Shown here: one piece after another, positions 1 to 64,000 of the stretch
Numbering within the stretch: position 1 is the stretch's first letter
How the letters are laid out: each line of letters begins with the position of its first letter
Source: Nanobdellota archaeon
GTDB taxonomy: Archaea; Nanobdellota; Nanobdellia; Woesearchaeales; GW2011-AR4
Direction of reading: 5' to 3'
DNA length: 64,000 nt
Assembly: GCA_038046385.1 (NCBI GenBank)
Contig: JBBSWH010000005.1
Location: 68,669 to 132,668 of the forward strand
The notes under the pieces: model-generated
The model's input: only the letters and a program-made list of their open reading frames with translations
Database searches by the model: none
What the model was told of the DNA's origin: nothing
Position numbers and translations under genes: made by a program

Positions 1-1
1 A

Positions 2-262
2 TGCGTTCATCTTATTGTCTCTGGAAAAGTGCAGGGTGTTTTCTTTCGCGAGAACACAAGAAGAAAAGCAATAGAGATTGGATTGAAAGGATATGCCAAG
101 AATTTAAATGATGGAAATGTTGAAGTTGTGGCAGAAGGAAGCGAGAAAAAAATAAATGAATTAATTGATTTTATTAAAAATAATCCCGGATATTCAAAAA
201 TTGAAAATGTTAAGGTTTCACACAAGGAATATAATAATTTTAAATTATTTGAGGTATATTAA
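2..262 (+). CDS. acyP: acylphosphatase (5' end cut by window edge)
   Basis: Frame open from position 2: CVHLIVSGKVQGVFFR...GYAKNLNDGNVEVVAEG, the acylphosphatase signature. Confidence 0.93.
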   Translation, partial: CVHLIVSGKVQGVFFRENTRRKAIEIGLKGYAKNLNDGNVEVVAEGSEKKINELIDFIKNNPGYSKIENVKVSHKEYNNFKLFEVY

Positions 263-1329
263 AAATCCGTCAATTTCTTCTCTGTCTTGTATTTTATGAT
301 TGTCGTGTTGCCGTCAGATCCGCCTTCTGTCTTTTCAGTGGTTATGAACTTGCTCTTCTCCAGCTTCTCTATTTTTCTTTGGAAGGATTTGTAAACCAGC
401 TTGCCGTTGTTTTCCTGATACAGCTTGAACAAATCCCCTATTCTTTTTCCTGAGTTGTTTTTAATTGTATCAAGAATAATATGCTCTTCATTTTCCAGAG
501 ATTCAGGATTTTTTATAGTAAACTCTTCTATCTTTTTCAGTGACTGCTGCGCGTGCTCAAGGATTATCTTTCTTGATGATTTTGATTCTGCAATGTGGGC
601 TGCTTCCTTCATCAGATGGAGCCCTGTCCTTAAGTCCTGCATTTCAAATGTTTTTTTAGCAACCAATTCAAAAGAATCATCGTCCCACACTCCAGGGTGG
701 AAAGCATACTGGACTCTCTGCTTCAGAATTCCTTTTGTTTCCTCCTGATTGTATGGCTTGTATTCTATAATTTCCGGCATTAATCGTGATTTTATGCGTT
801 CATCAAGGTTTATCAGCCATTCCTTGTAGTTTGTGATAAGAATAATTGTTTTCCTGTAAATCTCTTCAAGAATCATGTAAATAAAATCTGGCTCTTCCAG
901 CTTGTCAACTTCATCAAGAATAAAAACAACGGATTTCTTGTTAAGTGACTGCTTAACAATGCTGAAAAGCTCCTCTGTTTTTTTGTTCTGTATGAACTTA
1001 AATTCCAGCTTCTCGCAGATATAATAAAGTATCTTGAAAGTCGTGTTTCTTTGCCAGCAGTTTACATAAATCGGAACAATATCGTCTGTCTGGTCTTCCA
1101 GCTCAACAATTATCTGCTTGCATGATACTGTTTTTCCCACGCCAGGCTGGCCGTAAATGAAAACGTTCTTGCCGCTTTTTTCATTGAACAGCGGCTTGAT
1201 GCATTCTGCTACGATTCTTTGCTCCCTTTCCCTGTAAGGTGTTATTTTCGGCTGATAGTCAAACTCCAAAGCTATGTCATTCTTGAAAAGAGTCTCGTTG
1301 CTTGCCAGAATGTCCTTAAACAATGCCAT
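259..1329 (-). CDS. cdc6: Orc1/Cdc6 family AAA+ replication initiator
   Basis: Walker A GQPGVGKT, YVNC, Walker B ILDEVD, sensor II region DLR, C-terminal winged helix. Confidence 0.9.
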   Translation of the reverse strand: MALFKDILASNETLFKNDIALEFDYQPKITPYREREQRIVAECIKPLFNEKSGKNVFIYGQPGVGKTVSCKQIIVELEDQTDDIVPIYVNCWQRNTTFKILYYICEKLEFKFIQNKKTEELFSIVKQSLNKKSVVFILDEVDKLEEPDFIYMILEEIYRKTIILITNYKEWLINLDERIKSRLMPEIIEYKPYNQEETKGILKQRVQYAFHPGVWDDDSFELVAKKTFEMQDLRTGLHLMKEAAHIAESKSSRKIILEHAQQSLKKIEEFTIKNPESLENEEHIILDTIKNNSGKRIGDLFKLYQENNGKLVYKSFQRKIEKLEKSKFITTEKTEGGSDGNTTIIKYKTEKKLTDF

Positions 1330-1384
1330 ATAGGCTGAAACTTAAACTTGGTTTATAAATTTTTGTTAAAAGAAATAAAATAAA

Positions 1385-1696
1385 TTAATTCAGCCTTCTT
1401 CCGCACCTTGAGCAGAAATTGTCATGCGCTCTTGCAGAGTTGCTGCAGTAAGGGCACCTTTTCATGCTTTGATTATTTTGATGGGTTGGTTGCCTGTGCA
1501 TGGTTTGAGGAGTTTGATGGTGCAACGGCTTTTCTTCCTTTTTTCCGGAAGAAAAAATCATTTTGATTATCCCGATAAGAATGAACAGTATTCCGACATA
1601 AAAAAAGAATAAAAATTTATCATAGTTTATTTTCCATGACACAGAAGACAGGAGGAAGCCTGCAAGCATGTAGACAATCCAATGTATTTTTGCCAT
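1385..1696 (-). CDS. small membrane protein with C-terminal zinc ribbon
   Basis: Two hydrophobic helices followed by CPYC...CSRC. Confidence 0.75.
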   Translation of the reverse strand: MAKIHWIVYMLAGFLLSSVSWKINYDKFLFFFYVGILFILIGIIKMIFSSGKKEEKPLHHQTPQTMHRQPTHQNNQSMKRCPYCSNSARAHDNFCSRCGRRLN

Positions 1697-1704
1697 TTAT
1701 TCCC

Positions 1705-2985
1705 TTATTTCTCTCTTTTTCCTATAACTTTCTTTCCAAGATATTTCTGCAGAACCTTTGGCACTTTTATCGTGCCGTCTTTCTGCTGGTGATTTTCAAT
1801 AATTGCTCGCAAAGCTCTGCTTGTTGCAATTGCGGTGCTGTTTAAAGTGTGGACATATTCTTTTTCGTTGTCTTTTCTGTATTTTACATTTAATCTTGTT
1901 GCCTGATATGCTGTGCAGTTTGAGCATGAAACAACTTCCCTGTACAAATTCTCGCGGGGGAACCATGCCTCAATGTCATATTTCTTTGCAGCAACAATTC
2001 CGATGTCACCTGTGCATACATTAACAACTCTGTAAGGGATTTCAAGTTTTTGGAATATCTCTTCTGCATTTGCAAGCAACTCTTCGTGGAATTTCCATGA
2101 ATCTTCAGGCTTGCAAAAGATAAACTGCTCAATCTTGTTGAAGTGATGAACTCTGAAAATTCCTTTTGTGTCAATGCTGTGGCTTCCCAATTCTTTTCTG
2201 AAGCAAGGGCTGCAGCCGGCAAATTTCAAAGGCAGCTTTTCAGGATCGACAACTTCGTTCATCAGCATGGCTGCAATCGGATGCTCTGATGTTGCAATCA
2301 GCATCAAATCTTCCCCTTCAATCTTGTACATCATTGTCTCAAAATCTTTCAAATCTGTGACGCCTTCATACGGCTTGCGCCGCATCATCAAAGGAGGCTG
2401 AATCATTGTGTAATCTTTTTCTGAAAGCAGGTCTATTGCAAAATTTGTCAGCGCAAGCTCAAGCCTTGCGATGTCTCCAATAAGATAATAAAAACCATGG
2501 CCGGAAACTTCAGCAGCTTTTTCAAAATTCGCCAGTCCCAACTCCTGCAAAAGTTCTCCATGAGACTTCAGTTCAAAGTCAAACTTAGGCTTTTCTCCGT
2601 GAGTCTTGACAACTTTGTTGTCTTCTGAGTCTTTTCCAGTTGGAACGCTGTCATGCAGAATGTTTGGAAGGCGCATCATGTAATATTCTACTTTTGTTTT
2701 TAATTTTTCAAGCTGCTCATCGCTCTGCTTTACTTTTTCCGGAAGCTCTTTTGCTTCCTGCACTTTTTCCTTGAAGTCCTTGCCTTGTTTTCTAAGAACA
2801 TTGATTTCTTCTGTTATCTCGTTTCTTCTCTGCCTTAGCTTCTGGTTTTCCTGCAGCAATTTTCTGTAGTCAACGTCTGATTTTAACAAATCATCCAGCC
2901 ATGCAAGCTTTTCCTTGTCGTTTCTCTTTTGAAGATCTTTCCTTACAATTTCAGGATTTTCGCGTATGAATCTTATGTCTAACAT
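1705..2985 (-). CDS. serS: seryl-tRNA synthetase
   Basis: MLDIRFIREN start, coiled-coil arm, LIATSEHP, FRKE...GIFRVHHFNKIEQF, EVVSCSNC, HTLNST. Confidence 0.97.
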   Translation of the reverse strand: MLDIRFIRENPEIVRKDLQKRNDKEKLAWLDDLLKSDVDYRKLLQENQKLRQRRNEITEEINVLRKQGKDFKEKVQEAKELPEKVKQSDEQLEKLKTKVEYYMMRLPNILHDSVPTGKDSEDNKVVKTHGEKPKFDFELKSHGELLQELGLANFEKAAEVSGHGFYYLIGDIARLELALTNFAIDLLSEKDYTMIQPPLMMRRKPYEGVTDLKDFETMMYKIEGEDLMLIATSEHPIAAMLMNEVVDPEKLPLKFAGCSPCFRKELGSHSIDTKGIFRVHHFNKIEQFIFCKPEDSWKFHEELLANAEEIFQKLEIPYRVVNVCTGDIGIVAAKKYDIEAWFPRENLYREVVSCSNCTAYQATRLNVKYRKDNEKEYVHTLNSTAIATSRALRAIIENHQQKDGTIKVPKVLQKYLGKKVIGKREK

Positions 2986-3026
2986 AGAACTAAATTAATT
3001 TAGAATGTATAAAAATGTTTCTTATA

Positions 3027-4802
3027 TTACTCAGCGGGATTTTCTTCCAATAAAGGACTATAAGCCTGTTCAAAGTACTGCCTAACCATTCTGTGGCTGT
3101 TAAACCATGGGGCATTATGCGCAGCAGCCGCTCTCATGACTCTCGCCCATGCTCTTTTATCATTTTTAAAAAGAGGGACTATTACGTGTTCCAGTTTTCC
3201 ATATAAATCAGATGTGTCAATCTGTCTGTCTTCATCTCTTTTTTTTCTTCCGTCAGGCCCCAGTAATTCAACAAAATCCTGTCTGCCCGGCAGCCTTCCT
3301 ATAGCCCAGCCGGTTACTCCTTCTATTAACCCTTTAGGCAATGTATATCCAGATACAGGTTCCTGCGGCACAGTCCAGCCGTCAAGTATAGAGAGTTGCG
3401 GAACAAGATTTATCGCAGCTTTCATTCCGCTGTTGCCGGACGCCTCTAAAAGCCTCTCCGGAGTGTTGAGCCAGACATCAGCACCCCTTACTAAATATTT
3501 TGCAACCTGCATATCGTAATCTTCCACAAACCAGATAGGAACTTTTCCTTTTAATTCCTTCATGTAATTGAATATTTGTTGTATAACCTCTTTTCCTGGA
3601 TTGTCATTTGGATGGGCTTTGCCGGAAAATACAAACTGCACATCTGTTCCTAATTTAATTAATCTATCCAAGTCTTCAAAAATAAGGGTAGCTTGTTTGT
3701 ATGTTGCAAATCTTCTTGCAAAGCCTATTGTTAATTTATTTGAATCGTAGTCTGCATTTCCCCTTATGCTCTGACTATTATTTAGAAAATGCCCTAGATT
3801 TTCTCTGGATAATCTGTGAGCATTCAAAACCTGATCTTCAGTTAACTCCAGTATTCTTTCAAGCCTTTCAGGATGCAGTCTCCATTCTCTGTTTGTCAAG
3901 CTATCATACAGTTTTTGAACCTGGGAAGAAGCCCATGTTGCAAGATGAACCCCGTTGTCTATGCTATACAATTTGCCCATATTCGGAAAATCAGAAAACA
4001 TATATCTTGATACTTCAGCATGCAATGGAGAAACTCCAAAAGCTTGTGAAGCAAGTGCCATAGCAAGTCTTGCCATGTTGAGATCGCTTGTTCCGGTCAA
4101 TGAATTCATGTAATCTGAAGAAGGCATTCCTTCCCCCAATACTTGTTCAGCTAATTGCCTTGAGAATATGTCTAAACCTGCAGGTACTGGAGTGTGAGTT
4201 GTGAACACAAAATGCTTCCGTGCTTCTTCAATACTTCCATATTTTGCTATAAGCTCAAGCCCAGCTAAAGCGGCATGGCCTTCATTTGCATGATGCACTT
4301 TTATATCTTGATAGCCTAAGGCATCCAGTGCCCTTACACCGCCCCTGCCTAAAACTTGTTCTTGGGTTAAGCGCCAGTATAGGTGTTCTGATGGATACAA
4401 AACGTCGCAAATATCATTATCCCAATTACCTTCATTATTGCCGTTGGTATCAATGTCTATTAACGGAACAACACTGCCTGTAACTCCCACGATCGGAAGT
4501 ACCCATGCGCTCAATTTTACATCTCTTCCCTCAATTGGGACTGAAGTTATCTTTGGATGATAAGTCATCCTTCCGGTTGGGTCAAATCCCCCGTATTCCT
4601 CTGTCTGCCACCCGTCAGCTGATAATTTCTGATGAAAATTGCCCCTATTATAAAGAAGTCCAACACAGGCTACCGGATAACCCAAATCTGCAAATGATTT
4701 AGCACCATCACCTGCGAGAATGCCTAGCCCTCCTCCAAACGGAAGGCCTTCCTGTCCAAATTCTGCAGAATAATATGCTACCCTAGCATCTTTTTGTAAC
4801 AA
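3027..4802 (-). CDS. glgP: alpha-glucan phosphorylase (GT35)
   Basis: YYSAEFG, GGLGILAGD, NEGHAA, FTTHTPVPAG, FARRFATYK, GKAHP, PLP-lysine motif EASGNSGMKA; TTG start uncertain. Confidence 0.92.
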   Translation of the reverse strand: MLQKDARVAYYSAEFGQEGLPFGGGLGILAGDGAKSFADLGYPVACVGLLYNRGNFHQKLSADGWQTEEYGGFDPTGRMTYHPKITSVPIEGRDVKLSAWVLPIVGVTGSVVPLIDIDTNGNNEGNWDNDICDVLYPSEHLYWRLTQEQVLGRGGVRALDALGYQDIKVHHANEGHAALAGLELIAKYGSIEEARKHFVFTTHTPVPAGLDIFSRQLAEQVLGEGMPSSDYMNSLTGTSDLNMARLAMALASQAFGVSPLHAEVSRYMFSDFPNMGKLYSIDNGVHLATWASSQVQKLYDSLTNREWRLHPERLERILELTEDQVLNAHRLSRENLGHFLNNSQSIRGNADYDSNKLTIGFARRFATYKQATLIFEDLDRLIKLGTDVQFVFSGKAHPNDNPGKEVIQQIFNYMKELKGKVPIWFVEDYDMQVAKYLVRGADVWLNTPERLLEASGNSGMKAAINLVPQLSILDGWTVPQEPVSGYTLPKGLIEGVTGWAIGRLPGRQDFVELLGPDGRKKRDEDRQIDTSDLYGKLEHVIVPLFKNDKRAWARVMRAAAAHNAPWFNSHRMVRQYFEQAYSPLLEENPAE

Positions 4803-4997
4803 TTTAAATAAAAATTTTTAAAACATCTTAATAAATCTTTTGGTTACATAAGAAAAATGATTAATTTATACTTTAAACCCTCAAACTAATTGTCTCTTGA
4901 TTTTAAAATTGCTTGCTTTCTTCAACACAGCAAGGCAACTGAGACAAATGGGTGGGGTTTATGTTCCTTTAGAAGAAAGAGTAGCAGCAATAGCCGC

Positions 4998-5099
4998 CTA
5001 AACAACCATCCTTATCTTGTTTTTATTGTTTAAAGCATCAACAAGCTTTCCGCCTATGTTATTGTTCTTCTTTATTTTTATTACACCGGTTTTTCCGGC
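4998..5099 (-). repeat. orphan duplicate of the last 33 codons plus stop of the PINA ATPase gene
   Basis: 5005-5099 matches 5807-5901 at 94/95 nt; encodes AGKTGVIKIKKNNNIGGKLVDALNNKNKIRMVV* versus ...NNKSKIRMVI* in the intact gene. Confidence 0.95.
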
Positions 5100-5202
5100 G
5101 ACAGCAAATCTTCTTTGATTATCCGGTCATGCTTTCCTGTATTAATCCTGGAACCAATGAAGAGTATTCAGGATTGCTTATAGAAAGGTTTCTAGAATTG
5201 TG

Positions 5203-5775
5203 TTAGTTATATTCTGGAATTAATTTTCTATCTATATTTCTAACCTTCCCTATAATCCTTCCATTTTCATATAAACTCAAATTTCTAGATTGTATGGATT
5301 GGGTATCACTATCCCACCAAACTAAGCTATCATAATTAATGACGGATTCCTGTCCACTTGTATCTTTCAAAACCAAATAATTGTCTGTACCGACATTATC
5401 TATAAAACAGTCTGGCTTGATTCCTATATAACTCTTGATAACATTGAACTTCATTCCTGATGGAACTTTTTTGAGATGAATGGTGTTATCAACAAAGGCG
5501 AACTCAGAAAGGTTATAATAATATAAGGATCTATTAATTCTTTGCTCAGTTTTTGCTCCAGGAAGGGTTATTAGTCCCTCAAAATAAAAAACAGGATCGT
5601 CAAAAGATAGTGTTCTTCCTTTCAAAAACTCTGGTAAAGAAATTGTTTTTTCTTTTATTTGGCAATGCCCGAAAAACGAAAACCATAAAAAAATCTTGCT
5701 AGAAATATAGATAATCCAAGATATTGAGATAATCACTATTAAAATAATTAATATCCATTTGATTATTTTATTCAC
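5203..5775 (-). CDS. hypothetical membrane-anchored protein (inserted cargo)
   Basis: 190 aa ORF with N-terminal TM helix, very AT-rich, lies between the two PINA 3'-end copies. Confidence 0.75.
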   Translation of the reverse strand: MNKIIKWILIILIVIISISWIIYISSKIFLWFSFFGHCQIKEKTISLPEFLKGRTLSFDDPVFYFEGLITLPGAKTEQRINRSLYYYNLSEFAFVDNTIHLKKVPSGMKFNVIKSYIGIKPDCFIDNVGTDNYLVLKDTSGQESVINYDSLVWWDSDTQSIQSRNLSLYENGRIIGKVRNIDRKLIPEYN

Positions 5776-5799
5776 TAAATAAACACCTAATTAAATATT

Positions 5800-7641
5800 T
5801 CAGATTACCATCCTTATCTTGCTTTTATTGTTTAAAGCATCAACAAGCTTTCCGCCTATGTTATTGTTCTTCTTTATTTTTATTACACCGGTTTTTCCGG
5901 CTTTTGCGCTAAGAAGGAATTCTTCTCCAATATAAATATCCACATCGCGATTCTGCATATCCACTCCCAATTCTATCATCAGCTGGTTCTTTTTGTATCT
6001 GATCTCAAAAGGAACTTCTGCCTGGTCTTTTGCAGCGCCCTTGACTTCATATTTTTCATCGATGCTTTTGATGTCTATTCCAATGCCCAACTTTTCTTCA
6101 ATCTTCGTGATGTTTGCGCCCTGCTTGCCTATGATTTTTGCAATATCAGATTCAGGGACATAAACCGTGCATTTATTGTCGGATAAAACTTCCACTTCAA
6201 CATTTCTTGAATAATTATGGAATTCCTGCAGGATTGTTGCTTCTGCAAGCTTATGTGTTCCGGTTTTGCTTGATCCTTTTTGAACCGGCACAACAACTGT
6301 CTGCTCGCCGTAGCTGTAAATTTCATATTCTAATTTATCTGTTTCAAAATCATTTATAACGACAACCGGCCTTGCAAGGTCTGCTTCTGTCATGCCCGAC
6401 GGGACTTTTACTACCATCTTCAGTGAAAGCACCTTGAATACTGCTCCATTCTTTATGAAAACCACAGTATCGATAATCTGCGGAATAACTCCCATCTCAA
6501 TTCTTCCTAAAAATCGCTGGATTGCATCAACAGGGGATGTTCCGTGAACTACGCCGACCATCCCAACACCTGCAAGCCTCATGTCTGCAAAAAGCTGGAA
6601 GTCTTTTGTGTTTCTCATTTCATCAAATATTGTATAATCGGGCCTTGAAAGAAGAAGAACATCATGGATTTCCTGCGTGTCGCCATGGGAAATTGAGTAT
6701 TGAGTTATTGTTTCCGGCAAAATCAAATCTCTTGGAGACTCGACTGTTTTCACTATCTTGTTTTGTAAAGCATAATATTCTGCAAGAGCCTGCGCAAAAG
6801 TTGTCTTGCCCATTCCTGGCGCGCCTGCAACAAGAACACCTTCTGCTTGACCTGCAACTCTAGTCATTAACTTCTCGCTTAAATTGTAATCTTTTAGGTC
6901 GAGTTTTCTTACCGGCCTTACTGCAGTGATTTCCCATCCGTCGGAAAATGGAGGCCTTGTGATTACTATTCTAAAACTTCCGAGCTGAACAATTGTAGAA
7001 CCTTGCCTTTCTATTTCTATGAAGCCGTCTTTTCTTAATTTTGATTCTTCAATTATCTCTCTTGAGATATCTTGTATTTCTTCCTGTTTCAATGGAGCTT
7101 TTCTTAGCTGCTTGAATTCCCAATTGCCAGGAGTTCCTTTTTTTGCGTTTGGAGGCACATTCTCTCGCAAATGCACGCTCATTGTTGTTTCATCAAAGAA
7201 TTTTTCAAGCTTTAATTTTTTTAATCCTTTTTCTGATCTTTTGTAATACAATACTTTTATACCGCGTGCAAGCCCGACTTCGCTTTGGATTTTGTCAGAT
7301 GTGACTAAAGTTGCATCTTCATCATATGCCAATTGCCGAATTAATGAATCAATTTCTCCGATTGAAGCGTTCCTTATTTCTGCTGCCTTTGGCCTCGTTC
7401 CCTTGAACAAAAGCTCGAAGTTTTTTTCTGATGAAAGCTGCTTGATTCTTTTTATTTCATCAAGCCCCAAAAATCCTATTGACTTACCCATATTAGCCTG
7501 ATGTTCAAGCTCTGCAATTACGGCTTCATGAAGAATTATCTGGGTTGTTTTGATGCTTCCATTCTTTATCTTGTCAGACAACAAGCCCTCGATTATTACA
7601 GAAGTATCCGGAACAATCCTGTCTGCAACTGTCTCATCCAT
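5800..7641 (-). CDS. PIN-domain + PilT/VirB11-like ATPase + KH protein (PINA/MJ1533 type)
   Basis: N-terminal PIN (VPDTSV), Walker A GAPGMGKT, TVESPRDL, FDEMR, C-terminal KH motif IIGKQGANI. Confidence 0.92.
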   Translation of the reverse strand: MDETVADRIVPDTSVIIEGLLSDKIKNGSIKTTQIILHEAVIAELEHQANMGKSIGFLGLDEIKRIKQLSSEKNFELLFKGTRPKAAEIRNASIGEIDSLIRQLAYDEDATLVTSDKIQSEVGLARGIKVLYYKRSEKGLKKLKLEKFFDETTMSVHLRENVPPNAKKGTPGNWEFKQLRKAPLKQEEIQDISREIIEESKLRKDGFIEIERQGSTIVQLGSFRIVITRPPFSDGWEITAVRPVRKLDLKDYNLSEKLMTRVAGQAEGVLVAGAPGMGKTTFAQALAEYYALQNKIVKTVESPRDLILPETITQYSISHGDTQEIHDVLLLSRPDYTIFDEMRNTKDFQLFADMRLAGVGMVGVVHGTSPVDAIQRFLGRIEMGVIPQIIDTVVFIKNGAVFKVLSLKMVVKVPSGMTEADLARPVVVINDFETDKLEYEIYSYGEQTVVVPVQKGSSKTGTHKLAEATILQEFHNYSRNVEVEVLSDNKCTVYVPESDIAKIIGKQGANITKIEEKLGIGIDIKSIDEKYEVKGAAKDQAEVPFEIRYKKNQLMIELGVDMQNRDVDIYIGEEFLLSAKAGKTGVIKIKKNNNIGGKLVDALNNKSKIRMVI

Positions 7642-7799
7642 GCATTATATCCGACTATGCACATATATAAAACTTTGGATATTTAATTTATTTACTATAT
7701 TGATAATAAAAGAATAATTGAATAATTTTAATTGTTTACATTATGGCAAATAAATATTTGCCAGATTAAAAATTTATCAATTTTTGATATAGAAAATAA

Positions 7800-9851
7800 C
7801 TAGTATGCTGTTCTTTTTCTAAACATAAACAACAAAAGAAGAACAAATACTGCAATCCCTATTGATATAGCCGGCAAAATCCACCTATCATCCGAATCAA
7901 CATTCATGAACAAAAGGATTCTTTGAAGAATGCTCGCGTTCCACAAGCCAATTGATAATTCTTTTGTCGCTTCATATTTTTTGCCTGTGTCATCTGTGTA
8001 CAGAATTTGAACATTAAAATCATTCTTTCCGTATTTCAATTCTTTTCCGATTGAATTCAAATTAAATTTGCGGTCATTCTCAAGCCTTGCAAGATCCCAC
8101 TGCGTTTCTATTCCGTTTCTTGTTACTTTCAGCACAGCGCTTTTCGGCAATGAAGAGGATTTTCTTGCAGCAGTAAAAATTATTGTGAAGTTTTCATTGT
8201 ATGAAACATTCTGCGGATACTGCAGGTTTTCTATTTCTATCTTAGGAATGTCTTTTATTGTAAAGTTGACAAAGGATGACTTTGAGACGATGCTGCTTTT
8301 CAAAATGACAGGAATTTCTTTGTAGCCTGTCTTGCTTTTTTCTATGCCAAAAGAGAAATTTGCCGACTGGGAGATTCCAAGATCAAGGCTTTCGCATTTG
8401 TTTTCAAAGCAGACGCTTGCGCCGCTTAAGAAAACATTCCCGTTGTTTTTTGCACTGCACAGTATTTTTGCATTCTGATACTGGTAAAACTCATTTTTTG
8501 TGGCTGCGCATTCCAGTTCAACATTTGCAGAATATTTTTTTTCCTTTTCGTCTTCGAATAAATTTGCAAGCTGCTGCATCTCTTCAATATCAAAATAATC
8601 TTCTCTCACGCTGGCGACAAAACTTGATTCATCTGAAATGTTTTCAAGAGTCCTGACTGCAACCGGAAAAGTATAGGAATATTTTTTATCGAGAGCGCTG
8701 CTTACCTGCACTATCCAGAAAACCTTTCTTTTTTCGAACGGCAAAAGAAGGATGCTTTTTGCCCCATCTCCCATTATTTTGACTTCTTTTGGCTCATTTA
8801 CGTAAACTTCGGTTGCATAGTAAAAACTGTTTGTATTTTCTATGTCTGCTTCTATGAGGTTGTAAGAGCCGAGTGCAACTGCTTTTTTGAGTATAGTTAT
8901 GCTGACTTTTAATGGAATGGTATATGTGCCGGAATGGCTGACAAGGCTTGTTTTAATTTCCATGTCTTTCGCTTTTAAGTCTGCATTCTTTCCGAGCCAC
9001 TGATAATATGTTGACGGATCATCAGAATCAACAGACTCTTTGAATTTCAGATGTGTTGGGTCTACCCATCCAAACTCGCCGTATGTGACATCAAAAGGAA
9101 CCCACCCATAGCCAGGAAAATAAACCTCTGCCCAGCCGTGCGCCCCCCAGCTGTCTGCAAACAATTCTGAATTTGTGTAGGCAATGCCGGATATGAATCT
9201 TGCAGGTATTCCAACAGACCTTGCCATTGCAATGAACAGAGAAGTCAACTCATCACAAACACCCTGCTTGTTTTCCAGCACCCAAGACGCTTTTTGGCTT
9301 ATATCTGCTGTGAGCGTGCTTAGGTTATAGTTTATGTTGTTTTTTGTCCAGCCAGCCAGCTTGAAAACGGCGCTGTACAAATCGTCTTCGCCTTCAACAA
9401 GCTGCGATGCCAGCCTGATTATTTCAGGGTCGTCTGAGTCTATTGTCGGGCTCGGCTTTGTGTAAGGAAGGATATCATCAGGAAGCTTTTGTATTGGGAA
9501 CGGTATTTTTTCTTTTATCTGGACTATGCTGTTTGTGGTCTTTACCTGCGCATTAAGATTAAAGCTTATTTTGTCTTCTGGGCTTTTCCATTGAAACTGC
9601 AAAACATCATTGTTTTGCTCTGCTTTTGGATTTGTTTCAAATTTAAGCAATTCCTGATTCTTGTATTCCTTTGGATAGAATGTCAGGTTTATGGTTGCGC
9701 TTTCAACATAACCACTAGGAGTTAATTTGACAATCTCTATCTGAGAAGCCATTTTGACATCTGCTGTCACAGTCTGGCTGCTGTAGTACCACTGCGCATA
9801 GGCTGAAGGAATCAATAATAAAATCATCAAGAATACAAGCTCTTTTTTCAT
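7800..9851 (-). CDS. secreted, membrane-anchored transglutaminase-like protein
   Basis: Signal peptide, catalytic triad GVCDE / HGWAEVY / WVPFDVT, C-terminal TM helix and basic tail. Confidence 0.88.
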   Translation of the reverse strand: MKKELVFLMILLLIPSAYAQWYYSSQTVTADVKMASQIEIVKLTPSGYVESATINLTFYPKEYKNQELLKFETNPKAEQNNDVLQFQWKSPEDKISFNLNAQVKTTNSIVQIKEKIPFPIQKLPDDILPYTKPSPTIDSDDPEIIRLASQLVEGEDDLYSAVFKLAGWTKNNINYNLSTLTADISQKASWVLENKQGVCDELTSLFIAMARSVGIPARFISGIAYTNSELFADSWGAHGWAEVYFPGYGWVPFDVTYGEFGWVDPTHLKFKESVDSDDPSTYYQWLGKNADLKAKDMEIKTSLVSHSGTYTIPLKVSITILKKAVALGSYNLIEADIENTNSFYYATEVYVNEPKEVKIMGDGAKSILLLPFEKRKVFWIVQVSSALDKKYSYTFPVAVRTLENISDESSFVASVREDYFDIEEMQQLANLFEDEKEKKYSANVELECAATKNEFYQYQNAKILCSAKNNGNVFLSGASVCFENKCESLDLGISQSANFSFGIEKSKTGYKEIPVILKSSIVSKSSFVNFTIKDIPKIEIENLQYPQNVSYNENFTIIFTAARKSSSLPKSAVLKVTRNGIETQWDLARLENDRKFNLNSIGKELKYGKNDFNVQILYTDDTGKKYEATKELSIGLWNASILQRILLFMNVDSDDRWILPAISIGIAVFVLLLLFMFRKRTAY

Positions 9852-9909
9852 TTATTGGATTATGATATTTTTGTTTATAAGGTTTGCCATAAATTTAGAT
9901 TATTTCAAA

Positions 9910-10128
9910 CGCCACTATCGGCGGCTGTCGTCACTACGTGACTCGCTTGACACAACTTGAGCAAAGCTCAAGTGTGCAATTGGTAGTAACCAATTTGCAC
10001 CCCGAATGGGGCGTCCCCCGTCAAGCCAGCGCCGACGTGGCGTGCGACGAGCCGAGGGACGGCTCCTACGGAGTGGCGAGTAGGATTTTTCACAGGGAAA
10101 AATCCGTAGCACCGCCACTGTCGGCGCA
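9910..10128. ncRNA. unassigned GC-rich, highly structured non-coding element
   Basis: Nested stems cttgac/gtcaag, gcgccgac/gtcggcgc, gtggcg/cgccac, acttgagc/gctcaagt, ggattttt/aaaaatcc; C(UACG)G loop on + strand; TATA-like boxes on both sides. Confidence 0.6.
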
Positions 10129-10189
10129 AAGAGAACCTAACATTAATCCAAATAACATTTATAAATGGACTAGATGTACTTACCAGTAT

Positions 10190-10326
10190 GCCGAGGTCGC
10201 ATAGCCTGGTATTGCGGTGATTTCTGAAAAGAAACCGTATGATTGCTAGGCTTACGCTTTTTGGAGTAAGTGTTATAAAAATCCACTGTCCGAAAGGATC
10301 CGGGGGTTCAAATCCTCCCCTCGGCG
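10190..10326 (+). tRNA. tRNA-Ser(GCT) with two introns (29/30: 10220-10240; 37/38: 10249-10280)
   Basis: Acceptor GCCGAGG/CCTCGGC; spliced anticodon arm GTGGA-TTGCTAA-TCCAC; long variable arm; clean bulge-helix-bulge (BHB) at intron 1. Confidence 0.9.
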
Positions 10327-10340
10327 TTTATTTTAATAAA

Positions 10341-10742
10341 ATGGGAGTAGCAACAGAGCTGGAAAAGGGCAAGTATTTTCTTCACAACAACGAGCCTATG
10401 AGGGTTACAAGAAAAGAGGTTGTTGCTGTCGGAACGCATTCACACACCAAGCTCAAGATTTTCTATCAGGGAGTTGAAGGCAGGGGAGAAAAAACAATCA
10501 TACTGGGGCATACTGATAAAGTAGATATTTTGGACATAACAAGAAAACAGGGACAAGTGATATCAAAAAACAACGACAAGGTGCAGATAATGGATCTTGT
10601 TTCGTATGAAGTGATGGAAGCAAAAGCAATTCCTGAAATAATGGATGATTTCAAAGAGGGATTGATTGTGACTTTTATAAATTTCAACGGAGACTGCAGG
10701 ATTGTGGATATAAGGGGAAGCCAGAAAGAAGAACATTCATGA
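10341..10742 (+). CDS. aIF-5A/EF-P-like factor lacking the canonical hypusine lysine
   Basis: KOW + OB architecture (ELEKGKYF...QVIS...VQIMDLVSYE); loop reads AVGTHSH instead of K-[TP]-GKHG; start placed at ATG 10341 because the longer ORF overlaps the tRNA. Confidence 0.75.
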   Translation: MGVATELEKGKYFLHNNEPMRVTRKEVVAVGTHSHTKLKIFYQGVEGRGEKTIILGHTDKVDILDITRKQGQVISKNNDKVQIMDLVSYEVMEAKAIPEIMDDFKEGLIVTFINFNGDCRIVDIRGSQKEEHS

Positions 10743-11230
10743 AAAAAACTAATTCTAAATATATTGTTGTGAAAAAGTCAAAAATCCACAACAACGGGAT
10801 TTTTGCAAAGAAAGATGTGCCAAAAGGAATTAAAGTACTGCAATATGTTGGAGAAAAAATAGACAAGACAGAAGGGGCAAAAAGAGAGGTACTGCAGGAT
10901 AAGCTTGCAGCAAAAAACAAAAAATACGGAGTTGTTTATGTCTTTGAACTCGATAAGAAATGGGACATTGACGGGAGCTTTGAGTACAACACTGCAAAAT
11001 ACATAAACCATTCGTGCAATCCAAACTGCAGGATAAGCATAAAAAACGGGGAGATATGGATAGTGTCAAAGAGAAGGATAAAAAAAGGGGAAGAGATAAC
11101 TTATAATTATGGCTATGACTTCGAAGGAGGAGACCATCATGAATGCAAGTGCGGATGCGGCAATTGCGTCGGGTACATACTTGATGAGGATCACTGGCCA
11201 AAGCTGAAAAGGGCTATTAAGGGGCAATAG
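10739..11230 (+). CDS. SET-domain lysine methyltransferase with post-SET cysteines
   Basis: SKIHNNGIFA, YINHSCNPN, GEEITYNY, CKCGCGNC. Confidence 0.92.
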   Translation: MKKTNSKYIVVKKSKIHNNGIFAKKDVPKGIKVLQYVGEKIDKTEGAKREVLQDKLAAKNKKYGVVYVFELDKKWDIDGSFEYNTAKYINHSCNPNCRISIKNGEIWIVSKRRIKKGEEITYNYGYDFEGGDHHECKCGCGNCVGYILDEDHWPKLKRAIKGQ

Positions 11231-11231
11231 A

Positions 11232-11960
11232 ATGTCAAAAAAAATATCGCTAAAGCAGTATCTTATGAAGACTGGGAAGTTTGCAACAGTTTCCGATGCA
11301 GTTGAGTCAATACAGAAAGGCAAAGTCACATTAAACGGCAAAGCTGTTGTAATCCCTAATTATTTCTTTAATCCGGAAAAAACTCTCGTGAAGTGCGGCG
11401 ATGAGAAAATAAAAAAGGTTTCAAAGCTTTATTTTCTGATGAACAAGCCGGCAGGGTTAATCTGCCAGAAATCAGAGGACGAAAAAACAATTTATGATAT
11501 TTTAAAATCAAAAGTTGATGAAAAGCACGTTAATTCATTGTTTGCAGTCGGAAGACTGGACAAAGACACTGAAGGATTATTGATAATAACAAACGATGGA
11601 AAGCTGGCTGATACTATAATGCATCCTGCGCACGAGATAACAAAAAAATATTTTGCCGTTCTTGAAAAGAATATTGACAAGAAAGACGCAATTGCGCTTG
11701 AAAAGGGAATAATAATTGAATTGGAAGATGAGCCGTACAAGACAAAGCCTGCAAAAATAAGAATTGTGAAAGAAAAAGAAATTTATGTTTCCATAACAGA
11801 AGGGAAAAAAAGACAAGTTAAGAGGATGTTTGAATCAATAGGAAACAGAGTAGTGCATCTGAAAAGGGTTTCAATCGGGGGAGTGTCGCTTGGAAAGATT
11901 GAAACAGGAGAAATAATGCAGGTTTCAAGGGAAGAATTAGTGCAGATGCTTGAATTATAA
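11232..11960 (+). CDS. S4-domain RsuA/RluB-family pseudouridine synthase
   Basis: NKPAG, catalytic VGRLDKDTEGLL, EGKKRQVKRM, LKRVSIG. Confidence 0.92.
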   Translation: MSKKISLKQYLMKTGKFATVSDAVESIQKGKVTLNGKAVVIPNYFFNPEKTLVKCGDEKIKKVSKLYFLMNKPAGLICQKSEDEKTIYDILKSKVDEKHVNSLFAVGRLDKDTEGLLIITNDGKLADTIMHPAHEITKKYFAVLEKNIDKKDAIALEKGIIIELEDEPYKTKPAKIRIVKEKEIYVSITEGKKRQVKRMFESIGNRVVHLKRVSIGGVSLGKIETGEIMQVSREELVQMLEL

Positions 11961-12935
11961 TCAAGATTTTTCTAATTCCAATGGAAACCAATTTACGCTA
12001 TGCTCATATAAGATAAAAATGTCATGATCCACAATAGATTCAGAAAATTTTTCTTTGATATTATTCAATATGGATCTTAAATCCTTCATTGTCTCAACAG
12101 CAAATTCCAGAGCCAGATCATATCTTCCCAATGTCACTGTCGCGAATGTTGCCCTATCATCCTGTGAAGCATAGCTTATCATGCTTTCGAGCATGGAATG
12201 GTTTTTCAGGCTGAAATTAATCTGGAAATGCTGCAGCCCGAGCTTCTCAAAATCTATCTCCAGCACATGCGTTCCAATTATTTTTTCATTTCTTAATTTA
12301 CGAATGCGATATTTGACCACATTTGTTTCTGTTTTAGTTATCTTTGCTAAGTCTATGAGGCTTATACGCGCATTTTTAGCCAATTCCTTTATTATTGCAT
12401 AGTCGATTTCGTCAAGATTTGTTTCTTTCAGCTCCACTGGGTATTTTGTATGCAGCAATTTGCCGTTTTCATAAAAAAACCTAAAGTTAAACCTGTGGAC
12501 AGCAGGCATCGTCAGAATTTCCTGCTCTAGAATATAGTCCCCAAATTTTTCCCTGAATGGGACCAAAAATTTATATAAATCCCTCATGTCCTTTGCGAGA
12601 ATAAGGAATGTGATGTTGTATCTTCCCTCAGTGCTTGCAAAATATGCTATTGATTTGCAATTCTGGATGAAGGAAATAATTTCGCCGTCAATTTTTGGAT
12701 TTGTCTTGTGGAACTTGTAAAACAGCTTATAGTAGAACCTATTAAGGTGTGATATGTTCATTGTTGTTATGAAATTTTTTATATATCCTTCTTCCATGAG
12801 CCTGTTTACGCGAAACCTTGCTGTTTCTTTGGCTATGCGCAGTTTTTTGGCCAGTTCTTTGTAGGGCTGCCTGCTGTTTATGTCAAGCTCGTATAATATT
12901 TTCCTATCCAACAGGTCTAATGAATATTTCTTCAT
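11961..12935 (-). CDS. tandem (double) Lrp/AsnC transcriptional regulator
   Basis: Two repeats of LD.LD..I..EL..N.R HTH, each followed by a RAM domain (GRYN, GRYD). Confidence 0.88.
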   Translation of the reverse strand: MKKYSLDLLDRKILYELDINSRQPYKELAKKLRIAKETARFRVNRLMEEGYIKNFITTMNISHLNRFYYKLFYKFHKTNPKIDGEIISFIQNCKSIAYFASTEGRYNITFLILAKDMRDLYKFLVPFREKFGDYILEQEILTMPAVHRFNFRFFYENGKLLHTKYPVELKETNLDEIDYAIIKELAKNARISLIDLAKITKTETNVVKYRIRKLRNEKIIGTHVLEIDFEKLGLQHFQINFSLKNHSMLESMISYASQDDRATFATVTLGRYDLALEFAVETMKDLRSILNNIKEKFSESIVDHDIFILYEHSVNWFPLELEKS

Positions 12936-13032
12936 ATTATTGGTTAAAATGAAATTTTGTTTATAAATTTTTTCATTTTAATTGTTTTTTGGATAAGAAT
13001 ATTGATATATCTATCAATATATTTACTACTAT

Positions 13033-13890
13033 ATGATGACAGATAGTATAGGAAAAAATGTCAACCTCATAGGATGGATGGACAATTTTTATAGTACTGC
13101 TCCCTGTGAAGTCAGACTGGAAGGGCTTGAGAGCAGGATAATAAAAGCGTCAAATCCAAGCGGGCTGCTTGATTTGTTTAACCCTAATGCAGAAAGGATT
13201 GCGACACTGGGAGAAATAGCCACTGCAAGAGTAATTGCACTTGATTATTTATTTGAAATGGTTCCTAATTTAAGCGATATGTTTGCAATAAGTCATATCT
13301 GCAAACTCGATAGTGTGATTGACATTGACCAAGCAATGCTTGGAAGAATCCTGAAAGCATTTGTAAGATATCCTGAAATATTCGGAATATGGCAGGAAAG
13401 ATTGACTGCATCAACGCATATGGTAAGGGGGATTGATGACAATCAAGATAAAATTTTCTTTGCCGATGGAAATAAATTTGATAGAACTATTGACTACAAA
13501 AAAGCATTGGAAGGAGAATTATCAGATGGTGGAATACGCTATGGCGATGAAACTCTAAGTAATATGGCTGATAAGTCTTACTCCTCTTTATCACTTGCGT
13601 CTTATTTGGATGCAAAAGGCGGAAAATTCAATGGCTCAGAATTATTTAATCATCCAATATTCAAGGCAGCTTTGAATGATGATGCGCTTAGAAGCCAGTA
13701 TGTATTGGCACTGCAGTTGCTTGATTTTGTAAGCATTCATGATGCAGGAAGATATGCACTTTGGCGTCCTGGTGGAATGAAACCAGGATTTGGGAGGCAG
13801 ATATCTCTTGGATATAAAGGCGAGACATTCTATCCGCCGAATAATGACACAGTAGGACATGCTGCACTAGTATTACCAATAAAATCCTGA
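13033..13890 (+). CDS. hypothetical protein
   Basis: 285 aa ORF divergent from the Lrp gene; no recognisable motif. Confidence 0.75.
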   Translation: MMTDSIGKNVNLIGWMDNFYSTAPCEVRLEGLESRIIKASNPSGLLDLFNPNAERIATLGEIATARVIALDYLFEMVPNLSDMFAISHICKLDSVIDIDQAMLGRILKAFVRYPEIFGIWQERLTASTHMVRGIDDNQDKIFFADGNKFDRTIDYKKALEGELSDGGIRYGDETLSNMADKSYSSLSLASYLDAKGGKFNGSELFNHPIFKAALNDDALRSQYVLALQLLDFVSIHDAGRYALWRPGGMKPGFGRQISLGYKGETFYPPNNDTVGHAALVLPIKS

Positions 13891-14002
13891 ATTTAATTTT
13901 TATTCAGCAACCTTTATATGAAGAAAATCAAAGATTTTCTAATATAAAAGTTCGAACTGAGTTCGATACTTTTATAAAACGACTTCTTATACTAAATGCT
14001 AT

Positions 14003-14177
14003 AGCGGGGTAGGGCAGCCAGGAGTGCCCGATGAGGTTGCTTATGAATAAGAAGCAGCCGCGGAAGGCTCATAAGCACATCGAAATGCCTTAGACACCCA
14101 TACCAGCCTCTAAAGCTGGGGTTAAAGGTCGGAAGTTCAAAAACCATTAATTTGGTCTGGAAGTCTTCCCCCCGCTA
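14003..14177 (+). tRNA. initiator tRNA-Met(CAT) with four introns (14034-14065, 14074-14095, 14102-14125, 14142-14163)
   Basis: Spliced: AGCGGGG TA GGGC AGCCAGGAGT GCCC G ATGGG CTCATAA CCCAT AGGTC GGAAG TTCAAAT CTTCC CCCCGCT A; A1-U72 pair and three G-C pairs in the anticodon stem mark an initiator. Confidence 0.9.
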
Positions 14178-14222
14178 CTTTTCTTCACAAAGCTTTTATA
14201 ACAATATCGTTCTACAGCTTTT

Positions 14223-14897
14223 ATGATAATCTGCGGTATTGATGAAGCTGGTCGCGGTCCATTAATCGGCCCTATGGTGATGGCCGGCGTTCTGATAGAT
14301 GAAAAAGACGAGGCTAAATTCAAGGCTATCGGTGTAAAAGATTCTAAACTGCTAACCCCTTTCCAAAGAAAAGACCTATTTGACAAAATAAAATCCATTT
14401 CTAAAAAATACAAGATAATAATTGTGCAGCCTGATGAAATAGATGATGCTGTTTTTGGAAAAGGTGGATTAAACCTAAACTGGCTTGAAGCAAACACTTC
14501 TGTAAAAATACTAAATGAACTAAATCCTGAAAAGGCAATAGTTGATGCTCCGAGCCCGAACATAAAAAAATACACAGAATACATAAGAGAAAAGCTTGAC
14601 AACAAAAAGGTGAAGCTTGTTTTGGAACATAAGGCGGATGTTAATTATCCTGTTGTCGGCGCAGCTTCGATTCTTGCAAAAGTCACAAGGGACAATGAAA
14701 TCGAGAAAATAAAAAAGCAGATTGGAATTGACTTTGGAAGCGGGTACATGTCTGATCCAAAAACGTCTGAGTTCTTGAAAAAACACCACAATAAATTTCC
14801 CGAGATTTTCAGGAAGAGCTGGGCGCCCTATCAGAAGATTGCAGACAAAAAGATGCAGAAAAATTTATCTGATTTCTCCAAATTCATTAAAGAGTAA
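14223..14897 (+). CDS. rnhB: ribonuclease HII
   Basis: GIDEAGRGP, VKDSK, HKAD, AASILAKVTRD, GSGYMSDP. Confidence 0.96.
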   Translation: MIICGIDEAGRGPLIGPMVMAGVLIDEKDEAKFKAIGVKDSKLLTPFQRKDLFDKIKSISKKYKIIIVQPDEIDDAVFGKGGLNLNWLEANTSVKILNELNPEKAIVDAPSPNIKKYTEYIREKLDNKKVKLVLEHKADVNYPVVGAASILAKVTRDNEIEKIKKQIGIDFGSGYMSDPKTSEFLKKHHNKFPEIFRKSWAPYQKIADKKMQKNLSDFSKFIKE

Positions 14898-14933
14898 GAA
14901 AGATTTAAATAATATTAAAAATAGAATTTTTTA

Positions 14934-15485
14934 ATGCACGACATAGTAAAAAGGGATATCCTAAGCGTACTCACCAGATTATCTGAGATAATAAAGATAA
15001 AAAATGATACTGATTTTCTTGAATTAAAAGAGTTGAGCAACCACGTCATACACAATGCGAGCGTTTTCCAGGATGAGGATTCTGTTTCTGTAGCAGTTTT
15101 GATATATGCGCTGTCAAAGATAATAGAGAGGCAGCAGAACTTTGACTATGCGAGGGTCTTTGGCATGGTGGAGTCCTGCATTGCTAATTTATTAAACGGC
15201 AATGACGAAGGATTCAGGAAGTCAATAAAAGAGATATTCAGCTTCATAAGAACTGTTGATAACAAGCTCAGGATGTACATCAACGAAGTCATCAACCAGG
15301 CGCAGATAAAGAAAGGCTGTAAATTGTGCGAGCACGGAATATCTGTCGCGAGAGCTGCTGAAGTGCTTGGAATATCGCAATGGGAATTGATGCATTACCT
15401 TGGAAAGACTATGATTATGGACCAGATCAGCGAGCCTGTTAATGTATCCCAAAGGTTAAAATTTGCAAGAGGGCTGTTTTCATGA
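14934..15485 (+). CDS. hypothetical protein with C-terminal UPF0175-like HTH
   Basis: HGISVARAAEVLGISQWEL; translationally coupled to the PIN-like gene. Confidence 0.7.
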   Translation: MHDIVKRDILSVLTRLSEIIKIKNDTDFLELKELSNHVIHNASVFQDEDSVSVAVLIYALSKIIERQQNFDYARVFGMVESCIANLLNGNDEGFRKSIKEIFSFIRTVDNKLRMYINEVINQAQIKKGCKLCEHGISVARAAEVLGISQWELMHYLGKTMIMDQISEPVNVSQRLKFARGLFS

Positions 15486-16171
15486 AATCAATAATTTTTG
15501 ATGCCGGCCCGATAATAAGCCTTGCAACAAACAACCTGTTGTGGATACTGGACCCACTAAAGAAAAAATTCAATGGAAAATTCTACATAACAGACGCTGT
15601 AAAAAGAGAGCTTGTTGACAAGCCGTTTGAAACAAAAAAATTCAAGTTTGAAGCTATACAGGTTGAGAAGCTTATAGAAGAAGGCGTTATTGATGTCATA
15701 GACAGCGGAATGGTAAGGCAGCAAACTCCGCTTTTGCTCGACAAGGCAAATCAAACTTTCAAGGCATACAAAAATTATATGAAAATAGTGCATTATGCTG
15801 AAATGTCTGTTATTGCTGCAGCCATTGAGATAAAGGCAGACGCCATTGTGATAGACGAGAAAACAACAAGATTTCTTATAGAAGACCCTGAAAACCTAGT
15901 AGAGATATTTAAAAAAAACCTGCACACAAGGATAGACGTAAACGAAAGTAATTTAAAAGAATTCAGAGCATCTGCAAAAGGGGTAAAAACCATAAGATCT
16001 GTGGAGCTTGTGGCAATTGCATTTGAGCACTCGATACTTGACACTTATATGACAAAGCTGCCAAATGCCAGAGCGCAATTGCTGGAAAGTGTCTTGTGGG
16101 GTGTAAAGCTCAACGGGTGCGCTGTTTCAAAAGACGAGATTAGCCAGATAATGAAGCTGGAGTTAAAATGA
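15482..16171 (+). CDS. PIN-like (DUF3368-type) protein
   Basis: IIFDAGPIISL, AEMSVIAAA, IVIDEKTTR. Confidence 0.72.
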   Translation: MKSIIFDAGPIISLATNNLLWILDPLKKKFNGKFYITDAVKRELVDKPFETKKFKFEAIQVEKLIEEGVIDVIDSGMVRQQTPLLLDKANQTFKAYKNYMKIVHYAEMSVIAAAIEIKADAIVIDEKTTRFLIEDPENLVEIFKKNLHTRIDVNESNLKEFRASAKGVKTIRSVELVAIAFEHSILDTYMTKLPNARAQLLESVLWGVKLNGCAVSKDEISQIMKLELK

Positions 16172-17259
16172 TAAAAAAAGAGGAAGATTTTCAGATTGAT
16201 TTTGTAGTGCCGCAGGTGCCTGCATCTACTGCTATTCCTAATTTCTGCGTTGCGATGCTGAAGAACGGCAGCACTGTAAAAGTCGAAGGGACCGTTGAAG
16301 AATTGATTCCTACAATAAATGACTCTGATTTCTGCTGGGTTAACATACAAGTTAGCAATCTGAAAGAAGGCAGCAAGAAAGTATGCTCTTTGCTTGGATT
16401 CAAAACATCAACAATTGATGAGCTGATGTCCCAAAGGTTTTCCGGATATGACGACAATGTCACAGAGCTTGGATTGCTGCTGCCGGCAGTGAAGGTGACT
16501 GAGCTTGAAGTTGAGATAAACCAGCTGATTATCCTGATAAAAAATAACATGATAATCACTATCCACGGCGAGCACGTAACAAGACTTTTAAAATTCGCAA
16601 GATATGCTGTAACTTTCTTCAAAAAAGTTCCAAAAAACCTTGAAGCTACTGACAAGATATCGCTTGTCCTGATAAGAATACTTGACGAGAACAATGAAAG
16701 AAATTTTGACGGGATAAGGTCTATACAGGAGCAGGGAGAGCTGATAAGCAAATACCTTATTGAAACAACCGGCTTCAGGAAGGAGCTTGGAAGCGATATA
16801 TACAAGATGAAGCATGCCTTGATTTCATATCTTGAGGCATTGTGGGCATCGCTTGATGTCATACACTATCTTAGATACGGAGATGCAGAACTTATAACTG
16901 ATGATTCTGTGATATTGCAAAAAGTCGGCATGCTTAGCACAGACTTGACAAGGCAGATTTCCATCAGTGAGCAGATGTCAACGGTGCTTGCATCCGGCCT
17001 TGAAGTGATGCAAAGCATTTACAACAACCAGCTGACTATGCTCAACAACAGATTTTCCATGCTTGCAGTATGGATGGCATTGGTCGGAACTGCATTCTTA
17101 GTTCCAAATACCATAGCAACTGTTTTTGGAACGCCGATTGCAGAGCATCTGGACTGGCACACCCAATTATGGATTATAATTACTTCAACTCTGGCGGCAG
17201 TGCTTATTGTATACTGGCTTATGAAAAGAAAGGGAATATTCCCAAAAATGGAGCAATAA
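16168..17259 (+). CDS. CorA-family divalent cation transporter (atypical signature)
   Basis: Soluble N-domain, stalk helices and two C-terminal TMs; FLVPNTIATVFGT where GMN is usual. Confidence 0.8.
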   Translation: MIKKEEDFQIDFVVPQVPASTAIPNFCVAMLKNGSTVKVEGTVEELIPTINDSDFCWVNIQVSNLKEGSKKVCSLLGFKTSTIDELMSQRFSGYDDNVTELGLLLPAVKVTELEVEINQLIILIKNNMIITIHGEHVTRLLKFARYAVTFFKKVPKNLEATDKISLVLIRILDENNERNFDGIRSIQEQGELISKYLIETTGFRKELGSDIYKMKHALISYLEALWASLDVIHYLRYGDAELITDDSVILQKVGMLSTDLTRQISISEQMSTVLASGLEVMQSIYNNQLTMLNNRFSMLAVWMALVGTAFLVPNTIATVFGTPIAEHLDWHTQLWIIITSTLAAVLIVYWLMKRKGIFPKMEQ

Positions 17260-17290
17260 TAATATAAATCAGCAGGATAACTCAAATAAA

Positions 17291-17395
17291 ATGGAACAAA
17301 ATAATGAGAATGGAATGTCAGAATTGAAGATTGCTGTAACCTGCTTTATTGCCATTGTAATAATAATAATTGGGCTTGCATTAATCATCAAATAG
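17291..17395 (+). CDS. putative 34-aa single-TM small protein
   Basis: MEQNNENGMSELKIAVTCFIAIVIIIIGLALIIK*; below the ORF track cutoff. Confidence 0.4.
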   Translation: MEQNNENGMSELKIAVTCFIAIVIIIIGLALIIK

Positions 17396-17452
17396 GGATT
17401 TCTTCAGCATGGTTCAGTTAATTATATAAATAACAATAATCAAAGCTAGCAC

Positions 17453-18121
17453 ATGGATGTCTTTGACTGCATAAGAACAAGAAGATCTATAAGGAGATAC
17501 AAAGAGAAGGATGTCCCTTGGGATAATATTGTGGAAGTTCTCCAAGCCGGCAAATACGCGCCTTTTGCAGGAAATATTCTTCCTTGTAAATTTGTTGTCG
17601 TGAAGAATGAGGCAAAAAGAAGGAGCATTGCTGAAGCGTGCTTGCAGCAGCACTGGATGCAGGACGCCTCTGTGCATATTGTAGTTGCTGCAGAGCCGGA
17701 AAAGATTGAAAGGTTTTACGGCACACGCGGAACACGGCTGTACATGGTGCAGGGAATTGCAGCTGCGATTGAGAATATGCTGCTTACTGCGCATTCGCTT
17801 GGCCTTGGATCCTGCTGGGTCGGCGCCTTTGATGAGGATGAAATTAGAAGATTGTGTAATTTACCCGAGCATGTTGATGTTCATGCTATTGTCACAATAG
17901 GCTATGCGGATGAAACGCCTCAAATGCCGCCAAAGTACAGAATTGAGCATACGATGTTCTTTGAGAGATGGTGGGGCAGGCAGGAATCTCCCAAAGGCGG
18001 GCTTGGTGAATGGAGCCCGGTGTTCAAGAAGGCTGCTACAGAAACTTCTAAAATTACTAAGAAGCACTCTAAGGGAATTGTCCACAGGATAAAAGAGAAG
18101 TTCAAGAAGAAGAAAGAATAA
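17453..18121 (+). CDS. nitroreductase family protein
   Basis: RRSIRRY, APFAGN, ENMLLTAHSLGLGSCWVG. Confidence 0.92.
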   Translation: MDVFDCIRTRRSIRRYKEKDVPWDNIVEVLQAGKYAPFAGNILPCKFVVVKNEAKRRSIAEACLQQHWMQDASVHIVVAAEPEKIERFYGTRGTRLYMVQGIAAAIENMLLTAHSLGLGSCWVGAFDEDEIRRLCNLPEHVDVHAIVTIGYADETPQMPPKYRIEHTMFFERWWGRQESPKGGLGEWSPVFKKAATETSKITKKHSKGIVHRIKEKFKKKKE

Positions 18122-18242
18122 AGTTTTTTGATTATTTTCTTTAATATTAATTTTTAATTATATTTTATTGAATTTTATTTTTTAATGTTGTTCGTTATTG
18201 ATTTTTTGTTAATGTGTTTCGTTTATTGAGTCGTTTTTATTT

Positions 18243-18286
18243 TTCCGTCCCTTCGGGACAAAAGTTACGCTCGCTGCATTGCTCGC
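18243..18286. repeat. intergenic double-hairpin repeat, copy A
   Basis: ttccGTCCCttcGGGACa...gctcgctgcattgctcgc. Confidence 0.7.
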
Positions 18287-18451
18287 CTATTAATTGTAAA
18301 AATGTAGAATTATTTCTATGCTCTAAATAAAAAAATTGGGGCTCGTTGCCGAGCCACCGCTTGCCTTCGTCATTAAAACGTTGGGGGTGGTTTTCTTAAC
18401 GAAGGCAAAGAAACAATCTCACCACAAAGACTTGTGGGTGAATGTGAGTTT

Positions 18452-19516
18452 TTACCTTACCAGTTCTATTCCTAATTCTTCGCTTACAGCTACAGCCGCC
18501 TTTGAAGGCCTTGCATGATCAACCTTGCCAAGAACCCAGGGGCTCTTGACTCCGGTGATTATTGTCATGACACTGATCTTGCCTTTCATGTCTTCTGAAA
18601 CTCTTGCACCCCAGATGACATTTGCTTCTTCGTCAAGAGACTCTGTGACAAGCTCTCCGACTCTGTTGATATCATCAAGTGTCATATCAGGCCCGCCGGT
18701 TACGTGAATCAATGCGCCGGTTGCGCCAGTGTAGTCAACTTCAAGCAGTGGATTGGCTAAAGCGCCTCTTACAGCTTCTTCCACTCTGCTGTTAGTATCG
18801 GACATTCCGACTCCGATTACTGCAACCCCGCCGTTTTGCATTATTGCCTTTACATCAGCATAATCCAGATTGACAAGTGAAGGAACCGATATAGTTTCCA
18901 CTATTCCTTTGATCATTGTTGAAACAAGCTCGTTTGCAACAGCAAATGCCTGCTGTATTGGCAGATTTCCTGCAATCTGAACAAGCCTGTTGTTGTCAAT
19001 AACTATTACTGTGTCAGTTACCTGCCTTAGTTTCTGCAATCCGTATTCTGCTTTGTCAATTCTTGCGCGCTCTATCTTGAACGGCATTGTGACAGCTCCA
19101 ATTACGATTGCGCCTGATTCTTTTGCAAGCTGTGCAGCAATAGGTGCAGCTCCTGTTCCTGTTCCGCCGCCCATGCCTGCGCAAACAAAGACCATATCAG
19201 CTCCTTTTAAGCTGTCTTTCATTTCTTTCAAGGATTCCTTTGCAGCTTCAGCTCCCTTTTCAGGATAGCCACCGCAGCCTAATCCCCTTGTAACACTTTT
19301 CCCAATGAGGAATTTTTTATCAGCGTCAATTATGTTCAAATGCTGCTTGTCTGTGTTGCAAGCAATTATTTCTGCTCCCTGTATTCCTTTTTTATAGAGC
19401 CATCCCACAATATTGTTGCCAGAGCCGCCAACACCAATAACTTTGATGTTTGCCTGTCCTACTTCAAATGTCTGTGCTGCCACAGGTTGCGTTATCTCTC
19501 CAAATCTGATGTCCAT
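18452..19516 (-). CDS. ftsZ: cell division protein FtsZ
   Basis: GVGGSGNN, tubulin motif GMGGGTGTG, NLDYADV. Confidence 0.97.
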   Translation of the reverse strand: MDIRFGEITQPVAAQTFEVGQANIKVIGVGGSGNNIVGWLYKKGIQGAEIIACNTDKQHLNIIDADKKFLIGKSVTRGLGCGGYPEKGAEAAKESLKEMKDSLKGADMVFVCAGMGGGTGTGAAPIAAQLAKESGAIVIGAVTMPFKIERARIDKAEYGLQKLRQVTDTVIVIDNNRLVQIAGNLPIQQAFAVANELVSTMIKGIVETISVPSLVNLDYADVKAIMQNGGVAVIGVGMSDTNSRVEEAVRGALANPLLEVDYTGATGALIHVTGGPDMTLDDINRVGELVTESLDEEANVIWGARVSEDMKGKISVMTIITGVKSPWVLGKVDHARPSKAAVAVSEELGIELVR

Positions 19517-19894
19517 TTTAATCTCCCCCTTTGTCCCTAGCCATTGCGGTTGTATATATCACAACATAAACATCGGATTACCGAAATGCTTATATTGCCC
19601 CTCCACTAAACTCCATTTAGAATTAGCTTATGCCAATAAGCTGGTTTAAAACCGTTTTATAGTTTTTAACGTACAAGAAAACTAGATAGTACAAAACAAG
19701 TCCGATTTGAGCTGCTTTTCGCCAAAAAAGCTGCTTTAGTTGAGTTTTTCGCCAAAAAAACTCATAATTAATCTTTTCTTATTTTATTAACAATGTCATG
19801 ATTGATTTATAAAGATTTCTTGGGTTAAATATGTATATTGGTTCATATACTTTAATAAGAAAATACTTTAATTGAAGGTTTATTACTCCTTCTT

Positions 19895-20350
19895 ATGGGG
19901 TTGGCAGACGTGGTTCAGGCAGAAGAAGCTATAGGTAGAATGATAACATTGATTACAGGTGTAGCTCACAAACCGGTTTTTGTAGGAGTTTACGGAAGTG
20001 CCAATCATGGCAAAACTCATTTTTCAAGAAGAGTTCAAAAAGAAAGATGGGATAGTGCCAATAGTGTAGTTAGGGTGTTGAATGGACCAGAAGAATTTGG
20101 GCACTATAGCATTGTGGATACTTACCTCATTAATATTACATTGACTGATCCTGCAAACAGACACGGAAAGTCTTCTCCAGAGAGGGATCTTAGAAAGATT
20201 GTAAAGAGAGACTATGATTTGAGCATTGCTGTGGTAAATCCAAGTTTGCATAATATTGATGTTGAAGCTTGCAGAGGATTGTATGACTTGGTTGTATTAA
20301 ATCCAAATTCAAAAGTTAAAATGCCAATTAAAGTTCCTGTAAATTTATAA
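19895..20350 (+). CDS. hypothetical protein with P-loop-like motif
   Basis: VGVYGSANHGKT. Confidence 0.6.
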   Translation: MGLADVVQAEEAIGRMITLITGVAHKPVFVGVYGSANHGKTHFSRRVQKERWDSANSVVRVLNGPEEFGHYSIVDTYLINITLTDPANRHGKSSPERDLRKIVKRDYDLSIAVVNPSLHNIDVEACRGLYDLVVLNPNSKVKMPIKVPVNL

Positions 20351-20372
20351 ATTAAGTTATAATACTACATCT

Positions 20373-21125
20373 ATGGCGCTTTATTTCATAGGAATTGGAC
20401 TTAACAACGAAAAAGACATCACTCTTAATGGCCTTGAAGCTGTTAAGAAATGCGATGTTGTTTATCTGGAGAACTATACTTCTGTTTTGAATGTTAAAAA
20501 GGAGAAGCTTGAAGAGTTGTATGGAAAGAAAATAGTGTTGGCAAGAAGGACGCTTGTTGAAGCTGACAATAATGAGATAATTAAGAATGCTGCATCAAGG
20601 AATGTTGCTTTTTTGGTTGCAGGAGATTCTCTTTCTGCAACAACGCATATTGATTTATGGATGAGGGCGAAGAAAGAAAACGTGAAGTGTTTTATTATTC
20701 ACAATGCTTCAATACTGACTGCAATCGGCGTTACCGGTTTGCAGCTGTATAAGTTTGGGAAAACAACTTCAATTCCTTTGGCTAATGAGAATGTTGAAAC
20801 GCCTTATGATGTTTTGAAAGGAAACTTAAGCCTTGGATTGCATACTTTGTTTTTGCTTGATCTTAATCCGGAAGAAAATCAGTTTATGGGTGTTGGAGAT
20901 GCACTTCGGTATCTGCTCAAGATTGAATTAAAACGGAATGAAAAGCTGATTTCTGAAAAAACAATCTGTGTTGGATGCGCAAGGGTAGGAAGCGAGACGC
21001 AATCGATAAAAGCCGGAATGGTGAAAGATGTGCTGAAGCATAATTTCGGAAAATCCGTGCAGTGTTTGATAATACCGGGAAAGATGCACTTCATGGAAGA
21101 AGAAGCGCTGCAGATGTGGAAATGA
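20373..21125 (+). CDS. dph5: diphthine synthase
   Basis: LYFIGIGL, LENYTS, ATTH, GLQLYKFGKTTSI, GLHTLFLLD. Confidence 0.95.
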   Translation: MALYFIGIGLNNEKDITLNGLEAVKKCDVVYLENYTSVLNVKKEKLEELYGKKIVLARRTLVEADNNEIIKNAASRNVAFLVAGDSLSATTHIDLWMRAKKENVKCFIIHNASILTAIGVTGLQLYKFGKTTSIPLANENVETPYDVLKGNLSLGLHTLFLLDLNPEENQFMGVGDALRYLLKIELKRNEKLISEKTICVGCARVGSETQSIKAGMVKDVLKHNFGKSVQCLIIPGKMHFMEEEALQMWK

Positions 21126-21176
21126 CCACTGGACATCCCTGCCTAAGATATTTAAACTAATTCTTCGTCTTAAACT

Positions 21177-21301
21177 GAAAAAGAGAACACGCAAAACTGC
21201 CAAATTAAGCCTTTTGATTACATCAAAATCCTTTTACGCAGTTTCGCTTAACATTCTCTTTTTCCTGAATTCCAAAGTTCCAAAAGGTTAGAAACTTTGG
21301 A
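21177..21301 (+). promoter_or_regulatory. structured 5' leader of LAGLIDADG gene 1
   Basis: TATA-like atatttaaa at ~21150; stems aaaaagagaa/ttctcttttt, aaactgc/gcagttt, ttttgat/atcaaaa; tccaaagtt/aactttgga overlaps the GGAGGT SD. Confidence 0.6.
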
Positions 21302-21312
21302 GGTTGATTAAA

Positions 21313-22023
21313 ATGATACAGAAAACGAAAGAAGAGTATTTGAAAGAACATAAGAATTGGGGCAGTATTAAACTTATCAATTTTCCCGAAAAGAATGAAA
21401 GATTGGCAGAGCTTGTCGGCATAATTCTTGGTGATGGTAACCTACATGTTTATACAAAAGGTAGTAATGTGGGAACTTATTCTTTAAGAATAGCTGGAAA
21501 TTACATAAAAGATCATGAATATCTTACAAATTATGTGGCTAGTTTGTGCAAAGACTTGTTTATGGTTAAGCCTAGGACATACAAACAGCCAAATGTAAAT
21601 TGCATTTATCTTATAATTGATGGTAGGCTAATTATAGATTTTTTAATTGAGATTGGATTAAAAAGCGGCAACAAAATAAAAAGTCAAGTTACAATACCCG
21701 ATTGGATTATGGAAAATAATGAATATCTTAAATCATGCATAAGGGGATTGATAGATACCGATGGCTGCGTTTATGAAATGCTGCCTCATTGGCCAGGCTT
21801 GTTCCAGATTAATTTTGAGAACAGAAACATAACTTTGTTGAGAGATACAAGAGAGGCTTTGATAAAGCTAGGCTATCACCCTTCTAAAATTTGTGGCAAT
21901 AGAACGCAATTCGGAACTAAAATTTATATCTCTCGAAAGGAAGAAATCAAAAGATTTTATAAAGAGATTGGGTCTAGCAACGATAGGAATATAAAACAAT
22001 TCACTAAAGTGTTTAACTCATAG
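21313..22023 (+). CDS. free-standing two-motif LAGLIDADG homing endonuclease
   Basis: LAELVGIILGDG and CIRGLIDTDG; no intein splice residues; stop codon overlaps the first 2 nt of tRNA-Gln; alternative TTG start at 21304. Confidence 0.87.
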   Translation: MIQKTKEEYLKEHKNWGSIKLINFPEKNERLAELVGIILGDGNLHVYTKGSNVGTYSLRIAGNYIKDHEYLTNYVASLCKDLFMVKPRTYKQPNVNCIYLIIDGRLIIDFLIEIGLKSGNKIKSQVTIPDWIMENNEYLKSCIRGLIDTDGCVYEMLPHWPGLFQINFENRNITLLRDTREALIKLGYHPSKICGNRTQFGTKIYISRKEEIKRFYKEIGSSNDRNIKQFTKVFNS

Positions 22024-22112
22024 CCCCGTAGTCTAGCGGTCACTTGAATAAAGCTGCAGAAGGATTCGGCCCTTTGGAGGCTGAGGCGGCAGTTCGAATC
22101 TGCCCGGGGCTA
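22022..22112 (+). tRNA. tRNA-Gln(TTG) with an 18-nt D-loop intron (~22042-22059)
   Basis: Acceptor AGCCCCG/CGGGGCT; anticodon arm CGGCC-CTTTGGA-GGCTG; BHB with central helix GCGG/CTGC and TCA, AGA bulges. Confidence 0.9.
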
Positions 22113-22176
22113 TATTTTAATTTTCTCTTGATTATGGGCAATACTTAGATATACCTTACCAATATTTCTCTAAACT

Positions 22177-22548
22177 ATGTCCGTTATAATCAAGAAATCA
22201 AAAATACAGGGGAAAGGTGTATTTGCTGGTTCTAACTTTAGAAAAGGAGATGTTGTGATGAAATGGGATGCTTCCATGATGTTAAGCAAAAAGGAAGCCA
22301 AAAAAGTACCTATTCGATATAGGAAATATCTTGTGCTTTACAAAGGGAAGTTTATAGTATCGCAGTCTCCTGAAAAATATCTTAATCATTCCTGTAATCC
22401 GAATACAAAGGAAGGAAATCTCTGCGATATTGCGATTAGAAGCATAAAAAGGGGAGAAGAACTTACAACAGACTATTCGATTGATGCTAAAGATTACCTT
22501 AAAATGAAGTGCAACTGCAAAAGTGAGAAGTGCAAGAAGATAGTGTGA
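22177..22548 (+). CDS. second SET-domain protein
   Basis: SKIQGKGVFA, YLNHSCNPN, GEELTTDY, CNCKSEKC. Confidence 0.88.
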   Translation: MSVIIKKSKIQGKGVFAGSNFRKGDVVMKWDASMMLSKKEAKKVPIRYRKYLVLYKGKFIVSQSPEKYLNHSCNPNTKEGNLCDIAIRSIKRGEELTTDYSIDAKDYLKMKCNCKSEKCKKIV

Positions 22549-22621
22549 AATTTACAAATAGTGTAAATATAAAAGAAGCTAAACGGTAACATTTACAAAG
22601 ACTGGTTAATTATCCATTTAC

Positions 22622-22741
22622 ATGAAAAAGAAAAAAATGTTTCAAAGAATAATGGAAAAGATTGACAAAAACCTGAAAGACAAGGCTAAAAAGAAAAGCT
22701 GCTGCAGCTGCAAGATGAAAGATGCTGGAAAGAATAAGTGA
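22622..22741 (+). CDS. putative 39-aa basic Cys-cluster peptide
   Basis: MKKKKMFQRIMEKIDKNLKDKAKKKSCCSCKMKDAGKNK*; overlaps the permease start. Confidence 0.5.
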   Translation: MKKKKMFQRIMEKIDKNLKDKAKKKSCCSCKMKDAGKNK

Positions 22742-23636
22742 AGTGTTCAATAGCGGCTTTTTTAGCTATTTTGTATATGAATCCCTCAAGATATTAATAC
22801 TGCTGTTCTTAGTAATTTTTATCATAGGTTTTTTAAGGTCGTACATATCTGCAAAAAAGCTCAATTCCTGGCTTAAGGGAAAGAGCAAGATTGTTGCGCA
22901 TTTTGTTGCGTCTATGTTCGGGGCAATAACCCCTTTCTGTTCATGCTCGTCAATCCCTATCTTTATGGGATTCCTTGAAGCAAGGATGCCGCTTGGGATT
23001 GCATTTTCCTTCTTAGTTACTTCTCCTTTGGTAAATGAGTATCTCGTTGTCCTTATGCTGGCCCTTTTTGGAGTTAAAATAACCGTAATATATGTCCTTA
23101 TCGGCATTCTTCTGGGAGTTGTTGCCGGAATTATACTCGGATGGATGAAACTTGAAAAATACCTTGTTAAAGATATTGCAGACAGGGCTCAAAAAATTGT
23201 TAAATTCAGAAATTTCAGGGAAAGGGTTGGCTTTGGATTTGGCGAGGCAAAAGATATAACAAAAAAGATTTTCCTGTGGGTTATTGTTGGAGTTTTCTTT
23301 GGAGCACTCATCCATAATGCAGTTCCTGAAGATTTTATCAGAACGGCAATAAGCAAGGCAGGAATTTTTGGGGTCCCTATTGCAACATTGCTTGGAGTTC
23401 CGATTTACGGCAGCAGCGCTGCAATGCTCCCGATTACATCTGGATTATACAATAAAGGAGTTCCTTTGGGGACTGCATTTGCCTTTATGATGGCAGTTTC
23501 TGCGCTTAGCTTTCCTGAAGCAGTCATACTGAGAAGAAGCATGAAACTGAAGCTAATAGCAATATTTTTCGGGATTGTTGCACTCGGAATTATTTTTGTC
23601 GGATATGCATTAAATTTTGTTCAGTGGATGGTATAG
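22722..23636 (+). CDS. ArsP/DUF318-family permease
   Basis: TPFCSCSSIP, FLVTSPLVN, GVPLGTAFAFMM, SFPE; multiple TM helices. Confidence 0.9.
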   Translation: MLERISEVFNSGFFSYFVYESLKILILLFLVIFIIGFLRSYISAKKLNSWLKGKSKIVAHFVASMFGAITPFCSCSSIPIFMGFLEARMPLGIAFSFLVTSPLVNEYLVVLMLALFGVKITVIYVLIGILLGVVAGIILGWMKLEKYLVKDIADRAQKIVKFRNFRERVGFGFGEAKDITKKIFLWVIVGVFFGALIHNAVPEDFIRTAISKAGIFGVPIATLLGVPIYGSSAAMLPITSGLYNKGVPLGTAFAFMMAVSALSFPEAVILRRSMKLKLIAIFFGIVALGIIFVGYALNFVQWMV

Positions 23637-23684
23637 AAAAGCTTTTATTCTGCCTTAAACACCATGCTATTGGGGTGCATTGAA

Positions 23685-24434
23685 ATGGTATGGACATATA
23701 TTTTATTGGGCATTGCTGCAGTTATAGTATTAAGTTCTATAAAGATAATCGACCAGTTTGAAAAGGGAGTTGTTCTTACTTTGGGAAAGTTCAGCGGAAT
23801 GAGAGGGCCGGGATTTAATCTTGTTGTTCCGATAATACAAAGAATCGTTATTGTTGACTTGAGAATAAGGACGATTGACATTGAAAAGCAGCAGGTTATG
23901 ACAAAAGATAACGTGCCTGTTAATGTTAACGGAGTTGTGTTCTTTAAAGTTGCAAAGGTTGATGATGCTGTCCTGAAGATACAGGATTATGAATATTCTT
24001 TGTCGCAGTATGCGCAGACTGCACTTAGAGATGTTGTCGGCGGAATGAGCCTGGATATGGTTTTGACTGAAAGGCAAAAGATAGGTGAAGAGATAAGCAA
24101 GATTGTTGACAAAGAAACTGACCAGTGGGGTTTGGACATTCAAACCATAAAATTGCAGGATGTTGAAGTTCCTGATGACTTGAAAAGAATTATGTCAAGG
24201 CAGGCTGCTGCTGAAAGAGAAAAGAGAGCTGTAATTATCAAATCAGAAGGTGACAGGGATGCTGCAAAGAATCTTGCTCAGGCTGCAACAACAATGGGAA
24301 GAGCAAAAGGCGCGATGCAATTACGAACGCTGCAGACGCTTGACGGGCTTGGACCGACTGCTTCCAACACTGTTGTGATGGCACTTCCGGTTGAAGTGAT
24401 GGAAATGTTTCAGAAGCTGGCGAAGAAGAAGTGA
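23685..24434 (+). CDS. SPFH/stomatin family protein
   Basis: N-terminal TM, TKDNVPVNV, AQTALRDVVG, RQAAAEREKRA, MQLRTLQTL. Confidence 0.92.
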   Translation: MVWTYILLGIAAVIVLSSIKIIDQFEKGVVLTLGKFSGMRGPGFNLVVPIIQRIVIVDLRIRTIDIEKQQVMTKDNVPVNVNGVVFFKVAKVDDAVLKIQDYEYSLSQYAQTALRDVVGGMSLDMVLTERQKIGEEISKIVDKETDQWGLDIQTIKLQDVEVPDDLKRIMSRQAAAEREKRAVIIKSEGDRDAAKNLAQAATTMGRAKGAMQLRTLQTLDGLGPTASNTVVMALPVEVMEMFQKLAKKK

Positions 24435-24653
24435 GTGAAATATAAAATAATGGGAAAAGAAATTAAACTTAACGACAATCAGGTTTGGACAGGGGTAGTT
24501 GGAGGAGTTATCGCTGGTATGATTTTAATAATTTCAGACTCCTTTGGAGAAATGTTTTCAGGAGGAATAAAAATTATTATAAAATTAGGATTAGCAATAG
24601 TAATAACAATGGTTTTAATGGTGTTGTACCTTAAACCAAAAAATAAAAATTAG
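24435..24653 (+). CDS. small two-TM hypothetical protein
   Basis: Two hydrophobic segments directly after the stomatin gene. Confidence 0.6.
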   Translation: MKYKIMGKEIKLNDNQVWTGVVGGVIAGMILIISDSFGEMFSGGIKIIIKLGLAIVITMVLMVLYLKPKNKN

Positions 24654-24800
24654 AATATACAGAATTCACTCAACAACAACCTTTTTAAACCCTATAATTA
24701 TCCCATATAGTATAACAAAGATAGCTCGGTGAAAGCTTGGCTATACTGGGTAGAAAGTGATTTCTCCCTAATATTAACTAAAACAACACGAGGTTGAACT

Positions 24801-25256
24801 ATGGCAAGAATGTATTCAAGGAAGCACGGAAAGTCAGGGTCAAAGAAGCCTGCAAAGAAGGTAAATCCGTCATGGACAAGATACAAGGGAAAGGAAGTTG
24901 AGCTTCTTATCGGAAAGCTTTACAAGGAAGGAAAGCCAGCATCACAGATTGGACTATTATTAAGAGATACTTACGGAATACCAAGCGTAAGAACACTGTG
25001 CGGCAAGTCAATTCACGCAATTCTTGAGGAAAAGAAAATGGTTGCTGAAATTCCTGAAGATTTACAGGCTATGTTCAAGAAATACGCGCTTGTGAAGAAG
25101 CACATTGTCACAAACAAGAAAGACCAGACTGCTGCTAGAGGATTAAACATAACAGCCTCAAAAATAAACAAGCTTGTAAAATATTACAAGAGAAAAGGCA
25201 GAATGGCAGAGACGTGGAAGTTCGACGCTGACAGAATGGGATTCTTCGCGGAATAA
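24801..25256 (+). CDS. rps15: 30S ribosomal protein uS15 (S15P/S13e)
   Basis: MARMYSRKHGKSGS, IGLLLRDTYGIP, PEDL, LVKYYK. Confidence 0.96.
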   Translation: MARMYSRKHGKSGSKKPAKKVNPSWTRYKGKEVELLIGKLYKEGKPASQIGLLLRDTYGIPSVRTLCGKSIHAILEEKKMVAEIPEDLQAMFKKYALVKKHIVTNKKDQTAARGLNITASKINKLVKYYKRKGRMAETWKFDADRMGFFAE

Positions 25257-25281
25257 ATTCCGCTTTTTTTTATTTTTTACC

Positions 25282-25758
25282 ATGTCAAGATCAAAGGCAA
25301 GTGAACATGGAAAATATTTAAGATTGGCTTACTTTAGAAGCATAGACGGCGCTGTGACCCATTCAGGCATGGTAAATGATGGCAATTTTGAAGGCTTGCC
25401 GCAAGAATTCTTTGCCCAGTTGTCTGAAAAAGGATTTGGATTCAGAAGCCTTGACGGCCAGCTTTATTCTGGGTTGGGCACACAAAGAATGTTTGATGAA
25501 GTTGCGTCTGTCCCTTCTGCTTCAATAGGCGGCCTTGAAGTCAGGACAATAAATGGGTTTAACATATTCCATAGCCAAAAAAATGATGCGACTTTGATTG
25601 TGATAACCAAAGATGGAGTGAATTATGTGCTGCTAAATGCAGATTTCGGGCACGGGCCAGAGACTTGCGCAGTCATGGCAGACAAGCCTACTTATTCACA
25701 ACCACTTTTGCTTCATCAGGTTTTGAAAAGAGTATATAACTCAAAAACTAAGAGTTAG
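25282..25758 (+). CDS. hypothetical protein
   Basis: 158 aa ORF filling the gap; no motif recognised. Confidence 0.65.
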   Translation: MSRSKASEHGKYLRLAYFRSIDGAVTHSGMVNDGNFEGLPQEFFAQLSEKGFGFRSLDGQLYSGLGTQRMFDEVASVPSASIGGLEVRTINGFNIFHSQKNDATLIVITKDGVNYVLLNADFGHGPETCAVMADKPTYSQPLLLHQVLKRVYNSKTKS

Positions 25759-26416
25759 CCATTTCCTTTATTTTTCCGTATTCTTTCAAACTTGATAACG
25801 TCAAATCTGCTGTTTTTTGAAGCTCCTGCAAAGTGCAGCTTCCGGTTGCGACTCCAACAGCAAATGCGCCTGATTTTTTTGCAGCTTCGATGTCATATGC
25901 AGTATCTCCAATGACAATAATTTTTCCGAAATCGTATTTCATTGATTTTGCCCGTTCTATTGCTCTTTGGACTATCTGAGCCCTTGTGCTTAATCCGTCG
26001 TCAAAGCTCGAAACGTCAAAATATTTTGACAATCCGGATTTTTCGAGTATGAGCCTTGCAATTCCTTCCATGTTGCCGGAAACAACGCCTGCAAAATGGC
26101 CTGCTGAGCGGATTGCTTCAAGAAAATCAAGAACGCCTTCAAGCGGCTCCACAGGGTGCTGGCCAAGCACTTTTGCAAAGTTAGAAGGATGAAGCTGCAT
26201 CAGCCTCTGTGCAACTGCGTTGTCATAATTAATGCTTAATTCCCTGAAAATCTGCCTGTGCATGCTTGAGTCAGGCATGCCGAATGTCTTTGTTATCATA
26301 TAGTCTGGCACGTTTATTTTCATAACGTCGTAATAATCGTACTTGTATGAAGCAAGATGCAGCTTGTTTATGTTCACAAGCGTTCCGTCAATGTCGAATA
26401 AGTAAAGGGTTTTCAT
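25748..26416 (-). CDS. HAD-family hydrolase, last gene of the MEP cluster
   Basis: FDIDGTL, VSGN, IGDTAYDIEAA; starts 1 nt after the ispH stop. Confidence 0.9.
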   Translation of the reverse strand: MKTLYLFDIDGTLVNINKLHLASYKYDYYDVMKINVPDYMITKTFGMPDSSMHRQIFRELSINYDNAVAQRLMQLHPSNFAKVLGQHPVEPLEGVLDFLEAIRSAGHFAGVVSGNMEGIARLILEKSGLSKYFDVSSFDDGLSTRAQIVQRAIERAKSMKYDFGKIIVIGDTAYDIEAAKKSGAFAVGVATGSCTLQELQKTADLTLSSLKEYGKIKEMANS

Positions 26417-26417
26417 T

Positions 26418-27347
26418 TTAAGAATTTGTTATTTCTTTTATTCTTTCAACAACTTCATCAATAAGATAATCCGGTGTTGATGCGCCTGCTGTGACTCCGA
26501 TTTTTTCTTTTCTGGCAAACCATCCTTTCTGCAATTGGCCTTGAGACTGGATGAAATAAGACTGGACGCCGAACTCTTTGCATTTTGTATGGAGTTCTTT
26601 TGAATTTGAAGAATTCAAGCCGCCGATTACAATTACAACGTCGCTTTCCTTGGCAAGGTCTTCTGTATCTGATTGCCTTTGTTTTGTGGGATTGCATATT
26701 GTGTCAACCCATGCGTATTTTGCATTTGTTTCCTTCATGCTCAAAGGGATATTCTCAAACTTTCCGCTTTTCATCTTTGAGTTTGTTTCATCAATCAGCT
26801 TCTTGTAGCCGTAGACCGACATTGTTGTCTGCGATATTATAGCATACTTGCCGTATTCTGCCTTATTGATGAAATCAACAATCCTGTCAGAGTCTTCTGC
26901 ATGCTCCACAATGAATGTGTCTTTGCCTTTTAGATGATAAGATGTGCCGATTGATTCCGGATGGTCGTGCTTTCCAAAGATTATGACTTCGTAGCCTGCA
27001 TTCTTCAATTTTATTGCAACATTATGCACCAAAGTGACTAGAGGGCAGGTTGCATCGTTCAGGTTATTGCTTTTAGTAATTGATTTCTGCTCAAGAATCT
27101 GGTAAGTTGTTCCTGGTTCGCCATGAGCTCTAAGAACAGTGACTGCGTTTTGGGGGATTTCGCTTATGCTGTCAACAAAAACAATTCCCTTGCCTTCAAG
27201 GTCGTTGATAACCCTTTCATTGTGCACAAGCTGGCCAAGAACATATGTTTTTTCTGTATTTTTTCCTGCAACTTCCTCTGCAATCTCTATTGCTTTCTTC
27301 ACTCCAAAACAGAAGCCTGCGTGCTTTGCTACTTTTATGGTTGGCAT
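26418..27347 (-). CDS. ispH: 4-hydroxy-3-methylbut-2-enyl diphosphate reductase
   Basis: GFCFGV, VHN, RAHG, DATCPLV, HPE, SQTT, DTICN, SSNS, TAGASTP. Confidence 0.96.
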   Translation of the reverse strand: MPTIKVAKHAGFCFGVKKAIEIAEEVAGKNTEKTYVLGQLVHNERVINDLEGKGIVFVDSISEIPQNAVTVLRAHGEPGTTYQILEQKSITKSNNLNDATCPLVTLVHNVAIKLKNAGYEVIIFGKHDHPESIGTSYHLKGKDTFIVEHAEDSDRIVDFINKAEYGKYAIISQTTMSVYGYKKLIDETNSKMKSGKFENIPLSMKETNAKYAWVDTICNPTKQRQSDTEDLAKESDVVIVIGGLNSSNSKELHTKCKEFGVQSYFIQSQGQLQKGWFARKEKIGVTAGASTPDYLIDEVVERIKEITNS

Positions 27348-27477
27348 TTTTTATTTAGGGTTTAATTTTAAATTATTTTATTATATTTTTATTATTTTGA
27401 TATTTTTTAGTTTATTGAATTTTTTTATTTATTGATATTCGTTAATGTGTTATTAATTTGTTTTATTAAAAATTTAT

Positions 27478-27528
27478 TTCCGTCCTTCGGACAAACTCTT
27501 GTGCTCGCTGGCACCATAACCAGCTCGC
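27478..27528. repeat. intergenic double-hairpin repeat, copy B
   Basis: ttccGTCCttcGGACa...gctcgctggcaccataaccagctcgc; last 26 nt identical to copy C. Confidence 0.8.
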
Positions 27529-27565
27529 CAAATATTATAATATGCACCCACCCCTGAATGCTTAA

Positions 27566-28414
27566 CTATACTGTTTTTGTCAAGAAGACAAATGGATAAT
27601 CGTACTGCATCTTGAAAAATGCTTCCCTTGCCTCGTAAATGCTGTTGAAAATTGCAAAAACTGTCGGGCCTGAGCCGGAAACGCATGCGTTTAATGCATC
27701 GTTTCTCATCAAATTTGATTTTATGTCGTTTAGCGCCTTGTATTTTTTTGTTACAATAGTGTCAAAATCATTATGGAGGTTTTTTGCGATTGCCTTTATG
27801 TCCTTCCTTTCCATTGCCTTAATAAGCTCATTTATATCTGCGTTAGTTTTTATTTTAGGCTTCTCCTTGTCAAATGCAGCATAAGCCCATTTTGTAGAAA
27901 CACGGAATCCTGGATTTATGAGAACGATGTTGATGCTGAAAGCCTTTTTTATTCTTTTTATCTTGTCGCCAATGCCCTCAACCAATGCAGCCTGGTCTTC
28001 AATAAAAAATGGAACATCTGAGCCAATATGAGATGCTATGTCTATGAGCTGTTTTTCCTTCAGTTTAAGGCTCCACATTTTATTAAGATGCATCAGGGCA
28101 GTTGCTGCGTTGCTTGACCCTCCGCCAAGGCCGGCTTCAAGCGGTATGTTTTTCTCGAGAAATATCTTGACACCGTGTTTTACCTTGTATTTTTTCTTTA
28201 AAATTATAGCTGCCTTGTAAGCAAGGTTTTCTTCGCTTGCCAGCTCCGGGCTGGTGCTTTCTATTATAACTCTGTCTTCGTTTATCGGCTCAAAATGGAT
28301 TGTATCGCTCAATTCGATGCGCTGCATTACAGACTGTATGTTATGGTATCCAGAGCCAAGCCTTTTGCCTATCTTGAGGAAAAGGTTGATTTTTGCATAG
28401 GAATTGATTGCCAT
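27566..28414 (-). CDS. ispE: 4-(cytidine 5'-diphospho)-2-C-methyl-D-erythritol kinase
   Basis: AKINLFL, GYHNI, KNIPLEAGLGGGSSNAA, GSDVPFF, SGSGPT. Confidence 0.96.
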   Translation of the reverse strand: MAINSYAKINLFLKIGKRLGSGYHNIQSVMQRIELSDTIHFEPINEDRVIIESTSPELASEENLAYKAAIILKKKYKVKHGVKIFLEKNIPLEAGLGGGSSNAATALMHLNKMWSLKLKEKQLIDIASHIGSDVPFFIEDQAALVEGIGDKIKRIKKAFSINIVLINPGFRVSTKWAYAAFDKEKPKIKTNADINELIKAMERKDIKAIAKNLHNDFDTIVTKKYKALNDIKSNLMRNDALNACVSGSGPTVFAIFNSIYEAREAFFKMQYDYPFVFLTKTV

Positions 28415-28479
28415 ATAGGTCTGGATGCCTTTTTCCTATATTAATATTTGCTAATTTAAAGTGCCATAATAAGCAATTT

Positions 28480-29625
28480 TTAGCTCAAGCTGACTGTAAC
28501 AAAGCACTGCATGCCCTTGCCAAGTCCAAAAGAGCTTAATCTTTCCCCTGAAGTATAAGAAATCCCTATTTTGCCTTCATTTAAGCCTAAGATTTTTGAC
28601 AATGATGATTTTATCTTTTCTGTATGCGGCTCAAGCTTTGGTTTTCCTGCCTCTATCATTATGCTTATATTGTTTATTGACAGATTCTTCTGCTTCATTT
28701 TTTCCAGAATGGCTTCAAGATATTTTTTGCTGTCGGTTATTCCTTTTTTGAACATGCTGTCTGCATAATAACCAAGTCCCCTTTCTCCAATTGCAGAGCT
28801 TATTGCATTAAAGAGTGCATGCAGGATGATATCTCCATCTGAATTTGCCTCGAATCCGGGTTCGTTTATTTTATATCCGCCAAGAACCAGTTTTTTGTTT
28901 TTATTACTTGTGAAATGATGGCTGTCCTGGCCAAATCCAATTCTGAAATCTGACATTATTTTTTTTGCCATGGCAAAATCATTCGGAGTAGTAATCTTGA
29001 AATTTTCATAGGAACATTCAACGATTTTTACTTTTTTGTTGAGAGCTTCAACAAGCGATACGTCGTCTGTTGCAATTATTTTTTTGTTTCTTGCGTTCTT
29101 GTATGCTTCTGTAAATAACCCATATTGGATACACTGCGGAGTCTGCATCTGCCAGACATCTTTTCTGCTGATTGTCTCTGATGCAAAATTGCCTTTTGTT
29201 CTTTTGATTGTGTCCTTTAATCTGAATGCTGCTGCAGACGCTCCGTGTTTTTTTGCAGCTGCAATGCAATTTTTTATCTCTTCATCTTTTACAAGGGGAT
29301 TGCTGCCGTTATGCACGAGAATTATATCTCTGCTTTTGGCTTTTTTTATCGACATTAATCCGTTATAGACTGAATCCTGGCGCTCTTTTCCGCCTTCAAC
29401 TATATTTTTTATTTTGCCGAGAGTATGCTGTTTTTTTATTTCATTTATTTTTTTGAAATTGATTTTTTGAGAAACTACGGCTATTTCATCTATTGCGCTG
29501 CAGCTCTGGAATTTTTCCAGTGTATGCGCAAGTATCGGCTTATTGTTTATCTCGAGAAAAACTTTATTTGTGTTGCTGTTCATTCGCTTTCCTTTTCCTG
29601 CTGCGACGATTATTGCGAAGTTCAT
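28480..29625 (-). CDS. ispDF: bifunctional IspD-IspF
   Basis: AAGKGKRM, GGKERQDSV, QTPQ, TDD, NFKITT, followed by RIGFGQDSH and SDGDIILHA. Confidence 0.94.
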   Translation of the reverse strand: MNFAIIVAAGKGKRMNSNTNKVFLEINNKPILAHTLEKFQSCSAIDEIAVVSQKINFKKINEIKKQHTLGKIKNIVEGGKERQDSVYNGLMSIKKAKSRDIILVHNGSNPLVKDEEIKNCIAAAKKHGASAAAFRLKDTIKRTKGNFASETISRKDVWQMQTPQCIQYGLFTEAYKNARNKKIIATDDVSLVEALNKKVKIVECSYENFKITTPNDFAMAKKIMSDFRIGFGQDSHHFTSNKNKKLVLGGYKINEPGFEANSDGDIILHALFNAISSAIGERGLGYYADSMFKKGITDSKKYLEAILEKMKQKNLSINNISIMIEAGKPKLEPHTEKIKSSLSKILGLNEGKIGISYTSGERLSSFGLGKGMQCFVTVSLS

Positions 29626-29633
29626 TTTAGAGA

Positions 29634-30794
29634 TTAATTTTTTATTTGTATTTCTTCTTCAATTGTTTTTTTTGTTTCTTCCTTTGTTTTTCTGTCCGTT
29701 TCCAGTATATCCTTCAGGCTTGGATTTTTTATAGTATTGTGACTGTCCATTGCTTTTTTTATCAGCCTTGCAATGTCCAAAAACTTTATTTTGTTATCAA
29801 GAAATGCATGAACTGCTATTTCATTTGCGGCGTTCATCACGCAAGGCAAAGTTCCTCCGATGTTTCCTGCTTCGTATGCATATTTTAAGCACGGAAATCT
29901 TTCCAAATCTGGCTCCCAGAATTCCAAATTTTTTATCTCTTCCAAATTCAATGATTTCTGCATGCTTGAAAATCTTTTTGGATATGACAATGCATACTGT
30001 ATCGGGGTTTTCATGTCCGGCATTCCCAATTGCGCAATTACGGACTTGTCATGAAACTCTACAAGGGAATGTATTATGCTCTGCGGATGAATTACAACTT
30101 TTATTTTATCGTATTCTATATTGTAAAGCCAGTGCGCTTCAATAACTTCAAATCCCTTATTCATCCACGTCGCACTATCAATTGTGATTTTTGCGCCCAT
30201 GCTCCAAGTAGGGTGCTTTAATGCATCTTTTGCATTCACATTTTCCAACTGCTCTTTTGTATGTTTTTTGAAAGGGCCTCCGGAACATGTGATTGTTATT
30301 TTCTCAACTTCATTTATTCTTTCTCCATTTAAGCACTGGAAGATTGCAGAATGTTCAGAATCAATCGGCATCAAATTAATTTGATTTTTTTTTGCTTCCC
30401 CCATTATTATCGAGCCTGCTGCCACCAACGTTTCTTTGTTTGCCAGTGCAATATTCTTCTTTGCCCTTATTGCGTTGTACGTCGGCTCAACTCCAATCGA
30501 TCCTACAAGAGAGTTTATGACTGTGTCTGCTTCCTGCATTGTGGCTATCTTGTTCAATCCCTCAATCCCCGAATAAACTTGGCACGGAGAGAAGTTAAGC
30601 AAATCATCAACCTTGCTTTTGTCCATTATCGCAACTGCTTTTGGCTTAAACTCTTTTATCTGTTTCAGAAGAAGCTCATGGTTTTTGTTTGATGATAATC
30701 CAACAATTTTGAATTCATTCGGGAATTGCCTTACAATATCCAGAGTTTGAGTGCCGATGCTTCCGGTTGATCCTAAAATAGAAATGTGTTTCAT
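29634..30794 (-). CDS. dxr: 1-deoxy-D-xylulose 5-phosphate reductoisomerase
   Basis: LGSTGSIG, LANKETLV, PIDSEHSAIFQ, HPTWSMGAKITIDSA, NAANE. Confidence 0.97.
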   Translation of the reverse strand: MKHISILGSTGSIGTQTLDIVRQFPNEFKIVGLSSNKNHELLLKQIKEFKPKAVAIMDKSKVDDLLNFSPCQVYSGIEGLNKIATMQEADTVINSLVGSIGVEPTYNAIRAKKNIALANKETLVAAGSIIMGEAKKNQINLMPIDSEHSAIFQCLNGERINEVEKITITCSGGPFKKHTKEQLENVNAKDALKHPTWSMGAKITIDSATWMNKGFEVIEAHWLYNIEYDKIKVVIHPQSIIHSLVEFHDKSVIAQLGMPDMKTPIQYALSYPKRFSSMQKSLNLEEIKNLEFWEPDLERFPCLKYAYEAGNIGGTLPCVMNAANEIAVHAFLDNKIKFLDIARLIKKAMDSHNTIKNPSLKDILETDRKTKEETKKTIEEEIQIKN

Positions 30795-31861
30795 CTTTCC
30801 TGTGCAATCTCTTTAATCTCCTTCAGAAGAACTTCCATGATTTCGCTGTCGTTTATCCTTCTGACTATTTTTCCATGCTTGTACAGCAGGTGATTTCCCG
30901 GTGCGCCAACAATTCCAAGGTCTGCTTTTTTGCTTTCTCCCGGGCCGTTTACAGCGCAGCCCATTATCGCAATATGAACCGGCTTTTTCATCTTTTCTGT
31001 TGCGCCTTCAAGCTGTTCAACAAGCTTTATGACATCAACTTCTGTTCTTGCGCACGTCGGGCAGGATGTGATTTGAACGCCGTCGTTTCTTAATCCCAAT
31101 GATCTTAAAATGTATTTTGCTGTTTTTATTTCTTCTTTTGGATCTTCAGACAATGAAACACGTATTGTGTCGCCGATGCCTTCTGAAAGCAGCATTCCCA
31201 TTCCCATTGCAGATTTTATTGCGCCAGGCAATTTTGATCCTGCTTCTGTAACACCAAGATGCAAAGGATAATCTGTTTTTGCTGCAAACATCCTGTATGC
31301 CTGCACCATCCTTGGAACATCTGAAGCTTTCAATGAAACAATTGTATTGTAAAAATCCAAATCCTCAAGAATTTTTATGTGGCGCATTGCGCTTTCTACC
31401 ATCGCTTCTGCCTTGTAACCATATTTTTCAAACAAATCGCGCTCAAGAGATCCAAGGTTAACTCCGATTCTTATCGGAACTCCATAATCTTTGCATGCCT
31501 TAACAACCTGCTGCACCTTGTCAGTGTTTCCGATGTTTCCTGGATTTATGCGTACTTTGTCAACGTACTTTACTGCTTCCAATGCAATCCTGTAGTCAAA
31601 ATGAATATCGACAACAAGAGGGATGCTGATGTTTTCCCTTATTTCCTTCAGAGCTTTTGCAGCTTCCATTGTCGGAGCAGAAACTCTTACTATGTCGCAG
31701 CCGATCTCTTCCAATCCGTGAATCTGTTCAATTGTTGCCTTTGCATCAACAGTATCTGTTGTGGTCATTGACTGGATTGGTATCGGTGCATCTCCACCGA
31801 TGAACAGTTTTCCGACTTTTACTTTGCGGGATTTCCTTCTGATGATGGTGTCTTGAATCAT
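30791..31861 (-). CDS. ispG: HMBPP synthase
   Basis: QSMTTT, DIHFDY, RINPGN, HLGVTEAG, GDTIRVSL, SCPTCAR, MGCAVNGPGE. Confidence 0.97.
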   Translation of the reverse strand: MIQDTIIRRKSRKVKVGKLFIGGDAPIPIQSMTTTDTVDAKATIEQIHGLEEIGCDIVRVSAPTMEAAKALKEIRENISIPLVVDIHFDYRIALEAVKYVDKVRINPGNIGNTDKVQQVVKACKDYGVPIRIGVNLGSLERDLFEKYGYKAEAMVESAMRHIKILEDLDFYNTIVSLKASDVPRMVQAYRMFAAKTDYPLHLGVTEAGSKLPGAIKSAMGMGMLLSEGIGDTIRVSLSEDPKEEIKTAKYILRSLGLRNDGVQITSCPTCARTEVDVIKLVEQLEGATEKMKKPVHIAIMGCAVNGPGESKKADLGIVGAPGNHLLYKHGKIVRRINDSEIMEVLLKEIKEIAQER

Positions 31862-31893
31862 TTTATTTGTAGTTTATTTATTTTAAAATTTAA

Positions 31894-31944
31894 TTCCGTG
31901 CTTCGCACAGACTTTACAGCTCGCTGGCACCATAACCAGCTCGC
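31894..31944. repeat. intergenic double-hairpin repeat, copy C
   Basis: ttccGTGCttcGCACa...gctcgctggcaccataaccagctcgc. Confidence 0.8.
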
Positions 31945-31968
31945 AAATTAATTATAAAGATTATAAAA

Positions 31969-33951
31969 CTATTTTGCTAAAAACTCCGAGATTGATTTTT
32001 TTATTCCGTCTTTATCTATTCCTATAAGTTTTTTCTGAATATCCGGTCTTCCGTGCTCGATGAATTCATCAGGGATTCCAACCATCTTCAGCTCTGATTT
32101 TATTCCGTTTTTCTCCAATAGTTCAAGAACTGCGCTTCCAAATCCTCCTGTTACGGTTGATTCCTCAAGTGTTATTATTTTCTTGAATTTTTTAGCGTAT
32201 GCTATAATTGTTTTTTCATCGAGAGGCTTTACAAATCTTGCATTTATTATTGAAGCATTGCAGCCAAGCTCTTCTGATGCCCTCATCGCGTCATAAAGTA
32301 TCTGGCCTACTCCAATTATCAGTATGTCTTTTCCCTTTTTCATTATTTCAGCTTTTCCAATCTCAAACTTTTTCATTTCCTGGTCGATTGCAACTCCGAC
32401 TCCGTTTCCCCTAGGATATCTTATTGCACTCGGTCCATTTATGAGTGTGGCTGTGTAGAGCATGTGCTGCAGCTCATTCTCGTCTTTTGGAACCATTATT
32501 GTCATGTTAGGTATTATTCTCAAGAATGCTGTGTCAAATGGTCCGTTGTGCGTCGGGCCATCATCTCCAACCAATCCTGCGCGATCCATTGCAAAAATAA
32601 CAGGCAATTTTTGAAGTGCAACATCGTGGATTATCATGTCATATGCTCTCTGCAAAAATGTAGAATAGATTGCGCACACCGGCTTCATTCCGCTTATTGC
32701 GAGGCCTGCTGCAAATGTGACTGCGTGCTGCTCCGCGATTCCAACATCAATTGTCCTTTCCGGGAAAAATTTCTCAAATTTATTTAATCCTGTGCCTGAT
32801 TTCATCGCGGCCGTTATTGCAACGATTTTTTCGTCGTTTGCGGCAACTTTTATCATTGCATTTGCAAAAGCGTCTGTGTAAGTTATGATATTGCTTTTTG
32901 CCGGATGTTTTTTTCCTGATTCGATGTCGAACGGGCTCATGCCGTGGCACTTATCGATGTCCTCGTTTGCAAATTTGAATCCTTTTCCTTTTTCTGTTTT
33001 TACGTGCAGTAGCACCGGCCCTTCCAGATTTTTTATGTTTTGCAAAGCAGGTATAAGTTCGTTAAGGTTGTGGCCGTCAATAGGCCCGTAGTACTGAAAC
33101 CCTAAACTTTCAAAGAATGATCCTTCGCTTGTGATTGTTCTTAATCGCTCCTGCACCTTGAAAACCCTTCCAAGCTCCTCTTCACCCATGCCCGGAATTC
33201 TTTCAAGAAGATTTCTTGTTCCCTTCCTTAGCTTGAAGTAGCTTTTATTGAGCACAATCCTGTTAAGATAGTTTGAAATTGCCCCTACGTTCGGAGAAAT
33301 ACTCATGCGATTGTCATTCAATATTACAAGCATACTTGTTTTCAGGTATCCTGTATTGTTTAAGCCTTCAAAAGCAAGCCCTGCTGTAAGAGCGCCGTCG
33401 CCAATGATTGCAACAACCTTGTGATTTTCTTTTTTGTAATCGCGCGCTTTTGCCATTCCCAAAGCTGCAGAAATTGAAGTTGAAGCGTGGCCTGCGCCAA
33501 AGGAGTCATATTCTGATTCAAAAATATTGCAAAACCCGCATACCCCCTTATACTGCCTTAACGTATGGAACTTGTCTTTTCTTCCTGTCACAAGCTTGTG
33601 AGTATAGCTCTGATGGCCCGTATCAATCACTATCTTATCCTTTGGGGTATTGAAAACATAATGAACAGCAAGTGTTAATTCTACTGTTCCTAATGGACCG
33701 CCCAAGTGACCGCCGGTTTGAGAGACTGTGTCTATGATTTTGTCCCTGATGTTTTGTGCAAGAATTGGAAGTTCTTCTACCTTTAATTTCTTAAGGTCTT
33801 TTGGAGAGTTTACCTTGTTGAGGAGGTTTATTTTAATCTTTGAGGATTGATTAGGGATTACCTGCAATTGCTCAGCAATAAGATTACTCTGAGACTTCTT
33901 AGATGAAAGCAATTTGTTTAAAGGCTTTTTTTTACTCATCACACACCCCAA
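31969..33951 (-). CDS. dxs: 1-deoxy-D-xylulose 5-phosphate synthase
   Basis: GGHLG, GHQSYTHK, GHASTSIS, GDGALT..., GIAEQHAV, DRAGLVGDDGPTH, IRYPRG; exact start uncertain. Confidence 0.96.
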   Translation of the reverse strand: MGCVMSKKKPLNKLLSSKKSQSNLIAEQLQVIPNQSSKIKINLLNKVNSPKDLKKLKVEELPILAQNIRDKIIDTVSQTGGHLGGPLGTVELTLAVHYVFNTPKDKIVIDTGHQSYTHKLVTGRKDKFHTLRQYKGVCGFCNIFESEYDSFGAGHASTSISAALGMAKARDYKKENHKVVAIIGDGALTAGLAFEGLNNTGYLKTSMLVILNDNRMSISPNVGAISNYLNRIVLNKSYFKLRKGTRNLLERIPGMGEEELGRVFKVQERLRTITSEGSFFESLGFQYYGPIDGHNLNELIPALQNIKNLEGPVLLHVKTEKGKGFKFANEDIDKCHGMSPFDIESGKKHPAKSNIITYTDAFANAMIKVAANDEKIVAITAAMKSGTGLNKFEKFFPERTIDVGIAEQHAVTFAAGLAISGMKPVCAIYSTFLQRAYDMIIHDVALQKLPVIFAMDRAGLVGDDGPTHNGPFDTAFLRIIPNMTIMVPKDENELQHMLYTATLINGPSAIRYPRGNGVGVAIDQEMKKFEIGKAEIMKKGKDILIIGVGQILYDAMRASEELGCNASIINARFVKPLDEKTIIAYAKKFKKIITLEESTVTGGFGSAVLELLEKNGIKSELKMVGIPDEFIEHGRPDIQKKLIGIDKDGIKKSISEFLAK

Positions 33952-34021
33952 GACATGAAGTTTAATTATGATTTATAAAGGTTATGGAAGATGAAAATTT
34001 GCTGGGATTTGGCTTCGTTTC

Positions 34022-34136
34022 GGTTAGCATCGGCTCAGGCTATCTGTATTCTTAAATTAGTTGGCATCCCCGTAAGGGACTTCCCCCTGCCAACTTATCT
34101 ACATTAGTAAAATGCCTTCGCATATTGATGCTAACC
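34022..34136. ncRNA. unassigned ~115-nt structured element between dxs and rpl1
   Basis: Closing stem ggttagcatc/gatgctaacc; inner stem agttggca/tgccaact enclosing tccc-cgtaa-ggga. Confidence 0.5.
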
Positions 34137-34233
34137 TTCAAATTAATGCATAAAATGAACCATAACCTTTTTAAATGGCCCAAATATCCTAAAGCTTACC
34201 CGTTAACTTAACTGTTTCGACAGGAGGGAAAAG

Positions 34234-34914
34234 ATGGAAAAAGAACAAATTCAATCAGCATTAACAAAAGCCAAAGACATTTCTGGCAAGAGGAATTTCA
34301 AGCAGACATACGACTTAATCATAAATCTAAAGGGCTTGGACTTAAAGAAGCCAGAGCACCAAGTTGATTTATTCATAGCATTGCCCCATCAAAGAGGCAA
34401 GAAAGTAAGCATATGCGCGCTTGTTGGCCCTGAAATGGAGCAGTCTGCAAAGGCAGCATTTGACATGGCAATTTCTTCAGATAATTTCGTCAAATACAGC
34501 GACAAGAAAGAAATCAAAAAACTTGCAAACTCCTATGACTTTTTCGTTGCTCAGGCAAATATAATGGGAAAGATAGCAACAGCTTTCGGACGTGTTTTTG
34601 GTCCAAGAGGAAAAATGCCGAATCCAAAATCAGGGGGAGTATTTCCGCCAAATGCTAATTTGAAGCCATTGCAAGAAAAATTGCAAATGACAATAAGAGT
34701 TTCTGCAAAGACATCTCCATTGATCCAGTGCCCAATAGGGATGGAAGATATGAAGATGGAACATTTAACAGATAATGCAATGACAATCTATAATGCAATA
34801 CTTCACGCACTTCCAAACGAGAAGCACAACATAAAAGACGCTTACATCAAGCTTACAATGGGCAAGCCGGTAAAGCTTGGAGAAAAACTAGAGGCTGTAA
34901 AGGAGCACAAGTAA
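34234..34914 (+). CDS. rpl1: 50S ribosomal protein uL1
   Basis: KRNFKQTYDLIINLK, GPRGKMP, IKLTMG. Confidence 0.96.
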   Translation: MEKEQIQSALTKAKDISGKRNFKQTYDLIINLKGLDLKKPEHQVDLFIALPHQRGKKVSICALVGPEMEQSAKAAFDMAISSDNFVKYSDKKEIKKLANSYDFFVAQANIMGKIATAFGRVFGPRGKMPNPKSGGVFPPNANLKPLQEKLQMTIRVSAKTSPLIQCPIGMEDMKMEHLTDNAMTIYNAILHALPNEKHNIKDAYIKLTMGKPVKLGEKLEAVKEHK

Positions 34915-34915
34915 A

Positions 34916-35773
34916 ATGGAACAGGCTCACGTTGCGGAATACAAGAAAGAGATTGTAACCAGCCTAGTCAAACTCATAAACCAGTACCCTATAGTCGGAA
35001 TTGTAAATATGGAAAACTTGCCAGCGCCACAGCTGCAGGCAATGAGGGCCCAATTAAGAGGCAACTTCCACCTTACAATGACCAAGAGAAGGCTGATAAA
35101 ACTTGCATTTGAACAGGCAAAATCGACAAAAAAGGGAATCGAGCAGCTTGAAAACCATCTTGGCGGAATGCCGGCTTTGATATTTACAAAAGAAAATCCA
35201 TTCAAATTAAGCAGAACCTTGCAAAGAAGCAAGTCACCTGCGCCTGCAAAAGCAGGGCAGACTGCTCCAAGGGATATCGTAGTCCAGAAGGGATCAACTT
35301 CATTCGCACCTGGCCCAATCATAGGAGAGCTTGCAATGGCAGGCATTAAATCAGGAGTTGAAGGCGGAAAAGTTGCAATCAAAGAAGATTCCATAGTGGC
35401 AAGAGCTGGCGAGAAAATCAAGCCAAAGGTTGCAGAAATATTAACGAGACTTGGTGTACAGCCAATGGAAGTCGGCCTTGATCTTGTTGCTGTTTACGAA
35501 AACGGCATAATTTACGGAAGAGATATACTGTCGGTTGATGAGAAAGAGTACAAGCTGAGATTAAACAACGCAGCAAGATGGTCATTCAACCTTGCAGTAT
35601 TCGCAGCATATCCTACAAAGTTAACAATCCCAGTTTTAATAGGAAAGGCAAGCAACGAAGCCAAAGCGGTTGGAGTTGAGGCCAAGATATTGGAAAAGGG
35701 AATAATAGAAACGCTTGTTGGAAAAGCTGACGCGCAAATGAAGAGCGTCAAGTCAACGGCAAACTTAGAGTAA
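34916..35773 (+). CDS. rpl10: 50S ribosomal protein uL10 (P0)
   Basis: HVAEYK, PAPQLQAMR, PAKAGQTAP, FAPGP, LGVQP. Confidence 0.96.
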   Translation: MEQAHVAEYKKEIVTSLVKLINQYPIVGIVNMENLPAPQLQAMRAQLRGNFHLTMTKRRLIKLAFEQAKSTKKGIEQLENHLGGMPALIFTKENPFKLSRTLQRSKSPAPAKAGQTAPRDIVVQKGSTSFAPGPIIGELAMAGIKSGVEGGKVAIKEDSIVARAGEKIKPKVAEILTRLGVQPMEVGLDLVAVYENGIIYGRDILSVDEKEYKLRLNNAARWSFNLAVFAAYPTKLTIPVLIGKASNEAKAVGVEAKILEKGIIETLVGKADAQMKSVKSTANLE

Positions 35774-35796
35774 TCATAACTATTAAAATAATTTAA

Positions 35797-35896
35797 TTCC
35801 GTCGCCCACGAAAATCATTGATTTTCGGGGCCCAGAAAATTTATAATTTTCTTGGGCTTCGCGACAAAAATTAGGCGGCCCACATTGGCCGCAAAT
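35797..35896. repeat. intergenic double-hairpin repeat, copy D, with two inserted GAAAAT/ATTTTC hairpins
   Basis: ttccgtcgc[...cgaaaatcattgattttcg...agaaaatttataattttct...]gcttcgcgaca...gcggcc-cacatt-ggccgc-aaat. Confidence 0.65.
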
Positions 35897-35928
35897 ATAT
35901 AAATTAAGTTAACTAGGAGGTAAACAAA

Positions 35929-36240
35929 ATGGAATACGTGTATGCAGCAATGTTGCTTCACAAAGCAGGGCAGAAAGTTGAAGAAGCTTCTGTAAAGAAA
36001 GTGCTAGAGGCAGCCCACGTCAAAGTTGACGAGGCAAGAGCTAAGGCATTAGTAGCAGCTTTGGAAGGAGTCAACATAGAAGAAGCTATAGAAAAAGCAG
36101 CAGTTGCACAGGTTGCAGCAGCACCAGCAGCATCCGGAGAGCACAAGCACGAAGGAAAGGCTGACCACAACAAAAAAGCAGCAGAAGAGAAGAAATCAGA
36201 AGAATCTGCAGCAGCTGGTCTTGGCGCTTTGTTCGGATAA
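35929..36240 (+). CDS. rpl12: 50S ribosomal protein P1/L12
   Basis: [11 protein letters not shown]...[10 protein letters not shown]; GGAGGT SD. Confidence 0.97.
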
Positions 36241-36269
36241 GCTTATGCTGACAAAGGGAAAGCAAGTTC

Positions 36270-37160
36270 ATGACATCACAGCAAAAAGAGCTAGTTGCAG
36301 AACTGCAAAAGTTTAGGGAAGAAGTATCCTCGCTTAGAGGTACTCTCGATTCCTTAAATAATGAAAAAGAATCTTTCTTTCATAAAAAAGATGAAGCTTC
36401 AAAAAGAATAAAGGAGCTTATCGGCAAGATAAAAGACGTCAAGGACAAAAGAGACTCTTTCACAAAGGAAGTAAAAGACCTTAAAGTGAAAAGAGACGAA
36501 TTAAACAAGCTAATTTCTGAAAAATCAACTGTTTTAAATAAGATAAAGAAAGAAAAGGATTCAATTCTTGGTTCGCTTGACATGAAGGAGTCTCCTTCAA
36601 GGATAAAACAGCAGATGGAAAAACTGGAATTCACGATTGAAACAGAGGCTATTTCTTTTACTAAGGAAAGAGAGATAATGAAAAAGATAAAGGGGCTTAG
36701 AAAAGAATATGATAACTGCAGCGTTCTTGATTCTTTCAGCAAAAAAATAAGGGAAGTCGCATCTGAATTAAGCGAACTGAAAAAAGAATCAAACATCATT
36801 CACAGGAATGTGCAGGAAAAGGCAAAGATGAGCCAGACAATGCACGAGGAAATTCTGAAACTTTCTCCAGAAATTGACAAGCTGAGATCAGAAGAAAAAG
36901 AAGCTTTTGAGAAATTCTCTGAGCTTAAGAAGCAGTTTCACGATGCCAATGACGGCCTGAAAGGAAAACTCAAGCCGATGAATGAGATAAGGGGCGAGCT
37001 TGACAAGATAAAAGGCGAAAGAATCGATAAAAGAAGGCATGATGAAGAATCTCTTTTGAAAAGCATGGAAGACAAAATCAATGAGAAAATCAAAAAAAGG
37101 CAGAAATTAACAACAGAAGATTTGATTGCTTTCCAGGGAATTAAAAGAAAAGAAGATTAA
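36270..37160 (+). CDS. archaeal coiled-coil protein (COG1340-like)
   Basis: Heptad-rich K/E sequence, LEFTIETEA, C-terminal KLTTEDL. Confidence 0.8.
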   Translation: MTSQQKELVAELQKFREEVSSLRGTLDSLNNEKESFFHKKDEASKRIKELIGKIKDVKDKRDSFTKEVKDLKVKRDELNKLISEKSTVLNKIKKEKDSILGSLDMKESPSRIKQQMEKLEFTIETEAISFTKEREIMKKIKGLRKEYDNCSVLDSFSKKIREVASELSELKKESNIIHRNVQEKAKMSQTMHEEILKLSPEIDKLRSEEKEAFEKFSELKKQFHDANDGLKGKLKPMNEIRGELDKIKGERIDKRRHDEESLLKSMEDKINEKIKKRQKLTTEDLIAFQGIKRKED

Positions 37161-37184
37161 TCCCGAAAAGCGGAGATTTCCGAT

Positions 37185-38138
37185 ATGAAAAAAATTCTTG
37201 TGACAGGCGCAGCAGGCCAAATCGGGTCAGAATTGGTGCCGAAGTTAAGAGAGCTGTATGGGAATGAAAATGTTATTGCATCAGACCTTGGCACGAAGTC
37301 CAATGAAGAGCTGAAAAACGGCATTTTCATCAATGTTGATGTCACAAATTTTAATGAGATTGACGGCGCAATAAAAAAACATAATATTGGAAAAATATTC
37401 CATCTTTCTTCTATATTATCTTCGCTGGGAGAGCAAAAGCCCCAGTTGGCTTACAGTGTTAATTTTGACGGCTTATACAATATACTTGAAGCATCAAGAT
37501 TAAATAATATTGAGAAATTGATTGTTCCAAGCTCTATAGCCGCTTTCGGGCCTGAAACCCCTCGAATAGATACACCTGATGATACTATCCAGAAGCCAAC
37601 AACCATATACGGAATTTCAAAAGTTTTTGGAGAATTGATGGGCAATTATTATTTTAGAAAGTTTGGGCTTGATGTAAGAGGAGTTCGTTTTCCCGGAATA
37701 ATAAGCTGGAAAACAGAGCCGACAGCAGGAACAACTGATTACGCTGTTGCCATTTTCTATGAAGCAATAAGTAAAAATCCATACCCTTGCTATCTTGGAC
37801 CAAATACGAGGCTTCCGATGATGTACATGCCAGACGCAATAAAAGCATTGGTTGATTTGGAAAAGGCTAATGTAAAAATGCTGAAAAATCAAGCGGTATT
37901 CAATGTTGCTGCAATGAGCTTTACTCCGGAAGATATTGCAAAAGAGATAAGAAAAAGGATTCCTAACTTTAAGCTTACTTATGAAATTGACCCAAGAAGG
38001 CAGGCAATTGCAGACTCGTGGCCGGAATCGCTGGATGATTCTGAAGCAAGAAAGCAATGGAATTGGAAACCGGACTGGAATATCGGCGCAATGACAGATG
38101 ACATGCTTTCCAATTTAAAGAGGAAACTTAAACAATAA
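37185..38138 (+). CDS. tdh: SDR-type L-threonine 3-dehydrogenase
   Basis: GAAGQIG, PSSIAAFG, YGISK, GTTDYAV, IADSWP; adjacent to kbl. Confidence 0.88.
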   Translation: MKKILVTGAAGQIGSELVPKLRELYGNENVIASDLGTKSNEELKNGIFINVDVTNFNEIDGAIKKHNIGKIFHLSSILSSLGEQKPQLAYSVNFDGLYNILEASRLNNIEKLIVPSSIAAFGPETPRIDTPDDTIQKPTTIYGISKVFGELMGNYYFRKFGLDVRGVRFPGIISWKTEPTAGTTDYAVAIFYEAISKNPYPCYLGPNTRLPMMYMPDAIKALVDLEKANVKMLKNQAVFNVAAMSFTPEDIAKEIRKRIPNFKLTYEIDPRRQAIADSWPESLDDSEARKQWNWKPDWNIGAMTDDMLSNLKRKLKQ

Positions 38139-38242
38139 AATTTAAATTATCCATTGTTTATGTGATAAAAATATAAATAAGTTAAATTTTAAGTGTCAAA
38201 AATCACAGAATTATAATTAAAAAATATTAGGTAATTTTTGAA

Positions 38243-39424
38243 ATGAAACCGGATGAAATATTCAGGGAAGAAGTTGAAAGGCTGAAAAGCGAGAGCATAA
38301 ACTGGGCGCCGAAAACGCTGCAGAGCGCCTCTTCCAACAGGAGCGTTTACGACAATAAAGAGGTCATCCTTCTTTGTTCTAATAATTATCTTGGATTAGC
38401 AAATCATCCTAAATTGATACAGGCTTCAATTGACGCGACGAAGAAGTATGGCGCAGGCTCAGGGGCTGTGCGCCCGATATCAGGCACAATGGAACTGCAC
38501 CTTGAGCTTGAAAGAAAAATTGCAAAATTCAAAAAAACAGAAGCCGCGCTTTTTTACCAGTCAGGCTTTGCCGTAAATGCCGGCCTGATACCGGCAATAC
38601 TGCAGGACGGGTGGCTTGTTGTCAGCGATGAACTTAATCACGGAAGCATAATTGACGGAATAAGGCTGTCGAAAGCAGAGAAAGCAGTTTATGCTCATTG
38701 CAACATGGAAGACTTGAGAAAAGTCATGAAAGATTATTCAAAGAAAAGTTATAAAGCGATTATGATAATAACAGACGGTGTTTTTTCGATGGACGGGGAT
38801 ATTGCGCCGCTTGATGAAATTTATGAGATTGCGCAGGAATATAATGCAATGACTTATGTTGACGATGCCCATGGAGACGGAGTTCTTGGAGAAAATGGAA
38901 GGGGAGCAGCATTCTATTTTGGGCTGCACGGAAAAATTGATGTTGAAATCGGCACATTTTCAAAAGCATTTGGAACAGTCGGAGGGTACATAAGCGGGAG
39001 CAAGAATTTAAGGGAGTATGCCCTGAACAAGTCAAGGACTTGGCTGCTTTCGGGTTCGCATCCTCCGGGAGTTGTTGCGTCGTGCATTGCTGCAATTGAT
39101 GTTCTTGAAGAGAATCCTGATTTAGTGAAGACTTTGTGGAAGAACAGGGAATTTTTTATAAAAGGCCTTAAAGACCTTGGATTTGACACCGGGTTATCGC
39201 AGACTCCGATTGTCCCTGTGATGCTTAAGGATTCCGGGCTTGCTAGAAAATTTTCGCAAAGGCTGTTTGACGAGAATGTTTATGCATTGCCGATTGTTTT
39301 TCCTATGGTTGCAAAAGACAAAGCAAGAATAAGAAATCAGGTTTCTGCTGCACATACTCTTGAGGATTTGAAAGAAGCATTGAATGCTTATGAGAAGATT
39401 GGAAAGGAATTAAAGGTTATTTAG
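38243..39424 (+). CDS. kbl: glycine C-acetyltransferase (AONS/KBL family)
   Basis: CSNNYLGL, SDELNHGSIIDG, DGVFSMDG, DDAHG, GTFSKA. Confidence 0.88.
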   Translation: MKPDEIFREEVERLKSESINWAPKTLQSASSNRSVYDNKEVILLCSNNYLGLANHPKLIQASIDATKKYGAGSGAVRPISGTMELHLELERKIAKFKKTEAALFYQSGFAVNAGLIPAILQDGWLVVSDELNHGSIIDGIRLSKAEKAVYAHCNMEDLRKVMKDYSKKSYKAIMIITDGVFSMDGDIAPLDEIYEIAQEYNAMTYVDDAHGDGVLGENGRGAAFYFGLHGKIDVEIGTFSKAFGTVGGYISGSKNLREYALNKSRTWLLSGSHPPGVVASCIAAIDVLEENPDLVKTLWKNREFFIKGLKDLGFDTGLSQTPIVPVMLKDSGLARKFSQRLFDENVYALPIVFPMVAKDKARIRNQVSAAHTLEDLKEALNAYEKIGKELKVI

Positions 39425-39443
39425 AAAAAAATAAATTCTTAAT

Positions 39444-39662
39444 TTACTGCTTGGTAAATTCACAATATTTGCAGTGGCCGCAATACAGCCTGTTTGCGTG
39501 CTTTGCCATGAACACTCCAGGTCCGCATTTTGGGCATGACTTGTTTTTTCTCTCGAGCTTGTCGCCTGCCTTGGTGTAAAGGTTCCAGACTCCTTTTTTT
39601 GATCCTGCTTTGCCGCCGGATTTGCCTGCCGCCTTTGCTGCCGGTTTTGGTGGTGCTGCCAT
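39444..39662 (-). CDS. rps27ae: ribosomal protein eS31 (S27ae)
   Basis: CPKCGPGVFMAKH...YCGHC. Confidence 0.94.
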   Translation of the reverse strand: MAAPPKPAAKAAGKSGGKAGSKKGVWNLYTKAGDKLERKNKSCPKCGPGVFMAKHANRLYCGHCKYCEFTKQ

Positions 39663-39663
39663 T

Positions 39664-39957
39664 TTATTTAGCCTCTGCTGCAACTTTCTTGACCTTTATT
39701 TTAGGCTCGATAAGCTGCCTTTTTGCCTCGTCAGCATAAACATAAGCAACAACATCCGCTGTCTTGCTTCCGAAATGATTGTTAACTGTCCTTATTGCAA
39801 CAAGCTTCTCATCTGATTTTAAATGGGATGCAAGCGCTTTTATTATGTCTGCGTATGGTGGTGTTGAATTATCAAATTCCAATGATGCTGTGACCATTGT
39901 CCTTGAAAGCAATGGCTCGTGGTTTTTGTTTGTTACTTTAAGATCCATCATATTCAC
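39664..39957 (-). CDS. rps24e: ribosomal protein eS24
   Basis: EPLLSR, TPP, FGS..., operon position. Confidence 0.9.
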   Translation of the reverse strand: MNMMDLKVTNKNHEPLLSRTMVTASLEFDNSTPPYADIIKALASHLKSDEKLVAIRTVNNHFGSKTADVVAYVYADEAKRQLIEPKIKVKKVAAEAK

Positions 39958-40139
39958 CTTACCTTTATGGCATACTCGCCTTTTGATTTCATGCCTATTT
40001 TTTCAGCAACGAGAGATTTGACTGGGTCAATTATGTAAAGCCTCCCCTGCCAGTTTGTAGAGAACTGGTTGGACTTGCATATAGGGCATTCGTTTCCATC
40101 AACGAACATCTTGCACTTCTTGCATACTTTTTTTTTCAT
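39954..40139 (-). CDS. spt4: transcription elongation factor Spt4 (RpoE'')
   Basis: CKKC...CPIC...WQG...GEYAIKV. Confidence 0.95.
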   Translation of the reverse strand: MKKKVCKKCKMFVDGNECPICKSNQFSTNWQGRLYIIDPVKSLVAEKIGMKSKGEYAIKVR

Positions 40140-40160
40140 TTTATTTTCTCTTGATTGTGA

Positions 40161-40748
40161 TTACTTTTTTTCTTTCTTTTCTTTTGTCTCTTTTTCAGCC
40201 TGTGCTGCTGGCTTGTCGCCGTCTTCCTTTACCCAGTCGACTCTTCCAAGACCCTGCTGCCTCATCGTCAATCCTAATTTTGGATTTAATACGTCTTTGA
40301 ACGAAATTGCTATGATTCGCGCTCTGCAAACATCGCCAACTTTCAAGCTTCTTTTTGACTCTTTTCCGCCAAGGCTCTTGTCCTTGCTGAACGAAACGAA
40401 ATCATCCATTGTCTGGCTGATGTGAATCATGCCGTCAATTGGGCCTATGTTGATGAATGCGCCGAACTCTGCTATGTCTTTTATCTTTCCGGACACTATT
40501 TCCTGCATTTCCGGCTTAAATGTCAAAAGCTCGAATGAAACTTCGTAATATGATGCTCCGTCTCCTGCAATTATGATTCCTTCTCCTATCTCCTTTGCAC
40601 CGACAACGTCAACAACAATTCCCAAATCTTTTGAGATAAATCCCGTGTACTTTGTCTTTATTCTGGTAATCACAGCCTCTTCCAATGGGAGGTTGAATAG
40701 TGCAGGAGGTACTCTTATGTGGTCCTTGATTTCTGTCTTGTAGAACAT
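40161..40748 (-). CDS. rpoE: RNA polymerase subunit Rpo7 (RpoE')
   Basis: IRVPP, GDGASY, FGAFINIGPIDGMIHISQ, LTMRQQGLG. Confidence 0.96.
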   Translation of the reverse strand: MFYKTEIKDHIRVPPALFNLPLEEAVITRIKTKYTGFISKDLGIVVDVVGAKEIGEGIIIAGDGASYYEVSFELLTFKPEMQEIVSGKIKDIAEFGAFINIGPIDGMIHISQTMDDFVSFSKDKSLGGKESKRSLKVGDVCRARIIAISFKDVLNPKLGLTMRQQGLGRVDWVKEDGDKPAAQAEKETKEKKEKK

Positions 40749-40804
40749 TTTAACACCGAAAACGGCGATTTCAACTAATCGCTATGGTACTTAGGAAATA
40801 TGCG

Positions 40805-41203
40805 TCATTTATAAAGCTTTCTTTCAAATATCTGGAGGTATTTTTTCTGCCTTAGGACTATTACGGCAATGTATCTTTCAAGCAGCTTTTTCTTAAGATC
40901 GAGGTCAGTTGTTGCAACAATATCGTCATCTTTACGGTTTTGGATTATTATATTGTCAACGTAATCCCCTTCTGCCTTTAAAATTTCGATGTCTTTTGAC
41001 TTAACTATCTTTAATGCAAACTGAGCTGCTTTCTTGTCTTTTCCTTTTTGCTCTTTTATTATTGCATTAAGTTCATCTATTGACTGCTCAAAGATGAAAA
41101 TCTTGTATTGAAAATTGCATATTCTGTGTATTTCGGAGAATATGTCTACCTTAAACTGCAGGGGCACCATAAGAAAGTTTGTATCAAGGATTATTCTTCG
41201 CAT
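40805..41203 (-). CDS. Fcf1/Utp24-like PIN protein
   Basis: ILDTNFL, VATTD, LRQKK; conserved position upstream of rpoE. Confidence 0.88.
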   Translation of the reverse strand: MRRIILDTNFLMVPLQFKVDIFSEIHRICNFQYKIFIFEQSIDELNAIIKEQKGKDKKAAQFALKIVKSKDIEILKAEGDYVDNIIIQNRKDDDIVATTDLDLKKKLLERYIAVIVLRQKKYLQIFERKLYK

Positions 41204-41410
41204 AGGGATTAGTTAAGCGCAGTGTTATAAAAATTTATGCGATTTTTGCATTGGTTTTGCCATCGTTCGCATGCAATGTTTTAGTTAATGCAAAAATTCC
41301 CATTGCAATTTCCTTTTTGCTTGCACACTTTATAGAAAATGCTCACATTTTGATGGCAAAACTCCAATTTCCACCATACTTTTTTAAACAAAAATGCTTG
41401 CTTATGCTAT

Positions 41411-42526
41411 ATGAAAGGAATTGCAATAGTTTCAAAAGGGCTTGAAAGCACGGCTTCAAAAGAGATAAAAGAGATTATTAATGCAAAATACTCTGAAAAG
41501 GAAGGAGCTGTGCTGTTTGACATAAAAAAAACATCAGATTTGTGCTTGTTGTGCTATAGGTCGCAGTCTGTTGACAGAATTTTATATCATCTTGGAGATT
41601 TTGAATTCAAGAATTTTAAAGCTGAGTTTGAAAAATTTCTGCTTGATATTAAGCTTGAAAAATGGATGTCGTCGTGCAAAAACTTCAGGGTGGAGTGCAT
41701 CCGGATAGGAGCGCATGATTTTGCAAGCCCTGATGTTGAGATGATTGCATCCAAGCATATTGCAAAAAAATACAAGATGCAGGCTGATTTTAAGGACAAT
41801 GAAATAATATTTTTTGCTTACATAATCAACAGCCATTGCTATTTTGGGGTTGATTTTGCTGGTTTTGAGATGAACAAAAGAGCGTATAAAATCTATATGC
41901 ATCCTGGCTCTTTGAGGGGACCGATAGCTTATGCATTATTGCAGGAAGCCGGATTTGACAAAAAAAAAGATATGCTGGATCCTTTTTCAAGAGATGGTGT
42001 TGTGTGCATTGAAGCTGCGTTGAATGCAAGCAATTTTCCGGTAAACTACTACAAAAAAGAGAAGTTTGCTTTTCTAAAGCTCAAATTGGATGTTGATTTT
42101 GAAAAATTATTCAAAATAGAAGATAAGAAAATAAAAGAACAGAAAGGAAAAATTTACAGTTTTGATTTCATGTTTAAATTTATTGACTTTTCAAGGAAGA
42201 ATGCCAATATAGCCGGAGTTGACAAGTACATGAACTTCAGCAGAACCGAGCTTGAGTGGCTGGACATTAAATTCAAAAAAGGAAAGGTTGATTGCATAGC
42301 GACATGCTTGCCATCGTCAAAAAGCGCAAACCTTGAGAAAATGTATAAGGAATTCTTTTACCAAAGCGAATATATTCTTGCAAAAGAAGGGAAGATTGCA
42401 GCTATTACAAAAAATGTTGAATTGGCTAAGAAATATGCTTCTGCGAATAAATTTACTGTTTTGAAGGAGATGGTTGTTTATAGCGGGGAGCAGCCTTTGC
42501 CGTTGATTGTTTTTGGGAAAGAGTGA
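41411..42526 (+). CDS. THUMP-domain RNA methyltransferase-like protein (degenerate SAM motif)
   Basis: GLE..A..EI start, THUMP, KRAYK..HPGSL; DPFSRDG where DPxCGSG is usual. Confidence 0.8.
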   Translation: MKGIAIVSKGLESTASKEIKEIINAKYSEKEGAVLFDIKKTSDLCLLCYRSQSVDRILYHLGDFEFKNFKAEFEKFLLDIKLEKWMSSCKNFRVECIRIGAHDFASPDVEMIASKHIAKKYKMQADFKDNEIIFFAYIINSHCYFGVDFAGFEMNKRAYKIYMHPGSLRGPIAYALLQEAGFDKKKDMLDPFSRDGVVCIEAALNASNFPVNYYKKEKFAFLKLKLDVDFEKLFKIEDKKIKEQKGKIYSFDFMFKFIDFSRKNANIAGVDKYMNFSRTELEWLDIKFKKGKVDCIATCLPSSKSANLEKMYKEFFYQSEYILAKEGKIAAITKNVELAKKYASANKFTVLKEMVVYSGEQPLPLIVFGKE

Positions 42527-42598
42527 TTTTCTGTTATAAATCTCTTAAAAAGAGAGATATTTTCAATAAATTTATATAGGCTCTTTCCCTACTTTACC

Positions 42599-42949
42599 TT
42601 GCAGGGTTAGTACTTAGCTTCGGCGCATGAAAAGGCTCGAAAGGGCTTATTCTGCTGAGGAAAGTCCGCCCACCATAAAAGGCCACTCGCACAAGCGAGT
42701 TTTGGAGACAGAAGGCAACCACTCAGAAACGAGACCGCTGCATCTAAGGGTGAAGCTCGCGAAGGCTCCTGTGAAGGAGCTGAGAACAGCTGACGTTTAT
42801 GCAGAATGGATGAAACGGTGAGTCCTGGCCGGTGCAAGTCCGCGAACAAGCAATTGTTCCAGTACGCTTAGTTTAATGCTAAGACAGGCTATCGCATTAT
42901 CAATAATGCACAAGGGCCTGACAAAAGGCGGCTTATTCTGGCCCTGCAA
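42599..42949 (+). ncRNA. rnpB: RNase P RNA
   Basis: GAGGAAAGTCCGCCC (5' P4), ACAAAAGGCGGCTTA (3' P4), P1 ttgcaggg/ccctgcaa; upstream TTTATATA box. Confidence 0.95.
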
Positions 42950-42962
42950 ATTTTAATTAACA

Positions 42963-43139
42963 ATGGCGCAAGACAAAATTTCAATGCCTTCCGGAATGGG
43001 GGGATTAGTAAGGTATTTTGACGAATACAAAAGCAAGATAAAATTCAAGCCCGGGCATATTGTAGTGTTTTGCGTGGTTGTCATAATAATAATGATGTTT
43101 CTTTACACTTTCGGCAACAAGCTGCTAGGGATAAGGTGA
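42963..43139 (+). CDS. secG: preprotein translocase subunit Sec61beta
   Basis: MAQDKISMPSGMGGLVRYFDE...KPGHIVV + TM helix; 58 aa, below the ORF track cutoff. Confidence 0.9.
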   Translation: MAQDKISMPSGMGGLVRYFDEYKSKIKFKPGHIVVFCVVVIIIMMFLYTFGNKLLGIR

Positions 43140-43143
43140 AATT

Positions 43144-43485
43144 ATGTTTCCCGGCATGAATCCAAGGGACGTGCAGAAAGCCATGAAGCGCATGGGCATA
43201 AAGCAGGAAGAGATAGAAGCGCAGATGGTGATAATAAAGACTGCAAACGGAGACTTGGTGATAAGGGATCCTCATGTGACAAAGATGAACATGATGGGAC
43301 AGGAATCATTGCAGATAACAGGCAACATTGAAGAAGTTGAGAATGATTCAACTCCTGAAATAAGCGACGATGATGTTGCAACTGTGATGGAGCAGGCGAA
43401 CTGCACAAGAGAAGAGGCAGAAGAATCCTTGCAGGAAAACAAAGGTAATATTGCAGAGGCAATTTTAAAATTACAATCAAAATAA
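43144..43485 (+). CDS. nac: nascent polypeptide-associated complex protein
   Basis: MFPGMNPR..MKRMGI; UBA-like C-terminus GNIAEAIL. Confidence 0.95.
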   Translation: MFPGMNPRDVQKAMKRMGIKQEEIEAQMVIIKTANGDLVIRDPHVTKMNMMGQESLQITGNIEEVENDSTPEISDDDVATVMEQANCTREEAEESLQENKGNIAEAILKLQSK

Positions 43486-43563
43486 ATTCTGGTGGGGTAT
43501 GAAAGCATCCTCACTATCGTTCGGGGCCTTCATTTTGAAGGCGAAGTATGGAGAAAATTCAAA

Positions 43564-44034
43564 ATGAAGGAATCATTCGATTTGGCAGTGCAGGAGTTAA
43601 AGAGAGTAGACCATCTGTTCTGGGTAAGCCTGAAGTACACAAGAACTGTTGACGTCATAAAGCACGTGATTGACCGCATAATAAACTGCATGAGCTACGG
43701 GTTTGAATCTATATTAAAATATGCACAGGAAAAAAAACTTGTGAGCAGCATTCCTGAAAATGCAGGATTAAGATGCGATTTGCTGAAGAGCACGTTTCCT
43801 GAAAATGCGCAGCTTATGAATTATATCAATATCTACACAAAACTAAGAAAGTTAAGCAAAGCAGAATACACGAGAAGGGAAGAATTCAGAAGGCACGTTA
43901 CAATGATTGCAACAATTGACAAGGGAGAAGTTGTCGAGGTATGCATAGACACGCTTAGGGAAGATTATGAAATGCTTAAAATATTCTTGACGTTTGTCAA
44001 GCGCATGATAAATGAGGAGAAAGAAGAGCAGTAA
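43564..44034 (+). CDS. conserved hypothetical protein
   Basis: ELKRVDHL..VSLKYTRTVDV, EFRRHVTM; start chosen at the internal ATG. Confidence 0.75.
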   Translation: MKESFDLAVQELKRVDHLFWVSLKYTRTVDVIKHVIDRIINCMSYGFESILKYAQEKKLVSSIPENAGLRCDLLKSTFPENAQLMNYINIYTKLRKLSKAEYTRREEFRRHVTMIATIDKGEVVEVCIDTLREDYEMLKIFLTFVKRMINEEKEEQ

Positions 44035-44047
44035 ATTTCTATTCAAA

Positions 44048-44563
44048 ATGCAAAATCTTGCAAAAAGGCTTGAAAACAAGGGATGGAATAAAAAAGAGAT
44101 AAATAAAGCGCTCGGCATAATAAAAAACGCAAAAGAGAATAAATCAGACCATACAATATTTCTTGAAAAAAGAGTTTACTGGATACTTCTTGTCATAATT
44201 GTAACGGCAAATTTTGCGATTTCAATTGCTTTACTTCCACTTCTTATTGTTCTTCGTGATTATTTACTTTATTCTATCATAATTATAATGGGATTGATAT
44301 TCGGACTTGTGTTTGAATTGGTGATAAGAAGCATCGAGCATCTGCAGCGCCGCCATCATGTGTTTCTCGCTTTCCTAATACCTTCTGCTGCTTTGATAAG
44401 CGGGTTTATAATTTCAAAAATATCAAACGATGTTGTTGCTAAATTAGGATTATCGAATTATCACATTCCTTTTTTGATTGCTTTTATTTACGCAGCTGCC
44501 TTTGTAGCGCCTTATATTTTGTATAGGTTTGTGCTGAAGATAGAGTATTATTCTAAAGAATGA
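44048..44563 (+). CDS. hypothetical 4-TM membrane protein
   Basis: LENKGW..EI N-terminus followed by four hydrophobic helices. Confidence 0.75.
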   Translation: MQNLAKRLENKGWNKKEINKALGIIKNAKENKSDHTIFLEKRVYWILLVIIVTANFAISIALLPLLIVLRDYLLYSIIIIMGLIFGLVFELVIRSIEHLQRRHHVFLAFLIPSAALISGFIISKISNDVVAKLGLSNYHIPFLIAFIYAAAFVAPYILYRFVLKIEYYSKE

Positions 44564-44603
44564 TGCAAACCTTTAAAACCCATATTTTATTCTATGTTAT
44601 TAT

Positions 44604-44675
44604 GGCTGCGGTAGTTTAGTGGCAGAATACGAGACTGTGGATCTTGTGGCGCGAGTTCGATTCTCGCCCGCGGCC
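44604..44675 (+). tRNA. tRNA-His(GTG) with encoded G-1
   Basis: G-GCTGCGG/CCGCGGC-C; anticodon arm CGAGA-CTGTGGA-TCTTG. Confidence 0.95.
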
Positions 44676-44692
44676 CTCTTTTTAAAATAACA

Positions 44693-44873
44693 CAGACTTG
44701 CCACTCGGCACAATCCCCGACTTAAATATAGCTGAGCAAAGCTCAGCGTATGCTCGTAAATCTTTGATTTACGACAAGTCGGGGTTTTGATTGTGCCTCG
44801 TAATTAATAGGCAAGTCTGCGAGATTGTAAATTCATGCTAAAGCATGGAGTTTTAAACCCATGAATTTACAAT
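44693..44873. repeat. nested inverted-repeat element downstream of tRNA-His
   Basis: cagacttgcc/ggcaagtctg, ggcacaatc/gattgtgcc, ccccgactt/aagtcgggg, two inner hairpins, then 14-bp IR attgtaaattcatg/catgaatttacaat. Confidence 0.75.
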
Positions 44874-44910
44874 AATAATTATTAAATAGGGATTATTATT
44901 ACCAAACAAT

Positions 44911-45279
44911 ATGGCTATTCCTACAGCAGAAGAACAACCGCAGCGATGGAGAACTGGAGGACTTACACGCATAATGCACATATACGCTGGACCATCATCA
45001 GGCCTTCCTTCAGATTCTTACAAACCTTCTTGAGGGCATATCAGCCAAGCAGTTGATACACCTTCTGGAGCCTTGGAACTTACTATTGAAGGAGAGGGTA
45101 TAACCGAAAGACAGACAATTCTTGTTCCTTCAGATAGCCGCGACGCCTTTCTTAGGGGATTTAGAACAGGAGATGTCAAGGCGTTAAAAGGCAAGGATAT
45201 TTCAGCAAGCACCCTAGATGGAACACTTTATGAGGTTGTAGTTCGAGTACCAGAGCCAATGACTGGTCACATGAGTTAA
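44911..45279 (+). pseudogene. 122-codon frame interrupted by one in-frame TGA (45031-45033)
   Basis: ATG 44911 is in frame with the 45073-45279 ORF; MAIPTAEE...SYKPS*GHISQAVDT... Confidence 0.55.
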
Positions 45280-45349
45280 GCTTAATTCTTCCCTTCTTTT
45301 TAGTACATTTTGAATAAAGTATAAAAGCAACCTTACCAGAGCAATTTCT

Positions 45350-45742
45350 ATGAAACAACTACAGGTATCAGACGACGAATGGAAAAAGAAGCTCACAAAG
45401 GAGCAATACGAAGTTCTAAGGAATAAGTCAACAGAAACCCCATTCACAGGCAAATTATTGCATAATAAAGACGGCGGTGTCTATACATGCGCAGGATGCG
45501 GAAATGAGCTATTTGCATCAAATGCAAAATTCGATTCTGGCACCGGTTGGCCAAGCTTTGACGAGCCGAAAAACAAGGAAAACATCGAACTAAAAACAGA
45601 TGTTTCGCACGGAATGTCAAGGACTGAAGTTTTGTGCAAGAAATGCAAAGGCCATTTAGGGCATGTTTTCAACGATGGGCCGACAAAAACAGGCCAGAGA
45701 TTCTGCATGAACTCATGCGCGCTTGAATTCAAGAAAAAGTAA
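45350..45742 (+). CDS. msrB: methionine-R-sulfoxide reductase
   Basis: TETPFTG, CAGC, SGTGWPSF, HLGHVFNDGP, RFCMNS. Confidence 0.96.
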   Translation: MKQLQVSDDEWKKKLTKEQYEVLRNKSTETPFTGKLLHNKDGGVYTCAGCGNELFASNAKFDSGTGWPSFDEPKNKENIELKTDVSHGMSRTEVLCKKCKGHLGHVFNDGPTKTGQRFCMNSCALEFKKK

Positions 45743-45777
45743 AAGTGTTTATAATCTAGAAGTTATTTCTGCTGTAT

Positions 45778-46854
45778 ATGAGAGACCCTATATGCCAGTA
45801 CTTTGGAACTTGCGCAGGATGCGATACGCAGCACATTGAATACTCTGTTCAATTGCAGAATAAAGTAAAGAACATAGCTGCAATGCTGAAGATTTCTCCT
45901 GAAAGCGTAAAAGTGTTTCAGGACAAGGAGTTTGAATACAGAAACAGAATGGATTTTCTTTTCAGCCAATACTGCATTGGATTAAGGAGCAAAACCAACA
46001 AGGTCATTGGAATTGAAATGTGCCCTATTTCCAGCAGCACTGTGAATAAACTGCTTGATGAAATTCGAATATTTTTTTTGGACATAAACATATCAAGAGC
46101 AATAAAATATGCTGTTGTTCGCGCTTCCAAGACTTCAAGCATTGGATTTATCATTAATGAGGATTCAAAGCAAAGGGATGAGGCTTTTGAGCTCATAACA
46201 CAATTTTGCCTGAGAACTTCTGCTGACAATGTTGTTGTCGGATATGTTCCTCATCTTTCAGAAGACAGCACTTCTTTAAAGTTTAAAATTGTGAAGGGAA
46301 AAGAGATACTTGAAGAGGAGTTTTTAGGCAAAAAGTTCTTTTACCATTCACAGGCTTTTTTCCAGAACAATTCCAAAATGGCGGAGAAGATGATTGGCTA
46401 TGTTAAAGAAATTTTACATGGTAAAAAGGGACATTTGGTTGATTTGTATGGTGGCGTTGGAAACTTCGGGCTTTGCATGGATTTTGAAAAAATCACGATA
46501 ATTGAATCCCATCCGCTTTCTGTTGAATGCGCCAAGAAGAACATTCTTGTTAATAATATTAAAAATGCAGAGGCTATTGCTCTTGATGCCAAGAAAATTG
46601 ACAGAATTAAAATTTCTCGTCCTTTACATGTGATTAATGATCCTCCTCGTACAGGGATGGATTTGCTTGCAATCAAAAAATTAACGAATTTGAAGCCGGA
46701 CACAATAATTTATGTTTCCTGCAATCCACTTAAATTCAAGAAAGAGTTTCCTAAGTTTGCGAAAGAAGGGTATTCAATCAAATCAGTTGCTATGTTTGAC
46801 CTGTTCCCGCAGACTAACCATATAGAGATGGTTGTTGAGATGGAAAGAAGTTAA
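45778..46854 (+). CDS. RlmD/TrmA-family RNA m5U methyltransferase
   Basis: C..FGTCAGC, YRNRM, FFQNN, DLYGGVG, DPPRTG, YVSCNP, DLFPQTNHIE. Confidence 0.92.
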   Translation: MRDPICQYFGTCAGCDTQHIEYSVQLQNKVKNIAAMLKISPESVKVFQDKEFEYRNRMDFLFSQYCIGLRSKTNKVIGIEMCPISSSTVNKLLDEIRIFFLDINISRAIKYAVVRASKTSSIGFIINEDSKQRDEAFELITQFCLRTSADNVVVGYVPHLSEDSTSLKFKIVKGKEILEEEFLGKKFFYHSQAFFQNNSKMAEKMIGYVKEILHGKKGHLVDLYGGVGNFGLCMDFEKITIIESHPLSVECAKKNILVNNIKNAEAIALDAKKIDRIKISRPLHVINDPPRTGMDLLAIKKLTNLKPDTIIYVSCNPLKFKKEFPKFAKEGYSIKSVAMFDLFPQTNHIEMVVEMERS

Positions 46855-47102
46855 CGATGAGGGCAACCTGGCCAACAGCAAGGCCGGCGTTTACCTTTGA
46901 TAAGCTCTTCAGATGCTCGCTTGATATGTTGTTTTCTTGTTTCAGGTTTTTTGACTGAAGTAATCCAGCATATCCACTCATTGCGGGCTAATGGAGTAAT
47001 ATCCTCCCACGCTGCTTTCATCTTTGGAGAAGATTTAAGGGTTTTTTGTAAATCAGCTGGCACTTTGTGCAGTGCGCCTGTGGATATTGTTTTTTTCACC
47101 AT
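46851..47102 (-). CDS. YdeI/OmpD-associated family protein
   Basis: VPADL, TPLARNEWICWI, GKRRPCCWPGC. Confidence 0.85.
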   Translation of the reverse strand: MVKKTISTGALHKVPADLQKTLKSSPKMKAAWEDITPLARNEWICWITSVKKPETRKQHIKRASEELIKGKRRPCCWPGCPHR

Positions 47103-47134
47103 AAATTCAGTTTAGCATTTTTTCTATTTAAATT

Positions 47135-47407
47135 TTATTGGTTTTGCTTGCAGTATTTTTCATAGAAATCCAGTATCTCGTCTGTTTTTCTCGGGTTTAG
47201 TGAATAATGGATTTCTCCGGTTTTCTTTGCAGGCAATATCCACTCGTCTTTTTCCAACTCTTTTATTGCCTGTTTTGTCAGCTTATCTCCCCTTAAATGA
47301 TTTGGAAGGCCGTTCAATATGTTTTCAGTATGAGAGCCGCCCCATTTTCTCCATTGAACTAGCTTTCTTATTATTCGCGCCTTGATTTCAATAACAGTTA
47401 AGCCCAT
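47135..47407 (-). CDS. small hypothetical protein (winged-helix-like)
   Basis: MGLTVIEIK...WGGSHT...AIKEL...YSLNP; start set at ATG 47407. Confidence 0.65.
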   Translation of the reverse strand: MGLTVIEIKARIIRKLVQWRKWGGSHTENILNGLPNHLRGDKLTKQAIKELEKDEWILPAKKTGEIHYSLNPRKTDEILDFYEKYCKQNQ

Positions 47408-47451
47408 TTTGTAATGGATATGCTGATTTGATATATAAATATTACCATTTA

Positions 47452-47469
47452 TGAGACAATATTGTCTCA
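47452..47469. promoter_or_regulatory. perfect 18-bp palindrome, candidate operator
   Basis: tgagacaatattgtctca between two TATA-like boxes of a divergent gene pair. Confidence 0.65.
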
Positions 47470-47540
47470 AAACAGAAACATTTAAATATTTGTGCCTATA
47501 CACATACGTATGAACATGTGTTTATACGTAGTTAATTAAA

Positions 47541-47870
47541 ATGGAAACAAAATCATTATTCGTGGAATTTATGGGAGAATCTCCTACAATCAAAGTATTA
47601 GATTACTTGCTAACAGAAAGAGAACTGGATTTTTCTATAACTGACATGGCTAATAACTCAAAAATAGGTAGAGCTACATTATACAGAATTTGGAATAGTT
47701 TAATTGAAAATGAAATAATAAAACCTACAAGAACCATAGGAAAAGCCAAACTTTTCAAATTAAACGTGAACAATCCTAAAATAAAAAAATTGATTGAGAT
47801 AGATGACATGCTGATATTAGAAGAACTAAGAAAGAAAGCAAGGAAAGTTAAGGTTAAAGTTAGTGTTTGA
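47541..47870 (+). CDS. HTH transcriptional regulator
   Basis: FSITDMANNSKIGRATLY, wing RTIGKAKLFKLN. Confidence 0.82.
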   Translation: METKSLFVEFMGESPTIKVLDYLLTERELDFSITDMANNSKIGRATLYRIWNSLIENEIIKPTRTIGKAKLFKLNVNNPKIKKLIEIDDMLILEELRKKARKVKVKVSV

Positions 47871-47942
47871 GTTATTCTAGCAGACTAATCATATAGGGAT
47901 TGTTGTTGAGGTGGGAAGAGGTCAATTAAGAAAAGTTAGATA

Positions 47943-48314
47943 TTATTTTTTGATTTTCTTATCTATTAACTCCGAAACTTCTCCCTTTAAAAATTTGTTT
48001 AAAGAATCGTGTTGCTCTTTTGTTATAATTTTTACTCTTTGATTTACAAGTTTATTGATAATCTCTTTTTTTTGTTTAATAGATTGTAATGTCAATAATT
48101 CCATATCAAGCTTGTAATTGTTATACATTTGACCCATGCCGTACACGATTAATGGAAAACCTACTGCATATGCTAAATCTAAATTTAATGGTTTATCAGG
48201 AGGATTAATATTTGTATAATAAAATGCAAACACAAATAATCCTATCCCAATAAGAGTGATAAAAAAGTCATACCTAACAAGCTTCGGTAATCCTAAATCC
48301 ATTTTATAACCCAA
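47943..48314 (-). CDS. hypothetical membrane protein
   Basis: Two TM helices, AT-rich. Confidence 0.6.
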   Translation of the reverse strand: MGYKMDLGLPKLVRYDFFITLIGIGLFVFAFYYTNINPPDKPLNLDLAYAVGFPLIVYGMGQMYNNYKLDMELLTLQSIKQKKEIINKLVNQRVKIITKEQHDSLNKFLKGEVSELIDKKIKK

Positions 48315-48489
48315 TCTTTTTCAAAATTGTATAGCCTAAACTTCGCCAAAAACTAAAAACTATTGCGATTACTATCAATAGAATACCAAAATTAGTATTG
48401 TTTTTAAGAACTAAGTATATTCCTATACCTGCTGATAAAACAATAACTAAATCAATAATAGATCTTTTGAGTCCCATGTTATGTACCAT
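48304..48489 (-). CDS. hypothetical small membrane protein
   Basis: Two TM helices, overlaps the next ORF. Confidence 0.5.
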   Translation of the reverse strand: MVHNMGLKRSIIDLVIVLSAGIGIYLVLKNNTNFGILLIVIAIVFSFWRSLGYTILKKIGL

Positions 48490-48646
48490 TTTTATTAATT
48501 ATATTTAAACTTATTCCGTAACCTTTATAAACCGTCCTCGTATCCCTGTATCTTAAGAATAGCCCGAGTAAGGCGTTATGCCTAGCGTTTTAGGGTTAGC
48601 GAATGAAAATTCGTTAATTTACGCTAAATTCTCGGTTTTACACAAA

Positions 48647-49132
48647 ATGACAGAAGCACCAAAACAGGAATTGAGGTATTTCGTAAGAATTTCGAACACA
48701 GACCTAAATGGAAATAAGTCTGTTTACCATGGCCTTACGGGAATAAAAGGCATAAGCTGCATGTTCTCAAACGCAATCTGCGCTGCATCAGGCATACCTA
48801 AAACACAGAAGATAGGATACTTGACAGACGATGATGCTGCAAAGATTGATGAAGTTCTAAAAGACCCTTCAAAATTCAAGATTCCTTCATGGCTTTACAA
48901 CAGGAAGAAAGACCCTGAAGGCAACACGGACAAGCATTTGACAGGCTCCAATTTAACGTTCATACAGGACAATGACATAAAGATGATGAAGAAAATAAAA
49001 TCTTACAAGGGAGTAAGGCACATACTTGGCCAGCCTGTAAGAGGACAAAGAACAAAATCAAACTTCAGAAAGAACAAAGGAAAAGTAATGGGCGTAAAGA
49101 GAAAAACAGATGTCAAGGCAGGCAAGAAGTAA
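48647..49132 (+). CDS. rps13: 30S ribosomal protein uS13
   Basis: VRISNTDLNG, IKGI, SYKGVRH..GQPVRGQRT. Confidence 0.96.
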   Translation: MTEAPKQELRYFVRISNTDLNGNKSVYHGLTGIKGISCMFSNAICAASGIPKTQKIGYLTDDDAAKIDEVLKDPSKFKIPSWLYNRKKDPEGNTDKHLTGSNLTFIQDNDIKMMKKIKSYKGVRHILGQPVRGQRTKSNFRKNKGKVMGVKRKTDVKAGKK

Positions 49133-49657
49133 ATGGGCGACCCAAAAAGACAGAGAAAGAAATTCTCAAAGCCAAGCCATCCGTGGCAGAAAGACAGGAT
49201 TGATGCAGAAAAGATTCTATTAAAGCACTACGGATTAAGAAGAAAGTACGAGATATGGAAAGCAAACTCAATGCTTCAGAATTTCTTGAACAGGGCAAAG
49301 ACAATCATCGGAAAAAGAACAGCACAGTCACAGGTTGAAAAAAAACAATTGCTTGACAGGCTTCACGTGCTTGGATTATTGCAGAAAGATTCCAAGATAG
49401 AAGATGTTTTGAATTTGACATTGAAGAACTTCATGGAAAGGAGATTACAAACCCTTGTATTCAGAAAACAATTAGCAAACAGCGTAATGCAGGCACGCCA
49501 GTTCATAACTCACGAGCACATAATTGTAGGAAAAAGAAAAGTAACATCACCATCATATCTTGTATCGACAAGTGAAGAAACTCAGATAAAGATTGTAAAG
49601 CCAATAAATGTAGCTCCGGTAAAGGAAGCAAAGCCGAGCACAGAGGCTAAAGAATAA
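49133..49657 (+). CDS. rps4: 30S ribosomal protein uS4
   Basis: [29 protein letters not shown]. Confidence 0.96.
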
Positions 49658-49659
49658 AA

Positions 49660-50058
49660 ATGGACCAAAGACCGCAGAGATGGGGAATAGCGCACATTTA
49701 CGCATCATACAACAACACAATTATCCACATAACCGACATAACAGGAACAGAAACGCTTGCAGTCGGCTCGGGTGGAATGGTTGTAAAGAGCGACAGAATG
49801 GAAGGTTCACCGACAGCAGCAATGATTGCAGCAAAAAAGGCTGCTGAGACTGCAATGGACAAAGGAATAACAGGAATTCACGTTAAGATTAAAGCGCCAG
49901 GAGGGCATAATGGACCAACATCACCGGGACCAGGAGCACAGGCGGCTATAAGATCATTATCAAGAATGGGATTAAGAATCGGAATCATAGAAGAAGTAAC
50001 ACCTTTGCCGCACGACGGATGCAGAAAGAAGGGCGGAAGAAGGGGAAGGAGAGTTTAA
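49660..50058 (+). CDS. rps11: 30S ribosomal protein uS11
   Basis: [28 protein letters not shown]. Confidence 0.97.
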
Positions 50059-50061
50059 ACC

Positions 50062-50856
50062 ATGGAAATACGCGTACTTGAAAACAACAAGGATCAGGGA
50101 AAATTGTCTTTTTTGCTTAAAGACTCTAATCCAATTTATGTAAACACATTAAGAAGACTGGTAATTGATGAAGTTCCTACGATGGCAGTTGAAGAAGTTG
50201 ATTTTTCAAAGAACAGCTCAATATTGTATGATGAGATGATTGCGCACAGGCTTGGACTAACTCCATTGAAGACTGACTTAAAATCATATAATCTTCCTGA
50301 TAAATGCAAATGTGAAGGCAAGGGCTGCAACAGATGCCAATTAAAATTGGTTTTAAAATCCGCAAAAATCGGAACAGTTTACGCATCAGAATTAAAAAGC
50401 AAGGATCCTGCTGTAAAGCCGGTTTTTGCAGAAATGCCGATAGTAAAACTAATCAAAGGTCAGAGCTTGGAGCTTGAGGCAACAGCTGTGCTTGGAAGGG
50501 GAAAACAGCACGCAAAATGGAGCCCGGGGCATGTTTATTACAAATACAAGCCGATTGTTGAAATAACGGGAGATGTAAAAAACCCAGAAGCAATAATTGA
50601 AGTTGATCACAATAACATTTTTGAGATAAAAGACAGGAAACTTGTAATCAACAAAGACCGCGTTTTGGAATGCGACTTGTCATTGGATTTTTCAGAGATT
50701 GACAAGAACGTAAAAGTGTCAGCAAGCGAGACAGAATTCATTTTCACTGTTGAATCATTCGGGCAGCTAAGCTGCAAAGAAATGATGAACAAGGCAGTAG
50801 ATATACTTGACGAAATGCTTGATGAGTTTGTCGAGGAGCTAAATAAGGCAAAGTGA
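50062..50856 (+). CDS. rpoD: RNA polymerase subunit Rpo3 (RpoD)
   Basis: NTLRR..EVPTMA, DEMIAHRLGL, HAKWSP. Confidence 0.96.
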   Translation: MEIRVLENNKDQGKLSFLLKDSNPIYVNTLRRLVIDEVPTMAVEEVDFSKNSSILYDEMIAHRLGLTPLKTDLKSYNLPDKCKCEGKGCNRCQLKLVLKSAKIGTVYASELKSKDPAVKPVFAEMPIVKLIKGQSLELEATAVLGRGKQHAKWSPGHVYYKYKPIVEITGDVKNPEAIIEVDHNNIFEIKDRKLVINKDRVLECDLSLDFSEIDKNVKVSASETEFIFTVESFGQLSCKEMMNKAVDILDEMLDEFVEELNKAK

Positions 50857-50930
50857 TAGACAGGTTCAACTCCGTTTCGCGGGTAGCGCAAAAACATGGT
50901 TTTTGCTGACCCGCATTCGCTTACGCTCAT

Positions 50931-51016
50931 GCGGGGGTGGCAGAGCCTGGTCTAATGCGCTAGCTTGAGGGGCTAGTCCCTAAGTGGGTGCGCGTGTTCG
51001 AATCACGTCCCCCGCA
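50931..51016 (+). tRNA. tRNA-Leu(GAG)
   Basis: GCGGGGG/CCCCCGC-A; CTAGC-TTGAGGG-GCTAG; long variable arm; usual position between rpoD and rpl18e. Confidence 0.94.
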
Positions 51017-51046
51017 TTTAAAATCAAAATATAAAAAACAAAAAAA

Positions 51047-51412
51047 ATGGCAAGAGTAACAGGACCAACAAACAGCGTTTTGGTTGGGATCATTGAGGAG
51101 CTGAAGAAGAGAAGCAGCGATCAGAAAGTCAATCTTTGGAGAAGGATTGCTCTTGATTTGGAAAAGCCTACAAGACAAAGAAGGGTTGTTAACTTATCAA
51201 GCCTGAGCAGATTCACCAAAGAGAACGAGATAATTGTAGTTCCAGGAAAAGTTCTTGGAGCAGGAAGCCTAAACCACAAAATCACAATTTCAGCATTTTC
51301 TTTTTCAGACGGCGCAAAAGAGAAAATAGAAAAAACAGGCGCAAAGGTTGTTTCACTGCTTGATTTGAGCAAGGACAATCCATCCGGAAAAGGAATCAGG
51401 ATAATAGGATAA
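51047..51412 (+). CDS. rpl18e: 50S ribosomal protein eL18
   Basis: VNLSSL, VVPGKVLG. Confidence 0.96.
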   Translation: MARVTGPTNSVLVGIIEELKKRSSDQKVNLWRRIALDLEKPTRQRRVVNLSSLSRFTKENEIIVVPGKVLGAGSLNHKITISAFSFSDGAKEKIEKTGAKVVSLLDLSKDNPSGKGIRIIG

Positions 51413-51463
51413 AAAATATGAAAATAAATAATTTTCAATTGTCAAATTTCGGAGAAATTTAAC

Positions 51464-51880
51464 ATGATAATCGACGCAAAAGATGCAATACTTGGAAGAT
51501 TGAGCACATACGTGGCAAAGCAGGCTTTATTGGGAAATAAAATTGACTTAATAAACTGCGAAGAAGCCCTTGTAACAGGAAAAAGACTGAGCATCCTTGC
51601 CCATTACGTAGTAAGGATTGACAGAAAAGCCCCTTTGAAAGGACCATTCCTTTACAGAAGGCCAGACATGTTTGTCAGAAGAACAATAAGAGGCATGCTT
51701 CCATGGAAAAGATCAAGGGGAAGGGAAGTTTACAAAAATATAAAATGCCACGTCGGAACTCCAGAAAGCTTAAAGAGCGAGAAGGCAATTGTTGTGGAAT
51801 CTGCAAATATCGCAAAAGTTCATTCAACTGATTATATCAAAGTAAAAGAAATATGCAGGGCAATCGGCGGTAAACAATAA
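51464..51880 (+). CDS. rpl13: 50S ribosomal protein uL13
   Basis: IIDA..ILGRL, RRTIRGMLP. Confidence 0.96.
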   Translation: MIIDAKDAILGRLSTYVAKQALLGNKIDLINCEEALVTGKRLSILAHYVVRIDRKAPLKGPFLYRRPDMFVRRTIRGMLPWKRSRGREVYKNIKCHVGTPESLKSEKAIVVESANIAKVHSTDYIKVKEICRAIGGKQ

Positions 51881-52281
51881 TGAAATCAATAAACGTATCA
51901 GGAAAAAGAAAGATGTCAGTTGCAAGGGCAAATGCACGCCAAGGCACCGGAATTGTCAGAATCAACAAAGTTCCGATTGAAATTATTGAGCCAAGCATAT
52001 TAAGATTAAAGTTCATGGAGCCAATCATAATCGCCGGGGATGCTGCAAAGAAGATAGACATCGACGTTCTGGTAAGGGGCGGCGGAGTAAACAGCCAGGC
52101 AGAGGCTTCAAGAATCACTATTGCAAAAGCTCTTGTAGATTTTACAAAAAGCGACAAGCTGAGGGAAACATTCCTCGCATACGACAGGAACATGCTGGTT
52201 GCAGATGTAAGAAGGAAGGAGTCATCAAAGCCAAACAGGCACGGCCACGCAAGGGCAAAAGTCCAAAAATCGTACCGTTAA
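51880..52281 (+). CDS. rps9: 30S ribosomal protein uS9
   Basis: GKRK, GGGVNSQA, ARAKVQKSYR. Confidence 0.97.
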   Translation: MKSINVSGKRKMSVARANARQGTGIVRINKVPIEIIEPSILRLKFMEPIIIAGDAAKKIDIDVLVRGGGVNSQAEASRITIAKALVDFTKSDKLRETFLAYDRNMLVADVRRKESSKPNRHGHARAKVQKSYR

Positions 52282-52353
52282 AGTAATAACATAATTCTTT
52301 TTAGTTTTCTTTTAGCTTTGTAAAGTAAAATTCTTACAGATTTTTTGATTAAC

Positions 52354-52465
52354 TCATTCTTTTAATCACATTAAGCAATGTTTCAACTTCCAAATTATGA
52401 TTTTTCACTTCATAAAAAATCATTTACGCAGTCTCAACCTAGAATAGCCCAGTGATTAAAAATGA
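52354..52465 (+). promoter_or_regulatory. structured 5' leader of LAGLIDADG gene 2
   Basis: tttaatcac pairs with gtgattaaa immediately upstream of the ATG; inner hairpin atgattttt/aaaaatcat; 52385-52435 aligns with 21195-21245. Confidence 0.55.
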
Positions 52466-53412
52466 ACTCGCTTAGAAATCAAAAAATTTGTTTGAAAGAA
52501 TTATCAAAAAAATCGCTGATTTCAATGTATTCCGAAAGAGGGTTATCAACATCAGCAATTGCAAGAGTTTACAATTGCAATCCAGAAACTGTGCGTAGAA
52601 TTATGATTAAACATAAAATTGCTAGGAGAAGGCTACATGAAAGAAAATATAAAATTAAAAAAGAGGAGTTAGAAATATTATATCTTAAAGAAAAAAAGTC
52701 AACAATTGAAATTGCTAAAAAATATAATTGCTCCCAATGGGTTATTTGGTCTTTACTCAAGAAGTATAGGATTAATGCACGAGGTGCTAATGAATATCAT
52801 TCGTGGAAATCTCCTTCAAATCAAATTAAGCCAGTTTTAGATGAGTCTCCTACATTAGCCTATGCTGTTGGAGTGATTTTAGGAGATGGTTGGACTTACA
52901 AAAGAGGGCATTTTTATACTATAGGCTTAGAAGTGTCAGATAAAAAATTTTGTGAGAGCTTCCATGTGGCTTTAAAGAAGCTAAACCTAAACCCCTCTAT
53001 GTTTCATAGCAGAGGCTACTGGAGAACTGTATGCTCTTCAAAATTGTTTTATCTATGGCTTGAATCTTTAGATATAAATCATATAAATAAAATATCCAAA
53101 AAATATCCTGAGGATTTCCTAAGGGGATTTTATGAGAGTGAAGGTCATCTTTCTGTTTACAAAAGCAAGGAGTATTATTTCACAAGAACAAGCATAATTA
53201 TCTGCAACACTAAAAAAGAATGGATGTACTTAATCAAAAGCCTATTAGAAAGTCTGGATTTTCATCCTAAAATCTATAATATAGCTAGCCAAAAACCCAA
53301 ATGGAAACCTTTATGGAGGCTGGTTTTAGCAAGAAACTTAGAAGCTAAAAGATTTATTAGCTTGGTAAAACCTTGTATTAAAATTGGAGAAAAAAGACGT
53401 CGAAACCTTTAA
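52462..53412 (+). CDS. free-standing LAGLIDADG endonuclease with two N-terminal HTH repeats
   Basis: LSTSAIARVYNC / KSTIEIAKKYNC repeats; LAYAVGVILGDG and FLRGFYESEG; inserted between rps9 and rpoN. Confidence 0.87.
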   Translation: MNSLRNQKICLKELSKKSLISMYSERGLSTSAIARVYNCNPETVRRIMIKHKIARRRLHERKYKIKKEELEILYLKEKKSTIEIAKKYNCSQWVIWSLLKKYRINARGANEYHSWKSPSNQIKPVLDESPTLAYAVGVILGDGWTYKRGHFYTIGLEVSDKKFCESFHVALKKLNLNPSMFHSRGYWRTVCSSKLFYLWLESLDINHINKISKKYPEDFLRGFYESEGHLSVYKSKEYYFTRTSIIICNTKKEWMYLIKSLLESLDFHPKIYNIASQKPKWKPLWRLVLARNLEAKRFISLVKPCIKIGEKRRRNL

Positions 53413-53438
53413 AAAGGGTCTGAACTTTCTTTGAACCT

Positions 53439-53636
53439 ATGATTATACCTATTCGCTGTTGGTCTTGTGGCCGTCCTATCGCGCATCTTTGGGAATCATA
53501 TGTAGATAGGGTTTCAAAAGGCGAAGAGCGCAAGAAAGTGATGGACGAGCTTGGATTGCAGAGATACTGCTGCAGAGCCGTGTTCTTGGGACATGTTGAT
53601 TTAATCGATATTGCAACCCAGTTCAAGAAATTTTGA
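53439..53636 (+). CDS. rpoN: RNA polymerase subunit Rpo10 (RpoN)
   Basis: MIIPIRCWSCG...RYCCR. Confidence 0.97.
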   Translation: MIIPIRCWSCGRPIAHLWESYVDRVSKGEERKKVMDELGLQRYCCRAVFLGHVDLIDIATQFKKF

Positions 53637-53664
53637 GTTGTTTTAATTTTTCTAAAAATTTAAT

Positions 53665-53712
53665 TTCCGTGGCTTCGCCACAACAGATACGCGCCCCGCA
53701 TTGGGCGCAAAT
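53665..53712. repeat. intergenic double-hairpin repeat, copy E
   Basis: ttccGTGGCttcGCCACa...gcgccc-cgcatt-gggcgc-aaat. Confidence 0.75.
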
Positions 53713-53727
53713 TTATTATAAAATTTA

Positions 53728-54321
53728 ATGACGGAAAAGCTAATGAAATTTATCATTGAGCATCTGGAGCCTGAACTTTATGACTGGTGTTTGATTGAGT
53801 ACGAGCACATTTCTGAGATTGTAGGAAAGGAAAATCTTTTTTTTACCAATATTTCTGATAAAAAAGATGCCGATAGACTTAAAAAATTCGGGGCTGTTTA
53901 TGAAAAAAATATTTCCCAGTTAAATTTTGAAAAGATATGCGTGCTTTCGCAGTATGCTGAAAAGACTGTTTCTGCTTCTGACAAAAAAGACTTTGAATAT
54001 TTTGTTTTTGGTGGAATCCTTGGAGACAATCCTGCAAAGAAAAGGACAGACACAATAATCAAAGATTTAAAAAATTCTGGGAAAATGTTTGAAGAAAGAA
54101 ACCTTGGAAAATCACAGATGCCTACTGATGTTGCGGTTTATGCAACGAAGCAGATGCTTAACGGGAAAAAACTTTCTGATTTCAAGTTTGTGGACAAGCT
54201 GGAAATAGAGATAGATGAAGACGAAAGCGTGGAGCTTGATTTCAGGTATATTGTAGACGGCAATAAGCCGATTATTTCAGAAAAGCTTGTTGAGTATATA
54301 AGAAACAATAAGGGATTCTGA
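53728..54321 (+). CDS. Sfm1/DUF431-like SPOUT methyltransferase
   Basis: IIEHLE, W..IEY, FVFGGILGDNP, RNLG..QM.TD.AV. Confidence 0.85.
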   Translation: MTEKLMKFIIEHLEPELYDWCLIEYEHISEIVGKENLFFTNISDKKDADRLKKFGAVYEKNISQLNFEKICVLSQYAEKTVSASDKKDFEYFVFGGILGDNPAKKRTDTIIKDLKNSGKMFEERNLGKSQMPTDVAVYATKQMLNGKKLSDFKFVDKLEIEIDEDESVELDFRYIVDGNKPIISEKLVEYIRNNKGF

Positions 54322-54359
54322 GCGATAAATTTAAATACTTGTTGTACTTGTTTTACCTT

Positions 54360-54593
54360 ATGGCAAAAATACAAGTAACGATAAAAAACATAGATGAAGA
54401 CGCATTCAGTGAATTAAAAGCTGAAGCTGCAAGGAAAAAGCTTCCAGTAGGCATTGCATTATCATTAGCCATAGAAGGATGGCTGGCGCATGCAAGGAAG
54501 CCATTGCTGCCGCTGACAGAATGGAAATCCGTAAAAGGCGGATCCAAAACAAGGCTTTTGAGCAGTGAATTAGATAAAGCGCTTTATGGGTGA
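54360..54593 (+). CDS. putative ribbon-helix-helix antitoxin
   Basis: VTIKNIDE..F.ELKAEA, C-terminal S.ELDKALYG; coupled to the PIN gene. Confidence 0.8.
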   Translation: MAKIQVTIKNIDEDAFSELKAEAARKKLPVGIALSLAIEGWLAHARKPLLPLTEWKSVKGGSKTRLLSSELDKALYG

Positions 54594-54997
54594 TTTTGAT
54601 GGCTATTTTTCTTGATGCCAGCTACATTCTGGCCCTTTACAATGAGGATGATGTGCACCACAAAAGAGCAGTGGCTTTGTCAGAAGTGATAAATTCAAAT
54701 GAATATGGACAGGCCATTATTTCAGATTATATTTTTGATGAAGCTGTTTCTGTTGCGCTTAGAAAAATAGGAAAACAGGAAGCGCAGTTGCTGGGAAAAC
54801 AGATTATTGACAGCCTGTTTATAGTTCATGCAGACAAGCACCTTTTTGACACGGCTTTGAAAATTTTTAATTCTTCGAAAGATCCCTTCAGCTTCACAGA
54901 CTGCATGAGCCAGGCAATAATGGACCTTGCGCAGATTAGGTTTATAGCCACATTTGACAAGCTGTTTGAAAAATTGAATGTTGAAGTTATAAATTAA
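54590..54997 (+). CDS. vapC: VapC-type PIN toxin
   Basis: FLDAS, D.HH..A, SFTDC, IATFDK.F. Confidence 0.88.
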   Translation: MILMAIFLDASYILALYNEDDVHHKRAVALSEVINSNEYGQAIISDYIFDEAVSVALRKIGKQEAQLLGKQIIDSLFIVHADKHLFDTALKIFNSSKDPFSFTDCMSQAIMDLAQIRFIATFDKLFEKLNVEVIN

Positions 54998-55001
54998 CTT
55001 T

Positions 55002-55868
55002 TTAAGCTTCTTTTCTTGAAAGAAAGTAAACTCCGACAAACATCAAAAGCATGCCTGCAAACTGAATTATAGTTATTGTTTCTCTGAAAAATATGTAGCC
55101 AAGAATTGCAGCAAAAAACGGTGCAGATAATTCAAGAGCGCCTGCCTGAGCTGCCTTTATTCTTTTGATGCTTTCGTAGTACATTATGATGCCTATTCCG
55201 ACAACAATGCCTGCAATGACCTGATATATGTTTGCAATGAATAATTTTGAAGTGGCAATTACATAAGCGCAAAGCACCAAAGAAGCAATTGTATACCTGT
55301 AAAACACTACAACGCCCGCATCAAGCTCATGCAAATATTTTCTTGCGAGTATTGCTGTGGCAGCCCATGCAACTGTTGAGGCAATAACAAGCAAGTCTGT
55401 TGATGTCCCTATATTAAATGAAATAAGGTTCTGGAAGGTTTTTGTCGTGACCATCATTCCTGCAATTATCATTAATGCCATGCCTGCATAGTCTATTTTA
55501 TTGAGCTTGTCTATTTTGAGCACAAAATAGCCGAATAATACTATGAAAACCGGCTGCATGTGGGCAAGCACTACAACATTCACAATCGATGTTTTTGTGA
55601 GCGCGTACAAGAATATCAATTCTCCAAAAACAGTCGCAACAAGAGCAAGTATCGCAAGGACTGAAAATTGCTTTTTGTTTAATTTAAAATTGCCTGTTCC
55701 GGTCAAGAATATATAAACCAGCGCGGTCAAGGCGATGAAAATTGCCCGTATTGCAGTTGTGTGCAGGTAATCTGAATTTGTGTATGAGAATTTTATGAGG
55801 CTTGGTTCTAAAGACCACATTACTGCTGCTATAAGGATTGCAATGACTCCTATCGCTTTCTGGTTCAT
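55002..55868 (-). CDS. EamA/DMT-family transporter
   Basis: About 10 TM helices in two repeats. Confidence 0.88.
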   Translation of the reverse strand: MNQKAIGVIAILIAAVMWSLEPSLIKFSYTNSDYLHTTAIRAIFIALTALVYIFLTGTGNFKLNKKQFSVLAILALVATVFGELIFLYALTKTSIVNVVVLAHMQPVFIVLFGYFVLKIDKLNKIDYAGMALMIIAGMMVTTKTFQNLISFNIGTSTDLLVIASTVAWAATAILARKYLHELDAGVVVFYRYTIASLVLCAYVIATSKLFIANIYQVIAGIVVGIGIIMYYESIKRIKAAQAGALELSAPFFAAILGYIFFRETITIIQFAGMLLMFVGVYFLSRKEA

Positions 55869-55947
55869 TTTTTGAAATTGGATTGAAGTTGCTTAAATAT
55901 CTTTAGAATGCACAATATTTAAAAATCAAGATTGAAAACTATAAGAT

Positions 55948-64000: not shown

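Follow-up and report, generated by a model that had tools for sequence, protein, structure and literature searches.

A probable initiator tRNA-Met gene with four bulge-helix-bulge introns in a small-genome woesearchaeote

Introduction

The presence of several bulge-helix-bulge (BHB) introns in one tRNA gene and their stepwise removal are known in principle. According to the available part of PMC8450103, the number of introns in an archaeal tRNA gene is "up to three", and introns located close to each other may need iterative removal. In the accessible text of PMC11291895, 92-95% of the tRNA genes in Asgard genomes are given as interrupted, and a 2026 Asgard preprint, again as far as its accessible part goes, reports up to five introns in a single tRNA gene (10.64898/2026.10.13.758758).

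Closer to the organism studied here are the DPANN archaea, in which splicing endonucleases (EndA) of the alpha4 type go along with more tRNA gene disruption, and incomplete sets of predicted tRNAs point to disrupted genes that escaped identification (passages in PMC5829648, PMC3239211). The alpha4 enzyme is treated as strict, and it is DPANN alpha4 EndAs with an inserted loop that accompany disruption (available sections of PMC5829648). One Woesearchaeota genome is part of the survey in PMC5829648/PMC3239211, and the sections of these papers available to us contain no intron count above three. Beyond this survey (PMC5829648, accessible in part), we found no literature description of multi-intron tRNAs in Woesearchaeota.

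Here, we analyse a locus in a window of 64,000 nucleotides (the whole stretch of DNA under study, to which all positions refer unless a contig or locus is named). The host belongs to the Woesearchaeota and is a DPANN archaeon. Its genome assembly comprises 1.28 Mb in 19 contigs with 38% G+C and is 85% complete.

Results

In-silico excision of four introns from positions 14003-14177 on the (+) strand leaves a 75-nt tRNA-Met(CAT), for which ARAGORN, run on the spliced sequence, returned a full cloverleaf. By stem-pair count, 21 of 21 cloverleaf stem pairs form in the spliced product. ARAGORN on the spliced sequence and a homology-free parser both placed the CAT anticodon in a 7-nt loop with T33. 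A1:U72 forms the end pair, and G29-G31:C39-C41 provide three consecutive G:C pairs in the anticodon stem. An A1:U72 pair together with three anticodon-stem G:C pairs marks the identity of archaeal and eukaryotic initiators, and these marks are common to all 47 orthologous loci. Judged by its sequence, the locus encodes an initiator-type tRNA-Met and is interrupted by four introns.

All parts of the gene lie on the (+) strand. Exon 1 (14003-14033, 31 nt) covers tRNA positions 1-29, i.e. the 5′ strand of the acceptor stem, the D arm and the start of the anticodon stem. It is identical to the corresponding part of an intron-less orthologue, L007 in congener G002 (match at C5:82670-82701 of the source genome G000, 100%). 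Intron 1 (14034-14065, 32 nt) interrupts the tRNA at 29/30 and is followed by exon 2 (14066-14073, 8 nt), which spans positions 30-37 and includes the anticodon CAT. Intron 2 (14074-14095, 22 nt) occupies the canonical site 37/38. Exon 3 (14096-14101) is a micro-exon of 6 nt covering positions 38-43. The anticodon stem takes its 3′ strand from this exon, and a parse without it yields 19 of 21 stem pairs, as opposed to 21 of 21 with it. Intron 3 (14102-14125, 24 nt) at site 43/44 separates it from exon 4 (14126-14141, 16 nt), in which positions 44-59 comprise the variable loop, the 5′ strand of the T stem and most of the T loop. Intron 4 (14142-14163, 22 nt) is located at 59/60, and exon 5 (14164-14177, 14 nt) adds positions 60-73 with the end of the T loop, the 3′ strands of the T and acceptor stems and the discriminator A. 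No CCA is encoded at the 3′ end of the gene. A TATA-box-like element (13970-13979, (+)) starting 32 nt before the mature 5′ end is a putative promoter, and a T-rich trailer (14178-14186, (+)), recognised by its composition, is likely an archaeal transcription stop.

The intron-less orthologue L007 fixes the intron boundaries independently of structure since it matches the exons. It is 75 nt long, shares 74 of the 75 exon bases and is scored as tRNA by Rfam (60.5 bits). Spliced alignment to L007 yielded exactly the four claimed introns. The homology-free parser, which lists BHB-like candidate introns and scores the cloverleaf of what remains, placed the same four-intron parse among three tied at the top score of 27/27. 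When the interior was shuffled with the acceptor ends kept, none of 60 sequences reached 27 in the same intron-removal search (maximum 25, mode 21); the four-intron cloverleaf is not a product of chance. The original prediction had named four introns of these lengths (32, 22, 24 and 22 nt) at these sites, and the complete cloverleaf, the intron-less congener and the parser all bear it out.

The splice junctions were examined in the standard BHB register, in which four exon bases immediately preceding the 5′ bulge are matched with four intron bases immediately preceding the 3′ bulge to give the central helix H; each bulge is 3 nt long and is cut after its second base (written below as a hyphen). 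Intron 4 has the canonical hBHBh′ motif. Its central helix TTCA/TGGA forms 4/4 pairs (one G-U), the bulges are AA-A and AG-T, the outer helix h of 5 bp is the T stem, and a single unpaired C offsets the inner helix of 4 bp. The motifs of introns 1 to 3 belong to the relaxed BHB class, with one mismatch each. Intron 1 combines H CCGA/GCGG (3/4 pairs) and bulges TG-A and AA-G with an outer helix of 2 bp and an inner helix h′ of 8 bp, and its helix borrows C24-C25 from the 3′ strand of the D stem. In intron 2, H is CTCA/TTAG (3/4 pairs) with bulges TA-A and AC-A and an inner helix of 3 bp with a one-base offset; its outer helix comprises 2 bp in the primary transcript and grows to 5 bp after removal of intron 1. 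Intron 3 is HBh′-like, with H ACCC/GGTT (3/4 pairs), bulges AT-A and AA-A, an outer helix of 0-1 bp and an inner helix of 5 bp. A flanking helix of at least 2 pairs, be it h or h′, is present at all four introns. The junctions had been described beforehand as BHB or relaxed, and the bulge triplets quoted for them coincide with the BHB positions of introns 1, 2 and 4.

The same kind of pairing was found throughout the family. Among 126 homology-defined introns from 45 distinct initiator loci (L033 and L019 being left out for their uncertain parses), H reaches at least 3/4 pairs in 119 (94%) and 4/4 in 61, figures that come from kin loci and do not represent independent trials; in the controls, at least 3/4 pairs were reached by 22% of shuffled introns and at 17% of slid cut sites. 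The inner hairpins at 29/30 are mostly 8-10 bp long in 27 loci of relatives and occur in three different sequences. The hairpin is kept through sequence change, for instance GGTTGCTT/AAGCAGCC in this gene as compared with GGCTGTTT/AAACAGCC in G017. Minimum free energy folds of the precursor and nine partly spliced forms reproduced the intron 4 BHB as well as the hairpins formed by introns 1 and 3. As a test of splicing order, this folding was rejected because it does not decide the order.

Ordered splicing had originally been derived from a central helix AACC/GGTT of intron 3. This argument falls, as it uses a shifted register with a 4-nt 5′ bulge. In the standard register, the helix is ACCC/GGTT, the ACCC lies wholly in exon 3, and 3/4 pairs form with or without intron 2. 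What is conserved among the relatives is a GGG as pairing partner of C39-C41 and not a complement to AACC, which fits the standard register. Stepwise removal itself is still likely on other grounds. The motifs of introns 1 and 2 share G14066, G14067 and C14068, those of introns 2 and 3 share C14095 to C14098, and those of introns 1, 3 and 4 have no bases in common. Because the motif of intron 2 overlaps with its neighbours on both sides, the four introns are likely to be spliced stepwise.

A single EndA gene is present on contig C6. It encodes a protein of 200 aa with a single N and a single C domain (PF01974, 97.5 bits; PF02778, 56.9 bits; TIGR00324 equivalog above cut-off), and among solved structures the best matches are the alpha subunit of N. 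equitans, M. kandleri EndA and the alpha4 EndA of M. jannaschii. A phmmer search of 6190 stop-to-stop frames of at least 60 aa from the 85% complete genome found no second EndA paralogue below E = 0.29, and the NF007085 model for the beta subunit matched only the known EndA gene. Its single N and C domains differ from a three-unit (epsilon) or two-unit (alpha′) EndA. The Lys-rich insertion in the C-terminal domain (L3) appears to be absent from the stretch between the catalytic Tyr and His, where the protein has a 6-residue gap relative to 3IEY_A; the exact place of L3 was taken from a passage of PMC3239211 and the 3IEY_A alignment. Relative to M. jannaschii 1A79, the Tyr-to-His stretch has no gap, and the same spacing occurs in 9 of 9 aligned EndA sequences of the genus (the source and 8/8 congeners). 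These nine also have a Lys/Glu-rich N-terminal tail of approx. 30 residues in common. A match over the PF01974 cut-off was obtained in 33 of the 43 genomes of the genus; weaker second matches all had E > 0.03, and G043 alone has two matches over the cut-off. Judging from domain content and alignment, the enzyme looks like a plain alpha4 type.

The EndA gene (L041:1186-1788 (+)) is arranged head to head with, and slightly overlaps, an ORF of 369 aa (L041:216-1325 (-)) with a metallo-beta-lactamase His motif. We take this ORF to resemble RNase Z, a tRNA 3′-end nuclease. A gene for the RtcB ligase lies on contig C19 (536 bits). Its match (C19:24104-25448 (-)) falls into two pieces on different frames or segments (profile 1-25 and 26-426) and lies approx. 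0.8 kb from a candidate three-intron tRNA-Phe(GAA) (C19:26225-26395 (+)). The archaeal RNase P RNA is encoded in the window at 42633-42945 (Rfam, 121 bits).

Upstream of the tRNA gene, an ORF of 285 aa (13033-13890, (+)) has no Pfam family and falls into unnamed archaeal (Nanobdellota) clusters in the Atlas. A homologue is also located upstream of the initiator gene of G043. With this ORF lacking a Pfam family and belonging to unnamed clusters only, an association with a homing endonuclease has no support at the locus. An imperfect palindrome of approx. 40 nt (13909-13948) precedes the putative tRNA promoter. Three more copies are found in the genome (C5:58112-58148, C6:125771-125810 and C6:161824-161860), in each case with a variable hairpin and a TATA-like box downstream, and the palindrome also occurs in contigs of other organisms from the same metagenomes. 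Its possible roles include that of a regulatory site and that of a small mobile module. The only Rfam matches around the locus with E up to 10 were two weak ones to snoRNA-like RNAs upstream of the gene (15.8 and 15 bits compared with gathering scores of 41 and 40); reading them as a C/D-box RNA was rejected because the stretch belongs to the repeated palindrome. Four other tRNA candidates are found in the window (10189-10327, 22021-22113, 44605-44676 and 50930-51017), two of them with introns according to ARAGORN; for the first intron-bearing one, ARAGORN and the parser differ in isotype.

The genus is represented by genomes of 43 species, in which the initiator gene is complete in 28 and truncated at a contig end in 2; the other 13 yielded no such gene. 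Intron numbers among the complete genes range from 0 to 6. G002 has no intron, five genomes have one, four have two and six have three, the latter including G013 with an aberrant D loop. Four introns, as in the source genome, is the commonest count with eight genomes. Five introns occur in G004 (L003) and G008 (L020), and five-intron versions are also found in loci L046 and L051. The two six-intron genes (L036:344-567 in G023 and L037:359-580 in G020) are interrupted at 13/14, 29/30, 37/38, 43/44, 53/54 and 59/60, and after removal all 21 of 21 pairs and a consensus T loop are formed. RNase HII is encoded downstream of the initiator gene here and in relatives with 1 to 5 introns, and this shared neighbour indicates that these genes are alleles of one orthologous locus. 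Irrespective of intron number, 41 of 47 distinct initiator loci have a TATA-like word between -36 and -22, mostly starting at -32 as in this gene. Twenty-five loci with the 5′ exon and the 29/30 intron in common are labelled as Candidatus Woesearchaeota or Nanoarchaeia, mostly from groundwater, apart from a few whose "Methanosarcinales" label is evidently automatic.

Some loci of the genus deviate from this pattern. Unlike its interrupted orthologues, the sole intron-less copy (L007:1457-1531 in G002) is not followed by RNase HII, and it may be a relocated or retro-copied gene. The TATA box is positioned at -42 to -46 instead of -32 in four loci, namely L016, L046 and L051 with an intron at 7/8 and L013 without one at this site; the leaders of all four end with a conserved TCTGCC-type word. 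A CGAGGACTGGGAGTTAAAT-like trailer word directly follows the initiator gene in L004, L009, L031, L032, L033, L036, L049 and L055 but not in the source genome; another RNA gene may begin with it. In the initiator gene L033 of G013, the D-loop segment with G18-G19 is missing, which may reflect damage to this copy or an error in the assembly.

The original prediction that standard scanners miss the gene is true of the two that we used, ARAGORN and Rfam. ARAGORN did not report the unspliced locus with or without its intron mode. The Rfam tRNA model did not find it at gathering score, gave no tRNA match with E up to 10 in the 401 bases around the locus, and missed it in a whole-genome search with E up to 1. 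As to another initiator tRNA, whose presence would have cast doubt on the predicted role of this gene, no second initiator-type locus was found in the 85% complete assembly. A separate CAT tRNA on contig C11 has a different acceptor stem. In a rough census, approx. 31 credible tRNA loci were counted in the genome, mostly with one or two introns and two with three; the initiator is the only locus with four in this census. These counts are lower bounds, as a near-consensus T loop was required and parses with a long variable loop probably hide further introns. BLAST of the whole locus against the source genome gave only chance-level matches (E > 1) and no paralogues of the introns elsewhere. Among contigs from other sequencing runs, one (X4 record 7, possibly from the source sample) spans 13800-14400 with 0 differences and another (X3 record 1) has 1 difference, which lies outside the tRNA gene; no intron-less variant of the locus was seen among them.

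Discussion

The locus is best explained as a working initiator tRNA-Met gene of a small-genome woesearchaeote with four BHB introns and five exons, a reading to which we give a probability of roughly 0.88. The gene is real and very probably functional. Its anatomy, splice motifs and orthology and the presence of the enzymes are shown by the analysis; its transcription, the cleavage of its introns, the order of their removal and the oligomeric state of EndA are what we infer from the sequence. Several points weigh against this explanation, namely a mismatch in three of the four central helices, the D-stem bases borrowed by intron 1, and the offset inner helices of introns 2 and 4. Moreover, the EndA lacks every feature so far tied to the cleavage of relaxed motifs.

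A precursor of at least 175 nt would be transcribed from the conserved TATA promoter, containing five exons (31, 8, 6, 16 and 14 nt) and four hairpin introns. Each exon-intron junction would fold as a bulge-helix-bulge with two 3-nt bulges four base pairs apart, EndA would cut both bulges, and the RtcB ligase would join the exons. RNase P would trim the 5′ end, and CCA would be added afterwards. In the simplest order, introns 1, 3 and 4, whose motifs are compatible with one another, would leave first and the canonical 37/38 intron last, once it is flanked by the full 5-bp anticodon stem.

The introns might be spliced as proposed and yet be retained for a role of their own, such as blocking the integration of mobile elements or slowing maturation. 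We consider such a role unlikely. The presence of 0 to 6 introns at one locus within the genus, which suggests ongoing turnover, can be cited for it, but the introns are short, their sequence varies between species except where pairing needs it, and the congener with L007 does without any.

A decaying or silent copy with insertions, accompanied by a working initiator tRNA in the unassembled 15% of the genome, is improbable. The assembly is indeed only 85% complete, and the copy of G013 (L033) without the G18-G19 part of its D loop indicates that damaged copies may occur. However, the exons of the present gene are intact with 21/21 pairs and 74/75 bases equal to the intron-less orthologue, the insertions lie exactly in the BHB register, the promoter is conserved, and no second locus turned up in the assembly. 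In addition, 27 of the 28 complete genes of the genus form 21/21 or, in G017, 20/21 pairs after intron removal; the 28th, that of G013, reaches 21/21 only with its aberrant D loop.

Still less probable is a real gene with another parse, e.g. with three introns (14074-14125 leaving as one) or with shifted boundaries. The three-intron parse was produced under one scoring scheme of the spliced aligner, and ARAGORN still calls its product a tRNA-Met, yet this product has 19/21 stem pairs against 21/21 for the four-intron version, and exon 3 is directly joined to exon 4 or exon 2 in relatives. For introns 2 and 3, sliding the boundaries by 1 nt leaves the product unchanged, but the slid boundaries permit 2/4 and 0/4 central pairs instead of 3/4. 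As ARAGORN accepted the wrong three-intron parse as well, its call alone is weak, and it was dropped as judge of the parse in favour of stem-pair counts.

An assembly artefact, e.g. a chimera of reads from several related populations, is a marginal explanation: although the source is a metagenome-assembled genome and its samples also contain related populations with other initiator alleles (loose ends at 14030/14033), the identical four-intron gene runs end to end through contigs of two other runs, one of them maybe the source sample, and orthologues of other species (G043, L056) have the same four intron positions.

With a working four-intron gene as the preferred reading, the more interesting questions are the series of 0 to 6 introns at one locus and the plain-looking EndA that serves it. 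A wider proposal, possible but on the doubtful side, is that the genus holds the most fragmented tRNA genes yet, with one initiator locus of 0 to 6 BHB introns served by a single small alpha-type EndA that has none of the known broad-range subunits or loops and carries a Lys/Glu-rich N-terminal tail. If true, intron proliferation would be possible without the known specialised forms of EndA, and the genus would be a natural series for timing the gain and loss of tRNA introns, in which stepwise splicing through micro-exons of 6 and 8 nt is testable. A plain, strict-looking EndA would call into question the accepted link between EndA architecture and the spread of introns. As the locus varies by single introns between close species, the group offers a direct route to studying the turnover of tRNA introns. 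Finally, routine annotation overlooks an essential gene across an entire group of uncultured archaea, and genome completeness and tRNA repertoires of DPANN archaea are under-read as a consequence.

How unusual are four introns in one gene? The original suggestion that this number may be unreported does not hold: the accessible part of the Asgard preprint gives five (10.64898/2026.10.13.758758), and congeners of the present organism carry five and six. Four introns per gene are above the peer-reviewed maximum and not unprecedented. The six predicted introns of G020 and G023 exceed the five of the 2026 preprint.

The gene had originally been compared with those of the Thermoproteales. This comparison holds as a functional analogy only. 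In the available part of PMC8450103, Pyrobaculum, Thermofilum and Caldivirga have several short BHB introns at non-canonical sites, of two close introns one is out before the motif of the next forms, and scanners struggle with the genes, all of which resembles the situation here. In lineage, the comparison fails, since the Thermoproteales belong to another phylum, the Thermoproteota, whereas the host of this gene is a DPANN archaeon. They are described with a maximum of three introns per gene (same part of PMC8450103) compared with four here and five and six in congeners. Their EndA is an (alpha-beta)2 enzyme with a specific loop, in contrast to the single loop-less alpha-type gene found here.

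Asgard archaea are similar in that most tRNA genes are interrupted, many of them by multiple introns with BHB motifs, and that many are missed by the annotator; there too, as far as the accessible sources go, comparison with compact relatives reveals the introns. The host studied here is of an unrelated lineage, and its genome is approx. 1 to 2 Mb smaller. Asgard EndAs carry an L1 loop, according to available sections of PMC5829648.

Outside the archaea, the red alga Cyanidioschyzon merolae has nuclear tRNA genes in which multiple BHB introns occupy the D arm, site 37/38 and the T loop, as described in the accessible text of PMC3728597. In this eukaryote, with three introns at most, RT-PCR revealed that the outer introns leave before the 37/38 intron (available part of PMC3728597). 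The order proposed here would be the same and parallels that of the three-intron tRNA of C. merolae (PMC3728597).

The nearest parallel is found within the DPANN archaea themselves. There, disruption has been tied to L3, the kind of Lys-rich insertion found in the alpha subunit of N. equitans, and the EndA described here is without this insertion. Hidden disrupted tRNA genes have been expected in DPANN genomes (passages in PMC5829648, PMC3239211), and the initiator locus presented here is such a gene.
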